Virus record (IMG/VR): IMGVR_UViG_3300042923_000474
Location: 124,001-188,000 of that record
Direction: 5' to 3' (one strand)
DNA: 64,000 bases
In this document: piece after piece, positions 1 through 64,000 of the stretch
How the letters are laid out: each line of letters opens with the position of its first letter
How positions within the stretch are numbered: position 1 is the stretch's first letter
Made by a program: the position numbers and the translations under genes
Notes under the pieces: model-generated
Database searches by the model: none
What the model saw: the letters and a program-made list of their open reading frames with translations, nothing else
What the model was told of the DNA's origin: nothing

Positions 1-1
1 G

Positions 2-3000
2 TAGGGCACCTACACCGGGGATTCGACTAAGCATGCCACCAAGGCGACCAACACCAGGGATACGGCCCAGTTTGCCACGCAGCCAACGACCAGCTCCCTT
101 GGTCTTGTTCCAGAGCTTACCCAGTCCTTTCTTACCATGCTCTGCCAAATCAGCAGCATTAGCAGCGTCCTGCAGATCCAACCCACCTTCTTCATCCTCC
201 TCTTTCTTCTTGCCCCCGAACAAACCTTTGAGCTTATCACCCAAAGCGGCCAGTAGCCCACCGCCAGCAGCGGCCTTACCAGCACCCCCAGCACCCATGG
301 CCTCACGATCCTTATCCTTCTCGGACTTGGCGTTGCGCTTGGCTAGGATGTCCTGCCAGCTACCTTCCACGACACCGTCACCATCTCGGTCACCGGTCTT
401 ACGCTTCTTGTTCGCTGGGTTCATCTGGGCGATCTGTTCAAGGATCGCAGTTTGCACCTCAAGTTGAGCCGACAGGATTCCGTTTGCGCCCGAGTCTTCA
501 CTCAGCCAACGGTTGATCTTGCCACCCAATCCAGACAGGGAACTCAACGCCCAGTTGCCGAAGCCCTTGGCACGTTTCAGTACGCCCTTACCGAAGTTCT
601 TGAGACCTGTGTAAAGCTTCTTGCCATTTTCCCACGCAGCATTGCCCATCGCTTTAACGCGACTGACTGCCGTGAGCCAGTTGGCCTTGACCTTTTCGCC
701 GTACTGGTCGACCAAGCCCTTACGCATGTCATCCAATGACAGTACGAGGTTACCCTGCAAGTCCACCACGTCGCCCTTGATGTCGCTGAGCTTGGTGATG
801 ACCTTGTTAGTGGCCTTGTCGATGTACCCGCCGTTCTGCAACACGAACTTGAGCAGACGAGGTGTGTCCTCACCCGCCACGTAGACGTCGTGCAGCTCGG
901 TCATCTTGCCCCAGGCCCAGTCTTTAGCAGACTTGAACGCGCCAGTGATCTTGCCGGCCAAATTACCCCAAGCCCCAGATACCCGCTCAAACAGGTTCTT
1001 GCCCAAGTCCTTGACGTTCTTGATACCGGCCATCACAACACGGCGACCCAGTCGGTCATGCAGACCCTTCTTGATGTCGTCGATGGTCAGGACAATGCGA
1101 GTGGTACCGTCGTCCATCAACTCTTCCACTTCCCCGGTGATATCGGAAAGCTTCTTGATGATTTTGCCGGTGACCTTGTCGCGGTACATGCCCAGTTCAA
1201 TCTTGCGGGCTTCCAGTGCAGCGCGTTCCCAACCCTTGACATAGACGTCAACGATCTGACCTTTCCAGTTGTCGGCAAAGGTAGCGAGCTGCCCCATCTT
1301 GTCCTTACCGAAGGACAACGCCTTGCCTGCTGTTTGACGAGCAGAGGTCAGACGATTGCCGACTGCTTTACGGGCTTTACCGAACATGTCACGAGCGCCT
1401 GTGAGCGCGCGCTTGCCACGGTTCTTCCACACGGCACCTTCGGTACCCAGTTGCTTGCCATTCACGATGAACAGATCGTCAGACACCACCACGTTGGCTT
1501 GTTGACGGCCGTCCGTGAGAATGTCCATGATCTCTTCCAACACCAGCGTTTGATAGCCTGAGTTGTAAGTGTCGTTCATGCTTTGCAGCGCTTCAATGAT
1601 CTTGTCCATACGGGACATGTATTCATCGATTGGACCACAGCATGCATCATCGTCGTTCTTAGCCTTGGTGTCTTGCAGAGCCTTGGCCATGGCTTCGCCC
1701 ATCAGGTTGTAATTGATGGTGCCACCGGTTGGGAGCAGGGGTTGCTTACTGCGGTTCTGTTGAGCCAGCAGCTGTTGGTTGGTGAACTGTTGCAACGAGG
1801 TGGACAGATTGTTGATGGCCTTGTTACCAGCACCTTTACCGCCGCCGCCCCACTGACGACCTTTAGGTGAGTAGGCCCGTGGACCGAAGTCCTGACCCGC
1901 CTGCCCTTCACCCAAACGCAGATCATTGATCGCATCAAGGTTCAGTGTAACGTGGCCGTCCTTCTCATTCAGCAGACCAGCAGCAATCAGTTCTTCCTTG
2001 TACCCCGCATCCACCAATGTTTTAATCATTGGCATTGGGTCTTGGAAGTTGTGACGCATGCCCTGCAGCAGGTTACCAATGTCGGCTTCCTTGTTGTTGA
2101 TGTCTTCCGACGGGCTGGTGAACGAGCCATCCACTTGACGACCAAAGCGTTTGGACAGCAGATCCCGTACCGCAGCTTTACCCGCAGCACTGCCCGGACC
2201 GTACATCGCACCGCCGTTAGCCAAAGCCTTGACGTCGAACTTACGGTTACGCATGTTCAGCTCAGCCAAGTGACGTTGCAACGCTTTACGGCCATCGCCT
2301 TTGAGTTCACCGTCTGGATCAATCTCTTTGATGATCTTGTCCAAACCCTCAACGTTGTACTTGTCCTGGCCTTCGGTCATGAACTGATTGACCACCCGCT
2401 TGACCATGGACTTGGAATCGGTAAAGACTCCAGAGGTCGCGTCGTAGCGAATCATCGGCACGTCTTCATCACCCGTACGGAACTTCACCACCTCATGGTG
2501 GATACGGGCAAGCAAGCCTGGGATGACATCAATGATGGAGCGGTTGGTCAACTGGTTGAAGTTGTCCGGCATATGGCCTTGTTGTAGGTCATTGCCTTTA
2601 AGCGAGGTTTCCAGTTGAGTCGTGTGCAACAACGAACGGCCCAAGTCCTTGAAGAACCCTTTAACGGTGCCATCGTTCTCACGCTTACCAGCCTGCTCAT
2701 CCAACCAGCGGCCACCGTTGGTCATGACGTTACGGAACATGCCCTGACGGGAGTTGAACTTGTCGTGTTGACCGAACTTCGCCTTGACGCGGTCACCGTA
2801 CTTGTTAACAACCCAATCAGAACCCACACCCAGACCCAAGTCGAGAATGGTTTGCAGGCTGTCGTCTTCACCACCCTGCTGCTTCAACTCGTTCTGCATC
2901 TGGATGACGTCACCAGCGGCATCAGCACCGCCACGGAAACCATCACGAGCCGAACGCAGTTTGTCACCAATGGTACGGGTAACGCGGCCTTTAATGTTGT

Positions 3001-3901
3001 TGGTCGTCTTGGCCAGGTAATCGCCTAGATTACCCGAGAGTGCCTGCGACACCTGACCCAGCAGACGCTGTTGAGTCAGTCGGGTGAACTCTTCAGACTT
3101 GGTGATCTTCACAGCCTCAGGCAAGGCGGTGTTCTTGACGATCAGGTCCAAGCGGTTCAATGTATCGGCGGTGGCTCGGGTGACGTTGTCCACCAAGTCG
3201 GCCATCATGAAGTTTTGGTTCAGCTGCAGTTCAAGCGACTTGCGCTTCCAGCGAGCATCCACCCCTTCATTGTAATCGCGCAGTTGCCGCAGCGTGGTGT
3301 CCATCGACCCGAACGCGGCCATCTGCGTGGTGAAGCGTTTACGAACGTTGACTTCACCTGCAATCCGACGAGCCTCAGCGGTTTCCTTATCGGCAACGGC
3401 TTGGTCATTCTGGATGCCCATGATCTCGTCAAGTTTGGACGCAATGTCTTCTTGACGCTCTTGTTCCTTCGACTTGTAATTGCCGTAGGAATCATCTTCC
3501 CCGGCTATCTTGTCAAGGAACTTGCCTAACTTATCAGGGAGACTCCCCCGCACTTTTGGCAAAGTACGACGAAGGGTTTTTTGCATGTCGGTCTTGGTCT
3601 TTTGGACCTCGCCCATGTTGACATCAAAAATATCTTTCATGCTGGAGGCAGTATCGAAACCTACCCCGACAACATCGCTGTAAGCCCCTGGCATTGTTTT
3701 CGTCAGAGTCTTACGGATACGACCAGGGTCAGCTATCGTCTTGCCAACAGACTTCATTGCGGTGGAGGCGACTTTGCGCACTGGAGATCGGTCGTCCTTT
3801 GGTTCTTCGAAAGCATCATCGAAGTCAAAGTCCGGCCAATCCAGGTCGTCCATGTTGTCGATATCGAAGTTGATATCTCCACCCTTATCTTTTTTGGCCA
3901 T
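2..3901 (-). CDS. Giant tail tape-measure / virion lytic transglycosylase protein, 5' ~1300 codons (phiKZ gp181 / SPN3US gp239-like); 3' end lies outside the window
   Basis: Manual translation from ATG 3901 (in-frame ATG also at 3913) gives MAKKDKGGDINFDIDNMDDLDWPDFDFDDAFEEPKDDRSPVRK. The same frame reads ...GMLSRIPGVGAL at the window edge; I checked both ends, not every codon. It has Gly/Lys-rich amphipathic segments and is divergent from vRNAP beta', as in phiKZ gp181/gp180. The ORF track misses it, consistent with no stop inside the window. Confidence 0.85.
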   Translation of the reverse strand, partial: MAKKDKGGDINFDIDNMDDLDWPDFDFDDAFEEPKDDRSPVRKVASTAMKSVGKTIADPGRIRKTLTKTMPGAYSDVVGVGFDTASSMKDIFDVNMGEVQKTKTDMQKTLRRTLPKVRGSLPDKLGKFLDKIAGEDDSYGNYKSKEQERQEDIASKLDEIMGIQNDQAVADKETAEARRIAGEVNVRKRFTTQMAAFGSMDTTLRQLRDYNEGVDARWKRKSLELQLNQNFMMADLVDNVTRATADTLNRLDLIVKNTALPEAVKITKSEEFTRLTQQRLLGQVSQALSGNLGDYLAKTTNNIKGRVTRTIGDKLRSARDGFRGGADAAGDVIQMQNELKQQGGEDDSLQTILDLGLGVGSDWVVNKYGDRVKAKFGQHDKFNSRQGMFRNVMTNGGRWLDEQAGKRENDGTVKGFFKDLGRSLLHTTQLETSLKGNDLQQGHMPDNFNQLTNRSIIDVIPGLLARIHHEVVKFRTGDEDVPMIRYDATSGVFTDSKSMVKRVVNQFMTEGQDKYNVEGLDKIIKEIDPDGELKGDGRKALQRHLAELNMRNRKFDVKALANGGAMYGPGSAAGKAAVRDLLSKRFGRQVDGSFTSPSEDINNKEADIGNLLQGMRHNFQDPMPMIKTLVDAGYKEELIAAGLLNEKDGHVTLNLDAINDLRLGEGQAGQDFGPRAYSPKGRQWGGGGKGAGNKAINNLSTSLQQFTNQQLLAQQNRSKQPLLPTGGTINYNLMGEAMAKALQDTKAKNDDDACCGPIDEYMSRMDKIIEALQSMNDTYNSGYQTLVLEEIMDILTDGRQQANVVVSDDLFIVNGKQLGTEGAVWKNRGKRALTGARDMFGKARKAVGNRLTSARQTAGKALSFGKDKMGQLATFADNWKGQIVDVYVKGWERAALEARKIELGMYRDKVTGKIIKKLSDITGEVEELMDDGTTRIVLTIDDIKKGLHDRLGRRVVMAGIKNVKDLGKNLFERVSGAWGNLAGKITGAFKSAKDWAWGKMTELHDVYVAGEDTPRLLKFVLQNGGYIDKATNKVITKLSDIKGDVVDLQGNLVLSLDDMRKGLVDQYGEKVKANWLTAVSRVKAMGNAAWENGKKLYTGLKNFGKGVLKRAKGFGNWALSSLSGLGGKINRWLSEDSGANGILSAQLEVQTAILEQIAQMNPANKKRKTGDRDGDGVVEGSWQDILAKRNAKSEKDKDREAMGAGGAGKAAAGGGLLAALGDKLKGLFGGKKKEEDEEGGLDLQDAANAADLAEHGKKGLGKLWNKTKGAGRWLRGKLGRIPGVGRLGGMLSRIPGVGAL

Positions 3902-3964
3902 AGCAACACCCATTGGTCAAAAGTTTCTTAATCATACATTAACTTGAAATCGGTGAAGGGCCTT

Positions 3965-5584
3965 ATGAAAAAGACCATGCTGCCCGCCAACGTCTGGATT
4001 CTTGACACCAATTTACCTAAGGTCAAGAGTCTGCGCACCGTTACCACGTTGGACATCAACGAAGGTGCGACCAGGGTGCTTCACCCTGAGGGACTGTTCT
4101 CTACCCAAATCTTCGGGCGGGTAGGTGCGGATGAGCGCGACACCACATTTGGTAAGATTGATCTGGCCGTGCCAGTCTTCGATCCGACCACGTTTGATTT
4201 GTTGATGTCGCTTAAAGGCTTGTACCCAGCCATTATCAACGAGCAGAAGTACGCCAAGTTCGATGACGTGGAAAAGGACTTCATCGTCTCTGATCCTGTC
4301 AACGGCGATACCGGCTTTGACTTCTTCTTTAAGCACTGGAAGAAGATCCAGTTCACTCGCAACAACTCAGATCGCCGGAACATCAAGATCCAGCAGATCG
4401 AGAAGTACAAGGACGTCGCTGAGATTCGGCACTTCGCTGTTTTGCCAGCCGGGTTGCGTGAAATTGAAGTGAACGATGCAGGGCGTCAGGAAGAGCACGA
4501 GATTAATGAGCTGTACCGTCGTGTGCTCTCCTCTGCGCGTGTTATGAACATCGGCAATACAACGGGCGACATTCGTTCGTTAAACGCCCCACGGCGCTCC
4601 CTGCAGCGTGCCATTCAAGAAGTCTGGCAGTACCTGTTTGACTTCATCGGTGGCAAGCGTGGTTACATGGCCGTGCGCATGGCCAGCCGTCGAGTGTTCG
4701 ATGGTACTCGAAACGTGATTACTGCAATGGACCCGGTACGCGCTGAGATTGGCGTCGGTGAACCATTGGACCTGAACCACACCCAGGTCGGCATCTTCCA
4801 GACTGCCAAAGGCACTCGCCCGATGACCATTGGTCGTCTGCGTAAAGCCATGTTTGACCATGTGTTTGAGAACTCACCTGAGTCCACTCACGCTTGGCTC
4901 ATCAATCCAAAAGACTTTGCCCGTGTGCATGTCAATGTGGGTCACCAACTGAAAGACCGTTGGACCACCAAAGACGGGTTGGGTAAAGTCATCGAATCGT
5001 TCCGTGAAGACAGCCTACGCCAGCGAGCGATAATGATCGCAGGTATGTATGTAGGTCTGGTGTATGAAACAGAAGACACCTTCAAGGTCTTCTACGACAT
5101 GGCCGAGCTGCCGAAGGAATTGGATCGTGCGAAAGTGCGCCCCATGAACTTGACGGATTTCATCTATCTTAACTGTATCGATGATTGGCTCAAGTGCTAC
5201 GTCTTCCCCACCCGCTACCCTGTGGCAGGTGCTGGTTCTATTTATCCATCGAAACCCAGCCTGGTCTCTACGGTGCCGTCTAAGCAGTGCCGTGAACTGG
5301 ATGACAACTGGGAACCGTCGGATCGGGTGATCGCAAGCTACCCGGTTCTGAACGCAGTCTATTACGACTCGATGTCGGTGCACATGGCCATGCTCGTGGG
5401 CCTGTCTGCTGACCATGACGGTGACATGACCTCAGCCAACTATGTATTCTCTAAAGAATCCATCGCCGAACTGCAAGCGCACTTCGACAAGGCTGAAACT
5501 TACTTGAACCCAGATGGTGGGCTGAAGTCCTCCATGGACTACTACACGCTCACGCTGGTAACGCACAACATGAGCCGGAGATAA
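3965..5584 (+). CDS. Virion RNA polymerase beta'-like subunit carrying the catalytic loop (phiKZ gp180-like)
   Basis: GLFSTQIFG, LPAGLR, GKRG, RNVI, RYP and LSADHDGD (the NADFDGD equivalent, DHDGD at 5411-5425). ATG 3965 is preferred over TTG 3944. Confidence 0.93.
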   Translation: MKKTMLPANVWILDTNLPKVKSLRTVTTLDINEGATRVLHPEGLFSTQIFGRVGADERDTTFGKIDLAVPVFDPTTFDLLMSLKGLYPAIINEQKYAKFDDVEKDFIVSDPVNGDTGFDFFFKHWKKIQFTRNNSDRRNIKIQQIEKYKDVAEIRHFAVLPAGLREIEVNDAGRQEEHEINELYRRVLSSARVMNIGNTTGDIRSLNAPRRSLQRAIQEVWQYLFDFIGGKRGYMAVRMASRRVFDGTRNVITAMDPVRAEIGVGEPLDLNHTQVGIFQTAKGTRPMTIGRLRKAMFDHVFENSPESTHAWLINPKDFARVHVNVGHQLKDRWTTKDGLGKVIESFREDSLRQRAIMIAGMYVGLVYETEDTFKVFYDMAELPKELDRAKVRPMNLTDFIYLNCIDDWLKCYVFPTRYPVAGAGSIYPSKPSLVSTVPSKQCRELDDNWEPSDRVIASYPVLNAVYYDSMSVHMAMLVGLSADHDGDMTSANYVFSKESIAELQAHFDKAETYLNPDGGLKSSMDYYTLTLVTHNMSRR

Positions 5585-5586
5585 TC

Positions 5587-8500
5587 ATGGTTCGTTTCGA
5601 AGCATTTAACCGCCGACACGGTTTGATCAGATCTGAGTATCTGAGCATGCCGCGTTTGGCGGACATGGTTAAGGTGGAGTTCCCCGCAGCGTCGGTGATT
5701 CACTATCTGCCTGAGAGCGATGTGGATTGGTGGCCCGAGCCTACGTGGTGGATGATCCGTCAGACCGCTGGCGACATTTGGGTTGAGCATAGCCTTGAGT
5801 TCAATGCGACTCACGGTAAAACCATCCCGGTCACTGGCAGTCCGCAGAACGCTATCCGCAAGTATCACCAACGTTTCCCTACGCTTAAAAAGGTGATCAG
5901 TCAGGACGCAGCCCTGCGCAACGAAATGAGCTGCTTGGTTATCAACCATGCAATCGCCCGTCACTTCCTGAAGTATCAGGGTACTCAGTTCATCGAGTAC
6001 AGCCGCAACCGCAACATCCGTGACAACATCTTCGACGTTATCGCCAAGATGGTTAAGCAGGTAGATCGCCAGCACTTTGTGCCGATCCGCATGCCAACCA
6101 CGTTCCCGGTGTTGAATCAGATCCAAAAGGCTGAGCGTGAAGAGATCCTGACCATTGACTCGGTCAAGCGCTTTACGTCGCTGGAGCATTTGATGTTCCT
6201 GGAGATCTGGCGTTGGTTGGGTGATCCGGGTCCTCGCAAAGGTAAAGGCGGTGAAGACCTTGATCGTGGCGTATTGTCTCAGTTGCTCAAGATTCCAGAA
6301 GACAAGCTCCAACATGTGAACTTCGTGTTCACGGTGCGTGGCAACTGGATGATGTACAACTTGGCGGATCTGGCAGCGCTCAAGAAGATCGAGGCCAACC
6401 CCAAAGGCAAGTGGGAACCTCTGCAGATGCAGAAGCGTTTCCTCAACGCATTGATTCAATTGGTAGAAGCCGGCATCAATGCGGAAAAAAAGCCAGAAGG
6501 GTTGCTCGATCAAGAAGCGCCGGAAGAGCAGTCCAACCAAAAGACAAACCAGGAGATCCAAGCCCACAACGAAGTGATCTTGTCCCAGGTACCGGTGTCG
6601 AAGGAAATCTCGTCGAAGATCGAACGGAACCAGCCATCGACATTGTCGACGATCGGCGTGGACAGCTCCCAAGGAACTACAGTCCTTCCGCGCTCGGTCG
6701 AGGAGGAGGTGGCAGCGAAGGATCAAGCGAGCAAGGAGAAGGAATTATCGGAAGCGTTATCCGCCGCCTCGCAGGGCGCAAAGGTTTCAAGTGATCTGAC
6801 GGACGAGGAAATCGACGCCAACCTTGAAGCACTGGAACGCGTGGAACAGATTCAGCAGGGTGCTGACTTCCATCCGGTGAACCCGAACGCCAACCCATTA
6901 GAGGAAGGCATTCTCTCCCGTGGTCGTGCATTGGCCAAAGACGGGGTGATCTCGGGCGCTGAACTGCGCCGCATTGAGAACCTCGCTGAAGGCTACAAGA
7001 AGATCAAGAACCCCTTCGGTCCTGGTCTGATGCACGAAGCTGCTGTGGTCACGCCTGAAGAGCTGGTGGTTGAGCCTGAGGAGTATCACGTCAAGGGCCC
7101 GATCTTCGATCAGTCCATGCTGTCTTCTTCGGTGCGGGTAGCGAACGCCAAGTACGTCAAGCACACCATGAACAAGGACGTGGTGAACTGCATCCTGAAC
7201 TTCCAGCGTACAGGTTTGGCAGTGACAGGTGTGGAACTGGACAAGTCCAAGTCCATTTTGGGTGAGCAGAACATTCTGTCTATCCGCTGGCAACCAATCG
7301 GTGGGGCTGCTTCTACAAGCCGCATCATCTATCCGGTGGTCAACGAGGAAGGTGTGTTCAAAGCAGGTGGCACCCGCTACCGCATGCGCACTCAGCGTAC
7401 CGACGTACCGATCCGTATTGTGGCCCCTGGCCGAGTGTCTTTGACCAGCTACTATGGCAAGATCAATGTCTCGTTGTCTGAGCGTGAGATCCACAACTAT
7501 GGCCGTTGGTTGACTGACCAGATCAGTGCACTGTCGATGGAGAGCAATGGACCCATCAAGGAGATCCACTTCACCAACGTGTTTGACCGCTCGATCGTAG
7601 CGCCTAAGGCTTACACCCGTTTGGCCCACAGTGTTCACACGATGCAAGTCGGTGACATGAACCTCAACTTCAAGCACAAGGAACGTTTGAACTTCGCTAA
7701 GGAAGCGGAGATCTTTGCACTGGAGCAAGACGGTTCTGTGGTCGTGGGTAAAACCAATCTGGGCCAACTGATCACCATCAACCCTGAGAACCAGTTCGTG
7801 GTCAAAGGGCAGCCTCGTGGGACCATCGAAGAGATCCTGAAACTGGATCAAACCGGTGCACCTCATCAGGTGGCGATGATGCGTCTGCGTGGTCAGTGGG
7901 TTCCGTTGGGCGTGATCATGGCCAGCTACATTGGCCTGTCTGCATTGATCAGTCGAGTAAAGGCTACTGTCCGTCGTGTCAAGGCGGGCGATCGCATGAA
8001 CCTCGAACCCCACGAGTACGCGATTCGTTTCAGCGATGAGTCTCTGGTGTTGGATTCCCGTGAACAGCTGCCGATGTTGCTGCTGTCGGGTTTCCGCTTC
8101 TATCACAAAGAGATCCGTCAGATCAGCGTCTACAGTTTTGACAACAAACCTGCGTACGGCATTCTCCTCGATGCCAAGTCCCGTAACGGGGCGTACACAG
8201 TTGAGTTGGAAATGCTGAACGACCTGTTCGTTGATCCGATGACCCGTGACCTACTCAAGGAGATGAAGGAGCCTACTGAGTGGCAACCTCTGATCATGCG
8301 TGCAGCGCAGCTTCTGCTACAGGACTACGCGCCGGATGAAGTGGACGGGGCGTACATGTTGCTCAAGGGTTACGAGCGTGTACCGGGTGCTGTGTACCGT
8401 GAGCTGGTAGCTGCAACGCGTCAGTACAAGTTGCGTAGCCGTGTGACCAAAGCCTCTATCGACATGAAGCCCACCGCTGTGTGGAATAGCTTTACTGCCG

Positions 8501-9942
8501 ACAGTGCAATCAGTCCGGTCAACGACTGCAACCCGATTGCGGATCTGCGGGCTTCTGAAGCCGTGACCTACATCGGTGCTGGTGGTCGTAGCAAACGTTC
8601 CATGGTGGCTCGTACTCGTAAGTACCATCGCAACGACATGGGTACGATTGGCGAACAAACGGTGGACAGTGGTGACGTAGGTATCAACGTCTACATGAGC
8701 GCCAATCCACGCATTGTCAACACACGCGGTCTCACTAAGCCTGCTCCTAATGCTGACGTGGGCATTTCGTCTTTGGTTTCTACTGCTGCCATGCTGTCTC
8801 CAGGCGCAGACATCGACGATCCAAAGCGTGTGAACTTTATCGGTATCCAGCATGGTTCCGGTATTGGTGCAGTCGGTTATCGCACCATGCCGTACGCCAC
8901 TGGTTATGAGCAGGTCATTGCTCACCGCTCGGGCAAGAAGTTTGCTTACGCGGCCAAAGGTAAAGGCGTGGTGGCCAGCATCAAGAACAACGTCCTGAAA
9001 GTGAAGTACGAGGACGACTCTGTCGATGCAGTAGAAGTGGGCCGGGTGTTCACAAGCGGGGAAGGTCACACTTACCCGAACGACTTGATCTGTACGGTCA
9101 AGGCGGGTGACACAGTGGACGTGGGTGACATCCTCGTTTACAACAACTGGTTCTTTGAGCCGTCGCCTTTTGCACCGCGTCAGGTTACCTACAAGCATGG
9201 CGTCCCTGTGCGAGTGGCCCTGTTGGAATCGGTGAACACGCTGGAGGACAGCTCGCGTATTTCGTCGAAGATCTCTGCGGCGATGCGAGCCTACGAAACT
9301 GAGATCCGTGAGTTGGTGCTGGACTTTAAAGTCACGCTCCACGCACTGGTTGAAGAAGGCGAAGAGGTTCACCCGGACGATACTCTATGTACCATGGAAG
9401 ACCCCACCTCTACGGCGGCGGATCTGTTCTCTGAAGTCGGTGTCAGCTCGCTGCAAATGCTGGTTGACAAGGCTCCACGTGCCAAGCTGCATGGTCGGGT
9501 AGACCGTATCGAGATTGCCTACAACGGTGAACTCGAAGACATGTCGCCTAGTCTGCGCAAAGTAGTGGAAGAGGCTGACCGCAAGCTGCGGAACAAGAAC
9601 CGGGATCTGGGTGATGACGTTAGCGAAGGCCGTGCTGATGAAAGCATGCGCGTCAATAACCAACCACTGCAGATGGACCAGCTCGTCATCCGAATCTTTA
9701 TCTCTCACGGGCGTGACGCCTTCGCGGGCGACAAAGGGGTACTGGGCAACCAGATGAAGTCGGTGTTCGGGCAGGTTATTCCGGGTACGTTCGAAACAGA
9801 GTCGGGTGTTCCACTGGACATGGAATTCTCGGACAAATCCATTGAAGACCGGATTGTTCGTTCGTCTCGTAAGTCGGGCATGATGAATGCTCTGCTGATA
9901 CACACAGGGTCAAGAGGTGTAGCTGCTTACCGGGGCGCGTAG
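5587..9942 (+). CDS. Virion RNA polymerase beta-like subunit (phiKZ gp178-like)
   Basis: 1451 aa. Beta-subunit motifs: YHRNDMGTI...DSGDVG, DDPKRVNF, TGYE, EDS, GDKGVLGNQMKS. Syntenic with the beta' gene. Confidence 0.93.
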   Translation: MVRFEAFNRRHGLIRSEYLSMPRLADMVKVEFPAASVIHYLPESDVDWWPEPTWWMIRQTAGDIWVEHSLEFNATHGKTIPVTGSPQNAIRKYHQRFPTLKKVISQDAALRNEMSCLVINHAIARHFLKYQGTQFIEYSRNRNIRDNIFDVIAKMVKQVDRQHFVPIRMPTTFPVLNQIQKAEREEILTIDSVKRFTSLEHLMFLEIWRWLGDPGPRKGKGGEDLDRGVLSQLLKIPEDKLQHVNFVFTVRGNWMMYNLADLAALKKIEANPKGKWEPLQMQKRFLNALIQLVEAGINAEKKPEGLLDQEAPEEQSNQKTNQEIQAHNEVILSQVPVSKEISSKIERNQPSTLSTIGVDSSQGTTVLPRSVEEEVAAKDQASKEKELSEALSAASQGAKVSSDLTDEEIDANLEALERVEQIQQGADFHPVNPNANPLEEGILSRGRALAKDGVISGAELRRIENLAEGYKKIKNPFGPGLMHEAAVVTPEELVVEPEEYHVKGPIFDQSMLSSSVRVANAKYVKHTMNKDVVNCILNFQRTGLAVTGVELDKSKSILGEQNILSIRWQPIGGAASTSRIIYPVVNEEGVFKAGGTRYRMRTQRTDVPIRIVAPGRVSLTSYYGKINVSLSEREIHNYGRWLTDQISALSMESNGPIKEIHFTNVFDRSIVAPKAYTRLAHSVHTMQVGDMNLNFKHKERLNFAKEAEIFALEQDGSVVVGKTNLGQLITINPENQFVVKGQPRGTIEEILKLDQTGAPHQVAMMRLRGQWVPLGVIMASYIGLSALISRVKATVRRVKAGDRMNLEPHEYAIRFSDESLVLDSREQLPMLLLSGFRFYHKEIRQISVYSFDNKPAYGILLDAKSRNGAYTVELEMLNDLFVDPMTRDLLKEMKEPTEWQPLIMRAAQLLLQDYAPDEVDGAYMLLKGYERVPGAVYRELVAATRQYKLRSRVTKASIDMKPTAVWNSFTADSAISPVNDCNPIADLRASEAVTYIGAGGRSKRSMVARTRKYHRNDMGTIGEQTVDSGDVGINVYMSANPRIVNTRGLTKPAPNADVGISSLVSTAAMLSPGADIDDPKRVNFIGIQHGSGIGAVGYRTMPYATGYEQVIAHRSGKKFAYAAKGKGVVASIKNNVLKVKYEDDSVDAVEVGRVFTSGEGHTYPNDLICTVKAGDTVDVGDILVYNNWFFEPSPFAPRQVTYKHGVPVRVALLESVNTLEDSSRISSKISAAMRAYETEIRELVLDFKVTLHALVEEGEEVHPDDTLCTMEDPTSTAADLFSEVGVSSLQMLVDKAPRAKLHGRVDRIEIAYNGELEDMSPSLRKVVEEADRKLRNKNRDLGDDVSEGRADESMRVNNQPLQMDQLVIRIFISHGRDAFAGDKGVLGNQMKSVFGQVIPGTFETESGVPLDMEFSDKSIEDRIVRSSRKSGMMNALLIHTGSRGVAAYRGA

Positions 9943-9960
9943 CCCCGGTGTTTCTTTTTT
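9929..9960 (+). terminator. Intrinsic terminator
   Basis: ACCGGGGC-GCGTA-GCCCCGGT followed by a T-rich tract; overlaps the stop codon. Confidence 0.75.
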
Positions 9961-9985
9961 GTTCCATTGAAGCTGGAGATCGTCC

Positions 9986-10177
9986 ATGGACGTCAATCAA
10001 ATCCGTCTGATCGAGCACAACACCGCGGTGGTGGCCAACGTGCTTAACGTCGTTACTCTGGCCATTGGTCAGGTGGCTGGCAAACAGGTTCAGCGTAAGC
10101 TGGATCAAGAAACCGTCTCCGATGAAGCACTGACCAGTCTGGTTGCTGCTCGTCTGAAAAACACCCTGAAGTTGTAA
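9986..10177 (+). CDS. Small conserved-position protein (SPN3US gp242-like position)
   Basis: GGAG RBS, 63 aa, lies between vRNAP beta and the head protein gene. Confidence 0.7.
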   Translation: MDVNQIRLIEHNTAVVANVLNVVTLAIGQVAGKQVQRKLDQETVSDEALTSLVAARLKNTLKL

Positions 10178-10187
10178 GGAGCGCCCA

Positions 10188-11618
10188 ATGTTTAATCCAT
10201 CCGTTTTGGCCGAAGCACAAGCTCTGGCCACCTCGACTGCTGAACGTGGGATTGCCATCAACAGCGCTCAGGAAAGCTTTCTCGACAACCTGGTTAACCT
10301 GAGTCACAACTCCCTCGACACACAAGTGGTCTCGATGGATGAAGCAGGCACTCGTTTCGAGCGCAGTTCCTCGTACGGTGATCCAGAACTCGCCTGTGCA
10401 ACCCACACCGCCTTTACCGATGAGTCGGCACTGGCTGTGGCTGAAATTGCATCGCGCAATATTCTCGTGGCCCGTACTGACGCCCTGCCTTTGATTGGCC
10501 AGGTGATGGAGCAGTTCGAGCAGATCATCAACCCTGACATTCCTTACGCTTATCGCAAGCGTTCGGTAGTGCCTGTTGCTTTCCACCCTCTGTGGAGCAG
10601 CGAGTATGTGTTGGGCGTGGGTGATACTTACGCTGATGGCGGTGATGCAGGTCAAGTGCCGGCAGGTCTGATCCTGTCCGCCGACGAAGAGCAGTTCACC
10701 AACTTCCTGGAGCTGACCAAGACCGGTCTGCCTGCCGTGGATGCCCAACTGGCGAACCTGCTGAGCGGCTACGAAGATGAAGACCTGCGTCGTCTGTTCA
10801 AGGACGTATTCAGCGGCGGTCACCTGCCAGTGGTGCGTGGTCCTTACTCGCTGACCGAAGGCTGGGTGAACGATCAGATCTTGATCCATGTTTGGGCCCG
10901 TGCCCTGGCTGACAAGTCGCCGAGCAAGTCGAGCCACAACCTGGCTTCGTACCGCACTGGCTTGGCCACTGTTGTTGAGCGTTCTGGCAACAACATCTGG
11001 CACATCAACAAGATCCGTTCGAACTGCGCCGAAGGTGGTGTGATCGTTCTGGCTTACGCGGGCGATACCATTCACGTTCACTCGGACATCTACACCGAAT
11101 GGCTGAAGCAGGAAGGTGCAGGCAACTGCCCTGAAGTTGTGCTGGGTGCTTCGCTGCTCACCGGTCAACTGCGTCCTGCTACTGGTGCCGAGTTGACGGC
11201 CTCTGGTGAAGCGCTGGTAGCCAAGTGGAACGACTACGTCTCCATGTCCAGCCGCACTGAGCAAGAGAACCTCAACGCTCAAGCGCGCATCGAGTTGTTT
11301 CGTCTGATCCGCACTCACGTTGACAAGCGTCTGGCCGAAGGTCTGGTGCCGGTCTACGAAGATGCGATGGCCGTGCTGAACGATTCCATCGAACGCCTGA
11401 AGACCAACTTCATCAAAGACCCGTACGAGCCTATCCGCGACATCATCCTGGATGTGTTCTACGCCGGTACCGAAGTGAAGATGTTCGTCATGGCGATGGA
11501 TGAGATCGAGGAAGACGACGACGACCTCGAAGAAGAAGAGATCGCGTTCCTCGCTGTTGTCAACTACCTCACTGACTGGGCAGCTTGCTTGCTGGTCAAA
11601 AAGAGCGGTCAGCTCTAA
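10188..11618 (+). CDS. Virion internal head protein (phiKZ gp177 / SPN3US gp243-like)
   Basis: AAGGAG RBS, 476 aa, synteny. Candidate protease sites AQE and SMDE near the N-terminus; acidic C-terminal tract. Confidence 0.7.
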   Translation: MFNPSVLAEAQALATSTAERGIAINSAQESFLDNLVNLSHNSLDTQVVSMDEAGTRFERSSSYGDPELACATHTAFTDESALAVAEIASRNILVARTDALPLIGQVMEQFEQIINPDIPYAYRKRSVVPVAFHPLWSSEYVLGVGDTYADGGDAGQVPAGLILSADEEQFTNFLELTKTGLPAVDAQLANLLSGYEDEDLRRLFKDVFSGGHLPVVRGPYSLTEGWVNDQILIHVWARALADKSPSKSSHNLASYRTGLATVVERSGNNIWHINKIRSNCAEGGVIVLAYAGDTIHVHSDIYTEWLKQEGAGNCPEVVLGASLLTGQLRPATGAELTASGEALVAKWNDYVSMSSRTEQENLNAQARIELFRLIRTHVDKRLAEGLVPVYEDAMAVLNDSIERLKTNFIKDPYEPIRDIILDVFYAGTEVKMFVMAMDEIEEDDDDLEEEEIAFLAVVNYLTDWAACLLVKKSGQL

Positions 11619-11629
11619 GGGGGTAGGGG

Positions 11630-12352
11630 ATGGACATCAGCCGTCTTAAGCGTGACCCGGATAAGGTGAATAGCAACATCATCGTCCGGGGTAATGAGAT
11701 GGTCACCAAGGTCCCCTGCAAGATCCTGGTTCCTGCTCGGTACATCGAGCAGGGGCTGGGGGTGCTGGAGCCTGAAGTTTATGTGATCGCCATCTATGCC
11801 ATCGTAATGGAAGACAGCTACTACGCTGTGTCCAGTGCGCCGTCCATGATGCGTCTTACGCCAACCGACATCAACCACGTCACGATCGACGATGTGGAAT
11901 ACGTTGAACTGATCTTCCCTAAGGGTGCTGTTGTTTGCCCTCAGTTGAACTTGGTGATGCGTAACGAAATGGTTTACTACGTCTACAACGAACTGACTTC
12001 CAAGGGTAACTACGGTTGGTGGTGCGAAGAAGACGACATGACCATGCCGTTTGAGAACGCTGAGGAGTTCTGCGGGGTGCGTGTGGGTTCCAACCATGCG
12101 ATCATGCAGATGGTGGCTTCCTCCTGTACTCGTCTGGCCAGTGACAAGTCCATTCAGTTCAGGCATGCGGTCAAGACGCCTGCGGATGAGCAGAAGCTCA
12201 AGTTCACGATTATCCCCCTAAGGTCTATTATTTGGGGTCCGACGAACACGTTTGCTCGGGCGATCGGTCCTTACTTCAAGGAGGGTTTGACGACTGCGCT
12301 GGTGAACCCATCGACCAAGTCTGAGACCATCGAGGAAACGTTAAGAGGGTAG
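11630..12352 (+). CDS. Probable small virion RNAP subunit (phiKZ gp176 / SPN3US gp244-like)
   Basis: 240 aa, immediately upstream of the prohead protease. C-terminal NTFARAIGPYFKEGLTTAL resembles the beta' C-terminal region. Confidence 0.7.
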   Translation: MDISRLKRDPDKVNSNIIVRGNEMVTKVPCKILVPARYIEQGLGVLEPEVYVIAIYAIVMEDSYYAVSSAPSMMRLTPTDINHVTIDDVEYVELIFPKGAVVCPQLNLVMRNEMVYYVYNELTSKGNYGWWCEEDDMTMPFENAEEFCGVRVGSNHAIMQMVASSCTRLASDKSIQFRHAVKTPADEQKLKFTIIPLRSIIWGPTNTFARAIGPYFKEGLTTALVNPSTKSETIEETLRG

Positions 12353-12358
12353 TCGGTC

Positions 12359-13153
12359 ATGGCCGCTAAATCAATCAGCTACGGATGTACGGCGCTTTTG
12401 GGCGTCAACAAAAAGGGCATCATTAAACCCGATGCCAACGGCTATTACGAAATCACCGTGGGTGGATTCAACGTCCACAACTACGGTGGTGCGTACTACC
12501 CGCTCGGTAAAGCCGAGCAACTGTTCAAGGATAGCGGGTCGTTGATGCGTCGTATCAAGGCCGGCTGCCTGCGTGGTGAACTGGGGCATCCTCGTCAAGA
12601 GAGCCTCGGTCCATCGGCTTACTTCAAACGGCTGAACGAGATCCACGAAGACAAGGTGTGTGCCCACTTTGCTGAAGTGCGTTTGGACTACGACAACTAC
12701 AAGTCTAAGTCGGGCTTCCCGATGGTGGCTGTGATTGCTCGTGTCAAGCCTGCTGGTCCGTACGCCGACACGCTGCAAAAGTCCTTGGACAACCCCGAGG
12801 AAGAAACCTGCTTCTCCATCCGCGCTGCTGTCGTGCCGGAAATGGAAGGCGGTCGCGAAGTCCGTTACATTGAAGACATCGTGACTTGGGACTATGTGAA
12901 CGAAGGCGGCATTGCCATCGCTCGCAAGTATTACTCCATGGCTTTGGAGAACATGGGCGGTGCTGTAGCCGAACTGTCTGACAACCTGATTGTTACACCT
13001 GCGATGCTGCATGTGGCCAAGCAGAACGTGCAGACAACCATGGGTCTGGAATCCAACGAGATGTTTGCGTTGGACAGTCTGGAGAAGCGCCTGGGCTGGT
13101 CTCGTCCTGCTGAGACCAAGTTCGATCGCCCACGTTACCTGAACTGGAGATAA
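12359..13153 (+). CDS. Prohead (head maturation) serine protease (phiKZ gp175 / T4 gp21-like)
   Basis: GELGHP (His), CFSIR (Ser), TWDYVNEGG (Asp); 264 aa; synteny. Confidence 0.9.
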   Translation: MAAKSISYGCTALLGVNKKGIIKPDANGYYEITVGGFNVHNYGGAYYPLGKAEQLFKDSGSLMRRIKAGCLRGELGHPRQESLGPSAYFKRLNEIHEDKVCAHFAEVRLDYDNYKSKSGFPMVAVIARVKPAGPYADTLQKSLDNPEEETCFSIRAAVVPEMEGGREVRYIEDIVTWDYVNEGGIAIARKYYSMALENMGGAVAELSDNLIVTPAMLHVAKQNVQTTMGLESNEMFALDSLEKRLGWSRPAETKFDRPRYLNWR

Positions 13154-13156
13154 GCG

Positions 13157-13348
13157 ATGGAAGTTGTCTACGCGAATACCGTAAAGCGACAAGCCGCGGA
13201 CAATAAGGTGATCCACTCTGTGGGCACTGCGTTGATCAATGGTTACTCTGCCCGCTGCCTGTTGCGAGTGGGTAAGTTGGAAGCAGGTACGCTTGAGCGT
13301 CACAGTCTTCGACGTGGGCAGCTCATCCCCGCATATTGCCGGCGCTAA
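13157..13348 (+). CDS. Small hypothetical protein
   Basis: GGAG RBS, 63 aa, ends directly at the terminator-like element. Confidence 0.55.
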   Translation: MEVVYANTVKRQAADNKVIHSVGTALINGYSARCLLRVGKLEAGTLERHSLRRGQLIPAYCRR

Positions 13349-13387
13349 CATAATCCCCAGCCCTTTGCGGGGCTGGGGACTTATGCC
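13349..13387. terminator. CATAA-hairpin-TTATGCC terminator-like element
   Basis: CATAA TCCCCAGCCC TTTGC GGGGCTGGGGA C TTATGCC. Confidence 0.75.
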
Positions 13388-13398
13388 ATTGAATGATT

Positions 13399-13423
13399 TT
13401 TCAGACCTAGATTATTCATGTGA
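13399..13423 (+). promoter_or_regulatory. Putative phage early promoter (copy 1 of 4)
   Basis: TTTCAGACCTAGATTATTCATGTGA; aligns without gaps to copies at 14958, 35764 and 62954. Confidence 0.65.
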
Positions 13424-13466
13424 GCATCCCCCAAAGGTGTTCGATTCCCCCAACGAGGTAACACAC

Positions 13467-13733
13467 ATGACTGAGATGATAATCAGGAGAACTCAAGAAC
13501 GAGTCAGTAATCGATACCTAGGAGCGACCTCACAAGTACACGTTTACAACAAGCGTAAAAAGATGTGGGAATGGAAGTCACTGTGGAACTTTCAAGTGTG
13601 TAACAAAGAAGCTGTTACGCAGGAGATACCTCCACCGGGATCTGACGTCATCACACTTACAGCTATCACCCCGACGAATCATTACGAGGATCGGTGTGAG
13701 GATCTTAATTTGAAACATTGGGGAGTTAAGTAA
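13467..13733 (+). CDS. Small hypothetical protein (weak N-x-Q family member)
   Basis: GAGG RBS before ATG 13467; TAATG coupling to the next ORF. Confidence 0.65.
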   Translation: MTEMIIRRTQERVSNRYLGATSQVHVYNKRKKMWEWKSLWNFQVCNKEAVTQEIPPPGSDVITLTAITPTNHYEDRCEDLNLKHWGVK

Positions 13734-13996
13734 TGACCAACGCAGGATTCCACCACTACAGCAATCGTCAAGTTCGTCTGTCTGATGGCAGTGTTCGTTG
13801 TAGTTTTGTGGGACTCCTGGAAGAGGTGGTAGCTGGCGGGGCTCGCAAGGGCTCCGCATCCCGCACCGTCTCTATCCGGGATAAGGCTGGGAGCAAACGG
13901 GTAATCAGCAGGCTGGTCCTCTGCCATCCAACCAAAGGAGTAGTGCGACGTGGCTTCGTCTTCAAACCTCAACAAGCAGCGACGCTCTGGGGATAA
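13733..13996 (+). CDS. Small hypothetical protein, N-x-Q family
   Basis: FHHYSNRQVRLSDG; GGGAG RBS, TAATG overlap. Confidence 0.65.
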   Translation: MTNAGFHHYSNRQVRLSDGSVRCSFVGLLEEVVAGGARKGSASRTVSIRDKAGSKRVISRLVLCHPTKGVVRRGFVFKPQQAATLWG

Positions 13997-14201
13997 TCTG
14001 TACGTCTACCAAATGGTCATGGGCCGTGAGGATGGCGAATTCGAACCAAGGTGGACCGAGAAGGTTTACGCCTTTGGTCATTGTCAATTTTCCCAACACC
14101 ATTCATTCAGCAATGGTCGGGAACGCATCTACGGAGATCCTCCACCGTGGATTAAGGGAGTGTTCAAAGATGAGAAAGACACTCGAACAATCTCTTTCTG
14201 A
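13950..14201 (+). CDS. Small hypothetical protein, N-x-Q family
   Basis: AAGGAG upstream of GTG; SNLNKQRRSGD. Confidence 0.55.
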   Translation: MASSSNLNKQRRSGDNLYVYQMVMGREDGEFEPRWTEKVYAFGHCQFSQHHSFSNGRERIYGDPPPWIKGVFKDEKDTRTISF

Positions 14202-14430
14202 ACATGTCAAAGACTTCATGCTTGTACAGACACGCAATGTTCAGAAAGACGGACAGATTCTGATGGAGCAAGCTCAGATCAGTTTCGGTCCAGATCGTCG
14301 GTTGATGAAGGCGCCTCAAATCGTCTTGATCCATCGGCAGAGTAATGCACCAGCCTTTGCCAGTTACTGGGCAGAGAACGGTACTTTCCGAAAGCGGGGG
14401 TTAAGGAACTTCCATGATCCTGCGTCGTAA
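14170..14430 (+). CDS. Small hypothetical protein, N-x-Q family (start 14170 or 14218)
   Basis: MLVQTRNVQKDG; GGGAG RBS. Confidence 0.6.
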   Translation: MRKTLEQSLSEHVKDFMLVQTRNVQKDGQILMEQAQISFGPDRRLMKAPQIVLIHRQSNAPAFASYWAENGTFRKRGLRNFHDPAS

Positions 14431-14611
14431 CAGCATGCAGATCAACCGTGGCCCTAACGATCAGGTGGGCATGGACTGGGAGTGGACTGCCAAAGGCGTA
14501 AGTCGATTGGTAGCCCATGACATCTCAGGCGGTACGTTTACCTACCACGGGTTGGCTAAGCGTGCAACGTTCTATGCTCGCATACCCCCATGGAAAGGAG
14601 ATGGCACGTAA
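14414..14611 (+). CDS. Small hypothetical protein, N-x-Q-like family
   Basis: AAGGA RBS; MILRRNSMQ; TAATG coupling. Confidence 0.6.
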   Translation: MILRRNSMQINRGPNDQVGMDWEWTAKGVSRLVAHDISGGTFTYHGLAKRATFYARIPPWKGDGT

Positions 14612-14952
14612 TGCTTGTCACCCACACCAACTCGCAATGCAACTTGGGCAATGGCTACACTCAGACCTTTCAGTCTCGGGTGATTAAAGAGCCATCGGCC
14701 AACGAGGTCATTACGGCCAACGTAACCGGTACCAACTTCAAAGACGGTAACGATTACGCGCAGGTGAACCAGATCAGCTCCCATTGGCCCTTCATGGACC
14801 ATGGTGTTGCAAGGTTCCGCAAGTCCTATATCCGTGCTCGACTGATGTCGCCACAGCGTTACTACGAAGAGATGCTGGTTGACAAATCCGACGGTCTTCA
14901 TTTAGACCTAGGTTCCGGTATTACATTGCACGCTGTATGTGATGTGAAATAA
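14611..14952 (+). CDS. Small hypothetical protein, N-x-Q family
   Basis: AAGGAG RBS; MLVTHTNSQCNLGNG. Confidence 0.65.
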   Translation: MLVTHTNSQCNLGNGYTQTFQSRVIKEPSANEVITANVTGTNFKDGNDYAQVNQISSHWPFMDHGVARFRKSYIRARLMSPQRYYEEMLVDKSDGLHLDLGSGITLHAVCDVK

Positions 14953-14957
14953 AGAAA

Positions 14958-14982
14958 TCTGAACCCTAAACTATCAAGTTGA
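14958..14982 (+). promoter_or_regulatory. Putative phage early promoter (copy 2)
   Basis: TCTGAACCCTAAACTATCAAGTTGA. Confidence 0.55.
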
Positions 14983-15065
14983 ACAATGCTTCTTGAAAAG
15001 CTGTTCACACTCATTCCTCTGCCCATGGTCTGGTCAGGGGTCTAACTTTTAAAGGAACGTATTAC

Positions 15066-15563
15066 ATGGCAATCCAAAAGAAGCTGTCCAAAGGCACCAC
15101 CCACTTGCTGGCTCGCCTGGAAGCTGAAGTGAAAGCAGTCATCGGCGACGACAAGATGCCGGGCGATCTGGAAATCACTCTGGACAATGCGAAGCTCGGC
15201 GAAGTGCTGACCGACTATCGCACCACCACTTCCGTCGGTGAGCGCGCAGTGACCGTTGACGACATCGAAGCCGTGGGCAACTTCCGTCGCGATCTGCAGA
15301 ACGCTACCCGCATGTTCGCAGGCGATACTGGCCTGACTTACATGCAGACCAACGAAGACGCTGACAGCTATCGCATCACCGTCAACACCCAGGACAACGC
15401 CCTGTCGGTGCAGTCGGCATTCTTCCGCCCAGGCAAAGAAGAGCAAGGCAACACCAACTTCGTCAGCATCACCGATCAGTGGACCGGCAGCGACGAAGAC
15501 AAGGCGATCGAGAATCACCTGAAAGGCCTGACCAAGACTTTGGCAGGGGCTGTTAAGAAGTAA
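15066..15563 (+). CDS. Hypothetical protein (own promoter and terminator; codon usage suggests high expression)
   Basis: AAGGA RBS, 165 aa; followed by a hairpin and T tract at 15575-15609. Confidence 0.8.
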   Translation: MAIQKKLSKGTTHLLARLEAEVKAVIGDDKMPGDLEITLDNAKLGEVLTDYRTTTSVGERAVTVDDIEAVGNFRRDLQNATRMFAGDTGLTYMQTNEDADSYRITVNTQDNALSVQSAFFRPGKEEQGNTNFVSITDQWTGSDEDKAIENHLKGLTKTLAGAVKK

Positions 15564-15648
15564 TCATCCCCGTTGACCGGCCGCCAAGGATGGCATGCCG
15601 GTCTTTTTTATTCGGTTGTTTCTTTTTTGTTTAGCAGGAGGGGTTCTT

Positions 15649-16680
15649 ATGTTTGGCTTCAATGAGAAGGAAATGCAGGAGGCTGAAAAGCTCGCGGACC
15701 TTTATGACCGTCTGCGCAGGTACGCTCGCGAAGCCAAGGTCAAGGTGATTGTTGCTACCGCAGGTGTTCAGTCTGCTGTGGACGTTACTGACATGACCGT
15801 TAGCTGGCACCCCAGCGAGCCTCGTGTGGTGGACTACCTCAACATCGTTCGCACCAAAGAGCGTCCGGTGTCTGAGAAGATGCATGAGCTGTCCTGGGAC
15901 TTCACCATGCCCATCGGCTACAGTGCCCTGCGCGATGGAGTACGTCAGGTGATGGACGGCGAGAACGACCCTGTCAGACCCTCCCTCACTGCCAAGGATA
16001 TCGCGGCCTTGTTGGAGAAACATCCTGACATGGACAAGTGGACACTCAATGGCGACTTCGTCTATCCGGTAGGTGGCAGTGGTGAGCCAAGTCATCGGAT
16101 TCCTGTCGTGGGTGCAAAGCATGACCACATCAGTGACCGTGATGTTGAGTTCATGTATCAGGGGCGAGCCAGATTGATCGGGGTTAGTACGCCATCGGCT
16201 CGTTCAGACATTCTGGACGACTCGGTCAGGCACACCTACCCACATGGTCGAGTAGAGGCTCAGTTGGGGTTGTCCCGCGAAGACCTGGAAAGCCTTATGC
16301 AGGAATACCCAGTGGGTAAGCTGGACCTGCCGGAGATACTTGCCAAAGCTGCTGAGAAGTTTGGCATCGATCCAGGGGTGCTGGAAGCTGTTATGCGGGT
16401 TGAAAGTGCAGAAGCCTACCGTGATCCCATCATCGTTGGTGGCCGGCAACCTGGGCGTGATACTCGTCTACTTGGCCTGGCGCTTGACCGTCTGGACAAG
16501 GTTGAGACTGTCCATGGGTGGGCTGCTGACTTCGATGGTCAAGTGGCTGGGCCCAAGCGTTTCATCTCCAAGCGACGTTATTGGGGAGAGGGTGCAGATA
16601 CACCAGAAAGCGGTGCACGCAAACGTCGTCAGTCTGACGTGCATGTCAATGGCAAGCCCAAGAAGGGGTGGCAAAAATGA
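15649..16680 (+). CDS. Hypothetical mosaic protein with a short SLT-transglycosylase-like segment
   Basis: AGGAGG RBS; ILAKAAEKFGIDPGVLEAVMRVES plus other motif-like fragments (see findings). Confidence 0.75.
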   Translation: MFGFNEKEMQEAEKLADLYDRLRRYAREAKVKVIVATAGVQSAVDVTDMTVSWHPSEPRVVDYLNIVRTKERPVSEKMHELSWDFTMPIGYSALRDGVRQVMDGENDPVRPSLTAKDIAALLEKHPDMDKWTLNGDFVYPVGGSGEPSHRIPVVGAKHDHISDRDVEFMYQGRARLIGVSTPSARSDILDDSVRHTYPHGRVEAQLGLSREDLESLMQEYPVGKLDLPEILAKAAEKFGIDPGVLEAVMRVESAEAYRDPIIVGGRQPGRDTRLLGLALDRLDKVETVHGWAADFDGQVAGPKRFISKRRYWGEGADTPESGARKRRQSDVHVNGKPKKGWQK

Positions 16681-16877
16681 AAGCTTCTTTTGCATACAGG
16701 CGTTCGGTGGTCAAGGCTAAGCGGGCTCTTAAAGTTCTGGCTGATTACCTCCGAAAGATGTTTAAGCAGATGATGGATTGGGCCGAGAAGTACCGCTCCC
16801 ACATCCAAGCCCAGACCAAACTGCGTCCAGCGTATGGTCGCAACGGCAAGCCACTCAAGAGTTGGCAAGCATGGTGA
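16677..16877 (+). CDS. Small basic hypothetical protein
   Basis: ATGA overlap with the upstream gene; K/R-rich. Confidence 0.65.
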   Translation: MKASFAYRRSVVKAKRALKVLADYLRKMFKQMMDWAEKYRSHIQAQTKLRPAYGRNGKPLKSWQAW

Positions 16878-17161
16878 TGGAACGAGTGCTCCACACCAAT
16901 CGGCAGGAGCGCTTCACTCGTCCAGACGGAACAACCGATCTGTTCTCACGCACCAGTGTGGAAGTGATAGACCTCGTCAATTCTGCACACAACCACGTCA
17001 TGCACATTGACTCTGGTTCTGGCAAGTACGTCACCTCCACCGATCATGAGCGTTTCGTTAAGGTTTGCACCCTTCATGGACCGGTCAGGACTTTCTGGGA
17101 CAAGCGTGTTCCTTTGTCGATAAAGATGCGGGGGTTTCGCCATGATGATTCTGAGGACTAA
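16877..17161 (+). CDS. Small hypothetical protein, N-x-Q family
   Basis: TGATG coupling; VLHTNRQERFTRPDG. Confidence 0.65.
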   Translation: MERVLHTNRQERFTRPDGTTDLFSRTSVEVIDLVNSAHNHVMHIDSGSGKYVTSTDHERFVKVCTLHGPVRTFWDKRVPLSIKMRGFRHDDSED

Positions 17162-17435
17162 TGTTCAGCAATGTACTCTGTTCTCTGATGGGGTGGTGGC
17201 AGTACACACTCACCATACTCAACAGTTACACGAGCAAGGTTTCATGGGTGGCTTTGTCATCAACCACATAGACAACCCAGCCAATCCATCTCGCACCGGC
17301 AGCTTCTACAGCTCCCGCAACGTTAGCTGGGGTGAGGGATCTATTCTTGATCGCGAGGAAAAGCGCAGTGGCCTGTGGCGGGAGACTGGGTTGTCTGTGC
17401 AATTGCAGGGGGTTAGTCGTGGAAATGACGATTAA
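17142..17435 (+). CDS. Small hypothetical protein, N-x-Q family
   Basis: MILRTNVQQCTLFSDG; C-terminus resembles that of the preceding ORF. Confidence 0.65.
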   Translation: MMILRTNVQQCTLFSDGVVAVHTHHTQQLHEQGFMGGFVINHIDNPANPSRTGSFYSSRNVSWGEGSILDREEKRSGLWRETGLSVQLQGVSRGNDD

Positions 17436-17700
17436 ACAAACACAGACACAGGGCGAAGATTGGCGTGGTGCTCAAACCGCTGGCGTACTTTGTCAGATCG
17501 GGGTTGATGAGAACGGGTTCAATTGGTGCAGTACGGTGGGTCACATGACCCGAGAAACGCTCGACAAACCTGCCCCTCACTGGGCGGTTAGTGAACGTAG
17601 CTTTTACGCCGGTCACCTGAACTTCCACGGGTGTCTGAACATTTATGCCAGCGCCTCGTTTAACGAAACACCGCTGTCCGTTGTACCGCGTAAGTTTTAA
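17425..17700 (+). CDS. Small hypothetical protein (weak N-x-Q family member)
   Basis: Overlapping start; MTIKQTQTQ...TPLSVVPRKF. Confidence 0.6.
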   Translation: MTIKQTQTQGEDWRGAQTAGVLCQIGVDENGFNWCSTVGHMTRETLDKPAPHWAVSERSFYAGHLNFHGCLNIYASASFNETPLSVVPRKF

Positions 17701-17761
17701 CCATGCGACTACGGGCGTTCCCTGTAAGTTCGCCCGATAGTTACATACCGAGGATTGTTTC

Positions 17762-17920
17762 ATGGACCGTGATCAAATGAACGAGTTCCTGAATACCGCT
17801 TCACCTGACTGGGACGATGTAGAAGATCGACGAGACTTCTACGCCGCTCAAATGTTTGTATTGATTTTTATTGTCATTGTTTGCCTGGTTCTTTGGGGAG
17901 TATCCAAATGGCTGGGCTAA
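17762..17920 (+). CDS. 52-aa single-pass membrane peptide (below the ORF-track cutoff)
   Basis: GAGGA RBS; MDRDQMNEFLNTASPDWDDVEDRRDFYAAQMFVLIFIVIVCLVLWGVSKWLG. Confidence 0.7.
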   Translation: MDRDQMNEFLNTASPDWDDVEDRRDFYAAQMFVLIFIVIVCLVLWGVSKWLG

Positions 17921-17931
17921 GGGGAAATAAG

Positions 17932-18807
17932 ATGGGCCGTACACTGGAAGACTTTTTCGTACATGGCAAGAAGCACAACTGCCTGTCGAACCGCACATTC
18001 ACCCGCATTGGTGGCGTCCTCTACGAGCAGACGGCTACCGATTGGACGCTGGTCTCTTCGCCTACCTTTCAGGACATCGTCTCTGGCAAGGTGCAGTCCA
18101 AGCCGTTCGGTCAACACCTGCCTGACCATGCAAAGGTCGGCATCCTGGGTGGGATGCGTCCACGTGACGTCTTCAGCCGGGAGCGTGAAGAGAGCATGAC
18201 CAATCAGAACTTCATGGCCAACACTGTGGCAGAGCGTCGGCTGTCTACACGACCGGCGAAGCGTACTCAATTGCAGCTGAGCGAGCTGGCCGTCTCTGGC
18301 CACATGTTCAAAGTGGGTAACCTAGCCCTAGAAGCTGCCGTAGTCGAAAAGTGGATCATGCTGGGCCATCAGGAACCCCAAGTCGAAATGGCTCGGGTGA
18401 TGGAGATCGATCGTCTGGTGAAGGGAAGTGCGATTGCAGCCTCGTTCGTGTGCCGGATCATCAACCACCTGTTCGAACCTGCCGCGGCGATGGACCCCAA
18501 CACCTACGAGTTCACCTCTCGCACCCTGCAAGAGATGAACCACATGCAACTGGGCGACGTGTTCAGGAATGCTCGTCCTGTCAGGATGGCCATCACCGAC
18601 ATCTCCCGTGCGTTCAAGCAGGTGCAGGCAACGTTGCCGCATGTGAAGTACGTTTACTTCAACAACGACCTTAAGTGGAAGTTTGTTGATCGCGACTTCA
18701 AGGCTGTTCAAGTAGACGGCATTATTCCTGATGACGTCTTGGAAACTGCAGTGCTCGCGGCAGTAGACCGCGGCGTACTCAACAAATGGCTGAACCCAGC
18801 CGCTTAA
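17932..18807 (+). CDS. Hypothetical protein
   Basis: AAGGGG RBS, ~291 aa. Confidence 0.75.
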   Translation: MGRTLEDFFVHGKKHNCLSNRTFTRIGGVLYEQTATDWTLVSSPTFQDIVSGKVQSKPFGQHLPDHAKVGILGGMRPRDVFSREREESMTNQNFMANTVAERRLSTRPAKRTQLQLSELAVSGHMFKVGNLALEAAVVEKWIMLGHQEPQVEMARVMEIDRLVKGSAIAASFVCRIINHLFEPAAAMDPNTYEFTSRTLQEMNHMQLGDVFRNARPVRMAITDISRAFKQVQATLPHVKYVYFNNDLKWKFVDRDFKAVQVDGIIPDDVLETAVLAAVDRGVLNKWLNPAA

Positions 18808-18864
18808 AGTTCCACCACTCGACTGTATAGTTTGCAGTCCTCCCAAACCAAGGAGCAATACCCG

Positions 18865-19200
18865 ATGAAACTCGTTATCGTAAACGCTGGTCTGATCGCT
18901 GCTTTCGAGAAAGTTGAAGGCAAAGAAGGCGTGGTTAAAGCCAAGGTTCTCTCTGGCAGCAACAGCGAAGTCGCTCGTCTGACTGCTCTGGGCGGCGCCC
19001 CAATCGATCTGGCCATCGAAGGCCTGACCAAGGGCCACACCCTGACCATGGGCGAAGAAGTTCAGTTCACCGCTGACGGCACTTTCGCCGTTGAGCCTTC
19101 GATCACTGCTCCTGCCGAGAAGGCCGAAGAAGTGCGCAAGACCACCGGCGGCGCAAGCCCTGCCATGCCGGCTGAACGCTCCAATCGTTTCACCAGCTGA
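18865..19200 (+). CDS. Hypothetical protein, likely highly expressed
   Basis: AAGGAG RBS, strong codon bias; followed by hairpin-TTTATGC at 19215-19244. Confidence 0.8.
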   Translation: MKLVIVNAGLIAAFEKVEGKEGVVKAKVLSGSNSEVARLTALGGAPIDLAIEGLTKGHTLTMGEEVQFTADGTFAVEPSITAPAEKAEEVRKTTGGASPAMPAERSNRFTS

Positions 19201-19258
19201 TTAGCACCCGGCCTGCCTCCGTCCTACGGGACGGAGGTTTATGCACTAAGGATAGAAG

Positions 19259-19807
19259 ATGACAACTATCGTTTACAGTCACGATGAGCGCGCTATTGCT
19301 ACCGACAGCCGCGTCATCCGTAACCAAGGCACTAGTGAGGCTGAAATCTCCACCTTTGCCGAAAAGGTCTACACCAGTAAGTGCGGGCGCCTTTACCTGA
19401 CCAAAGCAGGTCCGGGTTGGACTGATGAGTTCTTTGAGAAGGTTGCCGTGGCGTTAATCCCTAAGTTGTTCAAGCTTAAGGACAAACCCAACACCTTGCT
19501 GAACCTTGGTCGATTGATGGCCAATACCAGTCAGGACGTCTTCTCCTACAGTGACACCGTTCTGGCGGTTACAGCTGACGGGGCATACGTGCTAGAAGAG
19601 CGTAAGACACGCATTCTAGCTGCAGGTGACATTGTCGCTATGGGTAGCGGGGAGTATTACTCTCGCGCAGCTGTAGTGGCCGGACAGAGCGTTGTAGACG
19701 CTGTCAAGGTTACCCTTCGATTCGATCGGTTGTCAGGTGGTGGGGTTCATCACTACAAGGCCTCTGATCTTAAGCCAATGGTTCAAGAGGAGATGGTTGA
19801 TGAGTAA
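19259..19807 (+). CDS. Ntn-hydrolase, HslV/proteasome-beta-like peptidase
   Basis: N-terminal MTTIV (Thr nucleophile), ATDSR, EKV, AMGSG, D-x-x-SGGG. Confidence 0.8.
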   Translation: MTTIVYSHDERAIATDSRVIRNQGTSEAEISTFAEKVYTSKCGRLYLTKAGPGWTDEFFEKVAVALIPKLFKLKDKPNTLLNLGRLMANTSQDVFSYSDTVLAVTADGAYVLEERKTRILAAGDIVAMGSGEYYSRAAVVAGQSVVDAVKVTLRFDRLSGGGVHHYKASDLKPMVQEEMVDE

Positions 19808-20378
19808 CCTCTGCCTGTTCAAAGATGAACGCATCCGCTTCTCTCCCATCATCGAAAGTTCCTCCCATCCACCGATCATGCAAGAGCTGGAAGACTGGTT
19901 AACACCGGAAGGTCTGGTTCTGCCGCTGACTCGTGGTGCGTTGGAACTGCGTGAGGTTCTGCTCGACCCGACCTATCACGCTGATCTGATGTATGAAGAC
20001 GGGATCATGGGGTTGGTAGTTCGGCCTAACGGTCGACTGGTAGTAGGTGAGTTCACTCGCAACGAACGTAATCGTTCGCTGACCCGACCTATCTTCATGG
20101 TGCGCCCTACTGGCAAGAATGCCAAATGGGCAATGGCGGGCTCACGACTGGCTGAACAATCAGCGATGGTCATGTTGGAGTTCACTGAGGATCTGAGTAA
20201 GGTCATTGACGACCTCGATCGTATCGAACCGATGCTGACCGGGGGTTACGAGGAATGGGATTATGCGAAGCTTGTCGAATACGTCGCAGGAGAAGTCAAA
20301 GCCCGGTTCCCAGCTAAACCCAAATCTCCCACTCGAAGGGGAATACATACCAGCGACGAAGGGGGAGACTCCGAGTAG
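19800..20378 (+). CDS. Hypothetical protein, possible degenerate Ntn/proteasome-like paralogue
   Basis: Coupled to the HslV-like gene; WAMAGS...LDRIEPMLTGGY parallels AMGSG...LRFDRLSGGGV. Confidence 0.65.
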   Translation: MSNLCLFKDERIRFSPIIESSSHPPIMQELEDWLTPEGLVLPLTRGALELREVLLDPTYHADLMYEDGIMGLVVRPNGRLVVGEFTRNERNRSLTRPIFMVRPTGKNAKWAMAGSRLAEQSAMVMLEFTEDLSKVIDDLDRIEPMLTGGYEEWDYAKLVEYVAGEVKARFPAKPKSPTRRGIHTSDEGGDSE

Positions 20379-20688
20379 TCACTCCTTCGCTGCCGAAGAT
20401 ATCTACGGGTTCGATGAAGTGTTGGAAGCGATTGTTAAACTTGAGGACGTCTTTAAGACGGTGATTGTTAACCCTCAAGTCTCAGACGCAGGAAGAATTC
20501 TACCTGACCTCTTTAATCAAGATGGCACGTTGAATGAAGCGGCAGTTACCGAAAGGAATCGCCGCATAGAAGCCGTACGCGCTCGCCAGAAGATCCAGTC
20601 TGATGTTGATGACTTCATCTGGCGAGTTGGTATGCCACTGTTAGGTGTCATGTTGATTGGCATCGCAGTGATGACACGTTTTATTTAA
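20347..20688 (+). CDS. Hypothetical protein with a C-terminal TM helix (start uncertain)
   Basis: Open frame from 20263; the best SD (AAGGGGA) precedes an ATA at 20347; hydrophobic C-terminus. Confidence 0.55.
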   Translation: MPATKGETPSSHSFAAEDIYGFDEVLEAIVKLEDVFKTVIVNPQVSDAGRILPDLFNQDGTLNEAAVTERNRRIEAVRARQKIQSDVDDFIWRVGMPLLGVMLIGIAVMTRFI

Positions 20689-20724
20689 TCCACTAGAGCC
20701 CCACTTGGGGTAAGGAACCGCCAC

Positions 20725-21108
20725 ATGGCACAAGCAAACACGATTGAACAACAAGTAATGGCGTATCTGGTACAGTGCGCTATTGAACGCCGGACAACTA
20801 CCTACGAAGAGGTGGCTGCCCATTTCGGCTTACCGACCACCTGGCCCCGTTTGAGTCAGGTACTGTCGCCCATTCTCTACCGCATCTATGACTGGTGCGA
20901 TAAGAAACGCCTGCCTAAGCTTACCATTCTTGTGGTGCGTAAGTCGGGTGCCGACATGGCATTGCCGGGTAAAGGCTTCTGGTCGATCAGTGGGTTGCAC
21001 CACACCGACCGCAAGGAACGCATCCTGTTAACCGAAATGTGGACCACGGAAGTGTACGCCTATTTCGAAGTACCCACGACTGGGTTTGAGGGCGGCAATG
21101 GCCATTGA
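20725..21108 (+). CDS. Winged-helix-like DNA-binding protein (TY.E.A ... LP.L..LVV.K.G ... PG.GF family)
   Basis: TTYEEVA, LPKLTILVVRKSG, LPGKGFW; AAGGA RBS. Confidence 0.65.
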   Translation: MAQANTIEQQVMAYLVQCAIERRTTTYEEVAAHFGLPTTWPRLSQVLSPILYRIYDWCDKKRLPKLTILVVRKSGADMALPGKGFWSISGLHHTDRKERILLTEMWTTEVYAYFEVPTTGFEGGNGH

Positions 21109-21340
21109 AGACGAGTACCTGCATATCTACCAGAACATGCAAGGCCGTTATGAAGACGGCCATCGCACGGTTACTTCTCGGGTGGATGTGATCAATGAGG
21201 ATGGGATGTACGTGCGTGAGTTTGAGGAGGAGATCCCGGTTCCCCATCGTAAAGGTGTCGGCACCATCTGGACTCCCAACAGCTTCGACGCCTTCGCAAC
21301 CCCTCCACCCCGCCACCGTTATCGGAGTCGGATCGTATGA
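21098..21340 (+). CDS. Small hypothetical protein, N-x-Q family
   Basis: LHIYQNMQGRYEDG; overlapping start and stop. Confidence 0.65.
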   Translation: MAIEDEYLHIYQNMQGRYEDGHRTVTSRVDVINEDGMYVREFEEEIPVPHRKGVGTIWTPNSFDAFATPPPRHRYRSRIV

Positions 21341-21552
21341 GAGAGCTAAGATTCGTCAACACCCAGTGCCACTCGCCGGATGGCGTTCCTATGGGGCGCT
21401 CTTCGATGTTCACCGTCATGGATCAGGAAGGGCGTGTGGTGGCCTCGCAGTGGGTCAACAAAGAGGGTGGACCTCGCAAGCGCTACACCTTCTACCCCAA
21501 TACCTCGGCCTGGCAGCGTAGCTACCCATTGTCCGAACGGAGGGTGCGATGA
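21337..21552 (+). CDS. Small hypothetical protein, N-x-Q family
   Basis: ATGA overlap; LRFVNTQCHSPDG. Confidence 0.65.
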   Translation: MRELRFVNTQCHSPDGVPMGRSSMFTVMDQEGRVVASQWVNKEGGPRKRYTFYPNTSAWQRSYPLSERRVR

Positions 21553-21755
21553 GTATCCAATACACCAACAAACAAATGCTGGTCATGGGTCCTTACCGTT
21601 GGCCAGAGGAACATCAGGCTCGCGCCTTCTTTACGGTGACCACACCTGAGTACAAAAACTTGGTCAGATTCTGGCCTTGGGATGGCGTGCGAGATCACTT
21701 GTCCATTGGTCCAGACTGGGCGTGGAGTAAGCACTATCCACGTAGCACTCAATGA
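21549..21755 (+). CDS. Small hypothetical protein, N-x-Q family
   Basis: ATGA overlap, GGAGG RBS; IQYTNKQ. Confidence 0.65.
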   Translation: MSIQYTNKQMLVMGPYRWPEEHQARAFFTVTTPEYKNLVRFWPWDGVRDHLSIGPDWAWSKHYPRSTQ

Positions 21756-21973
21756 AGACTCTTCTCTACTACAACCAGCAAAGGCCCGAGGCCCATAGAA
21801 CGAAGGTCGATCATGTAGTCATCGTTGATGGTGAGCGCTGCTACGGTCGATTCACGATCACGCTGACCGATGGTACGGTTGATGACGACTGGGTCTTCAA
21901 CTGCCGCAAGTGGGCGAAGAACATCACGCCTCCTTTCGTTTACAAACCACCGCCTAACTACGAGTTCATCTAA
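21752..21973 (+). CDS. Small hypothetical protein, N-x-Q family
   Basis: ATGA overlap; LLYYNQQ. Confidence 0.65.
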   Translation: MKTLLYYNQQRPEAHRTKVDHVVIVDGERCYGRFTITLTDGTVDDDWVFNCRKWAKNITPPFVYKPPPNYEFI

Positions 21974-22185
21974 TGAGCGACGTTATTACCAGCACGCAGC
22001 GACGACAACTGTCTGGCGAAACCCTCAATACCTACAACCGGTATTTGGGTGGTGGTAACCGTCAACTTGTCTGTCGCTTGACCAACGATAAAGGTGAAAG
22101 TTCGTACGCCATGAATGGCACCTACGATCGTGGGGCCTGTACCAACTACCCGTGGTTCAGGAAAGAAGGGCCACCAGCGTTCTAA
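21973..22185 (+). CDS. Small hypothetical protein, N-x-Q-like family
   Basis: TAATG overlap; ITSTQRRQLSG, similar to the 13950 ORF. Confidence 0.6.
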   Translation: MSDVITSTQRRQLSGETLNTYNRYLGGGNRQLVCRLTNDKGESSYAMNGTYDRGACTNYPWFRKEGPPAF

Positions 22186-22282
22186 GCATTGCTCCCCTAC
22201 CTTCGGGTAGGGGAGTTTATGCCCTCACCTCTTTTTTTTTTGTTCGACGGCATAATGGCCGGGCCGAAGCCCGACCACCACT
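22186..22282. terminator. Back-to-back terminators between convergent units
   Basis: CTCCCCTACC-TTCG-GGTAGGGGAG-TTTATGCCC on plus; GGTCGGGC-TTCG-GCCCGGCC-ATTATGCC on minus. Confidence 0.8.
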
Positions 22283-23158
22283 TTACGCCTGCAGACCAAC
22301 GGCGTTCTGCGCAGCTTCCTCGATCGACTTCTTGTAGCCTCGGCCAGCGGCCTCGACGTCGGCGTGGATGCTGTCGAACGCAGCCGGACGGTTGTTCGGA
22401 GACACGCCAGTCAGGGAGATGCTGTTGAGCACTTCCTGGGCGAACTCGAACACAGCCTGAGTCGACTCGGTCACAGAGGTGAACTCCATGGACAGGGTCA
22501 GCGCAGTGTCGCCTTCTGGCAGGTTGCGAACCATTTCGCGAGGGATACCGGACGAAGGCATCATGTTGCTGAGCAGGGCAGCTTCCACCACGTAGCGGTG
22601 GGTTGGGTCTGGCTCGATGAAGAGCATGCTCATTGACATGAAGTTTTCCAGGATTTCCTCTGGCATGTCCGAGACAGCCATGTGGAGGATTTCCGGGAAC
22701 TTCGTTTCCGGGTTCATCATCGCAGTACGTTGCCAGTAGGTGTAGAAACGGGTGATGACCTTCCCGTACTTCTCCTGATAGCTGAACGAAGGCGTGGATT
22801 CCGCCTGCATCATGTTCTGGATGATTCGCAACTTCTGGCCACCGCCGCCCACTGCAGTTTCTGCAAACTCAGGCGTGATGGTGAGGTTGATACCCTCGAT
22901 GGAGAGTGGATGCTCTTCGACCAGAACCTTGAGGGTTTCGATCAACAGCTGACCACCGTCGATGTAATCCATGAACAGCGGATGCTGAACAAGGATCGGA
23001 ATCATCGACTTCCGGGTGTAAGGGGTGTTGCTGGGCAGTTCGCGGAAGTTGGGCATGAAGCCCATCTGTTGACCCATCCGCGGGTCCACTACGGGCGAGT
23101 ATGCACCCTTCACGAACCCCTGCTTACCCAGCATGCGGTTTACATAGTCGTTTGCCAT
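22283..23158 (-). CDS. Tail tube protein (phiKZ gp30-like)
   Basis: 291 aa, downstream of the sheath gene; MLFIEPDPT motif. Confidence 0.85.
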   Translation of the reverse strand: MANDYVNRMLGKQGFVKGAYSPVVDPRMGQQMGFMPNFRELPSNTPYTRKSMIPILVQHPLFMDYIDGGQLLIETLKVLVEEHPLSIEGINLTITPEFAETAVGGGGQKLRIIQNMMQAESTPSFSYQEKYGKVITRFYTYWQRTAMMNPETKFPEILHMAVSDMPEEILENFMSMSMLFIEPDPTHRYVVEAALLSNMMPSSGIPREMVRNLPEGDTALTLSMEFTSVTESTQAVFEFAQEVLNSISLTGVSPNNRPAAFDSIHADVEAAGRGYKKSIEEAAQNAVGLQA

Positions 23159-23212
23159 GACAATAGCATCCTCATGTCACTCTCCCCTTGCGGGGAGAGC
23201 GGGGGGTGGGGG

Positions 23213-25288
23213 TTAAGCCGCGGCGGCTACGCCTTCCAGGGCTTCCAGGCGGTTGGTGCGCACGGTGAACGAACCCACGGTACGCAGAGGGCCCATGTAG
23301 AGGTCCACACGGCAAGACCACGAGAAGCCGCGCTTGCTATCCGACGGGGTGAACATGGTGTTTGGAACCACCGTTACACGACCATCGTATTTGCCAGCGA
23401 CTTCTTTGGCGATCAAGTTGTTCGAGCGCTGAATGAACTGCGCTTCGGTGAGACCCTTGATACCGACCAGCTTGGTCCAGACCTTACGGCAGACCTTGAT
23501 GATGTCGACAGCGGCGATCATGTTGAACGCGCCATTGAGCACCGAGGTGTCGTCTTCAAACACGGTCTGATAGGCCGGGATGAATTGGTCACGACGGTCG
23601 ACGTACTGGGCCCAGACGATGCCGTTTTCCCAGAAGTTGTCGATCATTGCTTCGGACTTGCTGCGGGCGTTGATCTCGGTGTAACCCTTGACCACGTTGT
23701 TACCCGGCTCGTCTGGCATCTTCTCACCGTCCCACAGCTGAGTACCGGCACCCATGTACTGGGCGCAGTCGTCTGCGAACTTGTAGGTGAGCGGCACCAC
23801 GGACTTGACTTTCGCCTTCGGCATGGTACCTGCGTGACCGATGATGATCGCGCGGCAGCAACCGGTGCCGTAGAGGGTGGACTCAGGATACGACATGAGT
23901 TCGTTCTTGAGCGCCACGCCGATCGAGTAGTCCTCGTTCTCTTCGTTGGCAGGCTTGCCCCACACCTGGGTAGACAGCACCAGGTAGATGTCATCGCGGT
24001 TAGCGAGCATCTGTGGGAACTTCAGCTTGGTCTCCAACGAGAAGCCCGAGTCGTACATGCAGGACATCGGCACGCGCCAGCGGTCCCACAGACGGGACGG
24101 ATGGTTCATGAAGTTGTCCAGGAAGTCGCCGACGGCCTTGTCGTAAGCTGCGTCATCCAGAGTACCGTCACCGCCGCCTTGAGCGAAGTGAGTGGTGGAC
24201 TCAGTGAAGAGCAGACCGCCGGAGGCAGGACCTTCAACTTCGATCGTGTGATACGGGTAACCCAGGTACGACTGACCAGTCAGGAAGTTAACCATGTGGA
24301 AGTCGTCTTCGGTATCACCAGCGCTACCGAACGGCAGCTCGTCTTCGTGCAGCGCCTTGAGGAACTCTTCAAGGTACTCTTCGTAGACGTGGTAGCCCGA
24401 CCAGGTACCGAAGGTATCTGGACCACCGTCGTCGGACTTGGCATTGTAGGCCTGTTTAAAGGTCTCTTCAATGCCGTATTCGGCAGCAGTGGTTTTGTCG
24501 TACACGCCTTCTTTGAACGAGAAGGTCAGGTACTGGTCACCGTCGATGGTGGTTTGGATCAGCGCGCTGGAGCGATCGTTCTTGCGCTCCATGGCCTGGA
24601 AGCGATACAGGAAAGCACGCTGATCTTCGATCAGGTCTTCACGAGTACCACCCGAGCTGCGGGCAGTCGGCGCGAGAAGGCGGAAGCCACCACGGTCGCC
24701 AGCCTTACCGCGGAACGGACGCTGGAATTCGAACAGTGGATATTTCTCGGAGCTGGAACCATCCTCGTCAGAAACGAGGTCGCCGGTACCAGCCACTTGC
24801 TGACCCAACTCGTTGCCTTTCAGCGCCGAACTGGTGATCTTCACGCGCTTTTTGGCGATGGTTGGAGTGCTCTCATCGACCAGCGGTCCAGTCGGGCCCA
24901 TTTTATAGGTGCCGTCAGAATTACGCTGATAGTTAGGGCGCACGTCTGAGACGTATTCACCCCAGATGGTGATACCTGCAGGCTTTGGAGCATCGGCCGC
25001 AACAATGCGGCAGATCATCTGCTGGTTACCAGCTTCGTTGATAGCTTCCGACAGCAACGATTGATGGCAGAAGTAGCCACCTTTGCGGTCATACATGTCA
25101 TCACCGTACAACCGCTTCATGCGAGCCCCGGAAACGATCTCGTCGGTTTCAGGACCCCAGGAAGTACGGAGCAATAGCAGCGGGGTATGCGTTGCAATCT
25201 GCAACGGTTCTACGGGCAACTGCTGATTAGAGTTGTCCTCGAACCCGTCGAAGAGAAAACGCGGGGCCGCATTTTTAACTGTGGCCAT
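23213..25288 (-). CDS. Contractile tail sheath protein (phiKZ gp29-like)
   Basis: 691 aa; NAAP N-terminus, YDSGFSLETK, YPESTLYGT.CRA, RGFSW. Confidence 0.9.
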   Translation of the reverse strand: MATVKNAAPRFLFDGFEDNSNQQLPVEPLQIATHTPLLLLRTSWGPETDEIVSGARMKRLYGDDMYDRKGGYFCHQSLLSEAINEAGNQQMICRIVAADAPKPAGITIWGEYVSDVRPNYQRNSDGTYKMGPTGPLVDESTPTIAKKRVKITSSALKGNELGQQVAGTGDLVSDEDGSSSEKYPLFEFQRPFRGKAGDRGGFRLLAPTARSSGGTREDLIEDQRAFLYRFQAMERKNDRSSALIQTTIDGDQYLTFSFKEGVYDKTTAAEYGIEETFKQAYNAKSDDGGPDTFGTWSGYHVYEEYLEEFLKALHEDELPFGSAGDTEDDFHMVNFLTGQSYLGYPYHTIEVEGPASGGLLFTESTTHFAQGGGDGTLDDAAYDKAVGDFLDNFMNHPSRLWDRWRVPMSCMYDSGFSLETKLKFPQMLANRDDIYLVLSTQVWGKPANEENEDYSIGVALKNELMSYPESTLYGTGCCRAIIIGHAGTMPKAKVKSVVPLTYKFADDCAQYMGAGTQLWDGEKMPDEPGNNVVKGYTEINARSKSEAMIDNFWENGIVWAQYVDRRDQFIPAYQTVFEDDTSVLNGAFNMIAAVDIIKVCRKVWTKLVGIKGLTEAQFIQRSNNLIAKEVAGKYDGRVTVVPNTMFTPSDSKRGFSWSCRVDLYMGPLRTVGSFTVRTNRLEALEGVAAAA

Positions 25289-25474
25289 CGGTGTAACTCC
25301 TTTAAAGGAAGGTGTTCATTCTTTGCAAAGAGGTCGCCTACCGGTCAACGCTCCCTTAGGGCCATGGTCCCCCTCGGAAGAGGCAGGCCTTGCGATAGGC
25401 CAATTTGAGTTAGCCATAAGATAATAGCTTAGCTTTCAACCGATCTTTCATATACACAACGTGCCGAGGCCAGC

Positions 25475-26350
25475 ATGATCATTGACCCCTACGAAACAAC
25501 CCTCACCCGTCCTTACCTTGCAGACAAGATCCGCAATGGGGTCGTTCAAGCAGCCCTGGCCGACAGTCCTTACGGATTGCTCTTCCGTATCGCTGACGAG
25601 CACAGTGAAGTGCCGTCCTTCACCCAGCCCATGGTTTTCGAAACGCCGGGTAATAAAGGCAAACGCATTGCAGTGGATAGCCGTCAGTACAAGGGTTCCA
25701 GTCCGTTCGTGAAAGAACAATTGGACCTGTTGGAAATGCGCGCTGCCCTGACCCTTTACGGTGTACGTGAAGAGAACCTGGCTGCGTTCTACCATCCGGT
25801 GGCCTCGACGGCCTTTGCCAACCTGATCGCTGGCATGGTCAGTCAACGATTTGGTGTAGACCCTCGTCTGAAGCTCTACATCACCGTGGTAGCGGCTGCC
25901 CACTACTACAACATTACCCATGCACTGGACAACGGCTACGGCGATCAAGACTTGCCGATGCTGATGCAGAACATCATGCGTGATCTGCGCCTGCCGGCTG
26001 ATGTGGTGGAAGCTGCATTGGACAAGTGCGAGTACGGTGACACCATGGCCTCGCTCTGCGAGAACATCAAGCGTGTCGACGATACCGATCGTACCAAGTC
26101 TCTGGTGCCCGGTTTGATCATCAACAGTTCGGGTGGTCTGTGGTTTGGCATCAATGCTGCTGAAACCGTGGGCGTGGCTTTCGAACATGCACCGACCTTC
26201 TGTGCTTTGCTGTTCAATGCGCTCGGCGATGGTTCTTACAGCCGTGGTGAAATGGCCAAGCGTTTGAAGAACGTCAACAGCGTACGTCAGAAAGCGGAAC
26301 TGTTCCGCAAGTCGATGCGCACCATTCAGGCGGAGATCACCAATGCCTAG
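25475..26350 (+). CDS. Conserved virion protein (phiKZ gp28-like)
   Basis: PYETT N-terminus, AFEHAPTF; divergent from the sheath gene as in phiKZ. Confidence 0.75.
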   Translation: MIIDPYETTLTRPYLADKIRNGVVQAALADSPYGLLFRIADEHSEVPSFTQPMVFETPGNKGKRIAVDSRQYKGSSPFVKEQLDLLEMRAALTLYGVREENLAAFYHPVASTAFANLIAGMVSQRFGVDPRLKLYITVVAAAHYYNITHALDNGYGDQDLPMLMQNIMRDLRLPADVVEAALDKCEYGDTMASLCENIKRVDDTDRTKSLVPGLIINSSGGLWFGINAAETVGVAFEHAPTFCALLFNALGDGSYSRGEMAKRLKNVNSVRQKAELFRKSMRTIQAEITNA

Positions 26351-29039
26351 TGAGTACCTCGTTGAGCATGCCCAGGCGAATGTCTGGTGCACGCCCGACC
26401 AGGACTACCAGACAGTTATCGCCCCCCACCGTATTTCCGATTATCTCGGGGTGAAGGGTTCGTTGCGCGTGGAGATGGGCCAAGACATCACGATGCCTCT
26501 GCCCGATGTGAAGTTCCACGTGTACCAGATCGGTAACTTGCACCCTGGCCTGATCGGGTTGTTCCCTCGTGCGGGTCATTGGGCGAAAGCCACTGACCAC
26601 ATGAACGTGCAGGGCATGATCATTAATGTCTACGACAAGATGGGCATCAACCTACCGCGCTTTGAAACGTGGTTCGTGGTGCTCCCCAACCGTAACCTGC
26701 TCGTGGCCATTGCCGATCAAGGCGATCGCTTCGACCTGTTGACCCGTCCGATCTTTGTGCGCTGCTATTCGAACGCGTTCTTTGAATCGGACCGCAGTGA
26801 TGATCACCCGCGCATTCCTGACTCCGTCTACATCGAGAACCCTGAGAACGACTGGGCTAACCTCGGTGGGTTGAAGTCGGGCAACTTCGGCGACGTGCTC
26901 ATTGAAGGCACTCGCTGCAAAGTGCGCAATGACCTCATGGTCATGAACAACCGCGTCAAGACGCTGCGTGACATGAACGTGGGTAAGGTCACCTGCTACT
27001 ACAACGGGTTGCTGGTGCCTGACTTCGATGGCCGCTTCTACACCGCTGCCATGTTCAAGCCGGGCGACTGGGTTGAGGTGGTATTGGATGCTTCGATGTC
27101 TGAGGTCTTGGAATTCAAACTCCAGAACCTTGACACATTCGACTCCATCCTCGACGGCCTGCGTAAGTACCTCCTGCACCGTCCTACAGACGTGCTCAAG
27201 GAGATTCAGTTCAAGGATGATCTGGATGTCTGGTTAACTCGTCCGGTGGGCTCAGATCGCTTTGAGGGACGTTACTTCTATCAGAACACTCGACGAGCTG
27301 TTCGACAGGTGACGCATCAGGACTGGGCTATCCCTGTTCCCTTTGTGACAGGTTTCTCTGAGGCAGGGACTGACTTCAGTAACCCGCTGCAGTGGACTGT
27401 CCGCGTGTATGTCCGCAAGTCGGGTTACGCCCGTGAGTTGGTGAATGAAGCGGCCCGTATCAACGAGCTGTATCGTCTACCGGCTACCCAGCGTCGTCGT
27501 GCCATGTTGGGGATGGATTCGAACCTACCCTTCTGGCGTGCGGATAATCTGGAAGCTGGGATGTACGCGTTCCTGATGCAGGACTTCCCAGGGATGTTCA
27601 CTCGGGCTCAGGTGCAGGAAGCTTACGGCTACAACGCCATCAGTAAGTTGGTGGCTGACAGTCCTCTGGCGACCGTTAACCAGAACGGTAACAAGATCGT
27701 CATGATGCCTCCGGGGCTACAACGTGAGGCGACGGTCTACGAGTACGACAAGGATGGGCTGCTGCTCGGCTACTACCAGACTTACGGTACCTTGCATTAT
27801 GGTTGCCGCAATGACAACGCTGCCTTTGTAGAAGGCCGTGTGGGTTTCGGTGGTCCTAACCTGTCGACCGTGTTTGGTGTGGCACCTGTCACGATCAATC
27901 CTGACTGGGATTACTTCTGCATGAAAGTGCAGATCTGGAACGGGGAGATTACTGGGGAGTGGGAAGCGGCTATCCTGGACAAGGACTATGTGATCCGTAA
28001 CGGAGAGATCCGTTGGAACTTGGATGGCAAGGCCTGGCTCTGTGTGGTGCGCAACAACAAGAACTTCTTGGCCTACGACATTGAACTCGATGCCCGCGAT
28101 GGTCTCATGATCTTCAGTGTGCAGTCTGAGGAAGCGAACGAGTACGAGCCGGCCAACCGTGTGGAAGCAGTTCCCTACGGCAAGTTGGACCTGTGGCTCA
28201 ATCGTCGTCCTTTGATCGAGGGCATTGATTACGTGGTGCGCTGGCCACAAGTGGTCATCTGCAACAAAGAGTTCTTGCGTCTGGCTGACACGCAGTTGGT
28301 CTCCATTCGCTGCACAGGTTTGCCGATGGTGGATGAGGCGGGTAAGTTCTACCGTCAGCTGCCTCTGGACGTGGGCTTTGTTCAGTACGGTCAACTGTCT
28401 CGCAACAACCGCTACAACGTACGGGCCGACAAGGTTCAGCGTTTGGTGGTGCGGGGTAAGGTCAAACAGCCGAGTGAAGTCTCGTACCCAGAAGACGGGG
28501 CGGGCATCAGTGTGGGTGGCATTACCAACGGTGATCCGTATTCCGTTGAAGAGGTGATTGTTCCAATCGGTACCTTTACTGTGGACGGGACGTATCCGCT
28601 GCGGAATCAGGCACTGGTGCGGGACCGTCAGGTTGAGGACTACATGTCTCAGTACATCGTGGACCCGGTTGAGGAGAACTACAACCCGATCCCCGCCAAG
28701 TACGACCTCTTCAGTCCGTTCCTCGCCAAGATCATCCGCGACCTGCAACACGGGTATCTGGTGATCGAGAACAAAGAGGTGCCGCTGACCAATGCTCAAG
28801 TGCGCGACAAGCTTAAGGACTACATGTACCTGCTCGAATACGATCCGACCCGCTTGGATCTGCCGACTGACTATGTGGAAATCCATGTGCACGACAGCTA
28901 TCAGCTGATCACCTTGGGTGTCTATCATTTCTACCTGCTGGAAATGGCAGCCAAGCTCTGGATGCCAGGGCAGGTTGACATCAGCCGTTGGGTGGGTATC
29001 GACACCAACTGGGTTCCGATTCCGATTGGCCCTGCATAA
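26343..29039 (+). CDS. Virion structural (baseplate/tail) protein (phiKZ gp27-like)
   Basis: 898 aa; NVWCTPDQD, WRADNLE, AYGYNA, YDLFSPF. Confidence 0.8.
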   Translation: MPSEYLVEHAQANVWCTPDQDYQTVIAPHRISDYLGVKGSLRVEMGQDITMPLPDVKFHVYQIGNLHPGLIGLFPRAGHWAKATDHMNVQGMIINVYDKMGINLPRFETWFVVLPNRNLLVAIADQGDRFDLLTRPIFVRCYSNAFFESDRSDDHPRIPDSVYIENPENDWANLGGLKSGNFGDVLIEGTRCKVRNDLMVMNNRVKTLRDMNVGKVTCYYNGLLVPDFDGRFYTAAMFKPGDWVEVVLDASMSEVLEFKLQNLDTFDSILDGLRKYLLHRPTDVLKEIQFKDDLDVWLTRPVGSDRFEGRYFYQNTRRAVRQVTHQDWAIPVPFVTGFSEAGTDFSNPLQWTVRVYVRKSGYARELVNEAARINELYRLPATQRRRAMLGMDSNLPFWRADNLEAGMYAFLMQDFPGMFTRAQVQEAYGYNAISKLVADSPLATVNQNGNKIVMMPPGLQREATVYEYDKDGLLLGYYQTYGTLHYGCRNDNAAFVEGRVGFGGPNLSTVFGVAPVTINPDWDYFCMKVQIWNGEITGEWEAAILDKDYVIRNGEIRWNLDGKAWLCVVRNNKNFLAYDIELDARDGLMIFSVQSEEANEYEPANRVEAVPYGKLDLWLNRRPLIEGIDYVVRWPQVVICNKEFLRLADTQLVSIRCTGLPMVDEAGKFYRQLPLDVGFVQYGQLSRNNRYNVRADKVQRLVVRGKVKQPSEVSYPEDGAGISVGGITNGDPYSVEEVIVPIGTFTVDGTYPLRNQALVRDRQVEDYMSQYIVDPVEENYNPIPAKYDLFSPFLAKIIRDLQHGYLVIENKEVPLTNAQVRDKLKDYMYLLEYDPTRLDLPTDYVEIHVHDSYQLITLGVYHFYLLEMAAKLWMPGQVDISRWVGIDTNWVPIPIGPA

Positions 29040-29063
29040 GGGCCCTCCACCTTTCACGAGAGT

Positions 29064-30779
29064 ATGCGCATGTCTACTATCAATACCAATCCATCGATGC
29101 AGATCGACCGTAACCGGCCGTGGCAGTCGTGGAACATCACGCAGATCTTCGTGCCCGGTGGTGCGGGTGGTCTGATCGTGCCCAACATCGACGACGAGAT
29201 CATGCAATGGGGTAGCAACAGCTACTTCGTGTACCGCTGCTCTGATGTCGATTACACCACGGGTAAGTCTACCCTCGAACTGATGCACGAGACGCCTTAC
29301 ACACCCCCTACCGGTGTGGAAGACATCATCCTGTCCAGTGGACCGGGTACTCCGGTTGAAGCGTTCCGTGCCTACGTGGACCGCAGCGTTAAGCCGGCTA
29401 CTATCTCGGTGGACCGTCAGTTCTACTTCCTCGGGACCATGGCTCGCTATGTGAAGATCTACCGCGGCACCAACACCGGTGCAACGGGTCAGGTCATCTC
29501 TGCCATGTACGACCAAGGCGGGGCGGGTGATCTGCTCGGTGAGAACATCCCCCTCAAACAGGTGGCTACTGCGAAGTTGCCGGCTGCAGGGTTGGTGGAA
29601 GCGATTGACTCGGCGGTGAAGATCGTTGAGACCGGTTATCTCACTGTGGATGTGCCGGACAACGAAATCATCACTGTGGTGGCGTTCGACGACAATGGCA
29701 ACATCGTTCAGCAACGAGCGATCACTGTCTACAACACCAGCTTTTCCCTACAGGTGGACAGCTCCCGTCGCTATGTGCGTGACGTGCGGCTGAAGACCCA
29801 GTTCCTGTCCGAAGGCGATAACACCGTTATTGCTGTTCCTCGGAACATGACCCTGGAATCCATTCTGGCCATGGGTGAGGTGATCTACTCCGACGGCTCC
29901 ATCGAATCGCATCCGGTAGATGGCACCAAGATGGCGGTGCACGGACTCTACTCCAACCGCTTCATCGCTAACTCCGATGGCGCACGTGGGCGGGTGGTTC
30001 TGATGTATCGCTTGGATGCCAACGAGTATCTCTACGGGGCACAGGTGGGTGAATTCCCGCACATGTCCAAGGCTTACTCGGTGGAATCGGTACCGTTCGA
30101 AAAGGCTTTCGCCTGCCGTATCTGGGCCTTCCCGCAATGGGTCGACGTCAACAGTGGTTATCGTATGAGGTATTTCCTCTCGACCTTGCGTCGTGATCAC
30201 CTCTATGACATCACCGATAAGGTGCGCATGGCTCCGGCCTCGCCTGCCTTTAACCCTCTGGCGTACGGTCAACTGCAGAACTTGGTTCTGACGGTAGACA
30301 TGCAAAAGGTGGACGACGCATTCAAGTCGTGGAAGTACGTGCAGCCAACGGGTATCACCCTGTTCGCTCCTGCTTCGGCCGGTGATGAAACCAGCTACAC
30401 CGTGAACTTCGATCCAGCTGACAGCACGGTGTTTGGCCTTAAATTGCAGGTGAAGGGCGACTACCGTTCAGCCGGTGTTTGGATGATGGATGTGTCGATG
30501 AAGGCGGGTAGCAAAGAGGACTGGCTGGATAAGCTGTTCTTCAATGCTCGCCCTATCTACAACACAACCAGTGAGATGCGTGCCCCGCCACCTACTCACT
30601 TCAATCTGGTGATTGCAGGCGTTCGTAAAGAGTTCTCCGTGAATAACTGGATGACTCCTTTGCAAATGAATGCGCAGCCTGGACCAGGCGAGATGATCCT
30701 TTTCGAATGGATCATGCGCGATGGCAACGGGGATCACCTGCTGGGCGTTACCGCCGTTCCAATGTTCCAAGTGGACTGA
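29064..30779 (+). CDS. Virion structural protein (phiKZ gp26-like)
   Basis: 571 aa, beta-rich, lies between the gp27-like gene and terminase. Confidence 0.75.
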   Translation: MRMSTINTNPSMQIDRNRPWQSWNITQIFVPGGAGGLIVPNIDDEIMQWGSNSYFVYRCSDVDYTTGKSTLELMHETPYTPPTGVEDIILSSGPGTPVEAFRAYVDRSVKPATISVDRQFYFLGTMARYVKIYRGTNTGATGQVISAMYDQGGAGDLLGENIPLKQVATAKLPAAGLVEAIDSAVKIVETGYLTVDVPDNEIITVVAFDDNGNIVQQRAITVYNTSFSLQVDSSRRYVRDVRLKTQFLSEGDNTVIAVPRNMTLESILAMGEVIYSDGSIESHPVDGTKMAVHGLYSNRFIANSDGARGRVVLMYRLDANEYLYGAQVGEFPHMSKAYSVESVPFEKAFACRIWAFPQWVDVNSGYRMRYFLSTLRRDHLYDITDKVRMAPASPAFNPLAYGQLQNLVLTVDMQKVDDAFKSWKYVQPTGITLFAPASAGDETSYTVNFDPADSTVFGLKLQVKGDYRSAGVWMMDVSMKAGSKEDWLDKLFFNARPIYNTTSEMRAPPPTHFNLVIAGVRKEFSVNNWMTPLQMNAQPGPGEMILFEWIMRDGNGDHLLGVTAVPMFQVD

Positions 30780-30832
30780 TACAGACTGCCTCCTCTCCCG
30801 CAAGGGAGGGGAGGCATTTAGGAGCGACGATT

Positions 30833-33013
30833 ATGATTTTACACGACGGGGATATTGACCAGTACCCCGGTGCCATTTACGACGTACACACGAGCAATAA
30901 AAGCTTTGTGCGTTATGTGGCGCTGCTGCGAAAGATGGGCGTTAAGAACGCCTACTTCTGTTTGGCCCTGCTGCACCCAGAATTGCAAGGCGTAGACCCG
31001 CACGATCCAAACTTGGATGAACAGACCAAGGTGAAGATCTGGCGGGAGTGTATGGAGAACCCGTGGTACTTCATCCGGGAAGTGATCCGCATTAAAGCGG
31101 GTGACATGATTCCGTACATCGCCAACCGTGGCAACATGGCTTTGATGTGGCTCTTCCTTAACCACATCGACATGTTCCTCATTCAGCCTCGTCAGACCGG
31201 TAAATCGGTGGGGGCTGACTGTTTGATGTTGTGGTTGATTTACTTTGGCTGTTATAACGTCGACATACAGCTAATTACAAAAGACGCCAAGCTTCGAACG
31301 GACAACATCCTTCGACTCAAGGCGATGCGCGACGGCATACCGCAGTGGTTGGTACTCCATTCCAAGGGAGACCCGGACAACACGGAAGAGATTGGTTATG
31401 AAGCGCGGAAGATGCGTTACATTGCAAAGGTACCACGTGCATCTGCCACGGACGCTGAGAAAGTAGGTCGGGGTGCTACCAGTCCGATCCTGCAGTTCGA
31501 CGAAGCACCCTTCATCAACCACATTGGCATTACCCTACCTTCTGCAATGGGTTCCTCTACTCGGGCCCGTGAGAACGCCAGGCGCCTAGGTGCGCCGTAT
31601 GGGGTACTGTACACAACCACGGCAGGCAAGATCGACAGCCGTGATGGTCGTTTCGTTTACGACATGCTGCAAGGCGCTGCAACGTGGAACGAGCGTTACA
31701 TGGATGCTGGTTCTCAAGAGCAGCTTGAGCAGATGATCATGGACCACTGCACGGGCGATGTTCCGCTCATGAACGTGACCATGTCTCACCGTCAGTTGGG
31801 TTACACCGACGAGTGGCTGTGGGAAACCATGGCTCGAAACAAAGCCTACGGCGAGATCGCAGAACGAGACTATATGAACCGCTGGACCAACGGTACCGGT
31901 AGTAACCCTATCGATGCCAAAACCCTGGAACGCATCACCAAGTCTGAGCGTGAGCCGGATTGGGTGGAGTTGTCCAAAGAGGGTTACATGGTCAACTGGT
32001 ACATCGAGAAGGAAAAGATTCAGCAGTTCATGTCCACACGTCGTTTCATCATGGGCCTCGATACGTCCGATGCTATCGGTCGAGATGGTATCGCCATGGT
32101 GATCATCGATACACGGTCTTTGGCTGTGGTGGCTTCGGGTGTGTTCAACCGCACCAACATCTACCGCTGGATCAGTTTCTTGGGTGCGTTCATGCTGGCC
32201 TATCCAACGGTCACGCTCATCCCAGAACGCAAGTCGTCGGCTCAGTCGATTGTGGACGGCCTCATTCAGATTCTGGATGCTGCCGGTGTCGATCCATTCC
32301 GTCGGATCTTCAACCACATCGTCGACAACCGCGAGCGCTACTCGGACGAGTTTGTCAACACCAGCAACTCGCTCATGCGTCGTCGTATGTTCGAAACGCA
32401 CAAGCAGCACTTCGGGTTCAACACCACAGGCGATTCTCGTACTCAGCTCTACGTCAACGTACTCAACAGTGCGCTGGATGATGCTGCTGGCAAGATCCAA
32501 GACAAGAAGCTGTCTGGCGAGTTCAGAAGCCTTGTGGTCAAGAACGGTCGGATCGACCACCAAACTGGCGGGCACGATGACTGCATCATTGCCTACCTCA
32601 TGGCCAACTGGATGTTGCTCCATGCGAAGAACCTCACGCACTACGGCATTCAGAAGTCTGACGTGCGCACCGAGGTGATTAAAGGTAAGGATACCATCTC
32701 TGTACAGGACATGATCAAACAAGACCGTGCCCGTAAGATCCGTGAGCAACTCGATGACCTGTTCATCAAGCTTGGGGATGCAGAGAGTGATGTGGAAGCG
32801 GTTCGCTACGAGCATGAGATCCGTCACGTGATGACGATGTCTGTGGAGATTGGTGAATCGGCTGAGAGTATTCAGGAGTTGATTGACACTGCGACCGTGC
32901 GTCGTCGTGAACGTCTGCGTACTCGCCGCATGGGTGGTTCCATGGGGAATGGGAACTATGGTTGGATGAACAACCGCAGTCAAGGCTACACCCCTCCTCC
33001 AATGACCTGCTGA
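30833..33013 (+). CDS. terL: Terminase large subunit (phiKZ gp25-like)
   Basis: Walker A QPRQTGKS, Walker B LQFDE, coupling motif YTTTAG, nuclease GLDTS and HDD; AGGAG RBS before ATG 30833. Confidence 0.93.
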   Translation: MILHDGDIDQYPGAIYDVHTSNKSFVRYVALLRKMGVKNAYFCLALLHPELQGVDPHDPNLDEQTKVKIWRECMENPWYFIREVIRIKAGDMIPYIANRGNMALMWLFLNHIDMFLIQPRQTGKSVGADCLMLWLIYFGCYNVDIQLITKDAKLRTDNILRLKAMRDGIPQWLVLHSKGDPDNTEEIGYEARKMRYIAKVPRASATDAEKVGRGATSPILQFDEAPFINHIGITLPSAMGSSTRARENARRLGAPYGVLYTTTAGKIDSRDGRFVYDMLQGAATWNERYMDAGSQEQLEQMIMDHCTGDVPLMNVTMSHRQLGYTDEWLWETMARNKAYGEIAERDYMNRWTNGTGSNPIDAKTLERITKSEREPDWVELSKEGYMVNWYIEKEKIQQFMSTRRFIMGLDTSDAIGRDGIAMVIIDTRSLAVVASGVFNRTNIYRWISFLGAFMLAYPTVTLIPERKSSAQSIVDGLIQILDAAGVDPFRRIFNHIVDNRERYSDEFVNTSNSLMRRRMFETHKQHFGFNTTGDSRTQLYVNVLNSALDDAAGKIQDKKLSGEFRSLVVKNGRIDHQTGGHDDCIIAYLMANWMLLHAKNLTHYGIQKSDVRTEVIKGKDTISVQDMIKQDRARKIREQLDDLFIKLGDAESDVEAVRYEHEIRHVMTMSVEIGESAESIQELIDTATVRRRERLRTRRMGGSMGNGNYGWMNNRSQGYTPPPMTC

Positions 33014-33051
33014 CATACGCCCCCTCCCCGTAATGGGGAGGGGGCTATGCC
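33014..33051. terminator. Bidirectional CATA-hairpin-TATGC element
   Basis: CATAC GCCCCCTCCCC GTAAT GGGGAGGGGGC TATGCC, between convergent genes. Confidence 0.8.
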
Positions 33052-33052
33052 G

Positions 33053-34372
33053 TTACCACTTGATGTCTTGGAGCAGTTGAGCGAGAACTTTCTTCTTGTC
33101 CTCGTCGGTGTTGGGGTCGTCCATCTCAGATTGGATCAGAGAACGAACAGCCTTGGCCTCTTCCACGTTAACGCCGTATGCAAAGCGCACCAACGTGTTG
33201 TAGACCGCAATCTCCAAGTTGATCAGGTCAATCATGCGACTGACCATTTTGATGTAGCCCTTGGCGATACCAATGCGGGTTTCCAACGCCTTCTTGAAGT
33301 CGGGCGGCAACTTAACACCCACGTCAGCCAAACGCTTTTCCTGTTTAGGTAAGTCGTTCTTGACCTTGTCGATGTCAGACACCAGTGTCGCGTACTTGTC
33401 AAGCTTCGGTGGTTCGAGCTTACGTTCGCGACGTTTCTCCATGGCCTCCAAGCGAATGGTCAGTTCGTGGTCAGAACGTTCGCTAGGGGCAGTGGCCCAT
33501 TCCAGGAAGATCCTGACTTCCTCATCGCTACCACCGCGCATGCGGCCAGCAATATGCTTGACATACATGGACTCGCAACGGCGACGCAGATAGGTGGCCA
33601 AGTCCTCCATGCTGGACCAGCCGATGAAGGTCGAGTTGGCATGGGCCATCAGGAACTTCGGTGTGATGAGTGAGCTGGAAGAGCTGTTAGCAAACTTCAC
33701 AGCTTCGTCCAAGTAGGGTACCAGTTGACCATGGTATTCTTTCCACACCGACAGCTTGGCTTTCTCCAGCGCATCTTCCAGCGACTTACCGGGCTCCTCC
33801 ATCCCATTGAGGATCAGACCAATGGAGGCGTAGACGTAGTTGGACGGGCGGCTCTCAAGGAAAGCAGCAACCACCTTAGCGCGGGCTTCCTCACGGGCTT
33901 TGCGAGCAGCATCAGCAGCGATGACCTGATCACGTTCAGCCGCATGCATCCGTTCACGCCATGCAGCGTTGGCAGCCACGGACTTCTTGTAGTCGTCATC
34001 CATCTTGGTGTTGATGTCGCTGATCTTCTTCTTGTTGGCATTCATGACCCAGAAGATCAACGTGCCGAAAGCTGCGACGATTGCCACACCGATTGCAACC
34101 TTTACCGCAGTGCTCAGTGCCTCTGTTGCCACCGGGAAGTTGGTGTTGGTCACCTGTGTGGTGAACGACTCCATCGCGATCTGTGGTGGGAGGATGCCTT
34201 TGAACTGGCTGGCCTGCTCCTTGGACACCCCACCTGCTTGCTGGATGGCTTCCAACTGCATCTGGAATTCAGCAGCCCGCTCATTGGCCATTGTTTCCAG
34301 ATCGTCCAACTCCTCGATGCTCATGTTGGCGAGGGATGAAAGATCGACATCGGTCAATCCTGGAATAATCAT
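33053..34372 (-). CDS. Protease-processed internal head (ejection-type) protein with a TM helix
   Basis: Acidic propeptide with AME-SF...TN...ATE-AL, typical of phiKZ-like head paralogues, then a TM segment and coiled coil. Confidence 0.65.
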   Translation of the reverse strand: MIIPGLTDVDLSSLANMSIEELDDLETMANERAAEFQMQLEAIQQAGGVSKEQASQFKGILPPQIAMESFTTQVTNTNFPVATEALSTAVKVAIGVAIVAAFGTLIFWVMNANKKKISDINTKMDDDYKKSVAANAAWRERMHAAERDQVIAADAARKAREEARAKVVAAFLESRPSNYVYASIGLILNGMEEPGKSLEDALEKAKLSVWKEYHGQLVPYLDEAVKFANSSSSSLITPKFLMAHANSTFIGWSSMEDLATYLRRRCESMYVKHIAGRMRGGSDEEVRIFLEWATAPSERSDHELTIRLEAMEKRRERKLEPPKLDKYATLVSDIDKVKNDLPKQEKRLADVGVKLPPDFKKALETRIGIAKGYIKMVSRMIDLINLEIAVYNTLVRFAYGVNVEEAKAVRSLIQSEMDDPNTDEDKKKVLAQLLQDIKW

Positions 34373-34382
34373 GATGGTCCCT

Positions 34383-35708
34383 TTACTTGAAATAGTTCAT
34401 GGTGATTGCACGGACCACGATGTAGAGTTCCAGTGCGGTACGCAGCGAAGCGATTTGGGATTCGGACTTGGACAGCTTGGACTTGCGAACAATCTCTTCC
34501 GCATAAGCACGAGCCTTGATCAAGCCTTGATCCTTCATACGGGAGGCCCCGTACAGGTCTTTGAGTTTGCTAACCAGACCCGCCAGATTGTCCACAGACT
34601 TGACGTCGATGCGGTTGACCTGAATGTAGTCGATAGCGTGCAGCACCAACTCTTCAGCCAGTTCTGCCGTCTTGACCTTGGTCCGACCACTGTGAGCGGT
34701 ACACACCCACTTGAGCAGTTCCCAGAAAAGACCTTCCGATACTGTGCCCACCATTTCACGCACAACCGTAACCACCTCTTCACGGATAAACGTGTTGGGG
34801 TCGTTCATGACAGACTGAATGTACGTCACGTAACGTTTGTTGTCGTTGGTGTTGGACTTGAGCATCAACTCCCCGTCAATGACCAGGGTTGCAGTCGTCG
34901 TACGGATGCGGCCGCCGTTACGGCGAATGTCCATGTGTACTTGGAAGATCTTCTTGACCACTTCACGCAGACGGTCCTGTGGCTCTGTTACAGCGTAGGT
35001 AACACGGCTGTCGGGTGCGTAGTGGGTCACGACGCGAGCGTGGATCGCATTAGGCTTGAGGAAGTCCTCAGCACGCTGTGTGAACCACAGATCCCAACTG
35101 CCTGCCTTCTTGATACCCCACTTGAGGTCCAGCGAGGCGTAGGTGGCTTTGGCTTCTTCGATGCTGGCTGGCTTGTCGTAATAGTGCGACAGAAGGGACG
35201 TGAACAGTTTGACCTGCAACATGTAGAACACGTTGATCTTGGCCTGTTCCTTTTCCTTGATGGTCAGCTTGTTGGAATTATGCAGGCGGTAAAGCAGATA
35301 CAGCGCTGCCGTGTTGTACGGGTCAGACAGACGAGCCCAGTCCGAATCGATCAGTGGGGTCTTGATGATCAGTTGACGAGCATCGTGCTCATCCAAACCC
35401 ATCACGTCTTGAAAGAAGGCATCACGGTCCATCTTGGTGTGACGCACAATCTCAACGCCGAGCAAGTTACCGCCGAAGAAAGCGATGTGGTCTTCGTTCT
35501 TGTTGATGAACCCGGACTTGTATTTGCGGATACGGTCAACCAGATACTTGTCTGCTACCAAGTCAACGCACAGTTCGTCGTAGACCTGTTTAATGGCATC
35601 GCCGGTAGCACCCAATGCTTCCAACGCCATGAGGGGTTCTGGGTTGGTCAGGTGCAGTAAATCGAATTCTTGGTCGAACCCGTAGGTACTCGATTGTTCG
35701 TAGGACAT
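34383..35708 (-). CDS. Conserved jumbo-phage protein, probably virion-associated
   Basis: 441 aa; N-terminal ALEAL candidate cleavage site; NEDHIAFFGGNLLGV block. Confidence 0.65.
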   Translation of the reverse strand: MSYEQSSTYGFDQEFDLLHLTNPEPLMALEALGATGDAIKQVYDELCVDLVADKYLVDRIRKYKSGFINKNEDHIAFFGGNLLGVEIVRHTKMDRDAFFQDVMGLDEHDARQLIIKTPLIDSDWARLSDPYNTAALYLLYRLHNSNKLTIKEKEQAKINVFYMLQVKLFTSLLSHYYDKPASIEEAKATYASLDLKWGIKKAGSWDLWFTQRAEDFLKPNAIHARVVTHYAPDSRVTYAVTEPQDRLREVVKKIFQVHMDIRRNGGRIRTTTATLVIDGELMLKSNTNDNKRYVTYIQSVMNDPNTFIREEVVTVVREMVGTVSEGLFWELLKWVCTAHSGRTKVKTAELAEELVLHAIDYIQVNRIDVKSVDNLAGLVSKLKDLYGASRMKDQGLIKARAYAEEIVRKSKLSKSESQIASLRTALELYIVVRAITMNYFK

Positions 35709-35763
35709 AATGGATTCCCTAGGGAGTTAACTGACTATACGATAAAGACCGGTTTTAACCAGA

Positions 35764-35788
35764 ATTCAAACCTATAATACCTAAGTGA
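35764..35788 (+). promoter_or_regulatory. Putative phage early promoter (copy 3)
   Basis: ATTCAAACCTATAATACCTAAGTGA; core TATAATAC resembles the phiKZ early motif TATATTAC. Confidence 0.7.
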
Positions 35789-35846
35789 ATGACAGTCAAT
35801 AATGATCGTCGTTTAACCTATTCCCAAGTCCTAAGGAGGACACATC

Positions 35847-36731
35847 ATGGAACAAGCGAACATTACTTTCACCGAAGACGCTGAAGGTGCACTGATCTTT
35901 CAATACGCTGGCCGTAAGTATCTCTACGCCGGTCGTAAAGATGGGATCATGTACGGCATCTCCACCGCTCGTAAAGAGTGGAAGGAGTTGCTGGAAGATG
36001 CTGGAAACCGCGAATACGAGAAGGTTGGTAGTCGGGCAGTGGCCATGGGTCTGGACTTTGTGCACTTCGATCTGGGTATCCTCAAGATCGACGTCGTCGC
36101 TAAGTTGACGGATCTGATGGAGACCTACGATGACTTCGAAGGTCTGGGCATTATGACCATCAGCAAAACCGATTGCCGTTCTCCAGACGGCATCACGATC
36201 GGTTTGATCGATGGCATGATCGCCATGGCTCGGGTTCTGCGTAAGGCCAACCTTGGCTCGGCAGAAGTGCAAGAGGCTCTGAAGGACTTCACCACCGATG
36301 AGGATGTGAAGTGGCTGATGGAGCACTCGGTACAGAACTGGGAGTTCGGCGCGGATGCTGACAAGGACTGGGAACTGGGTGATCCACTGCAGGTGGTCAT
36401 CCCTGAGTCGGCCCTTCAGTCGGCTGTGGAGCCTTCCAAAGATGGCAAGTACAAGGTGGAATACTGCCAGAAGACTTGGCCAGCTGGTTGGGATCACGAG
36501 GACTCGACCATCGAGTTTGATAGCCGGGATGAAATGAACACCTGGCTATTGGGGAAGATTGAGTGGTGCAAGTATGAAGATAACGGTTTCCGCTGCCGTG
36601 TCTACTTGTACAAGGACAACTTCCCTCACTCGATCGGTAAGGGCGAGTGGCTCTCTGACCAGTTCGTCAGTGTTGGATTGAGCTGGGTGCCTACCCTGGA
36701 CATCCTCTCCGACATGGAATGGATGAAGTAA
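35847..36731 (+). CDS. Hypothetical acidic protein
   Basis: Strong SD, 294 aa. Confidence 0.8.
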   Translation: MEQANITFTEDAEGALIFQYAGRKYLYAGRKDGIMYGISTARKEWKELLEDAGNREYEKVGSRAVAMGLDFVHFDLGILKIDVVAKLTDLMETYDDFEGLGIMTISKTDCRSPDGITIGLIDGMIAMARVLRKANLGSAEVQEALKDFTTDEDVKWLMEHSVQNWEFGADADKDWELGDPLQVVIPESALQSAVEPSKDGKYKVEYCQKTWPAGWDHEDSTIEFDSRDEMNTWLLGKIEWCKYEDNGFRCRVYLYKDNFPHSIGKGEWLSDQFVSVGLSWVPTLDILSDMEWMK

Positions 36732-36801
36732 CGCCGCAACACCCTAGCCTGCCAATGGTGGTGGGCTAGGATTTATAACCACGTTCTAAGGAGAACACAA
36801 C

Positions 36802-37218
36802 ATGGCTTTCAAAGACTACAACCGCAATCAACTGATCACTGGCCTCGTACTGCTGGCTGTTGTTTTCATCGGCGCAGTTCTGGGTTTCATGTTTGTCTAC
36901 AAGTTCGTAGGCAAGCTGGCTACAACGCTTTTGACGCTGGCAGCGATTGTCTACTACGTGTGGCAATACTTCCACTTCAAGAGCAACGCAAAGGCAAAGG
37001 CCGATTACATCGGTGCCCTGCGTGCGTCTCTGTACAAACAAACTGTCACCAACCATCTGGTGATGATCTTGAACCTGACCAATGTGGCAGCGTTGCTGGC
37101 TCTGGTCATTATGGGTTGGTGGTTCGTGGCGATCTGTGGGGCAGTGATGTCTTACATTACACTGGGGCATGTTCGTGAAGCGGAAGCTTTGCACAATGCT
37201 TCCCTGGCCACCCGCTAA
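36802..37218 (+). CDS. Multi-pass membrane protein
   Basis: About four hydrophobic helices; strong SD. Confidence 0.8.
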   Translation: MAFKDYNRNQLITGLVLLAVVFIGAVLGFMFVYKFVGKLATTLLTLAAIVYYVWQYFHFKSNAKAKADYIGALRASLYKQTVTNHLVMILNLTNVAALLALVIMGWWFVAICGAVMSYITLGHVREAEALHNASLATR

Positions 37219-37265
37219 TCCTTCCTCCACCCGCAACCTCAATCTCATTTTCAAGGAATACAGCC

Positions 37266-37709
37266 ATGCAAAACTTCAACGTTAACACTCTGACCATCCT
37301 CGCCGCCCTGCAAGCTGAAGGCTTCAACGCTCGCCTGGAAAAAGAAGGCGCTTCCAACAAGAAGCACCAACTGCTGGGCGTGGTGGTCTGCTTCGTCGAT
37401 AACGCTGAGCAGTATGTCTGCCCGGCCTACACCGACCTGGCAACGTTTGAACTGAACCCAATCCGTCTGCGTGAAGGCAAACTGATCGTGGGCTCTAGCT
37501 CTGTCGGCACTGCTGACAGCGGTGGTCACAAGTGGTTCGAGTCGATCGCCAAAGACTTCAAAGGTGAACTGTTCCCAGTTTCCCTGGAGCCTGTAACCGA
37601 GGAGTACACTCCTCAACCAATCATCGAGCCAGTCGTGCCGGTGGTGTCCAAAGCTGAAGCTGCGGCCAACGCTTCTGAAGCTGTAAACGCTACCCCAGCG
37701 GCTGCTTGA
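37266..37709 (+). CDS. Hypothetical protein (Y-x-CPA domain)
   Basis: AAGGA RBS; followed by hairpin-TTATGCCC at 37716-37749. Confidence 0.8.
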   Translation: MQNFNVNTLTILAALQAEGFNARLEKEGASNKKHQLLGVVVCFVDNAEQYVCPAYTDLATFELNPIRLREGKLIVGSSSVGTADSGGHKWFESIAKDFKGELFPVSLEPVTEEYTPQPIIEPVVPVVSKAEAAANASEAVNATPAAA

Positions 37710-37804
37710 TGTACAGGGCCTTCCTTCGGGAGGGCCCGCTCTTATGCCCATTCATTTCGAGTGTGCATAAAAGTCTAATCACCAGGTCCTAAGGAGGACT
37801 AGCA

Positions 37805-38923
37805 ATGCGTACACTTAAAGATTACACCGCAGAACAAATCGCTGCTGCCAAAACGTGGATGTCGAATGAGTTGGAGGCGATGTCTGAAGCCAACTACGAC
37901 AAGACCCTGCTGCAGGTGCTGGAATTCCACCACCCAACTGGTCACGTGGAAGACATCCAGCCTGTTGTGATGGCTGCTCCTAAGCCGCTGGAAGGCGAGT
38001 TCCAACAGGGTGAAGAACCTGTGCTGGAAATCTACGGCAAAGAGGATGAAGTCAAGGCCATGCCTGAATTCAGCCAGTCGGGTCCTAAGGAGTTCGAGGA
38101 CAAGGTGGTTCAGCGCCTCATGCTGGCCATGGCTCGTGGTGAAATCAAGCTGGAACTCGATGGCACTCCTGAAGGCAAAGCTCGGGACGCCAAGGTGGTC
38201 AAAGATTACCTGACCCGCAATGCCGCGTACTACCCTCACGAATCCCGTGACGAGTGGTTGCGTGAGAACGGTGGCGTTTCCTCGGATGGCAAGGGCACTT
38301 TGTGGTTTGAATACCCAGGCGATGGCATGAGCGACATCAACCCACCTCGTCCTACCGAACAACACGGGGCTGAATTGGCTGCTCGTTTGGCCAATCAAAA
38401 GTTCCCACTCGACCGTTTCGGTAAACCGGGTAAGGGTGTCGAGGTGACTGTTCATCCCGATCACCTGGTCATGTTGGACAAGCCAGTCTACGTCGAGATA
38501 GACATCTCCAAGCTGGCAGAAGGTGACAGCTACATAACGCCGGACGGCAAGACCTACACCAAGGTGCATGGTCGTATGGTGCCAGCAGACGCCGTGCAGA
38601 CCGCCCTGTCGTCAATTCACCTGGACCGTCCTACCTCCGCTGCTCGTCAGCAAATGCATGAAGGGTCCCGTGCTCAACAGGACCTGACCAAGCCTGCTGG
38701 TCCAACCATTACCACCGGCATGGAGATCTTCATGGACCCGATGTCGATCGCTAAGCGGTTGGTGGGTCCGTGGGATGGTCCGGGCTGGGACAAGGGCATG
38801 GATGAAAAGGTGCGTCAGGAACGTTTGGAGTTGTTCGAGACCTACTTCGCCAATCGTCATCCTGATCTGTCCCGCGGTAAAGATGTAAAGCTGCACATCG
38901 TCCCTGTAAAGAAAGACGATTAA
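37805..38923 (+). CDS. Hypothetical protein
   Basis: Strong SD, 372 aa. Confidence 0.8.
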   Translation: MRTLKDYTAEQIAAAKTWMSNELEAMSEANYDKTLLQVLEFHHPTGHVEDIQPVVMAAPKPLEGEFQQGEEPVLEIYGKEDEVKAMPEFSQSGPKEFEDKVVQRLMLAMARGEIKLELDGTPEGKARDAKVVKDYLTRNAAYYPHESRDEWLRENGGVSSDGKGTLWFEYPGDGMSDINPPRPTEQHGAELAARLANQKFPLDRFGKPGKGVEVTVHPDHLVMLDKPVYVEIDISKLAEGDSYITPDGKTYTKVHGRMVPADAVQTALSSIHLDRPTSAARQQMHEGSRAQQDLTKPAGPTITTGMEIFMDPMSIAKRLVGPWDGPGWDKGMDEKVRQERLELFETYFANRHPDLSRGKDVKLHIVPVKKDD

Positions 38924-38955
38924 TCAACACATACCCACGTCCTAAGGAGGACAAG

Positions 38956-39825
38956 ATGTCTAAAGAACAACGTGCACTGATCGATTCCCTGACCCCAGAG
39001 AATCGCAACATCCTGCTACTCTTGCAAATGCGCATGGGTTGCTACATGGATGGTGAGATTGAGTTCTGTAGGCGAGTGAATGTTATCCGCAACAATGGGG
39101 TCGAATACCTGTGCCCGGCTCGTAACCCTTCGATCTATAAAGGGATCGCCACTCAGCCGCTCGTACTCAATGCCTTCGGAGAGATCATTCTGGCTAATGA
39201 GACTGTGACCATCGGTGGTGCCCCTGTGTATGTCGGTTCGCTGGACATCATGGTGGGTGCCGCTGAGTTGCAAGAAGGCATGCGCCGTAACTCGGTAGAG
39301 CGTCGTAAGGTTGCGTCCACTCCGTTGATGGGTGGTCGTCGCATTACGGATGGGCCGGGTGTTAACCCGTTGTCACAGTTGGGAGAGGGCATCGAACTTC
39401 CAGTAGGTGGTCGAGATGCTCGTAAGTTCCGCAATGTTACCGTTGGCGAAATGGACCCTCTTCCAGATCGCTCTGACGTAGTGATCTCCCTGGATCGTCA
39501 TCGACCACTTCGCCAGAGTCCTATTCGGATTCATGGCGAGTCTGAGATCAACACTGAACGCTTAGGGCTTAATCTGAACCCAGAAGTGTTGGCGTCCATT
39601 AACAGCTTCATCGGTGAAGAATCTCGCAGTGCCTCGGCATCGCTGGCAAAGAACATGATGCCGCTGAGCGATTCGGAATACTTCAATCGCAAGATGCAGC
39701 TCCCTGGCTACACCCCACCTAAGTTCAGCTTCTGGACTCGGATGGGTTGGAAGTGGGAAAGCTTCAAGGAACGTGTGGCAGAAAGCCGTGTTGGCCAGTT
39801 CTTCCGCAATCTGTTTAATCGTTAA
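38956..39825 (+). CDS. Hypothetical protein (N-terminal Y-x-CPA domain, amphipathic C-terminus)
   Basis: Strong SD, 289 aa. Confidence 0.8.
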   Translation: MSKEQRALIDSLTPENRNILLLLQMRMGCYMDGEIEFCRRVNVIRNNGVEYLCPARNPSIYKGIATQPLVLNAFGEIILANETVTIGGAPVYVGSLDIMVGAAELQEGMRRNSVERRKVASTPLMGGRRITDGPGVNPLSQLGEGIELPVGGRDARKFRNVTVGEMDPLPDRSDVVISLDRHRPLRQSPIRIHGESEINTERLGLNLNPEVLASINSFIGEESRSASASLAKNMMPLSDSEYFNRKMQLPGYTPPKFSFWTRMGWKWESFKERVAESRVGQFFRNLFNR

Positions 39826-39852
39826 TTATTCCCAAGTCCTAAGGAGGACACA

Positions 39853-40050
39853 ATGGTTTCTGTTAAAGGTATCGCTACTCTGGTTCTCGGCATGGTTGTG
39901 GGTGGTGTGATTGTGAGCAACTCGACACTGATCCAAGGTAAGCCTGCGGTTACTCCGGCTGAAGAAGTTGTCACCGGTCACCGCGTTTCCCCTCTGGGTC
40001 AAGAGATGCTCACCTACAAAGGTGCGCGTACTCAGATCGTTGCACTCTAA
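39853..40050 (+). CDS. Small protein with an N-terminal TM/signal segment
   Basis: Strong SD; GIATLVLGMVVGGVIV. Confidence 0.75.
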   Translation: MVSVKGIATLVLGMVVGGVIVSNSTLIQGKPAVTPAEEVVTGHRVSPLGQEMLTYKGARTQIVAL

Positions 40051-40074
40051 TCACTTACTACCCGGAGAGATACC

Positions 40075-40473
40075 ATGGACCTGTTTGACGTAGTAGAAGT
40101 TGCAGCCACCACTCGCCGCATGAAATTCCAAGACGACTGGTTTACCGGTTGCTGTGGCATGCAAGCGTTTGCGCATGCAGTAATTCCAGATACAGTACCG
40201 GGTGATGTCCTCTTCACCCACGCACCTAGCGGCAACCGTACCATTGCTGTGGTAACGCCGCTGGGCAATGTGATCCTGCAGGAGATGGAGCGCGATGCGC
40301 GCCAAGTGCTCCTGTGGTCCACCAAACTCTTGGAGGGTTTGTGGGGCAAGGGTCTCATCCCTGAAGATCAGCTGGAATCCCTGCTTGGTCTTTGGGGGAA
40401 AGATAACGTTGGCATTCGCATTCAGCAGATGCTCAACCAGCAAACCAACATCCATGAAACCAAAGGAGGTTGA
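40075..40473 (+). CDS. Hypothetical protein
   Basis: GGAG RBS, 132 aa. Confidence 0.7.
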   Translation: MDLFDVVEVAATTRRMKFQDDWFTGCCGMQAFAHAVIPDTVPGDVLFTHAPSGNRTIAVVTPLGNVILQEMERDARQVLLWSTKLLEGLWGKGLIPEDQLESLLGLWGKDNVGIRIQQMLNQQTNIHETKGG

Positions 40474-40474
40474 C

Positions 40475-40822
40475 ATGGTCAGCAACAACACAGCAGTCCT
40501 TTATATTCGCAACCCCGATGAGAACTCCCGCGAACGCCACATCGCTGTCGATGACGATCCCAAGTGGATCGCCAAAGTCAAGTACGTCCTCGACAACGGC
40601 GCTGAGTATGCAGATCTTGTAGGTCCGCTGCTCGTGGCCCACGACGTACCGGGTGGCGGTCGCATGATGTTCTACCCGCTGCCGTACATCTTCCGCAGTG
40701 AGCGTGAGCGTGCAGCAGCGGCTGCTCGCCATGGCAAAACCCCACCGCCTGAATCCTGGGTTCAGCGGAAGGTTCGTGTACTGCAGAAAGTGTTTGGTCG
40801 TCAAGACCCACAGGCCGCCTAA
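40475..40822 (+). CDS. Hypothetical protein
   Basis: AAGGAGGT RBS before ATG 40475. Confidence 0.75.
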   Translation: MVSNNTAVLYIRNPDENSRERHIAVDDDPKWIAKVKYVLDNGAEYADLVGPLLVAHDVPGGGRMMFYPLPYIFRSERERAAAAARHGKTPPPESWVQRKVRVLQKVFGRQDPQAA

Positions 40823-40862
40823 ATCTTAAGGCGGCGCATTCCCCATGTCCTAAGGAGGACAA

Positions 40863-41234
40863 GTGATGAAGTCGATCCGTGAAAACGTAATGGAAACGAA
40901 ACTCCACCATACCGAACGTACAGTTGTAGACGGCATGGTGTTGGCACATGGCTTGTTGGGTTCGTGCAGAGCCTGGCAGCAAGATGCCATTCAACAAGGT
41001 GATGTCGGGGAGACGCATACGCGCCTGCTGCATGACCTTGCTTTTCTGTTGCACTGCATGCCTAAGGAAGAAGCCAACGCAACGCTCACCAATCTGGAGA
41101 GTCATGGTTTCTTGGTTGGGTGTGAGCAGGAGACTTCTCGTGTAGCCATTGCGTGTGATGGTCACCAGTTGTCCGCTGTCATTACCCGCGAGCAGGCGCT
41201 GGCGTACCACACAAACAATCTCACCACTCACTGA
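40863..41234 (+). CDS. Hypothetical protein
   Basis: SD hairpin upstream; start GTG 40863 or ATG 40866. Confidence 0.7.
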   Translation: MMKSIRENVMETKLHHTERTVVDGMVLAHGLLGSCRAWQQDAIQQGDVGETHTRLLHDLAFLLHCMPKEEANATLTNLESHGFLVGCEQETSRVAIACDGHQLSAVITREQALAYHTNNLTTH

Positions 41235-41251
41235 CCCGATAAGGAGGACGC

Positions 41252-41749
41252 ATGAACAAGCTTGTAGATGTAACGTCCTCCATCATCGCGCAACATTACG
41301 GCCTTGCCTGGCATGGACACTCACTGACTCTCAAGCGATGGGGGTCAGTGGGTTGCCTGTCCAGTTTATTTTTTGTCTCCGTGTTCGATGGTTTGGTTTT
41401 AGTGGACCGTGTCAATGTGTCAGCCGAAGAGCAAGGGATGCGTCTTAAGCTCCCAAGCTTTCACATCTCCCCTCGGATGATCAATCAGATCTCAGGCAAT
41501 GTTCACCGCGTTTGGTATCTGGTAGCTGATGGGGAATTGTTCTGGATCAAAGACCGTGACTTCGATCGGTTGCTGCACCGCGTCAGGATTACCATTGTGG
41601 GGGATGACATGAATCACTTTGAACAGGACGTCATCGGTCCTGACATCGAGATTCGACAAGACTACATTCCGGGGCGTGGCAGACAACGTCGCGATTACTG
41701 GAAGAACCACCTCAATCGAAAACCCAGACCCGTCCTAGTGGCGTCATAA
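41252..41749 (+). CDS. Hypothetical protein
   Basis: TAAGGAGG RBS; followed by a terminator at 41745-41796. Confidence 0.7.
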   Translation: MNKLVDVTSSIIAQHYGLAWHGHSLTLKRWGSVGCLSSLFFVSVFDGLVLVDRVNVSAEEQGMRLKLPSFHISPRMINQISGNVHRVWYLVADGELFWIKDRDFDRLLHRVRITIVGDDMNHFEQDVIGPDIEIRQDYIPGRGRQRRDYWKNHLNRKPRPVLVAS

Positions 41750-41881
41750 ACCCTCTCCCATTACGGGAGAGGGGATCTATGCTGTCTTTTTTTTTTGTGT
41801 CGTGGTGGCTCATTGATGCCAGTTTTGCTTGGGTTAATCTATGTAGTACCTTGTTAATCCCCTTATGTACGGAGTTTACCC

Positions 41882-42271
41882 ATGCCTCTAGCATTGGTTG
41901 AACGCATCGAGTCAACGAATCAATCCAGGTTTGTTCTGGACGGCAGAGGTCCCTCTGCTGCTCAGTATTGGGGCGACTATCGTGGTCTTGAGGCCATGCT
42001 CTCTGAACGGCATAGCACGGCGCTGTACATGGCGCACGCTGCTAAGGAAAGGGGTGAACTAGACAGGAAGTTCTCGACCGACATTCCCCAACGTGTCCTG
42101 AACGACTACATTGTCCAAGCACCCTCGATTCTGCGCAAGCTGGACAGAGATATCAAAAACATCATTGATGCAGGAGGAGCCGACGCCATAGTGTACTTGA
42201 AAACACTATCCACGGTGAGAGGCGCGTTGACGGAAACGATCACGCACTTTGGCCGTATCGTAGGAACCTGA
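41882..42271 (+). CDS. Hypothetical protein
   Basis: GGAG RBS, 129 aa. Confidence 0.65.
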   Translation: MPLALVERIESTNQSRFVLDGRGPSAAQYWGDYRGLEAMLSERHSTALYMAHAAKERGELDRKFSTDIPQRVLNDYIVQAPSILRKLDRDIKNIIDAGGADAIVYLKTLSTVRGALTETITHFGRIVGT

Positions 42272-42273
42272 CC

Positions 42274-42720
42274 ATGACTGTACTTGTCACTTATCAAAGC
42301 GTGTTCGACGCCCAAGCACAAGCGTTGGTCGTCACGGTGAACTGTGTCGGTGTGATGGGTAAAGGGGTTGCAGAGATTTGCAAACGCCGTTATCCGTTGG
42401 TGTTCATCGACTATGTACGCCGGTGTAGAAGTGGCAAGGTTAAACCTGGTCGCATCAGCAACGAGGATTGTTACCAATTACCTGATGGGCGATACATCAT
42501 CCTGTTCCCCACCAAGAATCATTGGCGACGTAATACTGAAGCCTGTTGGGTTGAGACTGGCCTAGCGGATCTTCTGCTCCACTGCCACCGTCTGAGCCTA
42601 GACGACGTGGCACTTCCTCCCCCTGGCTGCGGTAATGGCGGCTTGGAACTGACCGAGGTACAGCCGATGATCGACCTCATGTTTGAGGACGAAGACATTG
42701 AAGTTACCTTATGTATATAG
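42274..42720 (+). CDS. Macrodomain ADP-ribosyl-glycohydrolase (DarG/TARG1-like)
   Basis: VNCVGVMGKGVA, LFPTKNHWR, ALPPPGCGNGGL. Confidence 0.88.
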   Translation: MTVLVTYQSVFDAQAQALVVTVNCVGVMGKGVAEICKRRYPLVFIDYVRRCRSGKVKPGRISNEDCYQLPDGRYIILFPTKNHWRRNTEACWVETGLADLLLHCHRLSLDDVALPPPGCGNGGLELTEVQPMIDLMFEDEDIEVTLCI

Positions 42721-42989
42721 ACGCGTTGCTGCGGCTAGATCCTTACCCTGAGGAGTTGACCAGCGATCTGGGAATACCAGACATGGTTGGCGAGACGGGT
42801 GCGGCGGTGGGCTTTGTGTCCTTTCACCACCGCAAGTTGTACAAGGCTAGTTATCCCCCGATGGCTAGGTTGTGCAGCCTACAGAGCATGGGGGCGTCCC
42901 GCCCTTGCCCGCCCCACCCCCGTGCTCTGTGGGGTGCTTTCCTCATCGCACCAGTGTTTAGGCCGGCCTTCGGGTCGGCCTTTATGCCC
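42718..42989 (+). ncRNA. Candidate ~245-nt structured RNA followed by a terminator
   Basis: Nested helices found by eye (see findings); ORFs here lack RBSs and have poor composition. Confidence 0.35.
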
Positions 42990-43041
42990 ACACCCATTCT
43001 ATGCGACACCCCAGTCGTAGTTAACCCCAAAGGAGACACCC

Positions 43042-43560
43042 ATGAAAATTGATGTGGCCAAAACGGCACAGGAAAACCTGATCGCGCTGATCGTTGCCGC
43101 TAACCCCGGCAAAGAGTTGGCAGCCAATCAGTTCACCGCAGCCGCTCCTGTCGTCATCCCAGACGACGCTGGCCGCAACACCACCATCACTCTGTCCGCT
43201 GTTGTTGGTCAGGGCTACGGTGCTGGTGATGCGACCTTCAAATACACCCGTCTGTCCCTGGCTGGTGTGAACGTTACCCCTGTCACCAGCGTTCGCGTTG
43301 TTGACGGTGATGACGAGGCTGCTACCCTGACCAAAGTGCTCGCTGCTACCGGCATTCTGGCCAGCGAAGTTGATGCGTCGGATTACAACGCACCGACCGA
43401 TGATTCGGTTCCGGGCATGATCACTCTGACCCCGAAAGCAGGTTCCACCCTGTACGTCGGCGAAGAAGTGGTTATCGAACTGACCTGGGCCGCTGAAGCA
43501 GAGCCTACTCTGGGCGAAACCTTCACCGTGACCGATCTGGACGGCTTCGAACCCGCCTAA
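43042..43560 (+). CDS. Virion fibre/decoration paralogue (Y-x-R-x-x-L family)
   Basis: RNTTITL...FKYTRLSL...; C-terminal PTLGETFTVTDLDGFEPA. Confidence 0.75.
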   Translation: MKIDVAKTAQENLIALIVAANPGKELAANQFTAAAPVVIPDDAGRNTTITLSAVVGQGYGAGDATFKYTRLSLAGVNVTPVTSVRVVDGDDEAATLTKVLAATGILASEVDASDYNAPTDDSVPGMITLTPKAGSTLYVGEEVVIELTWAAEAEPTLGETFTVTDLDGFEPA

Positions 43561-43573
43561 GTCGTAATTGCGA

Positions 43574-43610
43574 CATAAACCCCCGGCCTGTTGAGGGCCG
43601 GGGGTTTATG
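43574..43610. terminator. Perfect bidirectional CATAAA-hairpin-TTTATG element
   Basis: CATAAACCCCCGGCC-TGTTGAG-GGCCGGGGGTTTATG, a 15-bp perfect inverted repeat between convergent genes. Confidence 0.85.
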
Positions 43611-43611
43611 C

Positions 43612-44292
43612 TCACGCTGGTTCAAACCCGTTAAGGTTCTTGACATCAAACACATCAGCCAAAGTCGGCAGCGACCCCATCGAGACGAAACTACCCGCCA
43701 CGAAGAAGTAGCTGTCCTTGTTGGCAACCAGATAGATCGTGTTGGCTGTAACCTTACACTTGGTCAGGTCAAAGTCAGCATCTTCTACCAGAATGCCTTT
43801 GGCACGGATTGCAGCGATCACCGCAGCAACGTTGGCGTAGTCCTTAGGTACCAGTTTCAGTGCAGCCAACACGTTGATGTAACGACGGTTGTAAACAACT
43901 TGCACCGGTACACGGTAGGCACTGGTTTCTGTGGGGGAGATGGTCACAGTGGTTTGAGCACCGGAGCCATTCGCCACGGGTTTACCAATGGTCAGCGTGT
44001 TCCAGTCTGGCTGCACCGTCATCTTGCGAGCGGTCATGGTCTTGAAGTTATCCAAGCCCGTGATGTCAAACGGCAATGTAACAAAGCCATCAGCCACCTG
44101 GGAAACCAGAACCCGGACACCTTGAAGCTTGGCGAGGGGTATCACGTTCTGGGCAACCAACATCCGCGCTTGGGCAACCCGCACCTGAGGATTGGGCTGT
44201 TCGATCACAATCCCTTGGATCGAGAACAGGTCCGTCCCTATGCGGTCCTTTTCAATGACCACACCTTGCAATGTAAACAGATCAGTATCCAT
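43612..44292 (-). CDS. Virion fibre paralogue with four N-terminal ~17-aa repeats
   Basis: TDLFTLQGVVIE / TDLFSIQGIVIE / VRVAQARMLVAQ / AKLQGVRVLVSQ; YNRR; tail LADVFDVKNLNGFEPA. Confidence 0.75.
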   Translation of the reverse strand: MDTDLFTLQGVVIEKDRIGTDLFSIQGIVIEQPNPQVRVAQARMLVAQNVIPLAKLQGVRVLVSQVADGFVTLPFDITGLDNFKTMTARKMTVQPDWNTLTIGKPVANGSGAQTTVTISPTETSAYRVPVQVVYNRRYINVLAALKLVPKDYANVAAVIAAIRAKGILVEDADFDLTKCKVTANTIYLVANKDSYFFVAGSFVSMGSLPTLADVFDVKNLNGFEPA

Positions 44293-44302
44293 GGCATTCC
44301 CC

Positions 44303-45352
44303 TTAACGTGCTAATACGGTAAGGGAAACCTCTAGCCCAGTAAGGGCTGTGGCAGGAAGGCTCTCATCGTTGGTATGAGAGTTGTTGGCCACAGCCAGTG
44401 CCGGGTTACCCAAAGACACTGTCGGGTTCAGCACCAAGTCACGAGTATCCTCATGCGTGCCTCGCACAACCTTGCCACCGAGGTTGGCAGGAATGCCCTG
44501 AGTATAGGACGCACGACTACGGAGCATGATGCCGTTGACGTTGGACTGAATCGGTAACACGTAGCCGTCCACTGGCTTGAGTTTCAGCACAGCGTTCGCA
44601 CCATTACCCACCACGTATTTACCAGCATCGGCAGCGTGATCCTTCCAACCCAGGACATTGGCAATGTTGGTGACGTCCCAGTTCTGGCTGGACACTACCT
44701 GCATTGGAACATCAGAAATGTCCTGAGGCCCCAAACGCCCGCTAGGAGTATCGTCGCCCATGTCTGCAGTGGCGTAAATGTCGGTGATGTACAAACGCTC
44801 CGTGCCAGAGACTGGGAAGCCTATCTGCCAGGTATTGGCAAGCAGTGCATTCACGTCGGTGCCATTGGTGATGGTGACCGTCACCATGAACCGGCCATCA
44901 ACGTAAACCGATACGGTTCGATCAGTGCGGTTGAACACCATCTCCACGTACCATTCGGTAATCAGCGCTGGCACCGTGTACGACGGATAAACTACAGCCC
45001 CCCGAAATAGAGGGATTGCCAATGCAGCCAAGGCACTGGCCTTGCGCTTGTAGCGAATGCCGATAACGAACGAATTAGCGGCCTGAGGGGTGAGGTGGGC
45101 GATATTCATCGCGAACTGGAAGAAGAGGTTGCTTGCACCGTTACCGGTACCGCCTCCCAACCAATACTTGTTACCCACCTTTTCTACGGCCAGGGCAAAG
45201 CTGTCCTGATAGGGACTCCAACTGGAGCCTGCGGTTATCGCAGGCAGTGCGCCAGGCAAGCCCAAGGACCCAGCGCCAGCAGCGGTAGCGATGCTGGACA
45301 ACTCAATGCCCGTTTGCACTCCGCTGAAGTTTTCGAGTTGTGTAATGGCCAT
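44303..45352 (-). CDS. Virion protein with a ConA/LamG-like beta-sandwich (putative receptor-binding)
   Basis: WYVEMVFN...VSVYVDG, ITDIY...RLGP. Confidence 0.65.
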   Translation of the reverse strand: MAITQLENFSGVQTGIELSSIATAAGAGSLGLPGALPAITAGSSWSPYQDSFALAVEKVGNKYWLGGGTGNGASNLFFQFAMNIAHLTPQAANSFVIGIRYKRKASALAALAIPLFRGAVVYPSYTVPALITEWYVEMVFNRTDRTVSVYVDGRFMVTVTITNGTDVNALLANTWQIGFPVSGTERLYITDIYATADMGDDTPSGRLGPQDISDVPMQVVSSQNWDVTNIANVLGWKDHAADAGKYVVGNGANAVLKLKPVDGYVLPIQSNVNGIMLRSRASYTQGIPANLGGKVVRGTHEDTRDLVLNPTVSLGNPALAVANNSHTNDESLPATALTGLEVSLTVLAR

Positions 45353-46431
45353 TATGCAGGGTCCTTCAGAGTGAGGCTGAAGTCAACCGAAGCCAAGGGC
45401 ACGTTCGCCGCCGCAAACTCGGTACGCGGACGTGTCCAGTTAACGACATCGGCAGTCGTAGTGTTGAAGTTGATGGCGGCAGCGTTGGTGTACTTGGTCC
45501 CATCCACGGTCTGAGAAACATCGACCACCGGAATCACGGTAGCCGCACGTCGACCGCCCATCAGGATACCTGCAGCCAAGACCTTGCCAGTGATACCGGC
45601 CATGTCCAACTTGAAGTTCACCGCACTGTTGGCGTCAGTCAACTTCACTGTACCAGCAGGCTTGGACCATGGACCACCTGAAGCGGTGTTGACCAGTGGT
45701 TGGTTCAAAATGGCCTGGGTAGCAGCAGCATCTTTGTTGGCACCTGCAACACTTGTAACGAGCACAGGAGCACGTTTGATGTTGACAGGACCCAGGCGCT
45801 TGGTGACACCTACGCCATCGTCCACAATAGCGTAAATGTCGCGGACTTTGAACTGGTCAGGACTGACCTTGGCCACACCCGCATTGGTCCACGGCGTGGC
45901 GTTCTTGAACATCACCCCGGTGGTCAGCAGACGGTTGTTGTAGATGTCGTTATAGAGCGGCCCAAAGGTGGTCGACATTACCAACTCCGCCACCAGTATT
46001 CCATCCTTGTAGTAGCGGACACGGTCGGTTGGGAAGTCGATCTCCAGTTCGAGGAAGACCTCCGGCGTACCTGTACCGCCCAGCAGCCCCAAGGACGGGT
46101 GGTTGGTCACCATCGGGTCGTTCAATGCCTGGGTAGACTGAAAGCGAAACAGCCCGTAGCCGGCGTTGTTGACGTTGCGGAAGCGAGCACCGAAGATGTA
46201 GACCTTGTTCTTCTCGAAAGTGAGTGATTGGATAAGTTGGCCACGGTACTCGCCCGCGCCATTGCCTTCCGCACCGCACATCCAACCCGCTTCATCAATG
46301 CAGGGTGGCTGGGTCCAGCTACCCGAGGTGTTATAGATGCCACCCACAATGGGGGCTAGGCCGAAACTCTTGAGATCGGCACCCCCGATAGAGCGCATGT
46401 TGTCAAAACAAAGAGCATACAAGAGACTCAT
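45352..46431 (-). CDS. Virion protein with a ConA/LamG-like beta-sandwich
   Basis: FLELEID...VRYYKDG, VRDIY...RLGP; AAGGAGG RBS before ATG 46431. Confidence 0.65.
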   Translation of the reverse strand: MSLLYALCFDNMRSIGGADLKSFGLAPIVGGIYNTSGSWTQPPCIDEAGWMCGAEGNGAGEYRGQLIQSLTFEKNKVYIFGARFRNVNNAGYGLFRFQSTQALNDPMVTNHPSLGLLGGTGTPEVFLELEIDFPTDRVRYYKDGILVAELVMSTTFGPLYNDIYNNRLLTTGVMFKNATPWTNAGVAKVSPDQFKVRDIYAIVDDGVGVTKRLGPVNIKRAPVLVTSVAGANKDAAATQAILNQPLVNTASGGPWSKPAGTVKLTDANSAVNFKLDMAGITGKVLAAGILMGGRRAATVIPVVDVSQTVDGTKYTNAAAINFNTTTADVVNWTRPRTEFAAANVPLASVDFSLTLKDPA

Positions 46432-46441
46432 GGTACCCTCC

Positions 46442-47533
46442 TTACACGGAACCAAGACTGAGAGAGGTAAAGACCGTCGACAGAGCAGGCTTGCGGCCCA
46501 CTGTGAGCGTGTAGGTACCCTTGAAGAGTGGAGAGGTAGCCTTTGCCTGCAGTGTCAACGTAAACGTCGTCAGGCTGTCCTGAGCCACTACAGGGAGGTC
46601 TTCCAGATCGTAGATCGTGAACGGGATGCCGGTGATCGCATTGATCGTTGGCAGAATGTGGTGAACCGTGGTGTCCTCCAAAACCTTGACAGTTGTGGGA
46701 AACGTGAAAGCCGCCATGCCTGACAAATCAACACGGTTGTAGAACACATTCTTACTGATCGTACTCTGCCCATCCACGCTCGGGTAAGTCACGCCGCGCT
46801 TGATCTCACGAATACTGGATGGACCGGTATTGAGCGATGCACTGTCGGCAAAGGTTACCGAGGCAGGTGTCAGGGTGCGGCCCAAGATAGTTCCCAATTG
46901 GGTCACAAAGGCCGCTTTGGCAAAGTACGCGGGCAGTGCAGCCAACGTAGCTGGCCAGGACAACCCCACAAGCTCCCAATCGCGGTCTGAGGGGCACATC
47001 CACCCAACGTTGACCTGAGTCCCCGGTTGGAAGTACAAAGAGTTCTCAGAGGCTTCCAGGGTGCATGGGCCATCTTGGGGGATGGGTGTACTCTTAAAGT
47101 CCGAAGCACTCAGTGCCGTACCGAAGGTAGCATTGAATCGTGGGATCACCTGATCGGTTGTGGTCATGACCTTGTCGTACTTCAGGGTATCGAGGTTACG
47201 ATCCCGGACGATCTCCTTTAAAGGGAATCGGTAGTAGGCAAAGTCCAACGAACCACGGTAACCCGAGCTGGGCTTGAAAGTCACCGGCAGTTTGGCATTG
47301 AACCGATCTTTGACAGCAGCCGATGGCACACCGAATGTCAGGTCAGCCAAGACGAAGCTTTTCTGCCACGTCGAGTTGATCGAGTTAACGATGTGCTGAT
47401 TGACTTCTACTGTGAATGGATCTGTGGGGGGAGAGGACAAGACCGCGTAAGCCGCGATCTGATCCAGTTTCAACAACGCGGGTTGCTGTAAAACAGCATA
47501 CGCCGCAATCTGATCAACTTTTACAGTTGCCAT
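46442..47533 (-). CDS. Virion fibre paralogue with two family domains and two N-terminal repeats
   Basis: KVDQIAAYAVL and KLDQIAAYAVL; YYRFPL and YNRVDL domains. Confidence 0.75.
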   Translation of the reverse strand: MATVKVDQIAAYAVLQQPALLKLDQIAAYAVLSSPPTDPFTVEVNQHIVNSINSTWQKSFVLADLTFGVPSAAVKDRFNAKLPVTFKPSSGYRGSLDFAYYRFPLKEIVRDRNLDTLKYDKVMTTTDQVIPRFNATFGTALSASDFKSTPIPQDGPCTLEASENSLYFQPGTQVNVGWMCPSDRDWELVGLSWPATLAALPAYFAKAAFVTQLGTILGRTLTPASVTFADSASLNTGPSSIREIKRGVTYPSVDGQSTISKNVFYNRVDLSGMAAFTFPTTVKVLEDTTVHHILPTINAITGIPFTIYDLEDLPVVAQDSLTTFTLTLQAKATSPLFKGTYTLTVGRKPALSTVFTSLSLGSV

Positions 47534-47544
47534 CGACGTTCACC

Positions 47545-48678
47545 TTAGAGAGCGGCCGCCAACTTGACGGTGTATTTATCAAGTTCCGTTTTGGCAGGGG
47601 TGGCAGCAATCGACTTGAACGCCATGCGACGCGCCAGACCAGTGGCCTGAAGTGCACGGGTGTAGTCGAACGTTTGCTGGAAGGTTGCCGTTTGGCTCTG
47701 GTCACTAGCACCGCTCTTGAGCAGGTCCAGCTTCAGGTTGGACGAGCCACTGGTAGCCAGCGCGTCTACCTGAACCATCAATGCCTTCACAGTATCCGTG
47801 TCGCTGATACCCGCAGTATCGAGGGTGACCACACCACTGGCATCGTTGTCGGTGACAGACACCGTGGTTGGTGTACCGACAGCCGCGTTGAAAGTGGCGT
47901 GTGCGTCGTTCAGGGATTCGACAACAGTCTTGCCTGCCACGTCGGGCGTCCATGTGGGGGCATTGACGGCTTTGACCGGAAGGGACTTAAGACGCACAGG
48001 GCCAACCTTCTTGACCATATCGTTGGCTGCAATCTCGGACAGGAGAATGTCTTTGAAGGCATCGTCACGATACAGCTCAGCGTAACCGCCACCGTTCGTG
48101 GTCTGAACACCCACCCAGAACGCAACCAGCTTAACCCCAGATGCGGCTAGGCGGGCGGAGATGGACAGGGTTTTCAGGTAGACGTTGTCGCGATAAACGG
48201 TGACTTCGCCGGTGACACGATCCACGGTGATCTCAAAATAGTGACCAGTGCCGACTGTGTTTGGTGTGGCCCAGTCTGCCGCCATCACAATGGAAAGTGG
48301 GGCCAACGAATCAGAAAGACGCAGACCAGCACTTGAGACCAGTGCGCCAGAGGTTCGAGCCTCGTGGGTCACACGAAAACCGAACGACAGCATCGAGGTG
48401 CCAGCCTGCAGCCCGGCTTCAGCGTTTTCCAACATGGCCTCAACGGTGGCCAAGTAGGTGCCGCCAGAGTAGTTGGACAGATTACGGGCACGTACCACCA
48501 ATGCATCTGGGTCGGTGCCTTTGCGGATGCCAAAGGTTGGACCAGTAGGCGCGTAGGCGTAAGGGTCGGTATACCCCACCGTCATTCGACTGCCTTCGAT
48601 CTGACCAACATAAGGGGTGTTGGTGTTGAAGAGACCGGTGGGGGCCTTGGTAAAACCGTAGGCTTCAATAATGCGCAT
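47545..48678 (-). CDS. Virion protein with a ConA/LamG-like beta-sandwich
   Basis: HYFEITVD...VTVYRDN, FKDIL...KVGP. Confidence 0.65.
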   Translation of the reverse strand: MRIIEAYGFTKAPTGLFNTNTPYVGQIEGSRMTVGYTDPYAYAPTGPTFGIRKGTDPDALVVRARNLSNYSGGTYLATVEAMLENAEAGLQAGTSMLSFGFRVTHEARTSGALVSSAGLRLSDSLAPLSIVMAADWATPNTVGTGHYFEITVDRVTGEVTVYRDNVYLKTLSISARLAASGVKLVAFWVGVQTTNGGGYAELYRDDAFKDILLSEIAANDMVKKVGPVRLKSLPVKAVNAPTWTPDVAGKTVVESLNDAHATFNAAVGTPTTVSVTDNDASGVVTLDTAGISDTDTVKALMVQVDALATSGSSNLKLDLLKSGASDQSQTATFQQTFDYTRALQATGLARRMAFKSIAATPAKTELDKYTVKLAAAL

Positions 48679-48693
48679 GCTGAACTCCTAGGC

Positions 48694-49017
48694 TTATCGG
48701 CCGTAGTGCATGTACAAGCGGCGGCTGTCCTGACCTTCCAGATCCTGAAGGCGGATACCCACCACACGCTTGAACAAAGGGTTGGTCGGCAACATGTCGT
48801 CGTTATCACCTACATAGATGATCTCGGCGCCTTCGAGGGAGGTCAGGTCGGTACCGGTGGTAACCCACTTGCCCTGATCCTCGGTGGGGTCGTACTGACC
48901 CAGTGCGGCCGACAGCGTTGTAAGTTTGTCTTCCGGGATGGGGCCTAACTCCAGCTCATTCAAGAATTCCTCGAATGGGGCGAAGTCAACGCGGAAGAAG
49001 TTGGGCAAAGTTTGCAT
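48694..49017 (-). CDS. Stand-alone C-terminal domain of the fibre family
   Basis: LPTNPLFKRVV...RLYMHYG matches the C-termini of ORFs in 49525-54720. Confidence 0.7.
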   Translation of the reverse strand: MQTLPNFFRVDFAPFEEFLNELELGPIPEDKLTTLSAALGQYDPTEDQGKWVTTGTDLTSLEGAEIIYVGDNDDMLPTNPLFKRVVGIRLQDLEGQDSRRLYMHYGR

Positions 49018-49019
49018 GG

Positions 49020-49517
49020 TTAACTCCAGTCGAAGTAGGGTTCGGGAATGGCTGCAGAGATCGACGGAATACCGCCACTGAACAACGTGCAGCTACCTTT
49101 CCAGAAGATACCCGTAGATTTGGCGGTCAATGGGATTTTGAATGTCCCGTCACCGTTATCGATCAGGGCCGCATCTTCCACATCGTCGGCATCAAACAAC
49201 ACGCCAAACGTTTTGAGGATGTAGGGGAAGCAGTCGTAAACACGGGCTGCGCCTGTCAGTACATTGGTCTGAGCAGTGCCCGCACTGGCGCCCAAGACGG
49301 CCAAGTCCACACGGTTGTACTTAAACGACCGGTAGTCCTTATACGTTGGGTTGGTCCCTGTTGCCGTGAGTTTGATTTTGGTGTCAAACCCTTCTGGATC
49401 ATTGGCCAGCGCCGAGGGCGGCGAGAGGGTCCAGAGGTTGGCAGCAGAATAAGCGAGGGCATGATTGGCCTGCAGCTGAATAAGCAGGCTGATCTTGGAA
49501 CCTTGTTTTAAGTCCAT
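49020..49517 (-). CDS. Virion fibre paralogue
   Basis: DTKIKL...FKYNRVDL. Confidence 0.75.
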   Translation of the reverse strand: MDLKQGSKISLLIQLQANHALAYSAANLWTLSPPSALANDPEGFDTKIKLTATGTNPTYKDYRSFKYNRVDLAVLGASAGTAQTNVLTGAARVYDCFPYILKTFGVLFDADDVEDAALIDNGDGTFKIPLTAKSTGIFWKGSCTLFSGGIPSISAAIPEPYFDWS

Positions 49518-49524
49518 GGCTCAC

Positions 49525-50418
49525 CTACACCTTGTAGTGAAGCAAGAATTTACCCACGAACCAACCACCCGCCGCAGGTGGAGTAATGACCACCACATTG
49601 TTGTAGTCTGTGGAGTTTGCCTCGGGCACGTTTACGTTGGGTAGGGCATACTTGATGCAGCGAGCATCTTGCAGGCCACCCTCAGTCGCAGCCGGAACAT
49701 AAGCGTTGAGCTTACGGCCAGCCACCAGGCTCATGTACGACACCAAGTCTTTCGCCTGCGCAGTGCTGGGCAAAACCTGAAGCGTGGTCAAAGACTGCAG
49801 CAGTGCACTGAACTTGGAGAAGTCCGTCCCATAGGTCATGAAGTCGGCCATGGGTTTCGGGTTACCGCCCGGCGCTACTCCACTAACCAAGGTCAGCAGG
49901 AGCGGGGTGGTGGCAGGCACCTGTTCAGACACAGGCTTTTTGGTAGCCTTGCGGTTCCAGCGAAAAGACCCAATCCACGCGGGGTTGTTAGTCGGGAAGT
50001 TCCAAATGTAGCCGGTTTGCACCGTATTGGGAACCACTGCACGGTCCGAGTCCGAGGCGATGAACTTGGTGCCATACTTCTGGTTGATCCAGCGCATCGC
50101 CGATTCAATCTTGACGTTGACGCCGGTCAAGTCGTCAGGCGTGGCGTAGTCGTCGATTACCGGTACGCCTTGTTGGAACAAGACATCCGAAGACAGACGA
50201 CGGTAGGTGAGCACGGTGGTGGCCATGTAGCCGGAACCGGTACGAGGCATCACCGAAATTTGTGTGTTGCGAATCCCCTGACCAGTGATCGCTGCCGGAA
50301 CACCCAAACGACAGTTATCTGGCGTGAGTTTGTACGGCAGCTGAGGATTGTCCCGATTGATCAAATCAAAGACCAATTCGGCAGATGTTTTTCGATAGTC
50401 TAAGTCCATCTTCTTCAT
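49525..50418 (-). CDS. Virion fibre paralogue (two-domain)
   Basis: LINRDNP, RNT, TYRRL; VPEAN...GKFLLHY. Confidence 0.75.
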   Translation of the reverse strand: MKKMDLDYRKTSAELVFDLINRDNPQLPYKLTPDNCRLGVPAAITGQGIRNTQISVMPRTGSGYMATTVLTYRRLSSDVLFQQGVPVIDDYATPDDLTGVNVKIESAMRWINQKYGTKFIASDSDRAVVPNTVQTGYIWNFPTNNPAWIGSFRWNRKATKKPVSEQVPATTPLLLTLVSGVAPGGNPKPMADFMTYGTDFSKFSALLQSLTTLQVLPSTAQAKDLVSYMSLVAGRKLNAYVPAATEGGLQDARCIKYALPNVNVPEANSTDYNNVVVITPPAAGGWFVGKFLLHYKV

Positions 50419-50459
50419 CCCAGTTGGAAGGGGCCGGGGAGTACCCGGCCACTATGCCG

Positions 50460-51344
50460 TCAGTCCGCCGAGTTCGGGTTATCCGGGTCGTTGAAGTGCA
50501 GGTAGAAGCGACCAGTGGGTGTGGTCACGCCGGTACGCAGCTCCAAGCACATCACGTACTTGTACGACTGGTTGGTGGGGAAGACCATGGTGTTCAGACC
50601 GCAGAAGATCACTTTGGCGCCGTTGAGCGACCAGGTGTTGCTGCTGTCGGAGTTGTTCCACAGTGTGGCGCCAGGACCCTGATCGAGTGCCTTAAGGGCC
50701 GTCACCAGGATGTCAGCATTGGCGGAAGACAGTACGCCTTCGGCCATGGCCAGCAATTGGTCACGGTAACCTGTCAGGTTCAGCGGGTAGGCGTACAGCA
50801 GTGCCGAGGTCTGAGTCGCCGGATCGGCCACTGGGTAGTTCAAACCATTCAACGCCTTGACCGTGGTCAGGGTGTCGATGTTTGCACCACCTTGAACGAC
50901 ATCAAAGGACAACTGACCCAGCCACAGAGGCGAAGCGTCCTTGGCCTTGATGGTCACGGTACCGGCACCTTGGCCATCCAGCACCACAGGCTCGCTGAGA
51001 ATATCCTGCGGACCCAGCACGAGGCCGAAGTAGTACAGGATGTTCGACAACAGGTCGATGGTCGTTGCAGGTTGGTAAACCGGCAGAGGGCGGGTAGGAC
51101 GGAACTTGGCGAAGTCTGCCAACTTCAAGCGATCGTATTTAACGGTCGCCTTACCTTCGAAACCAGCGCCTTGTTTCGGCGTTACCTTGGCGTAGGTGTT
51201 TTTGGTGGTAGTACCCTCCATCCACGTCCCGGCGATCGGCTTGGGATCGGACCAGGTGAGGTTGGCTGCAGTGAACTGCGTGGTACTGTTGGCCGCATTC
51301 AAATAGTTGAAGAGGGCCTGCTTGGAATCTACGAAAACAGACAT
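50460..51344 (-). CDS. Virion fibre paralogue (two-domain)
   Basis: KNT, KYDRLKL, LNGLNYP; GRFYLHFN. Confidence 0.75.
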   Translation of the reverse strand: MSVFVDSKQALFNYLNAANSTTQFTAANLTWSDPKPIAGTWMEGTTTKNTYAKVTPKQGAGFEGKATVKYDRLKLADFAKFRPTRPLPVYQPATTIDLLSNILYYFGLVLGPQDILSEPVVLDGQGAGTVTIKAKDASPLWLGQLSFDVVQGGANIDTLTTVKALNGLNYPVADPATQTSALLYAYPLNLTGYRDQLLAMAEGVLSSANADILVTALKALDQGPGATLWNNSDSSNTWSLNGAKVIFCGLNTMVFPTNQSYKYVMCLELRTGVTTPTGRFYLHFNDPDNPNSAD

Positions 51345-51356
51345 GGCTGCCTCCTC

Positions 51357-52244
51357 TTAAAGGTTGAAGTACAGAATCCACTTGCCTGCGAGGCGTGGGT
51401 TGCTGGCGTCGGTGACCGTGAGGATCTTCGCGTAGGCAAAACCTGGCTTGTTCGCCTCGGGGTGTATGGCGCTCGGTAGCGCCACCGCGGAGAACGTGCC
51501 GTTGGACATGTTCCACGGAGCTGTATCGGCATTGTAGGTGCCCACAGCAATCGGCCAACCCGTCAAGCGAGTGATCTCGGCAATTACGCCGCCCTGACCA
51601 CTGAGGACAACCGTGTTGCTAGCGGTCCAGCCTTGGGCCAGTGCGAACTCAGTGAAGTCCAGACCTGCAAAGACAAACTCAGGACGCAGACTGCGATCTG
51701 GCTTGGCCACGAAGTCGTTACCGCCTGGCCATTGGGCGCCATCCAGTTCAGTCACGGTCAGAATGTCGATACCGACTTGCTGCAGGCCACGGTTCCAGGT
51801 GACGGTGAAGCTACCCACGTAGGCCAGGTTATCGGCAGTGGCCGTCCAAACGCGTGCGGCACCGCTGTTGGTAGAGTTCCAGACGCTGCCCGTGATGCCG
51901 GACACTGTCAGGTTCACGCCGTACAGTTGGTTGACGTAACCGATGGCCTGGGCCAGGGTCATGGAGGCGCCATCGTTCAGCCAGCGAGTGAATGCGATGT
52001 TGTTACCACGGAACAGGCTGGTCAGATCGCGGCGACGATACAGAACTTCCAGCACGCCTCGGTACTTGCTGGAGGACTTGGCCGTGATCTTGAGCTTGGT
52101 ATTGCGACCGAAACTGTCAGCGGCAACAACCACGGGTTTACCGAAGATGAAGTCGGTGGTATTGATGGGCCATGGCAGCGTCGGGTTATCCGCGTTGATC
52201 TGCGCGATGGCCTCTTCGAGAGGACTGCCTGTGAGAATTGGCAT
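51357..52244 (-). CDS. Virion fibre paralogue (two-domain)
   Basis: INADNP, RNT, YRRRDL; PEAN...GKWILYFN. Confidence 0.75.
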   Translation of the reverse strand: MPILTGSPLEEAIAQINADNPTLPWPINTTDFIFGKPVVVAADSFGRNTKLKITAKSSSKYRGVLEVLYRRRDLTSLFRGNNIAFTRWLNDGASMTLAQAIGYVNQLYGVNLTVSGITGSVWNSTNSGAARVWTATADNLAYVGSFTVTWNRGLQQVGIDILTVTELDGAQWPGGNDFVAKPDRSLRPEFVFAGLDFTEFALAQGWTASNTVVLSGQGGVIAEITRLTGWPIAVGTYNADTAPWNMSNGTFSAVALPSAIHPEANKPGFAYAKILTVTDASNPRLAGKWILYFNL

Positions 52245-52254
52245 GTGCTTTTAC

Positions 52255-53022
52255 CTAGGCTGGATTGTAGTGGAAGTACATGGCGCCTTGTAAAAGGCCG
52301 CTCTGCACAGTCGACTGAATAACGACGCGTTTGAACACAGGGTTGGCATCAGGTACTTCTGCCGTTGCCTTGTCCACAACTTTGCCTTTAACCCAGTCAG
52401 GGATACCCATGGCACGAGTCACTGTTTGAACGAGCGCCCAATCGGAATACTCGCCCTTGGCAGTTGGCTTCAATGCATCCTGGATACCAGAGAAGTCCGC
52501 ACCCCACGTCCACATCCGGCTGGATTGTCGGTTGGTATTGTTGGGGTGTTTGAAGATGTCCAGATCGGTCTTGCCAATCATCGAGTCCAGCCACGAGGGA
52601 CCGAACGACAGATTGAGGTCCAGACCACCGAACCACTGCAACGAGGTCTCTGCAATCTCGATGCGCGAAGAGATCGCCTCACCATCACCCAGCACAGGTG
52701 GGGTGTACTCTTCGAAGTCTTCGGGGTTGATGTCGAGGCCAAACTTGTTAGCCAGGCCCAGCACAATCATTTCACGGTTCATGGCTTCCAGAGAACGGAA
52801 GTCAAAAGACGTCACGTAGTCTGCCAGATTCATGCGGTCATAGTAGACATCGACCTCACCGTAGTAACCGCGCCCCGGAATACCGGAGATGGTCACCAGT
52901 GTGTTGCGGTCGTGCTCTGTGGTCGGTTGGGGTACCGAGAACGAGAGCCGCTTTTCCGTGAACTCCTTGGGTGGAGTGAACATGTCGTTTAGAACGACAA
53001 ACATCCGTTCGGCGTTAGCCAT
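52255..53022 (-). CDS. Virion fibre paralogue (two-domain)
   Basis: RNT, YYDRMNL; VPDANP...GAMYFHYN. Confidence 0.75.
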   Translation of the reverse strand: MANAERMFVVLNDMFTPPKEFTEKRLSFSVPQPTTEHDRNTLVTISGIPGRGYYGEVDVYYDRMNLADYVTSFDFRSLEAMNREMIVLGLANKFGLDINPEDFEEYTPPVLGDGEAISSRIEIAETSLQWFGGLDLNLSFGPSWLDSMIGKTDLDIFKHPNNTNRQSSRMWTWGADFSGIQDALKPTAKGEYSDWALVQTVTRAMGIPDWVKGKVVDKATAEVPDANPVFKRVVIQSTVQSGLLQGAMYFHYNPA

Positions 53023-53032
53023 GGTTCACCCC

Positions 53033-53875
53033 CTATGCCAGGTCTGGATCGGGTTCATTGAAGTGAAGCGTCAGCTCACCTGTCAGACCCAAGCAGTTGG
53101 CATCCACCAGCATGACCTTAATGAAGCGGTCGTACTTCGGGTTGGCTTCATTCGGATGCTCGGCGGAAATACCCACCATGCGAATCGTTGCACCGGCCAG
53201 ACTGAAACGGCTGATGCCTTCGATCTTCCAATCGTCACCTGTCTGCGTTTTAAGCAGAGGACCCAACACGTTCACCGGGGCATCACCCACCACGATGTCC
53301 TTGAGCTGCTCGTAGGAGGTCGTGAAGTCACGCCAGTACGAATAGATCTGGGCATACGGTCGAGTGGTGGTCGCCGATGGGTAGCGCAGACCGTTGAGAC
53401 GGGTCACCTTGAGGTAGTCCGCCAACTGGTAGCCACCCGGACGGGTACCCACCGAAACAGTGCCAGTCCATGCCAAGCTGGTAGGCAGTGCCTCCAACTC
53501 AACCACGCCGCCTTGAGCTTTCTCTTCGTCAGTCAGCGCACGGATCAGTACATCTTTATCCGTGAGCAGTGTGCCGTAGCGTTTGTTCATGGCCGCAATG
53601 ATGTCACTGGTGCTTTGCGGTTCTTTGACCGGCACCAACAAGGTCACTTGCGCAGCCAAGTCGGACAATGGGTTGCGATGGTAGCGGAACGTCTCGGAAC
53701 CGGAGTACGCTGTCTCTTGGTTTTTGGCAGTGAGCACGATCGTCGTATTGAACTGCCCTACCGGAGTAATCGCGATAGGTGCTTCGAAGATGTATTCACT
53801 GGCCACCAAGTCAAGCTTGTTCAGCCGGTTGATCGATTCCACCATCACATCCAAAGAGGGTTTATAAAGCGACAT
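53033..53875 (-). CDS. Virion fibre paralogue (two-domain)
   Basis: FNT, YHRNPL, LNGLRYP; EANPKY...GELTLHFN. Confidence 0.75.
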   Translation of the reverse strand: MSLYKPSLDVMVESINRLNKLDLVASEYIFEAPIAITPVGQFNTTIVLTAKNQETAYSGSETFRYHRNPLSDLAAQVTLLVPVKEPQSTSDIIAAMNKRYGTLLTDKDVLIRALTDEEKAQGGVVELEALPTSLAWTGTVSVGTRPGGYQLADYLKVTRLNGLRYPSATTTRPYAQIYSYWRDFTTSYEQLKDIVVGDAPVNVLGPLLKTQTGDDWKIEGISRFSLAGATIRMVGISAEHPNEANPKYDRFIKVMLVDANCLGLTGELTLHFNEPDPDLA

Positions 53876-53886
53876 AATCGTGCCCT

Positions 53887-54720
53887 TTAGGAAGTGAGGT
53901 TATAGTGGAAGTAGGCGATACCCGAGTAGTCCATGGTTTGCACGTTGGCAATATCCTTGATCACCTGAACAAGCACTCGATCGTAGTCCTTGTTAGCTTC
54001 CGGTACCTGCGCCGTACTGTAGTCGAACATGGGGTTGTTCCATGCCACGGGCCAGTTCGAGTAACCGAACGAAGCCATCAGTGTCCGCATGGCGTTCCCG
54101 TCGTTAACGATGTTGTAGAACGGGTGCTTGCGAACTTTGGCGTAATGTTCCGACCAGTCTTCACTGTAAGTGAACAACGTGATCGGTCGCTTGTTCAGCG
54201 TGTCCAGCGTTTGACCCGGATGCAACATGACATCGAGATCACGCATGACGACAACCTCAGACAGCAGAGGACGACGTCGGGTAAAGCGAATAACAAACTG
54301 GCCGATGTAGGACAATGAAGTGGTAAGGGCTACGAGGGGGATGTTGACCTCTTCGTTTTCGCCCAACCAGCTGTAGTCAACCTGCTCGAAGTCATCGACA
54401 TCCAACTGGATGCCCAACTCTTGGCCGATATACGGCAACATCGAATGCAGGTTTCCGTTACTCAGCCCATTGATCCGGGGACGGATATCACCAAACGCGC
54501 TTGTAAGGTCCATCCGCTCGTACTCAACGGGGACCATGCCTTCATAGGTCGTATCGGGAATCGGCACAACGACACTACGGACCAGGGTAGGTAGGGGACC
54601 CTGGACAAACTTAGGCGTGGTAAAAAGCACATCGTCCGGGTTCAACGGGGAGGGAAGGACATTCTGCTGATTGATGAGATCAACTAAAACGTCCCTGCCC
54701 TTTCCAGGGACAAGGATCAT
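53887..54720 (-). CDS. Virion fibre paralogue (two-domain)
   Basis: AGGAG RBS before ATG 54720; YERMDL; VPEANKDY...GIAYFHYN. Confidence 0.75.
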   Translation of the reverse strand: MILVPGKGRDVLVDLINQQNVLPSPLNPDDVLFTTPKFVQGPLPTLVRSVVVPIPDTTYEGMVPVEYERMDLTSAFGDIRPRINGLSNGNLHSMLPYIGQELGIQLDVDDFEQVDYSWLGENEEVNIPLVALTTSLSYIGQFVIRFTRRRPLLSEVVVMRDLDVMLHPGQTLDTLNKRPITLFTYSEDWSEHYAKVRKHPFYNIVNDGNAMRTLMASFGYSNWPVAWNNPMFDYSTAQVPEANKDYDRVLVQVIKDIANVQTMDYSGIAYFHYNLTS

Positions 54721-54880
54721 TTTTCTCTCCTGAAACCGTGATCTGAAGGGAAGGAATGTGTGCCGGATAGGAAACATTCACATAGGATTAGCCCTTGCTG
54801 AAATAAGATAGGTAAGGGCATAAAAGAGAGTGGCCTTTCGGCCACTCCCAGTGAGTCCCTTCGTTCACGCACGTCAGGTC

Positions 54881-55444
54881 TTACTCGGCCGGCGGGGTTG
54901 CCGGAGGAGTTGGGTAGTTCAGACCAGACAGAGTGGTCACGGTGATCACGTCGGACAATGGGATGTCTTCAGCGGTCAAGGTCACGCTCAGGGATTCCAG
55001 GAAGACGTAGGAGTCTGCGTCAGCCGGGATCTGGATGATCTTGGTTTCGTTGGGAGTACCTTCCCAATCACCGATGTCGCCGTCGATGTAGTCGTCGGCG
55101 GTCAGGTTGATGCCGAGTGCAGTGTTGATCTCGTCGATCAGGTCTGCGAACTTGGCAGCGTCACCTACCGGGATCTCCAGCGCGCCAGTGATGCCAGCGG
55201 CGGCGATGAAGCCGTCGAGAGCCAGGCGGTTGTAGTTCACGGCCACTTCACCGGTATAACCGGAGTTAGGCAGAGCCGACACTTCCAACGTGGTGTTGGC
55301 CACTGGGTTCTGACCAGTAGCGGCTTGAGGCACGCCCAGACCCATTACGGTGCTGGAGATGGTCTTGCCAGGGTTGTCGAAGTTGATGAGATCGAAAATG
55401 ATCTCTTTTGGAGCTTTCTTGAAGTCACTGACATGGAGGGCCAT
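54881..55444 (-). CDS. Virion fibre/decoration paralogue (single domain, own terminator)
   Basis: LINFDNP, ANT, YNRLAL, PLSDVITVTTLSGLNYP; hairpin-TTTTATGCCC at 54816-54849 on the minus strand. Confidence 0.78.
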   Translation of the reverse strand: MALHVSDFKKAPKEIIFDLINFDNPGKTISSTVMGLGVPQAATGQNPVANTTLEVSALPNSGYTGEVAVNYNRLALDGFIAAAGITGALEIPVGDAAKFADLIDEINTALGINLTADDYIDGDIGDWEGTPNETKIIQIPADADSYVFLESLSVTLTAEDIPLSDVITVTTLSGLNYPTPPATPPAE

Positions 55445-55541
55445 GGGGACACCTTTTGGTTGCTGCGTGATGGAAAAAGGCCCCTTAGTAAAGGACCACA
55501 TATCATAGTAAAGTTATAGACGACCGCCTAGGGGCATTTAA

Positions 55542-56210
55542 ATGCAAGGGTTATTCATTACGTTGGAAGCAACTGAGGGGGCGGGCAAAGGTACCTCTCG
55601 TGGTTTCCTCGACGACTGTTTCAAAGCATCGGGTAGAACCACTACCTTAACCCGTGAACCGGGCGGTACACCACTGGCTGAAAAGATCCGTGAGCTGTTG
55701 CTGAGTCCCAGTGACGAGCCGATGTGCAATCAGACCGAACTGCTATTGATGTTTGCCTCTCGCATGCAGCACGTTGAGGGTGTCATTGGTCCTTACAAGG
55801 CCAAAGGCTGTGTGGTGCTCTGTGAGCGGTTCCTCGATAGCACGTACGCTTATCAGCATTATGCTCGGGGAATGCCTAAGGAGCTACTGGACGGGCTTGT
55901 GGAGCTACTTAAGCCACCGGTACCTGACTACACTTTCATTCTAGACATCGATCCGGTGATTGGGATGGCGCGTGCTAGCGCTCGTGGTGTGTTAGACCGT
56001 ATTGAGCAGGAGCACATCGACTTTTTTCACCGTGCTCGAAACGGTTTTCTATCACGAGCCAAGGAAGATACTTCAGGGCGTTTCCGTATTGTCGATGCAA
56101 CGCCACCGATTCCAGAAGTACGCAAGCAATACCTTGATCACCTACTTAACGATAACTTGATTACGCCAGAGGCTGCTGTCCTGGTGAGAGGAAAATACGA
56201 TGTCGCATAA
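55542..56210 (+). CDS. tmk: Thymidylate (dTMP) kinase
   Basis: EATEGAGKGT P-loop, TREPGGT, ELLLMFASR, ERFLDSTYAYQ, DRIE. Confidence 0.93.
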   Translation: MQGLFITLEATEGAGKGTSRGFLDDCFKASGRTTTLTREPGGTPLAEKIRELLLSPSDEPMCNQTELLLMFASRMQHVEGVIGPYKAKGCVVLCERFLDSTYAYQHYARGMPKELLDGLVELLKPPVPDYTFILDIDPVIGMARASARGVLDRIEQEHIDFFHRARNGFLSRAKEDTSGRFRIVDATPPIPEVRKQYLDHLLNDNLITPEAAVLVRGKYDVA

Positions 56211-57690
56211 AGGCAAGCACCCCTATGAACTCAACCCAGTTGACTTCGTTAACAACCCAACTCACCGCGCACACATTCTCGAAGGTCTGGAAGGTTTCCT
56301 GAAACTGGATTACACCCTAGACCACAGCCCGGTGGCTGAAGGCCCAGCCGAAGCAGCCCGTAAATGGATTCGTCAGGTTATTGACTGGGCCCAGTGCAAT
56401 AAGGGCTACGCCGAGCAGATCGAAGAGGTCAAGTCTGGTGGTATGACCCGGCAACAAGCCGAGGATATGGTTGATGACATTCGCAAGGACGTTATCGGCT
56501 TCCACAAAGACGTGGATCGCTCACTGGAACTGATCAAGGAAATGCAAGCGCGTCCTGATGCCGACCCTGCGCTGGACTACATTGGTAAGGCTCTACGTCG
56601 TGCCAAATCGGGTGGTGGCATTGACGTGTTCGCTCTGTCGGCTAAGGCTGTCCGTCATAAAGACGTTGAGCAGATCATGCCGGTCAGCCTGCAACAGATT
56701 GCCCATCGCCTCCGCAGTCGGTCAGGACCTGTGGTCAGTCAGCTGGAAGTGATTGAAGCCATCGAAGCATTGCCAGAAAGCCTGCGTAAGCATCGCGATC
56801 TGGTGGGCCGTGGTCTGACCGAACCTAAGGTCACCTACGATCCAGTGGTCACCGAAGTCAAGCAGTACATCGAGAACGTTCAGGCGGCTCGTGGCTATCT
56901 CAGTCAAGCCGACATGCCTGACCAACTGGAAGAGGTGGAAGACTATCTGGTCGCCCACCTGCGTTGGCTGATGGCACCTCGCCATAACCTGAACCCGGTG
57001 ATGGAACTCAAACACATCGCCGAGATCATGCGCGATTGGATCGCTGCCGAAAGTTTGGCCTCGCATGTGAAGTTTGACATGTCGAACATGGTCGAGTCTC
57101 TGGAGAAGCTGGCTGCACAACACGCTGCTGCTCCGGTGGAAGTGAAGCTTGACGGTAGCGGTACTCGTACCGTATCGCGCCTTGAGCACACGCTGGAAGT
57201 CCTCTCTGGCGCCGCTGATGCTCACCCCCTGGACATCGACCAACAGAAGCTGCGTGAAGTTGAATTGTGGCTCAAGGCCATCGTCCTGAACAACCCAGGT
57301 TTCAAGAACCTCGGGCAAGAAGGCTACATCCTCGTACCGGCTGGCAACAACGTACCGGGCCGTGTGGTTGATGCGGTGAATGATTACCTCATCATGTACG
57401 GTCAGGGTACTCACAAGGCTGAAGACCTGCGTGGTCAGGCTGCTCGTTCTGGTTCTGCGGCCATCTGCAACATGCCTGAATGGTTCGCTCAGACCTACGG
57501 CCATGTCAGCAAGGGCGGCTTTGCCTCGCTGATGTACCACACCATGTTGGCGGTGGCTGCGCAGGACGAACCCAAGGGTGTCTACCTGAAAGGGGCGAAG
57601 GTCGAAGAGTTGGAAGCTGCCCTGAAGGCTGGGGTCAAAACGGCGTGGACCGACTTTGTCGAGTCTGCTGAGAAGGTGGATGCACGATGA
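56200..57690 (+). CDS. Hypothetical helical protein
   Basis: 496 aa, coupled to tmk and DHFR. Confidence 0.75.
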   Translation: MSHKGKHPYELNPVDFVNNPTHRAHILEGLEGFLKLDYTLDHSPVAEGPAEAARKWIRQVIDWAQCNKGYAEQIEEVKSGGMTRQQAEDMVDDIRKDVIGFHKDVDRSLELIKEMQARPDADPALDYIGKALRRAKSGGGIDVFALSAKAVRHKDVEQIMPVSLQQIAHRLRSRSGPVVSQLEVIEAIEALPESLRKHRDLVGRGLTEPKVTYDPVVTEVKQYIENVQAARGYLSQADMPDQLEEVEDYLVAHLRWLMAPRHNLNPVMELKHIAEIMRDWIAAESLASHVKFDMSNMVESLEKLAAQHAAAPVEVKLDGSGTRTVSRLEHTLEVLSGAADAHPLDIDQQKLREVELWLKAIVLNNPGFKNLGQEGYILVPAGNNVPGRVVDAVNDYLIMYGQGTHKAEDLRGQAARSGSAAICNMPEWFAQTYGHVSKGGFASLMYHTMLAVAAQDEPKGVYLKGAKVEELEAALKAGVKTAWTDFVESAEKVDAR

Positions 57691-58391
57691 GTAAGCGCAA
57701 GATTGCCTGTATCCTGGCAACCAACCTCGTCAGCACAATTGGCGATAAAGGTAAGTTGCCCTGGCACCTACCCGATGATTTGGCTCGCTTTAAGCGAATC
57801 ACTTCGGGCAACACCATCGTTATCGGTCGTCGTACTCATGAGAGCTTGCAAGAGTTTCGTGATACGGCTATCCGTGCCCATGACCGCAAGGTTAAGGAAA
57901 CGTGGGAGTGGTTTGACAGTGAGAAGGCGACTCTGGAAACACAGGGTCACTCAGAAGCCAAACTGAAACGCCTGATCAGTAAGAAGGCGTATCAACGCGA
58001 CCTGTCTCTGTCGTTGATCCATCCGGTCTACCCCACCCACAGTTTGCCTAACCGCAAAACCATCGTGGTGTCCAAGACCATGGCGGAAGTCACCGATAAC
58101 CCGAACATCGTTGTCGTGCGGTCGGTAGACGAGGCGATTGTGGTGTGGCGCGCTCGTGGTCAGGGTACGTTGTATTGTGCCGGTGGGGCTGAGCTTTACA
58201 AAGAGTTCTGGCCCCACATGGAGCTGCTGCACCTTACGCTGCTCAACAACAGCACTGAAGGTGACACCAAGTACCCGTTTGAACTCGCAGGTGGCGAATG
58301 GCGGATGCTCGCTCGTCAGATCATGCGCAAGGATGACGGGTCAGGCGAAGTGAGTCACACCTTCTTCACCATGGACCGAAAGGGCGCTTAA
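57687..58391 (+). CDS. folA: Dihydrofolate reductase with a large insertion
   Basis: IG..GKLPWHLPDDLARFK, IGRRTHES, LPNRKTIVVS, AGGAELY, GDTKYP. Confidence 0.9.
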   Translation: MSKRKIACILATNLVSTIGDKGKLPWHLPDDLARFKRITSGNTIVIGRRTHESLQEFRDTAIRAHDRKVKETWEWFDSEKATLETQGHSEAKLKRLISKKAYQRDLSLSLIHPVYPTHSLPNRKTIVVSKTMAEVTDNPNIVVVRSVDEAIVVWRARGQGTLYCAGGAELYKEFWPHMELLHLTLLNNSTEGDTKYPFELAGGEWRMLARQIMRKDDGSGEVSHTFFTMDRKGA

Positions 58392-58393
58392 CA

Positions 58394-58768
58394 ATGAAGC
58401 TTTGGACAATCCAGCTCGGCCAGTGGCGTCTAGCACAAAAGAAAAACATTACAATGGTTAACACCACGGTGATGTCTGGAATGTCCTGGCTTGCTCCTAG
58501 TTGGGACATGGTTAAAGGTCACAAGCTGAAAATCTACACAGATGCTCAGTACACTGCCAAGTTCATCCCCATGATGGTCTTGTCGGAATGTGACCACCGC
58601 GACAAATGGCTAGAACTTGCCAACATGGAAGAGGTAGCCATTGCTTGTTATTGTAAGGCTGGGGCATTTTGTCACCGCATGTTGCTGGTTGAGATACTGC
58701 GGGTATTCTGCGAACGAGAGGGGATTGAGTTTACTTACATGGGTGAACTCAGGAAGGAGGCAGCATGA
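58394..58768 (+). CDS. DUF488-like protein
   Basis: LAPSW...Y..KF...ACYC...FCHR. Confidence 0.7.
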   Translation: MKLWTIQLGQWRLAQKKNITMVNTTVMSGMSWLAPSWDMVKGHKLKIYTDAQYTAKFIPMMVLSECDHRDKWLELANMEEVAIACYCKAGAFCHRMLLVEILRVFCEREGIEFTYMGELRKEAA

Positions 58769-59319
58769 GCAATCACTACGCTTATCAAACGCACGGGATG
58801 TACAAGAATCTCGTGGCAGACATTGTTCATTCACTTCGCAAGAGTGATTGGCCAAATGAAAAGGAAGTGCTGGAGAGCCTGCCAGCCATTCCGGCTGGAC
58901 GTGGCGACATGTCCATTCATTTCTGTGTAACCAAGCAGGGCAGCATTGTCCTTATTGCCATGGAGGGTACTACTGAACTGGCTCACTGGCATTTGGACGC
59001 CTCTGATACTGGTGTTGTGGTGGATGAAGCCTCCATCATGAGCATCGGTCGGCTGCAGAACACCCTTGAGCAATTCTGGGACGCGTACATTAACAAGTGT
59101 ACCCGCATCGACATGAACCACCATCGGCGTGGGTTGACGCCCCAGACTATGAGAAGTCGGCATTACTTCGCTGATCAGGCACTGCGCTCGTGGTTGGAAC
59201 ACAAGTGCGTTGACATTACCGTTCGGCCAGGTGAGGTACGCATCGGTAACGATGTCTATCACACCAACCGTTCGTGGCGTCGTAGCGTACGTGACATGGT
59301 AGGTCTCAGTGAAAAATGA
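58765..59319 (+). CDS. Hypothetical protein
   Basis: AAGGAGG RBS, ATGA overlap. Confidence 0.7.
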   Translation: MSNHYAYQTHGMYKNLVADIVHSLRKSDWPNEKEVLESLPAIPAGRGDMSIHFCVTKQGSIVLIAMEGTTELAHWHLDASDTGVVVDEASIMSIGRLQNTLEQFWDAYINKCTRIDMNHHRRGLTPQTMRSRHYFADQALRSWLEHKCVDITVRPGEVRIGNDVYHTNRSWRRSVRDMVGLSEK

Positions 59320-59741
59320 AGACCCCCATCAACTCTGTACTGGAAGAGTTTGTTAATGACGTAGGGCTAGCCCTGGGCATGGACTGGCGCTACCAATACC
59401 AACCTTACTACGACGACCCTGGAGCGGGTCTGGAGATTGAGATCTCGGTCTACGGAATCTTTATCTCTTATCCAAATTGTCACAACAGTGAGCGGACCAC
59501 TGTGACTTACGGTATCAGTGACAAGCAGTACCCGGTAGATTGGGAAACCCTTAGGGCAGGGTTGATCTTCTTCTATCGGTTGATTGGGCAGCACGTGTTA
59601 CCAGACTGCGTCACCCTTAAGCCGTGTGGGTTGACCAAGTTTGCGGTGGGCATGACCAAGGCAGTGATGCAAGGCATGCGCGATAGTCGAGTGGTGTTGA
59701 TGTCATTCAAGGATGGGCGTAACGACGTGGCATTCAAGTAA
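59316..59741 (+). CDS. Hypothetical protein
   Basis: ATGA overlap; ends at the bidirectional element 59742-59782. Confidence 0.7.
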   Translation: MKTPINSVLEEFVNDVGLALGMDWRYQYQPYYDDPGAGLEIEISVYGIFISYPNCHNSERTTVTYGISDKQYPVDWETLRAGLIFFYRLIGQHVLPDCVTLKPCGLTKFAVGMTKAVMQGMRDSRVVLMSFKDGRNDVAFK

Positions 59742-59775
59742 GGGCATAATCCCCCACCCGAAGGTGGGGGAGCAC

Positions 59776-60288
59776 TTATGCCGTCTGTGGGTAGTTCAAG
59801 CCACCCAGACTTGTGACGCGTATTACTTCAGACAGTGGGATCAGTTGGGGTTTGATCACTTCTGCCAGAATCTGACCTTTGTAGAAGAGTGAGTCGGGAC
59901 TTGCTTGGAGCATAACCATTGCTTCACCGTCGGTCCACTCAATGGGGCCATCGAGCAGGTCGTCGGTTTCCACGTTGAACCCGTACTTAAGTTGCAGTAA
60001 GGGAATCAGTTGGTGGATGGTTTGAGCGTAGGCTTCTAGTTCCAACGTATCCAGATTGATCTGTGAGAACAACCATTCCAGATCCAACTTATCAAAGGTT
60101 GAGACAACACTACCCGTCCAACGCTTTTGATCTAGCGATGTAATGGTAACGGCGGTATCACCCACCATGTCTGGGTTGTCGTTGATCCTGGGATCGCCTA
60201 CATACAGCAGGTCGTAGGGAATCTCATAGTCACTCGCTACAAAGATCAAGTCGAGCAGAATTTCCTTTTGGGGCCTTAATGTCGACAT
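59776..60288 (-). CDS. Isolated virion fibre-family paralogue
   Basis: [31 protein letters not shown] (close to the 54881 ORF); GAGGA RBS before ATG 60288. Confidence 0.72.
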
Positions 60289-60374
60289 GCGTGTATCCTC
60301 TGTGTGCGCATACCATTCTTCAACTCCCACACCCTAGGGACAATCTATCAGACCACTCAATCTCTGGAGCCACT

Positions 60375-61010
60375 ATGTCTTTCCTTTCCGATATCTCGAT
60401 CCGCGAACGTTGTGTTGCCCAGTTTCTAGGTAACCGACTTGCCAGCCCGATGATCGAACCTTTCTTCGAAGAATCGGTGAGGACCGAAGTTCGCAAGATG
60501 GGCAAATGTGATGTTAACGTTGACGTCTTCTCGTACGGTCTTTCCAGCTACGGTTATGACGTGCGGCTGGCCGATAGTCTGGAGATCTTCACCAACATCA
60601 ACAACGTGAGCGGTGACGCCAAGCGTCCAGCCAGCGGGAATAAGGTCAAGGCCGAGATCCTGACAGACAACTACGGTGGTCGCTTCGCATGGCTGCCCGC
60701 CGGTGGCTTCATGTTGGGTCATACCGTGGAATACTTCCGCATCCCTCGCAACGTCATCGTGATCTGTCTGGGCAAGTCCAGCTATGCTCGCGAAGGTATC
60801 ATCGTCAACGTGACCCCGCTGGAACCGGAATGGGAAGGTCAGGTAGTTATCGAGATCTCCAACACTTCCGGTGTACCGCAGAAGATCTACGTGGACGAAG
60901 GCATCAGTCAGTTCCTGTTCGGCATGGGTGACATGAACTGCGCCGTCTCCTACAAGGACCGTGGTGGCAAATACCAAGGTCAGACTGGTATCACTCACGG
61001 CAAGGTCTAA
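60375..61010 (+). CDS. dcd: dCTP deaminase
   Basis: [45 protein letters not shown]. Confidence 0.93.
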
Positions 61011-61012
61011 TC

Positions 61013-61261
61013 ATGCCTACAATGAAACTGAAGGACCACGTAGCACGGTACATCATCCTGAGTCCGATCAACGGTGAAGAGATCCGGTTTATTCTGGGCG
61101 TTAATGCACCAGAAGACCTGGGTCAGCAGGCAATGAAATGGTACGTGGACAACCCAGAGAGCACTGTCCATGATTTGGCCTTGTGGATGCAGGGTAAGAA
61201 CTGGGGCGTGGTAGCAGATTACGAGGCGGTCTCACTGAGCCGCCCAAGGAAGAAAGCATGA
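61013..61261 (+). CDS. Hypothetical protein
   Basis: Tight packing, 82 aa. Confidence 0.65.
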   Translation: MPTMKLKDHVARYIILSPINGEEIRFILGVNAPEDLGQQAMKWYVDNPESTVHDLALWMQGKNWGVVADYEAVSLSRPRKKA

Positions 61262-61764
61262 GACAAGACGATCCATGGTTGGTATCTCGTTACTCACCGA
61301 TCACGATTGACGGCACCATCTACTTCACCATCGCGGTGGGGTTGCCGGCGGGAACACTGCGTGAACGTAAGTCGCCTCGACTGGTTACTTACGTCGATCC
61401 CAAGACCGGGTGCGAATACACCCGTGAGGCCGACGACATGTTGCAGCGCTGCTGCTTTGCGACCCTCGATCAGGTTCAGGATACACTGGACTATCTCAAG
61501 CCCCACCATTACCGGGCCGTCCAGATCATGGCAGGGCATAAAGACGCCATCCCCGTCACCATGGTTATCAAGTCTTTCCCAGAAGCACGTGGGCAGGCAC
61601 TGAATATTCGGGACCGTGAGCTGATCCGTAAGTACAGCGCGGAACTTGATCCTCATGATCCTGCAAATTCTATTGTAGTGGCGGCGCGCTTGGTGGAAGA
61701 ACACCAGGCCACTCGGTTTATTCGTCTCTCCCGTATTTTGGGCGGGACTATCTGGAGCGTTTGA
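61258..61764 (+). CDS. Hypothetical protein
   Basis: ATGA overlap, AAGGA RBS. Confidence 0.65.
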   Translation: MRQDDPWLVSRYSPITIDGTIYFTIAVGLPAGTLRERKSPRLVTYVDPKTGCEYTREADDMLQRCCFATLDQVQDTLDYLKPHHYRAVQIMAGHKDAIPVTMVIKSFPEARGQALNIRDRELIRKYSAELDPHDPANSIVVAARLVEEHQATRFIRLSRILGGTIWSV

Positions 61765-61765
61765 A

Positions 61766-62023
61766 ATGGTAATGCGTGTTTGGCCAGCCAAGGTCAAGAT
61801 TGAAGTGACCCGCCTTCTGGATCAGGATGTTAAGGTTCCAGGTGATGCTATTATCCATCAGGAACAACTCATCGTCCGTGTAGAGGGCCTGTGTGCAGAT
61901 GCCGTGCTGCGCAAGATCAAGGACCACTACAAGGCCATCGACAAGAACTGCGACGTCAAGATTCTGAGCGGTGTCGACTGGTATCCTGCCGACATGATTG
62001 GCAAGGTTGAATTAAGTTTCTAA
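61766..62023 (+). CDS. Hypothetical protein
   Basis: GGAG RBS, 85 aa. Confidence 0.65.
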   Translation: MVMRVWPAKVKIEVTRLLDQDVKVPGDAIIHQEQLIVRVEGLCADAVLRKIKDHYKAIDKNCDVKILSGVDWYPADMIGKVELSF

Positions 62024-62027
62024 AGGG

Positions 62028-62934
62028 TCTGCTAGATGTATTAGCAGAAAGTATAAGGATCGCATGATGCGACGGATTCTCTTAGGGGGGTCGGGGTTGG
62101 GACTTGCTTTGGCTTTGGCTGCACTGGCACATGCCGTGGAGCCGGTTTGCGAAGGAGTGGAGTTGCCGTCTTTAGAGACGGACGACGTCGCTGGCCTACG
62201 CGTTGCCGCTAGCTCTCCCAACTCTCGATTCCCCGCCTATTCGGCTGTACCTACGAGCAGAGAACTAGGTGCCGCCCCTCTGAACCGCACGAGTCGGGAT
62301 CGTGTATGGACAGCTGGGGTCGCGCAGAGTCCGATGAAGACCTTTTGAACCTAGGGTGCCATGCCGACTTAGCCCACTATCAAATTCGGCACATAAGGAA
62401 AACAAGGAGCATCACACGAACTACTTGATCCGCTGGGCACTAATCCTGCTCGGGTCAGTAGTCGCAGTACCAACTATTCTTACGCGGAATGCTACCGTTC
62501 TCTTGCCATGGACCGTGGAGGTCCCGCAGGTTGAAACGCGTTCTTCGTTTGCACAGTTGGTATGGAAAAGTGTGTTGGCTGGGATCGGCAAACTGCCTAC
62601 CCAAACCCACAGCACTTTCGCGACTGCCTGACAAACTCACAGGCCGCTTAGCCAAAGTAGAGGTTTAAATGGACCTCATTAGGGATGGCTCTCAGCCTAC
62701 CTGTATATCTGCACAGAATCCTGCTCGCGAGGACAAGGCATCCTGAGTTCCCACGGACCCAGACCCTGTACCTTACCCAGGCCTAGGCAGTGACCGCTCG
62801 ACGATACCCCTATTCCATACGCTTCCCTGATCTCTCTAGCACCAGCTGATGCGCTCAGCCGGTTTCACTGACGAGACTTGAGTGGCTATGAGTCTAGTGG
62901 GTATTCGTTGGGTATTCATTTTCCATTTATGCCC
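62028..62934. ncRNA. Candidate large (~0.9 kb) structured non-coding RNA
   Basis: Longest gene-poor stretch in the window, dense in local and long-range helices (see findings). Confidence 0.5.
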
Positions 62935-62953
62935 TTGGGTCCTTTTAAAGAGA

Positions 62954-62978
62954 TTTGAGACCTAGATCATGAACTTGA
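62954..62978 (+). promoter_or_regulatory. Putative phage early promoter (copy 4)
   Basis: TTTGAGACCTAGATCATGAACTTGA; shares AGACCTAGAT with copy 1. Confidence 0.65.
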
Positions 62979-63035
62979 ATAGCTAACAGTAATGTTCGGC
63001 TTTTCCCTAATGTCCCAATACAAGGAACCTGTTTC

Positions 63036-63518
63036 ATGCGTCAGATCGACGAGCAAAACAATGAAGTCGCCATCGAGCGCATCCGGGCCACCTTTGATGC
63101 ATTGGTGGATGGTTTGGGTATTGACGTACCTGGCCTGCTCAGTGGTGAGAAGACCTACCTCGTCTTTCCCGAAGACTTGGTCAAGCCGAGTATCGTGCGC
63201 CCTGCTGAAGGCGACATGGTCTATGGCCTGAACAACAACGACGTGGAAACCATCGGGGTTTTCAATGTCATGGGTTGGGCACTGTTCTCCCGTGATGGTA
63301 GCTTTGAGCTGCCTGATGGTGCAGAAGAAGTTGACCCACTGGATATCTATCCGGTACACGAGCACTACGATTACTGGTACGAGCTGATTGGCAGCTATAT
63401 CCGTACCACCGACATGCCAGACAAAATCGAAGACCCTTACGACGACGAGATCAATGTCGAAGAAGGTTTCGGCGCTGCTGACGTTGACGGTGAACCAGTC
63501 GACCCGGAAGACGCATAA
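63036..63518 (+). CDS. Highly acidic hypothetical protein
   Basis: AAGGA RBS; D/E-rich, 160 aa; first gene after the putative early promoter. Confidence 0.75.
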   Translation: MRQIDEQNNEVAIERIRATFDALVDGLGIDVPGLLSGEKTYLVFPEDLVKPSIVRPAEGDMVYGLNNNDVETIGVFNVMGWALFSRDGSFELPDGAEEVDPLDIYPVHEHYDYWYELIGSYIRTTDMPDKIEDPYDDEINVEEGFGAADVDGEPVDPEDA

Positions 63519-63577
63519 GTCTAGCCGCTTCGATTTATCCTTTTGATGTTTTACCCATTTACTGGGGGAGAGTAACT

Positions 63578-64000
63578 ATGTCCGCTTTTCGTTTGAGTGA
63601 CCGTCGCCTGTTTATCCCAGGTGTTGGAATCATTCCGTATATCCGCTACTTGCGTCTGACCAAAGCTGGTCACCGTCAGTACCTGCTTGTGAAAGGAAAG
63701 CATGTTACACACAGTTTCGGCATCTATGGTGACAATGGGCGTGAGCCTTTGTTGCTCGCCTTGGAAGCCTTGGAAAAGGAGTATGGAGTAATCCGCACAG
63801 GTAGTGTACTGCGGAAGCGGGAACGCAAAGACAAAAAGAATCCAACAGGGATGGTGGGTGTCTTCCGTAAGGAAGGCTATCTGTCACAGCCGTATCAGGT
63901 GACCTGCCCTTACGAGACCAATGAAGCAGTAGGCAGTTTGTCGAAAGCTTACATGGTACGAGAAGCAGCAGTAGCCGAGTATGAACGCAAGAACATACTC
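63578..64000 (+). CDS. Basic protein with an AP2-like DNA-binding signature; truncated by the window end and absent from the ORF track
   Basis: GGGGAG RBS; manual translation MSAFRLSDRRLFIPGVG...RKRERKDKKNPTGMVGVFRK...AYMVREAAVAEYE, open to 64000. Confidence 0.65.
   Translation, partial: MSAFRLSDRRLFIPGVGIIPYIRYLRLTKAGHRQYLLVKGKHVTHSFGIYGDNGREPLLLALEALEKEYGVIRTGSVLRKRERKDKKNPTGMVGVFRKEGYLSQPYQVTCPYETNEAVGSLSKAYMVREAAVAEYERKNIL

What the first reader, a model, noticed from the sequence alone, without database searches (positions are those of the whole stretch)
62028..62934. ~900-nt helix-dense, gene-poor segment: candidate large structured phage RNA
Seen helices: TCTGCTA/TAGCAGA (62028/62042), CCGTCT/AGACGG (62166/62176), ACTAC-T-TGATCCG/CGGGTCA-GTAGT (62420-62462), TACCAACT/AGTTGGTA (62468/62555, enclosing GGACC/GGTCC), TTGGCT/AGCCAA (62575/62650, enclosing three small hairpins), CCAGCTGA/TCAGCCGG (62842/62855). 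Possible long-range pairs: GCCCACTA/TAGTGGGT (62372/62895) and GTATGGAA/TTCCATAC (62560/62813). It ends at TTTATGCCC (62926), the motif that closes transcription units elsewhere, just before an early-promoter copy. The two plus-strand ORFs here have unconvincing composition. Strand is ambiguous: some G-U pairs favour plus, while GAAA/GCAA tetraloops favour minus. Established: large phage-associated ncRNAs of this size class exist (GOLLD, ROOL). Inference: a novel large ncRNA, or possibly a structured origin/packaging element.
Basis: partly seen in the sequence, partly recalled or inferred. Interest (0 to 1): 0.78.

Follow-up and report, generated by a model that had tools for sequence, protein, structure and literature searches.

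The report
Structured phage RNA carrying small ORF
The flagged stretch of this giant-phage genome holds a small secreted-protein gene followed by a new, conserved, heavily folded RNA of about 0.6 kb that also encodes a tiny membrane protein with no normal start codon; it is not a gene-free RNA.

Summary
The window comes from an uncultivated phiKZ-like jumbo phage (IMG/VR contig, 232 kb). The helix-rich region is real, but it is not one gene-free RNA.

- **Two small genes.** Ten related lineages show that 62064-62348 (signal-peptide protein) and 62416-62631 (single-pass membrane protein, about 71 codons) are under protein-level selection. The codon usage of both is atypical.
- **A conserved fold on the + strand, from about 62300 to about 62930.**
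  - A Shine-Dalgarno (SD) hairpin lies upstream of the membrane ORF.
  - A 12-bp clamp encloses two hairpin arms and coincides with that ORF.
  - A non-coding 3' domain of about 290 nt follows, closed by a 22-bp helix and ending at TTTATGCCC.
- **Support for the fold.**
  - 32 of 178 pairs show compensatory change.
  - Column-shuffle z is -8.2 for the ORF part and -5.8 for the 3' domain.
  - The minus strand is much weaker.
  - Two distant relatives keep the same layout with different sequence.
- **RNA evidence.** Three metatranscriptomes hold contigs for 62321-62882 but not for the flanking genes.
- **Database matches.** No Rfam, Pfam or PHROG family matches.
- **Best reading.** This is a stable structured transcript with two roles. 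The fold itself is selected, and it keeps a weakly initiated membrane-protein ORF locked.
- **Still open.** Whether the RNA also acts in trans.

The parts
62028..62048 (+). Conserved hairpin TCTGCTA-GATGTAT-TAGCAGA, directly after the stop of the upstream 85-aa gene. The loop is invariant. It resembles the local promoter-like core (CTAGAT..TAT).
   Evidence: Invariant in the close relatives. A G-U change occurs in L003 and L007. The stem covaries in L024 (UUUCCU/AGGAAA) with the same loop.
62064..62348 (+). ORF94, a small protein with an N-terminal signal peptide or membrane anchor (SD AAGGA 62055-62059). The middle is hypervariable. The last ~45 nt overlap an invariant nucleotide block.
   Evidence: The ORF is open in all relatives at 78-103 aa. 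Synonymous events number 84 against a null of 67.5 +/- 6.8, p = 0.008. Kyte-Doolittle (KD) hydropathy peaks at 2.11 over residues 5-21. There are no family hits.
62276..62317 (+). Hairpin (62276-62292 with 62300-62317) at the 3' end of ORF94. It contains the invariant GTGTATGG.
   Evidence: 13 pairs, 2 with compensatory change. It is kept in L023.
62300..62934 (+). The conserved structured RNA (approximate ends). It has a 5' leader, an ORF-containing two-arm domain and a non-coding 3' domain.
   Evidence: RNAalifold gives 178 pairs, 95.7% of cells paired, and 32 compensatory pairs against 1-10 in slid controls. Consensus energy is -159.8 on + and -122.3 kcal/mol on -. RNA contigs cover 62321-62724, 62335-62486, 62563-62872 and 62563-62882.
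62363..62390 (+). Leader hairpin GCCGA...TCGGC with a conserved loop.
   Evidence: G-C changes to A-U in three sequences. The form in L023 is GUCGG/CCGAC.
62397..62431 (+). Hairpin that pairs part of the Shine-Dalgarno sequence (AAGGAG, 62404-62409) and the TTG at 62425. Its 17-nt loop carries GAG...CACGAAC.
   Evidence: 87-92% of cells paired, one compensatory pair. Equivalent SD-pairing hairpins with other sequences occur in L023 and L009.
62416..62631 (+). ORF70, about 71 codons encoding a single-pass membrane protein. No canonical start codon is conserved. In the window there is ACG at 62416, 6 nt after the SD, and TTG at 62425. The stop TGA is at 62629-62631.
   Evidence: 66 of 134 substitution events are synonymous against a null of 39.2 +/- 5.3, with 0 stop-creating events against 4.7 expected. 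The other five frames show no signal. The frame is open in L023 and L024 with the membrane (TM) segment and C-terminal motif kept. KD hydropathy is 2.08 over residues 7-23.
62454..62632 (+). 12-bp clamp helix (62454-62465 with 62620-62632, including the ORF70 stop codon). It closes two hairpin arms, 62467-62563 and 62567-62618.
   Evidence: It is invariant or shows G-U variants in the close set. It is rebuilt with other bases in L023 and in L024, where it is UGAUCAUC/GAUGAUCA. Column-shuffle z is -8.15 on + and -1.87 on -.
62633..62659 (+). Nearly invariant linker CAAACTCACAGGCCGC(A/T)T(T/A)GCC just after the stop codon. It is predicted mostly unpaired, or paired with 62785-62795.
   Evidence: It is conserved even in L024. 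The window copy has two uncompensated changes, at 62648 and 62650.
62660..62677 (+). Hairpin GAGGTTT-AAAT-GGACCTC. The loop and most of the stem are invariant in all ten lineages.
   Evidence: G-C changes to A-U at one pair. It is present in L023 and L024.
62683..62762 (+). Series of variable-sequence hairpins: 62683-62697, 62702-62723 and 62743-62762.
   Evidence: 4 of 5 and 3 of 7 pairs are compensatory. UUCG and UACG tetraloops appear on the + strand in the distant clade.
62796..62913 (+). Terminal branched domain. A 22-bp closing helix (62796-62819 with 62887-62913) encloses a variable hairpin at 62842-62862. Relatives carry an extra 38-nt hairpin inserted at 62817/62820, which the window lacks.
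   Evidence: 5 compensatory pairs in the closing helix and 5 in the inserted hairpin. The hairpin is rebuilt with different sequence in L007, L019 and L011 and in RNA run X18. The L023 helix is CAGUCACACCCC/GGGGUGUUGGCUG.
62926..62934 (+). TTTATGCCC, a unit-closing (terminator-type) motif and the likely 3' end of the RNA.
   Evidence: TTATGCC follows stable hairpins at 13381, 22217/22255, 37742, 42982, 54823, 59749 and 59776. It is conserved in the relatives.
62952..62970 (+). Promoter-like motif TTTGAGACCTAGATCATGA of the next transcription unit. It is not part of the RNA.
   Evidence: Other copies lie at 13400, 14901 and 35765. Relatives conserve it as CAGACCTAAAGTATC.

Best explanation
**What it is.** The flagged segment is one short + strand transcription unit of a phiKZ-like jumbo phage.
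- It opens with a conserved hairpin or promoter-like element at 62028.
- It then encodes a small, fast-evolving signal-peptide protein, ORF94.
- It continues into a conserved, heavily folded RNA of about 0.6 kb (about 62300-62930).
- It ends at the phage's hairpin-plus-TTATGCC closing signal.

**What is shown.**
- The folded RNA is a new RNA family.
- It is also a message: a 12-bp clamp and two hairpin arms coincide with an ORF of about 71 codons for a single-pass membrane protein.
- The ORF's Shine-Dalgarno sequence is partly paired.
- No canonical start codon is conserved for the ORF.
- A non-coding, multi-hairpin 3' domain of about 290 nt follows, closed by a 22-bp helix.

**Proposed mechanism (inferred).**
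- The fold is the main selected feature.
- It keeps initiation and elongation on the small ORF rare or conditional.
- Together with the closed 3' domain, it shields the RNA from nucleases.
- The folded part therefore outlasts the ORF94 part and accumulates.

The layout and the selection pattern are shown. The ends, the stability and the translational control are inferred.
For: **Coding.**
- ORF70 has 66 of 134 events synonymous against a null of 39.2 +/- 5.3, with 0 stop-creating events against 4.7 expected.
- ORF94 has 84 synonymous events against 67.5 +/- 6.8.
- The 3' domain and all minus-strand frames show no signal.
- Frame-specific BLOSUM excess is z = 2.2-3.8.

**Structure.**
- 178 pairs, 95.7% of cells paired.
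- 32 compensatory pairs, against 20.7 +/- 2.3 in shuffles and 1-10 in slid controls.
- The 3' domain alone has 21 of 77 compensatory pairs.
- Column-shuffle z is -8.15 for the ORF part and -5.75 for the 3' domain on +, against -1.9 and -2.2 on -.
- Coding controls mostly fall between +0.9 and -3.
- Consensus energy is -159.8 on + and -122.3 kcal/mol on -.

**Distant relatives.**
- L023 aligned by a covariance model (CM) shows 19 pairs changed on both sides and only 6 broken.
- Independent minimum-free-energy (MFE) folds of L023 and L024 give the same layout, including a clamp over the stop codon.

**Other support.**
- Four-fold degenerate sites of ORF70 differ less (0.30) than those of neighbouring genes (0.43-0.61).
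- RNA contigs in three metatranscriptomes cover 62321-62882 only, and further RNA runs hold the stretch.
- The TTATGCC closing motif is documented.
- The phage carries phiKZ-type RNA polymerase genes.
Against: - No canonical start codon is conserved for ORF70. ACG lies 6 nt after the SD in nine lineages, but L024 has ACA there.
- Gene callers never called ORF70.
- A protein language model gives ORF70 low recognition.
- Its codon usage is atypical.
- The RNA ends come only from assembled contigs, whose ends are not transcript ends.
- Flanks may be missing from RNA runs partly because they are too divergent to be laid at 85% likeness. In run X13 another nearby piece has similar depth.
- The 5'-3' long-range helices are invariant and so remain untested.
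- A few ordinary windows also give strong structure scores: 58370-58658 at z = -5.3 and 59700-59915 at z = -8.9.
- Most compensatory changes lie on one deep branch.
Confidence: 0.55

Rival explanations
1. **Trans-acting large structured RNA.** The fold, or the 3' domain alone, works as an RNA in its own right. It could be a scaffold, a protein sponge or a base-pairing regulator of host or phage targets. The small ORF would then be secondary, as in true dual-function RNAs of the RNAIII type.
For: - The structure is conserved more deeply than the protein. In L023 the middle of ORF70 is replaced while a hairpin is kept at the same place.
- The linker 62633-62659 and the loop of 62660-62677 are invariant even in L024.
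- The 3' part has higher depth than the ORF part in X18 (34.5 against 11.8) and is the only part found in X20.
- The weak, non-canonical start fits an RNA that is mostly untranslated.
Against: - No target, partner or known motif was found. Rfam gave nothing.
- GGA motifs are not enriched.
- There are no paralogues.
- All features are equally explained by cis control and stabilisation.
Confidence: 0.3
2. **Ordinary bicistronic message.** The high nucleotide conservation would come from recent recombination or homing-endonuclease-driven gene conversion between co-infecting relatives. The structure would be incidental.
For: - Identity is mosaic. L012 is 99-100% identical over 62029-63279 but only 54-60% in the adjacent gene.
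- GIY-YIG endonuclease genes sit directly downstream in L009/L010 and L011.
- Single-sequence MFE is no stronger than in coding neighbours.
Against: - Gene conversion does not create compensatory pairs.
- Helices are rebuilt with different bases in L023 and L024, whose neighbouring protein is only 46-52% identical.
- The + strand is strongly favoured over the - strand.
Confidence: 0.08
3. **DNA-level element.** The hairpins would act in DNA, as a replication origin, packaging site or endonuclease target.
For: - The inverted repeats are dense, and a homing hotspot lies next to them.
- The loop of the 62028 hairpin is conserved in sequence.
Against: - G-U cells number 172 against 19 A-C cells.
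- The minus-strand consensus is 37 kcal/mol weaker, with z of only about -2.
- The stretch is recovered from RNA libraries.
- There are no iterons or AT-rich unwinding region. GC content is 0.51-0.59.
Confidence: 0.04

Closest known systems
hok-type type I toxin mRNAs (hok/sok of plasmid R1 and relatives)
   Same: Both are compact, highly folded, long-lived messages of a few hundred nucleotides. Both encode a small single-pass membrane protein. In both, the ribosome-binding region is occluded by structure, and 5'-3' pairing is predicted.
   Different: There is no Pfam HOK_GEF match. There is no overlapping leader ORF. No antisense RNA is known. The element sits in a lytic jumbo phage among nucleotide-metabolism genes. 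The ORF lacks a canonical start. The 3' domain is much larger.
Dual-function RNAs such as Staphylococcus RNAIII (hld) or SgrS/SgrT
   Same: Both are abundant structured RNAs of several hundred nucleotides that also carry a small ORF. In both, the structure extends well beyond the ORF.
   Different: No trans targets are known here, and the sequence and fold are unrelated. The ORF lies inside the core fold rather than beside it.
Large structured phage-associated ncRNAs (GOLLD, ROOL)
   Same: The size class is similar, the association is with phages, and there are many covarying helices.
   Different: There is no match to any Rfam model even at E <= 10. This RNA contains a selected protein-coding ORF. 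It is restricted to one small clade of phiKZ-like phages.
Small RNAs reported in phiKZ and 201phi2-1 by ONT-cappable-seq (PMC11512511)
   Same: These are conserved structured RNAs in RNAP-encoding jumbo phages, found next to conserved genes.
   Different: Those are under 250 nt, mostly 5'UTR-derived products of premature termination. This one is about 0.6 kb, has an embedded ORF and a 3' domain, and lies at another locus.

Membership tests
GOLLD / ROOL / OLE and any other Rfam family | Match to the family covariance model | tested here: not met
   cmscan of the window at gathering threshold gave 0 hits. The region at E <= 10 gave 0, and relatives gave 0.
tmRNA | tRNA-like domain plus a tag reading frame | tested here: not met
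   ARAGORN found no tRNA or tmRNA in the window, and there is no Rfam hit. The ORF of about 71 codons has an SD and is far longer than a tag.
Group I / II self-splicing intron | Catalytic core recognised by Rfam models, and interruption of a host gene | tested here: not met
   There are no Intron_gpI or gpII hits. No exon continuity exists, because the next gene has its own promoter-like motif and SD. The GIY-YIG genes in relatives are free-standing.
hok/sok-type type I toxin-antitoxin | Small hydrophobic toxin ORF of the Hok/Gef family | tested here: not met
   A small TM ORF is present, but no Pfam, NCBIfam or PADLOC family matches.
hok/sok-type type I toxin-antitoxin | Fold-back pairing of the 5' and 3' ends that silences translation | tested here: inconclusive
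   The predicted helices 62318-62323/62790-62795 and 62354-62358/62774-62778 are invariant or show only G-U variants. An alternative pairing is predicted when the 3' domain is folded alone.
hok/sok-type type I toxin-antitoxin | Cis-encoded antisense RNA | not testable with these tools
   The RNA contigs have no direction. The sigma-70 scan found nothing, and this phage probably uses its own polymerases.
Dual-function (coding plus regulatory) RNA | Conserved structure beyond what the ORF needs, together with a translated ORF | tested here: inconclusive
   The structure is met. Translation is inferred only from substitution patterns. Trans activity was not tested.
Phage holin / lysis cassette | Small TM protein encoded next to an endolysin or spanin | tested here: not met
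   A TM segment is present. The neighbours, however, are dcd, thymidylate kinase, DHFR and thymidylate synthase, and there is no PHROG hit.
This phage's hairpin + TTATGCC unit-closing signal | A stable helix followed within a few nucleotides by TTATGCC | tested here: met
   The motif lies at 62927, 13 nt after the closing helix. Eight other copies follow hairpins at 0-5 nt.

The most novel reading that the evidence does not exclude
The RNA of about 0.6 kb would be a new class of large structured jumbo-phage RNA with a function of its own. It might bind a host or phage protein, or act during the passage of messages out of the phage compartment. It has also kept a small membrane-protein ORF that is initiated at a non-AUG/GUG/UUG codon. 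It would then be a true dual-function RNA, in which fold and reading frame co-evolve over the same nucleotides.
Probability: 0.3. Interest if true: 0.82.

Novelty: new variant of a known kind. Interest (0 to 1): 0.62.

Why it matters
Few conserved RNA structures are known in RNA-polymerase-encoding jumbo phages, and the reported ones are short (PMC11512511).

This fold spans about 600 nt and is maintained across lineages whose neighbouring proteins are only 46-52% identical. It is superimposed on a protein-coding frame that lacks any conserved canonical start codon. It therefore offers a natural case for three questions:
- how RNA structure and coding constrain the same bases;
- how translation can start at unusual codons in phage infection;
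- how a phage message is made long-lived.

It also shows that small genes with atypical composition are missed by gene callers in these genomes. The unit is compact, which makes it easy to test in any cultured relative.

Tried and rejected
**Searches that found nothing.**
- Rfam at gathering threshold and at E <= 10, on the window and on relatives.
- ARAGORN.
- blastn against phage GenBank records.
- Pfam, PHROGs, NCBIfam and PADLOC for both ORFs.
- An exhaustive HMMER profile search for ORF70 returned only a spurious repeat protein, P0009.
- The ESM Atlas gave no useful neighbour.
- Sigma-70 promoter and canonical terminator scans.
- A self-BLAST for paralogues.

**Searches that stayed within the clade.**
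- DNA pattern scans of IMG/VR, metagenome and genome collections returned only the same clade. The one exception was a chance hit in Photobacterium, L020.
- Pseudomonas phage Noxifer has no comparable gap near dcd.

**Ideas considered and dropped.**
- A +1 frameshift at UUU-UGA (62343-62348) would join ORF94 to the ORF70 frame in the window. It is not conserved: L003 has a 1-nt insertion and a stop.
- Stop-codon read-through past the ORF70 stop. The downstream frame is open for 46 codons in some relatives but closed in the window clade, and there is no coding signal.
- GTGTATGG as a phiKZ-type TATG late promoter. The motif is not enriched in the window, so this remains a guess.
- I first read TTATGCCC as a promoter. 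The hairpin contexts argue for a closing signal instead.
- GGA (Rsm/Csr-type) motif enrichment is absent.

Full report
**Source and context**

The window is part of IMGVR_UViG_3300042923_000474, a 231.7-kb viral contig. It encodes phiKZ-type multisubunit RNA polymerase beta-like subunits. Its dCTP deaminase is 58% identical to that of Pseudomonas phage Noxifer and 54% to that of PaBG. No phage record in GenBank is similar at the DNA level.

The flagged segment lies in a nucleotide-metabolism cluster with thymidylate kinase, DHFR, dcd and thymidylate synthase. It is the only stretch of about 1 kb in the window without ordinary coding composition. An apparent second gap near 29-30.7 kb is a 571-aa ORF.

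**The observation**

- Codon-usage scores of the two + strand ORFs are -0.055 and -0.088, against 0.262 +/- 0.121 for the training genes.
- The 907 nt fold better than dinucleotide shuffles: z = -4.14 on + and -3.51 on -.
- In 400-nt windows the region reaches -3.0 and -2.7, against a local background of +0.5 to -3.0.
- Single-sequence MFEs equal those of neighbouring genes.
- Thermodynamics is therefore suggestive only.
- Rfam gives nothing at gathering threshold or at E <= 10, in the window or in relatives. ARAGORN finds no tRNA or tmRNA.

**Relatives**

- Homologues of the flanking 168-aa and 160-aa proteins led to syntenic loci.
- The close set is L012, L003-5, L007/8, L006, L009/10 and L011.
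- L015/L019 and L017 were found by DNA pattern search.
- Two distant relatives are L023 and L024. Their 160-aa homologue is 52% and 46% identical.
- All have the same layout: the 85-aa gene, a small ORF, about 700 nt without a called gene, then the 160-aa gene.
- Identity is mosaic. In the distant clade, 62280-62680 is 70-88% identical while the flanking genes are about 60% and the middle of ORF94 is 28-50%.

**Coding**

Substitution events were placed on a tree by parsimony and compared with events re-dealt at random.

| Region | Synonymous events | Null | Stop-creating events |
|---|---|---|---|
| ORF70 frame (62416-62631) | 66 of 134 | 39.2 +/- 5.3 (p < 0.001) | 0 observed, 4.7 expected (p = 0.008) |
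| ORF94 | 84 | 67.5 +/- 6.8 (p = 0.008) | 2 observed, 6.8 expected |

- The other two + frames of these regions, the 3' domain (62632-62920) and the minus frames tested (62349-62920) show nothing.
- An RNAcode-like score gives z = 2.2-3.8 in the ORF frames only.
- ORF94 has a signal-peptide-like N-terminus. ORF70 has one hydrophobic segment.
- The ORF70 frame is open in L023, with the C-terminal WKSVLxxIGK motif kept. It is also open in L024.
- No canonical start is conserved. An invariant AGGAG is followed after 6 nt by ACG in nine lineages. Codons downstream of it are clearly under coding selection in lineages that have no ATG, GTG or TTG there. L024 has ACA at that place and a CTG nearby. 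The start codon is therefore unresolved.
- Neither protein has relatives outside this clade.

**Structure**

*Close set.*
- RNAalifold on eight sequences (window 62276-62940) predicts 178 pairs.
- 95.7% of cells are paired.
- 32 pairs change on both sides, against 20.7 +/- 2.3 in shuffles (0 of 500 reach the observed value) and 1-10 in slid controls.
- The non-coding 3' domain alone has 77 pairs, of which 21 are compensatory.

*Strand.*
- The + strand consensus is 37 kcal/mol better than the - strand.
- G-U cells outnumber A-C cells by 172 to 19, with the caveat that the structure was predicted on +.
- UUCG and UACG tetraloops appear on +.

*Column-shuffle z-scores.*

| Region | + strand | - strand |
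|---|---|---|
| ORF70 part | -8.15 | -1.9 |
| 3' domain | -5.75 | -2.2 |
| Coding controls | mostly +0.9 to -3 | |
| 59700-59915 (convergent terminators) | -8.9 | |
| 58370-58658 (unexplained) | -5.3 | |

*Control caveat.* Control windows treated the same way give 3-16 'compensatory' pairs per 289 nt, against 18 for the 3' domain. That count alone is therefore not decisive.

*The decisive support comes from the distant relatives.*
- A covariance model built from window 62430-62640 aligns L023 over its full length.
- Of 66 pairs, 41 are paired in L023. Of these, 19 are changed on both sides.
- Six pairs are broken.
- 21 pairs are replaced by L023's own long hairpin at the same place.
- Independent MFE folds of L023 and L024 reproduce the SD hairpin, the clamp over the stop codon, two arms, the invariant GAGGUUUAAAUGGACCUC hairpin, variable hairpins and the terminal closing helix.
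- Peripheral hairpins are rebuilt with unrelated sequences.
- A 38-nt hairpin is present in most relatives and in RNA runs X18 and X20 but absent from the window. It covaries.
- Four-fold degenerate sites of ORF70 differ less (0.30) than those of neighbouring genes (0.43-0.61).

**RNA evidence**

| Metatranscriptome | Contigs |
|---|---|
| X13 | 62321-62724 |
| X18 | 62335-62486 and 62563-62872 |
| X20 | 62563-62729 and 62709-62882 |

- These three runs hold nothing for ORF94 or the flanking genes. The exceptions are cross-hits of cellular dcd genes and two small pieces in X13.
- More RNA-type runs hold the stretch.
- Three caveats apply. Contigs have no direction. Their ends are not transcript ends. 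Divergent flanks could fail the 85% likeness filter.

**Ends**

- TTATGCC follows GC-rich UUCG hairpins at eight other sites, including convergent gene ends.
- The 5' end is unknown. Conservation of synonymous sites begins near 62280-62300, and the RNA contigs start at 62321 and 62335.
- There are two possibilities. One is an own start, for example at the invariant GTGTATGG, by analogy with the phiKZ TATG late promoter (PMC7598289). That motif is not enriched here. The other is processing of a longer ORF94 transcript.

**Interpretation**

- The anatomy is well supported. There are two small membrane or secreted protein genes and a new structured RNA that overlaps the second gene.
- The mechanism is inferred. 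The fold limits translation of a weakly initiated ORF and stabilises the RNA. Whether it also acts in trans is open.
- A DNA element and an incidental structure are both unlikely, for the strand-asymmetry and covariation reasons given above.

Noticed in passing
window 13381, 22217/22255, 37742, 42982, 54823(-), 59749(-)/59776(+), 62927: A recurrent signal: a GC-rich hairpin, often with a UUCG loop, followed within 0-5 nt by TTATGCC(C). It occurs on both strands and back-to-back between convergent genes. It looks like this phage's terminator type and has no U-tract.
   Followed up: partly
window 13400, 14901, 35765, 62955; L024:1597-1612: Promoter-like motif TT(C/G)AGACCTA(G/A)A(T/G).AT upstream of genes. 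In relatives it is conserved as CAGACCTAAAGTATC.
   Followed up: partly
L009:7726-8295, L010:2706-3275, L011:7747-8262, L011:4892-5554: Free-standing GIY-YIG (I-TevI-like) and NUMOD3 homing-endonuclease genes are inserted in some relatives. One group sits directly downstream of the structured RNA. Another sits next to dcd in L011. This marks the locus as a homing hotspot.
   Followed up: partly
window 60279-63900 versus L012 and L003: Sharp mosaic of identity. L012 is 99-100% identical over 62029-63279 but only 54-60% over 61779-61979. L003 is 89-98% identical over 61729-62879 and 57-77% outside. This indicates recent recombination between related phages.
   Followed up: partly
window 63370-63658: The alignment window around the 63519-63578 intergenic spacer has a high structure-conservation index of 0.70. 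Metatranscriptome X13 holds a contig at 63496-63660 with a depth similar to that of the main RNA.
   Followed up: no
window 58370-58658: A window counted as a coding control gave a strong conserved-structure score (column-shuffle z = -5.3 on + and -3.9 on -). This is unexplained.
   Followed up: no
window 62343-62348: ORF94 ends in UUU-UGA. A +1 slip there would enter the ORF70 frame, which is open from 62348 in the window. This is not conserved, because L003 has a 1-nt insertion and an in-frame TAA.
   Followed up: yes
window 62648, 62650 and 62817/62820: The window's own copy carries two uncompensated changes in the otherwise invariant linker (CTTAGCC where relatives have CATTGCC). It also lacks the 38-nt hairpin present in most relatives.
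   Followed up: partly
sequencing runs X4-X10, X14-X17, X26-X30: Runs labelled with single organisms (coded A-I) hold 20-73% of the sampled words of this stretch. Some of these are RNA-type runs. Their nature, whether phage isolates, infected cultures or host-associated samples, could not be checked.
   Followed up: no
L020 (Photobacterium marinum contig33, 7696-7717): An exact 22-mer match to the conserved linker, with no other similarity. It is taken as chance.
   Followed up: yes
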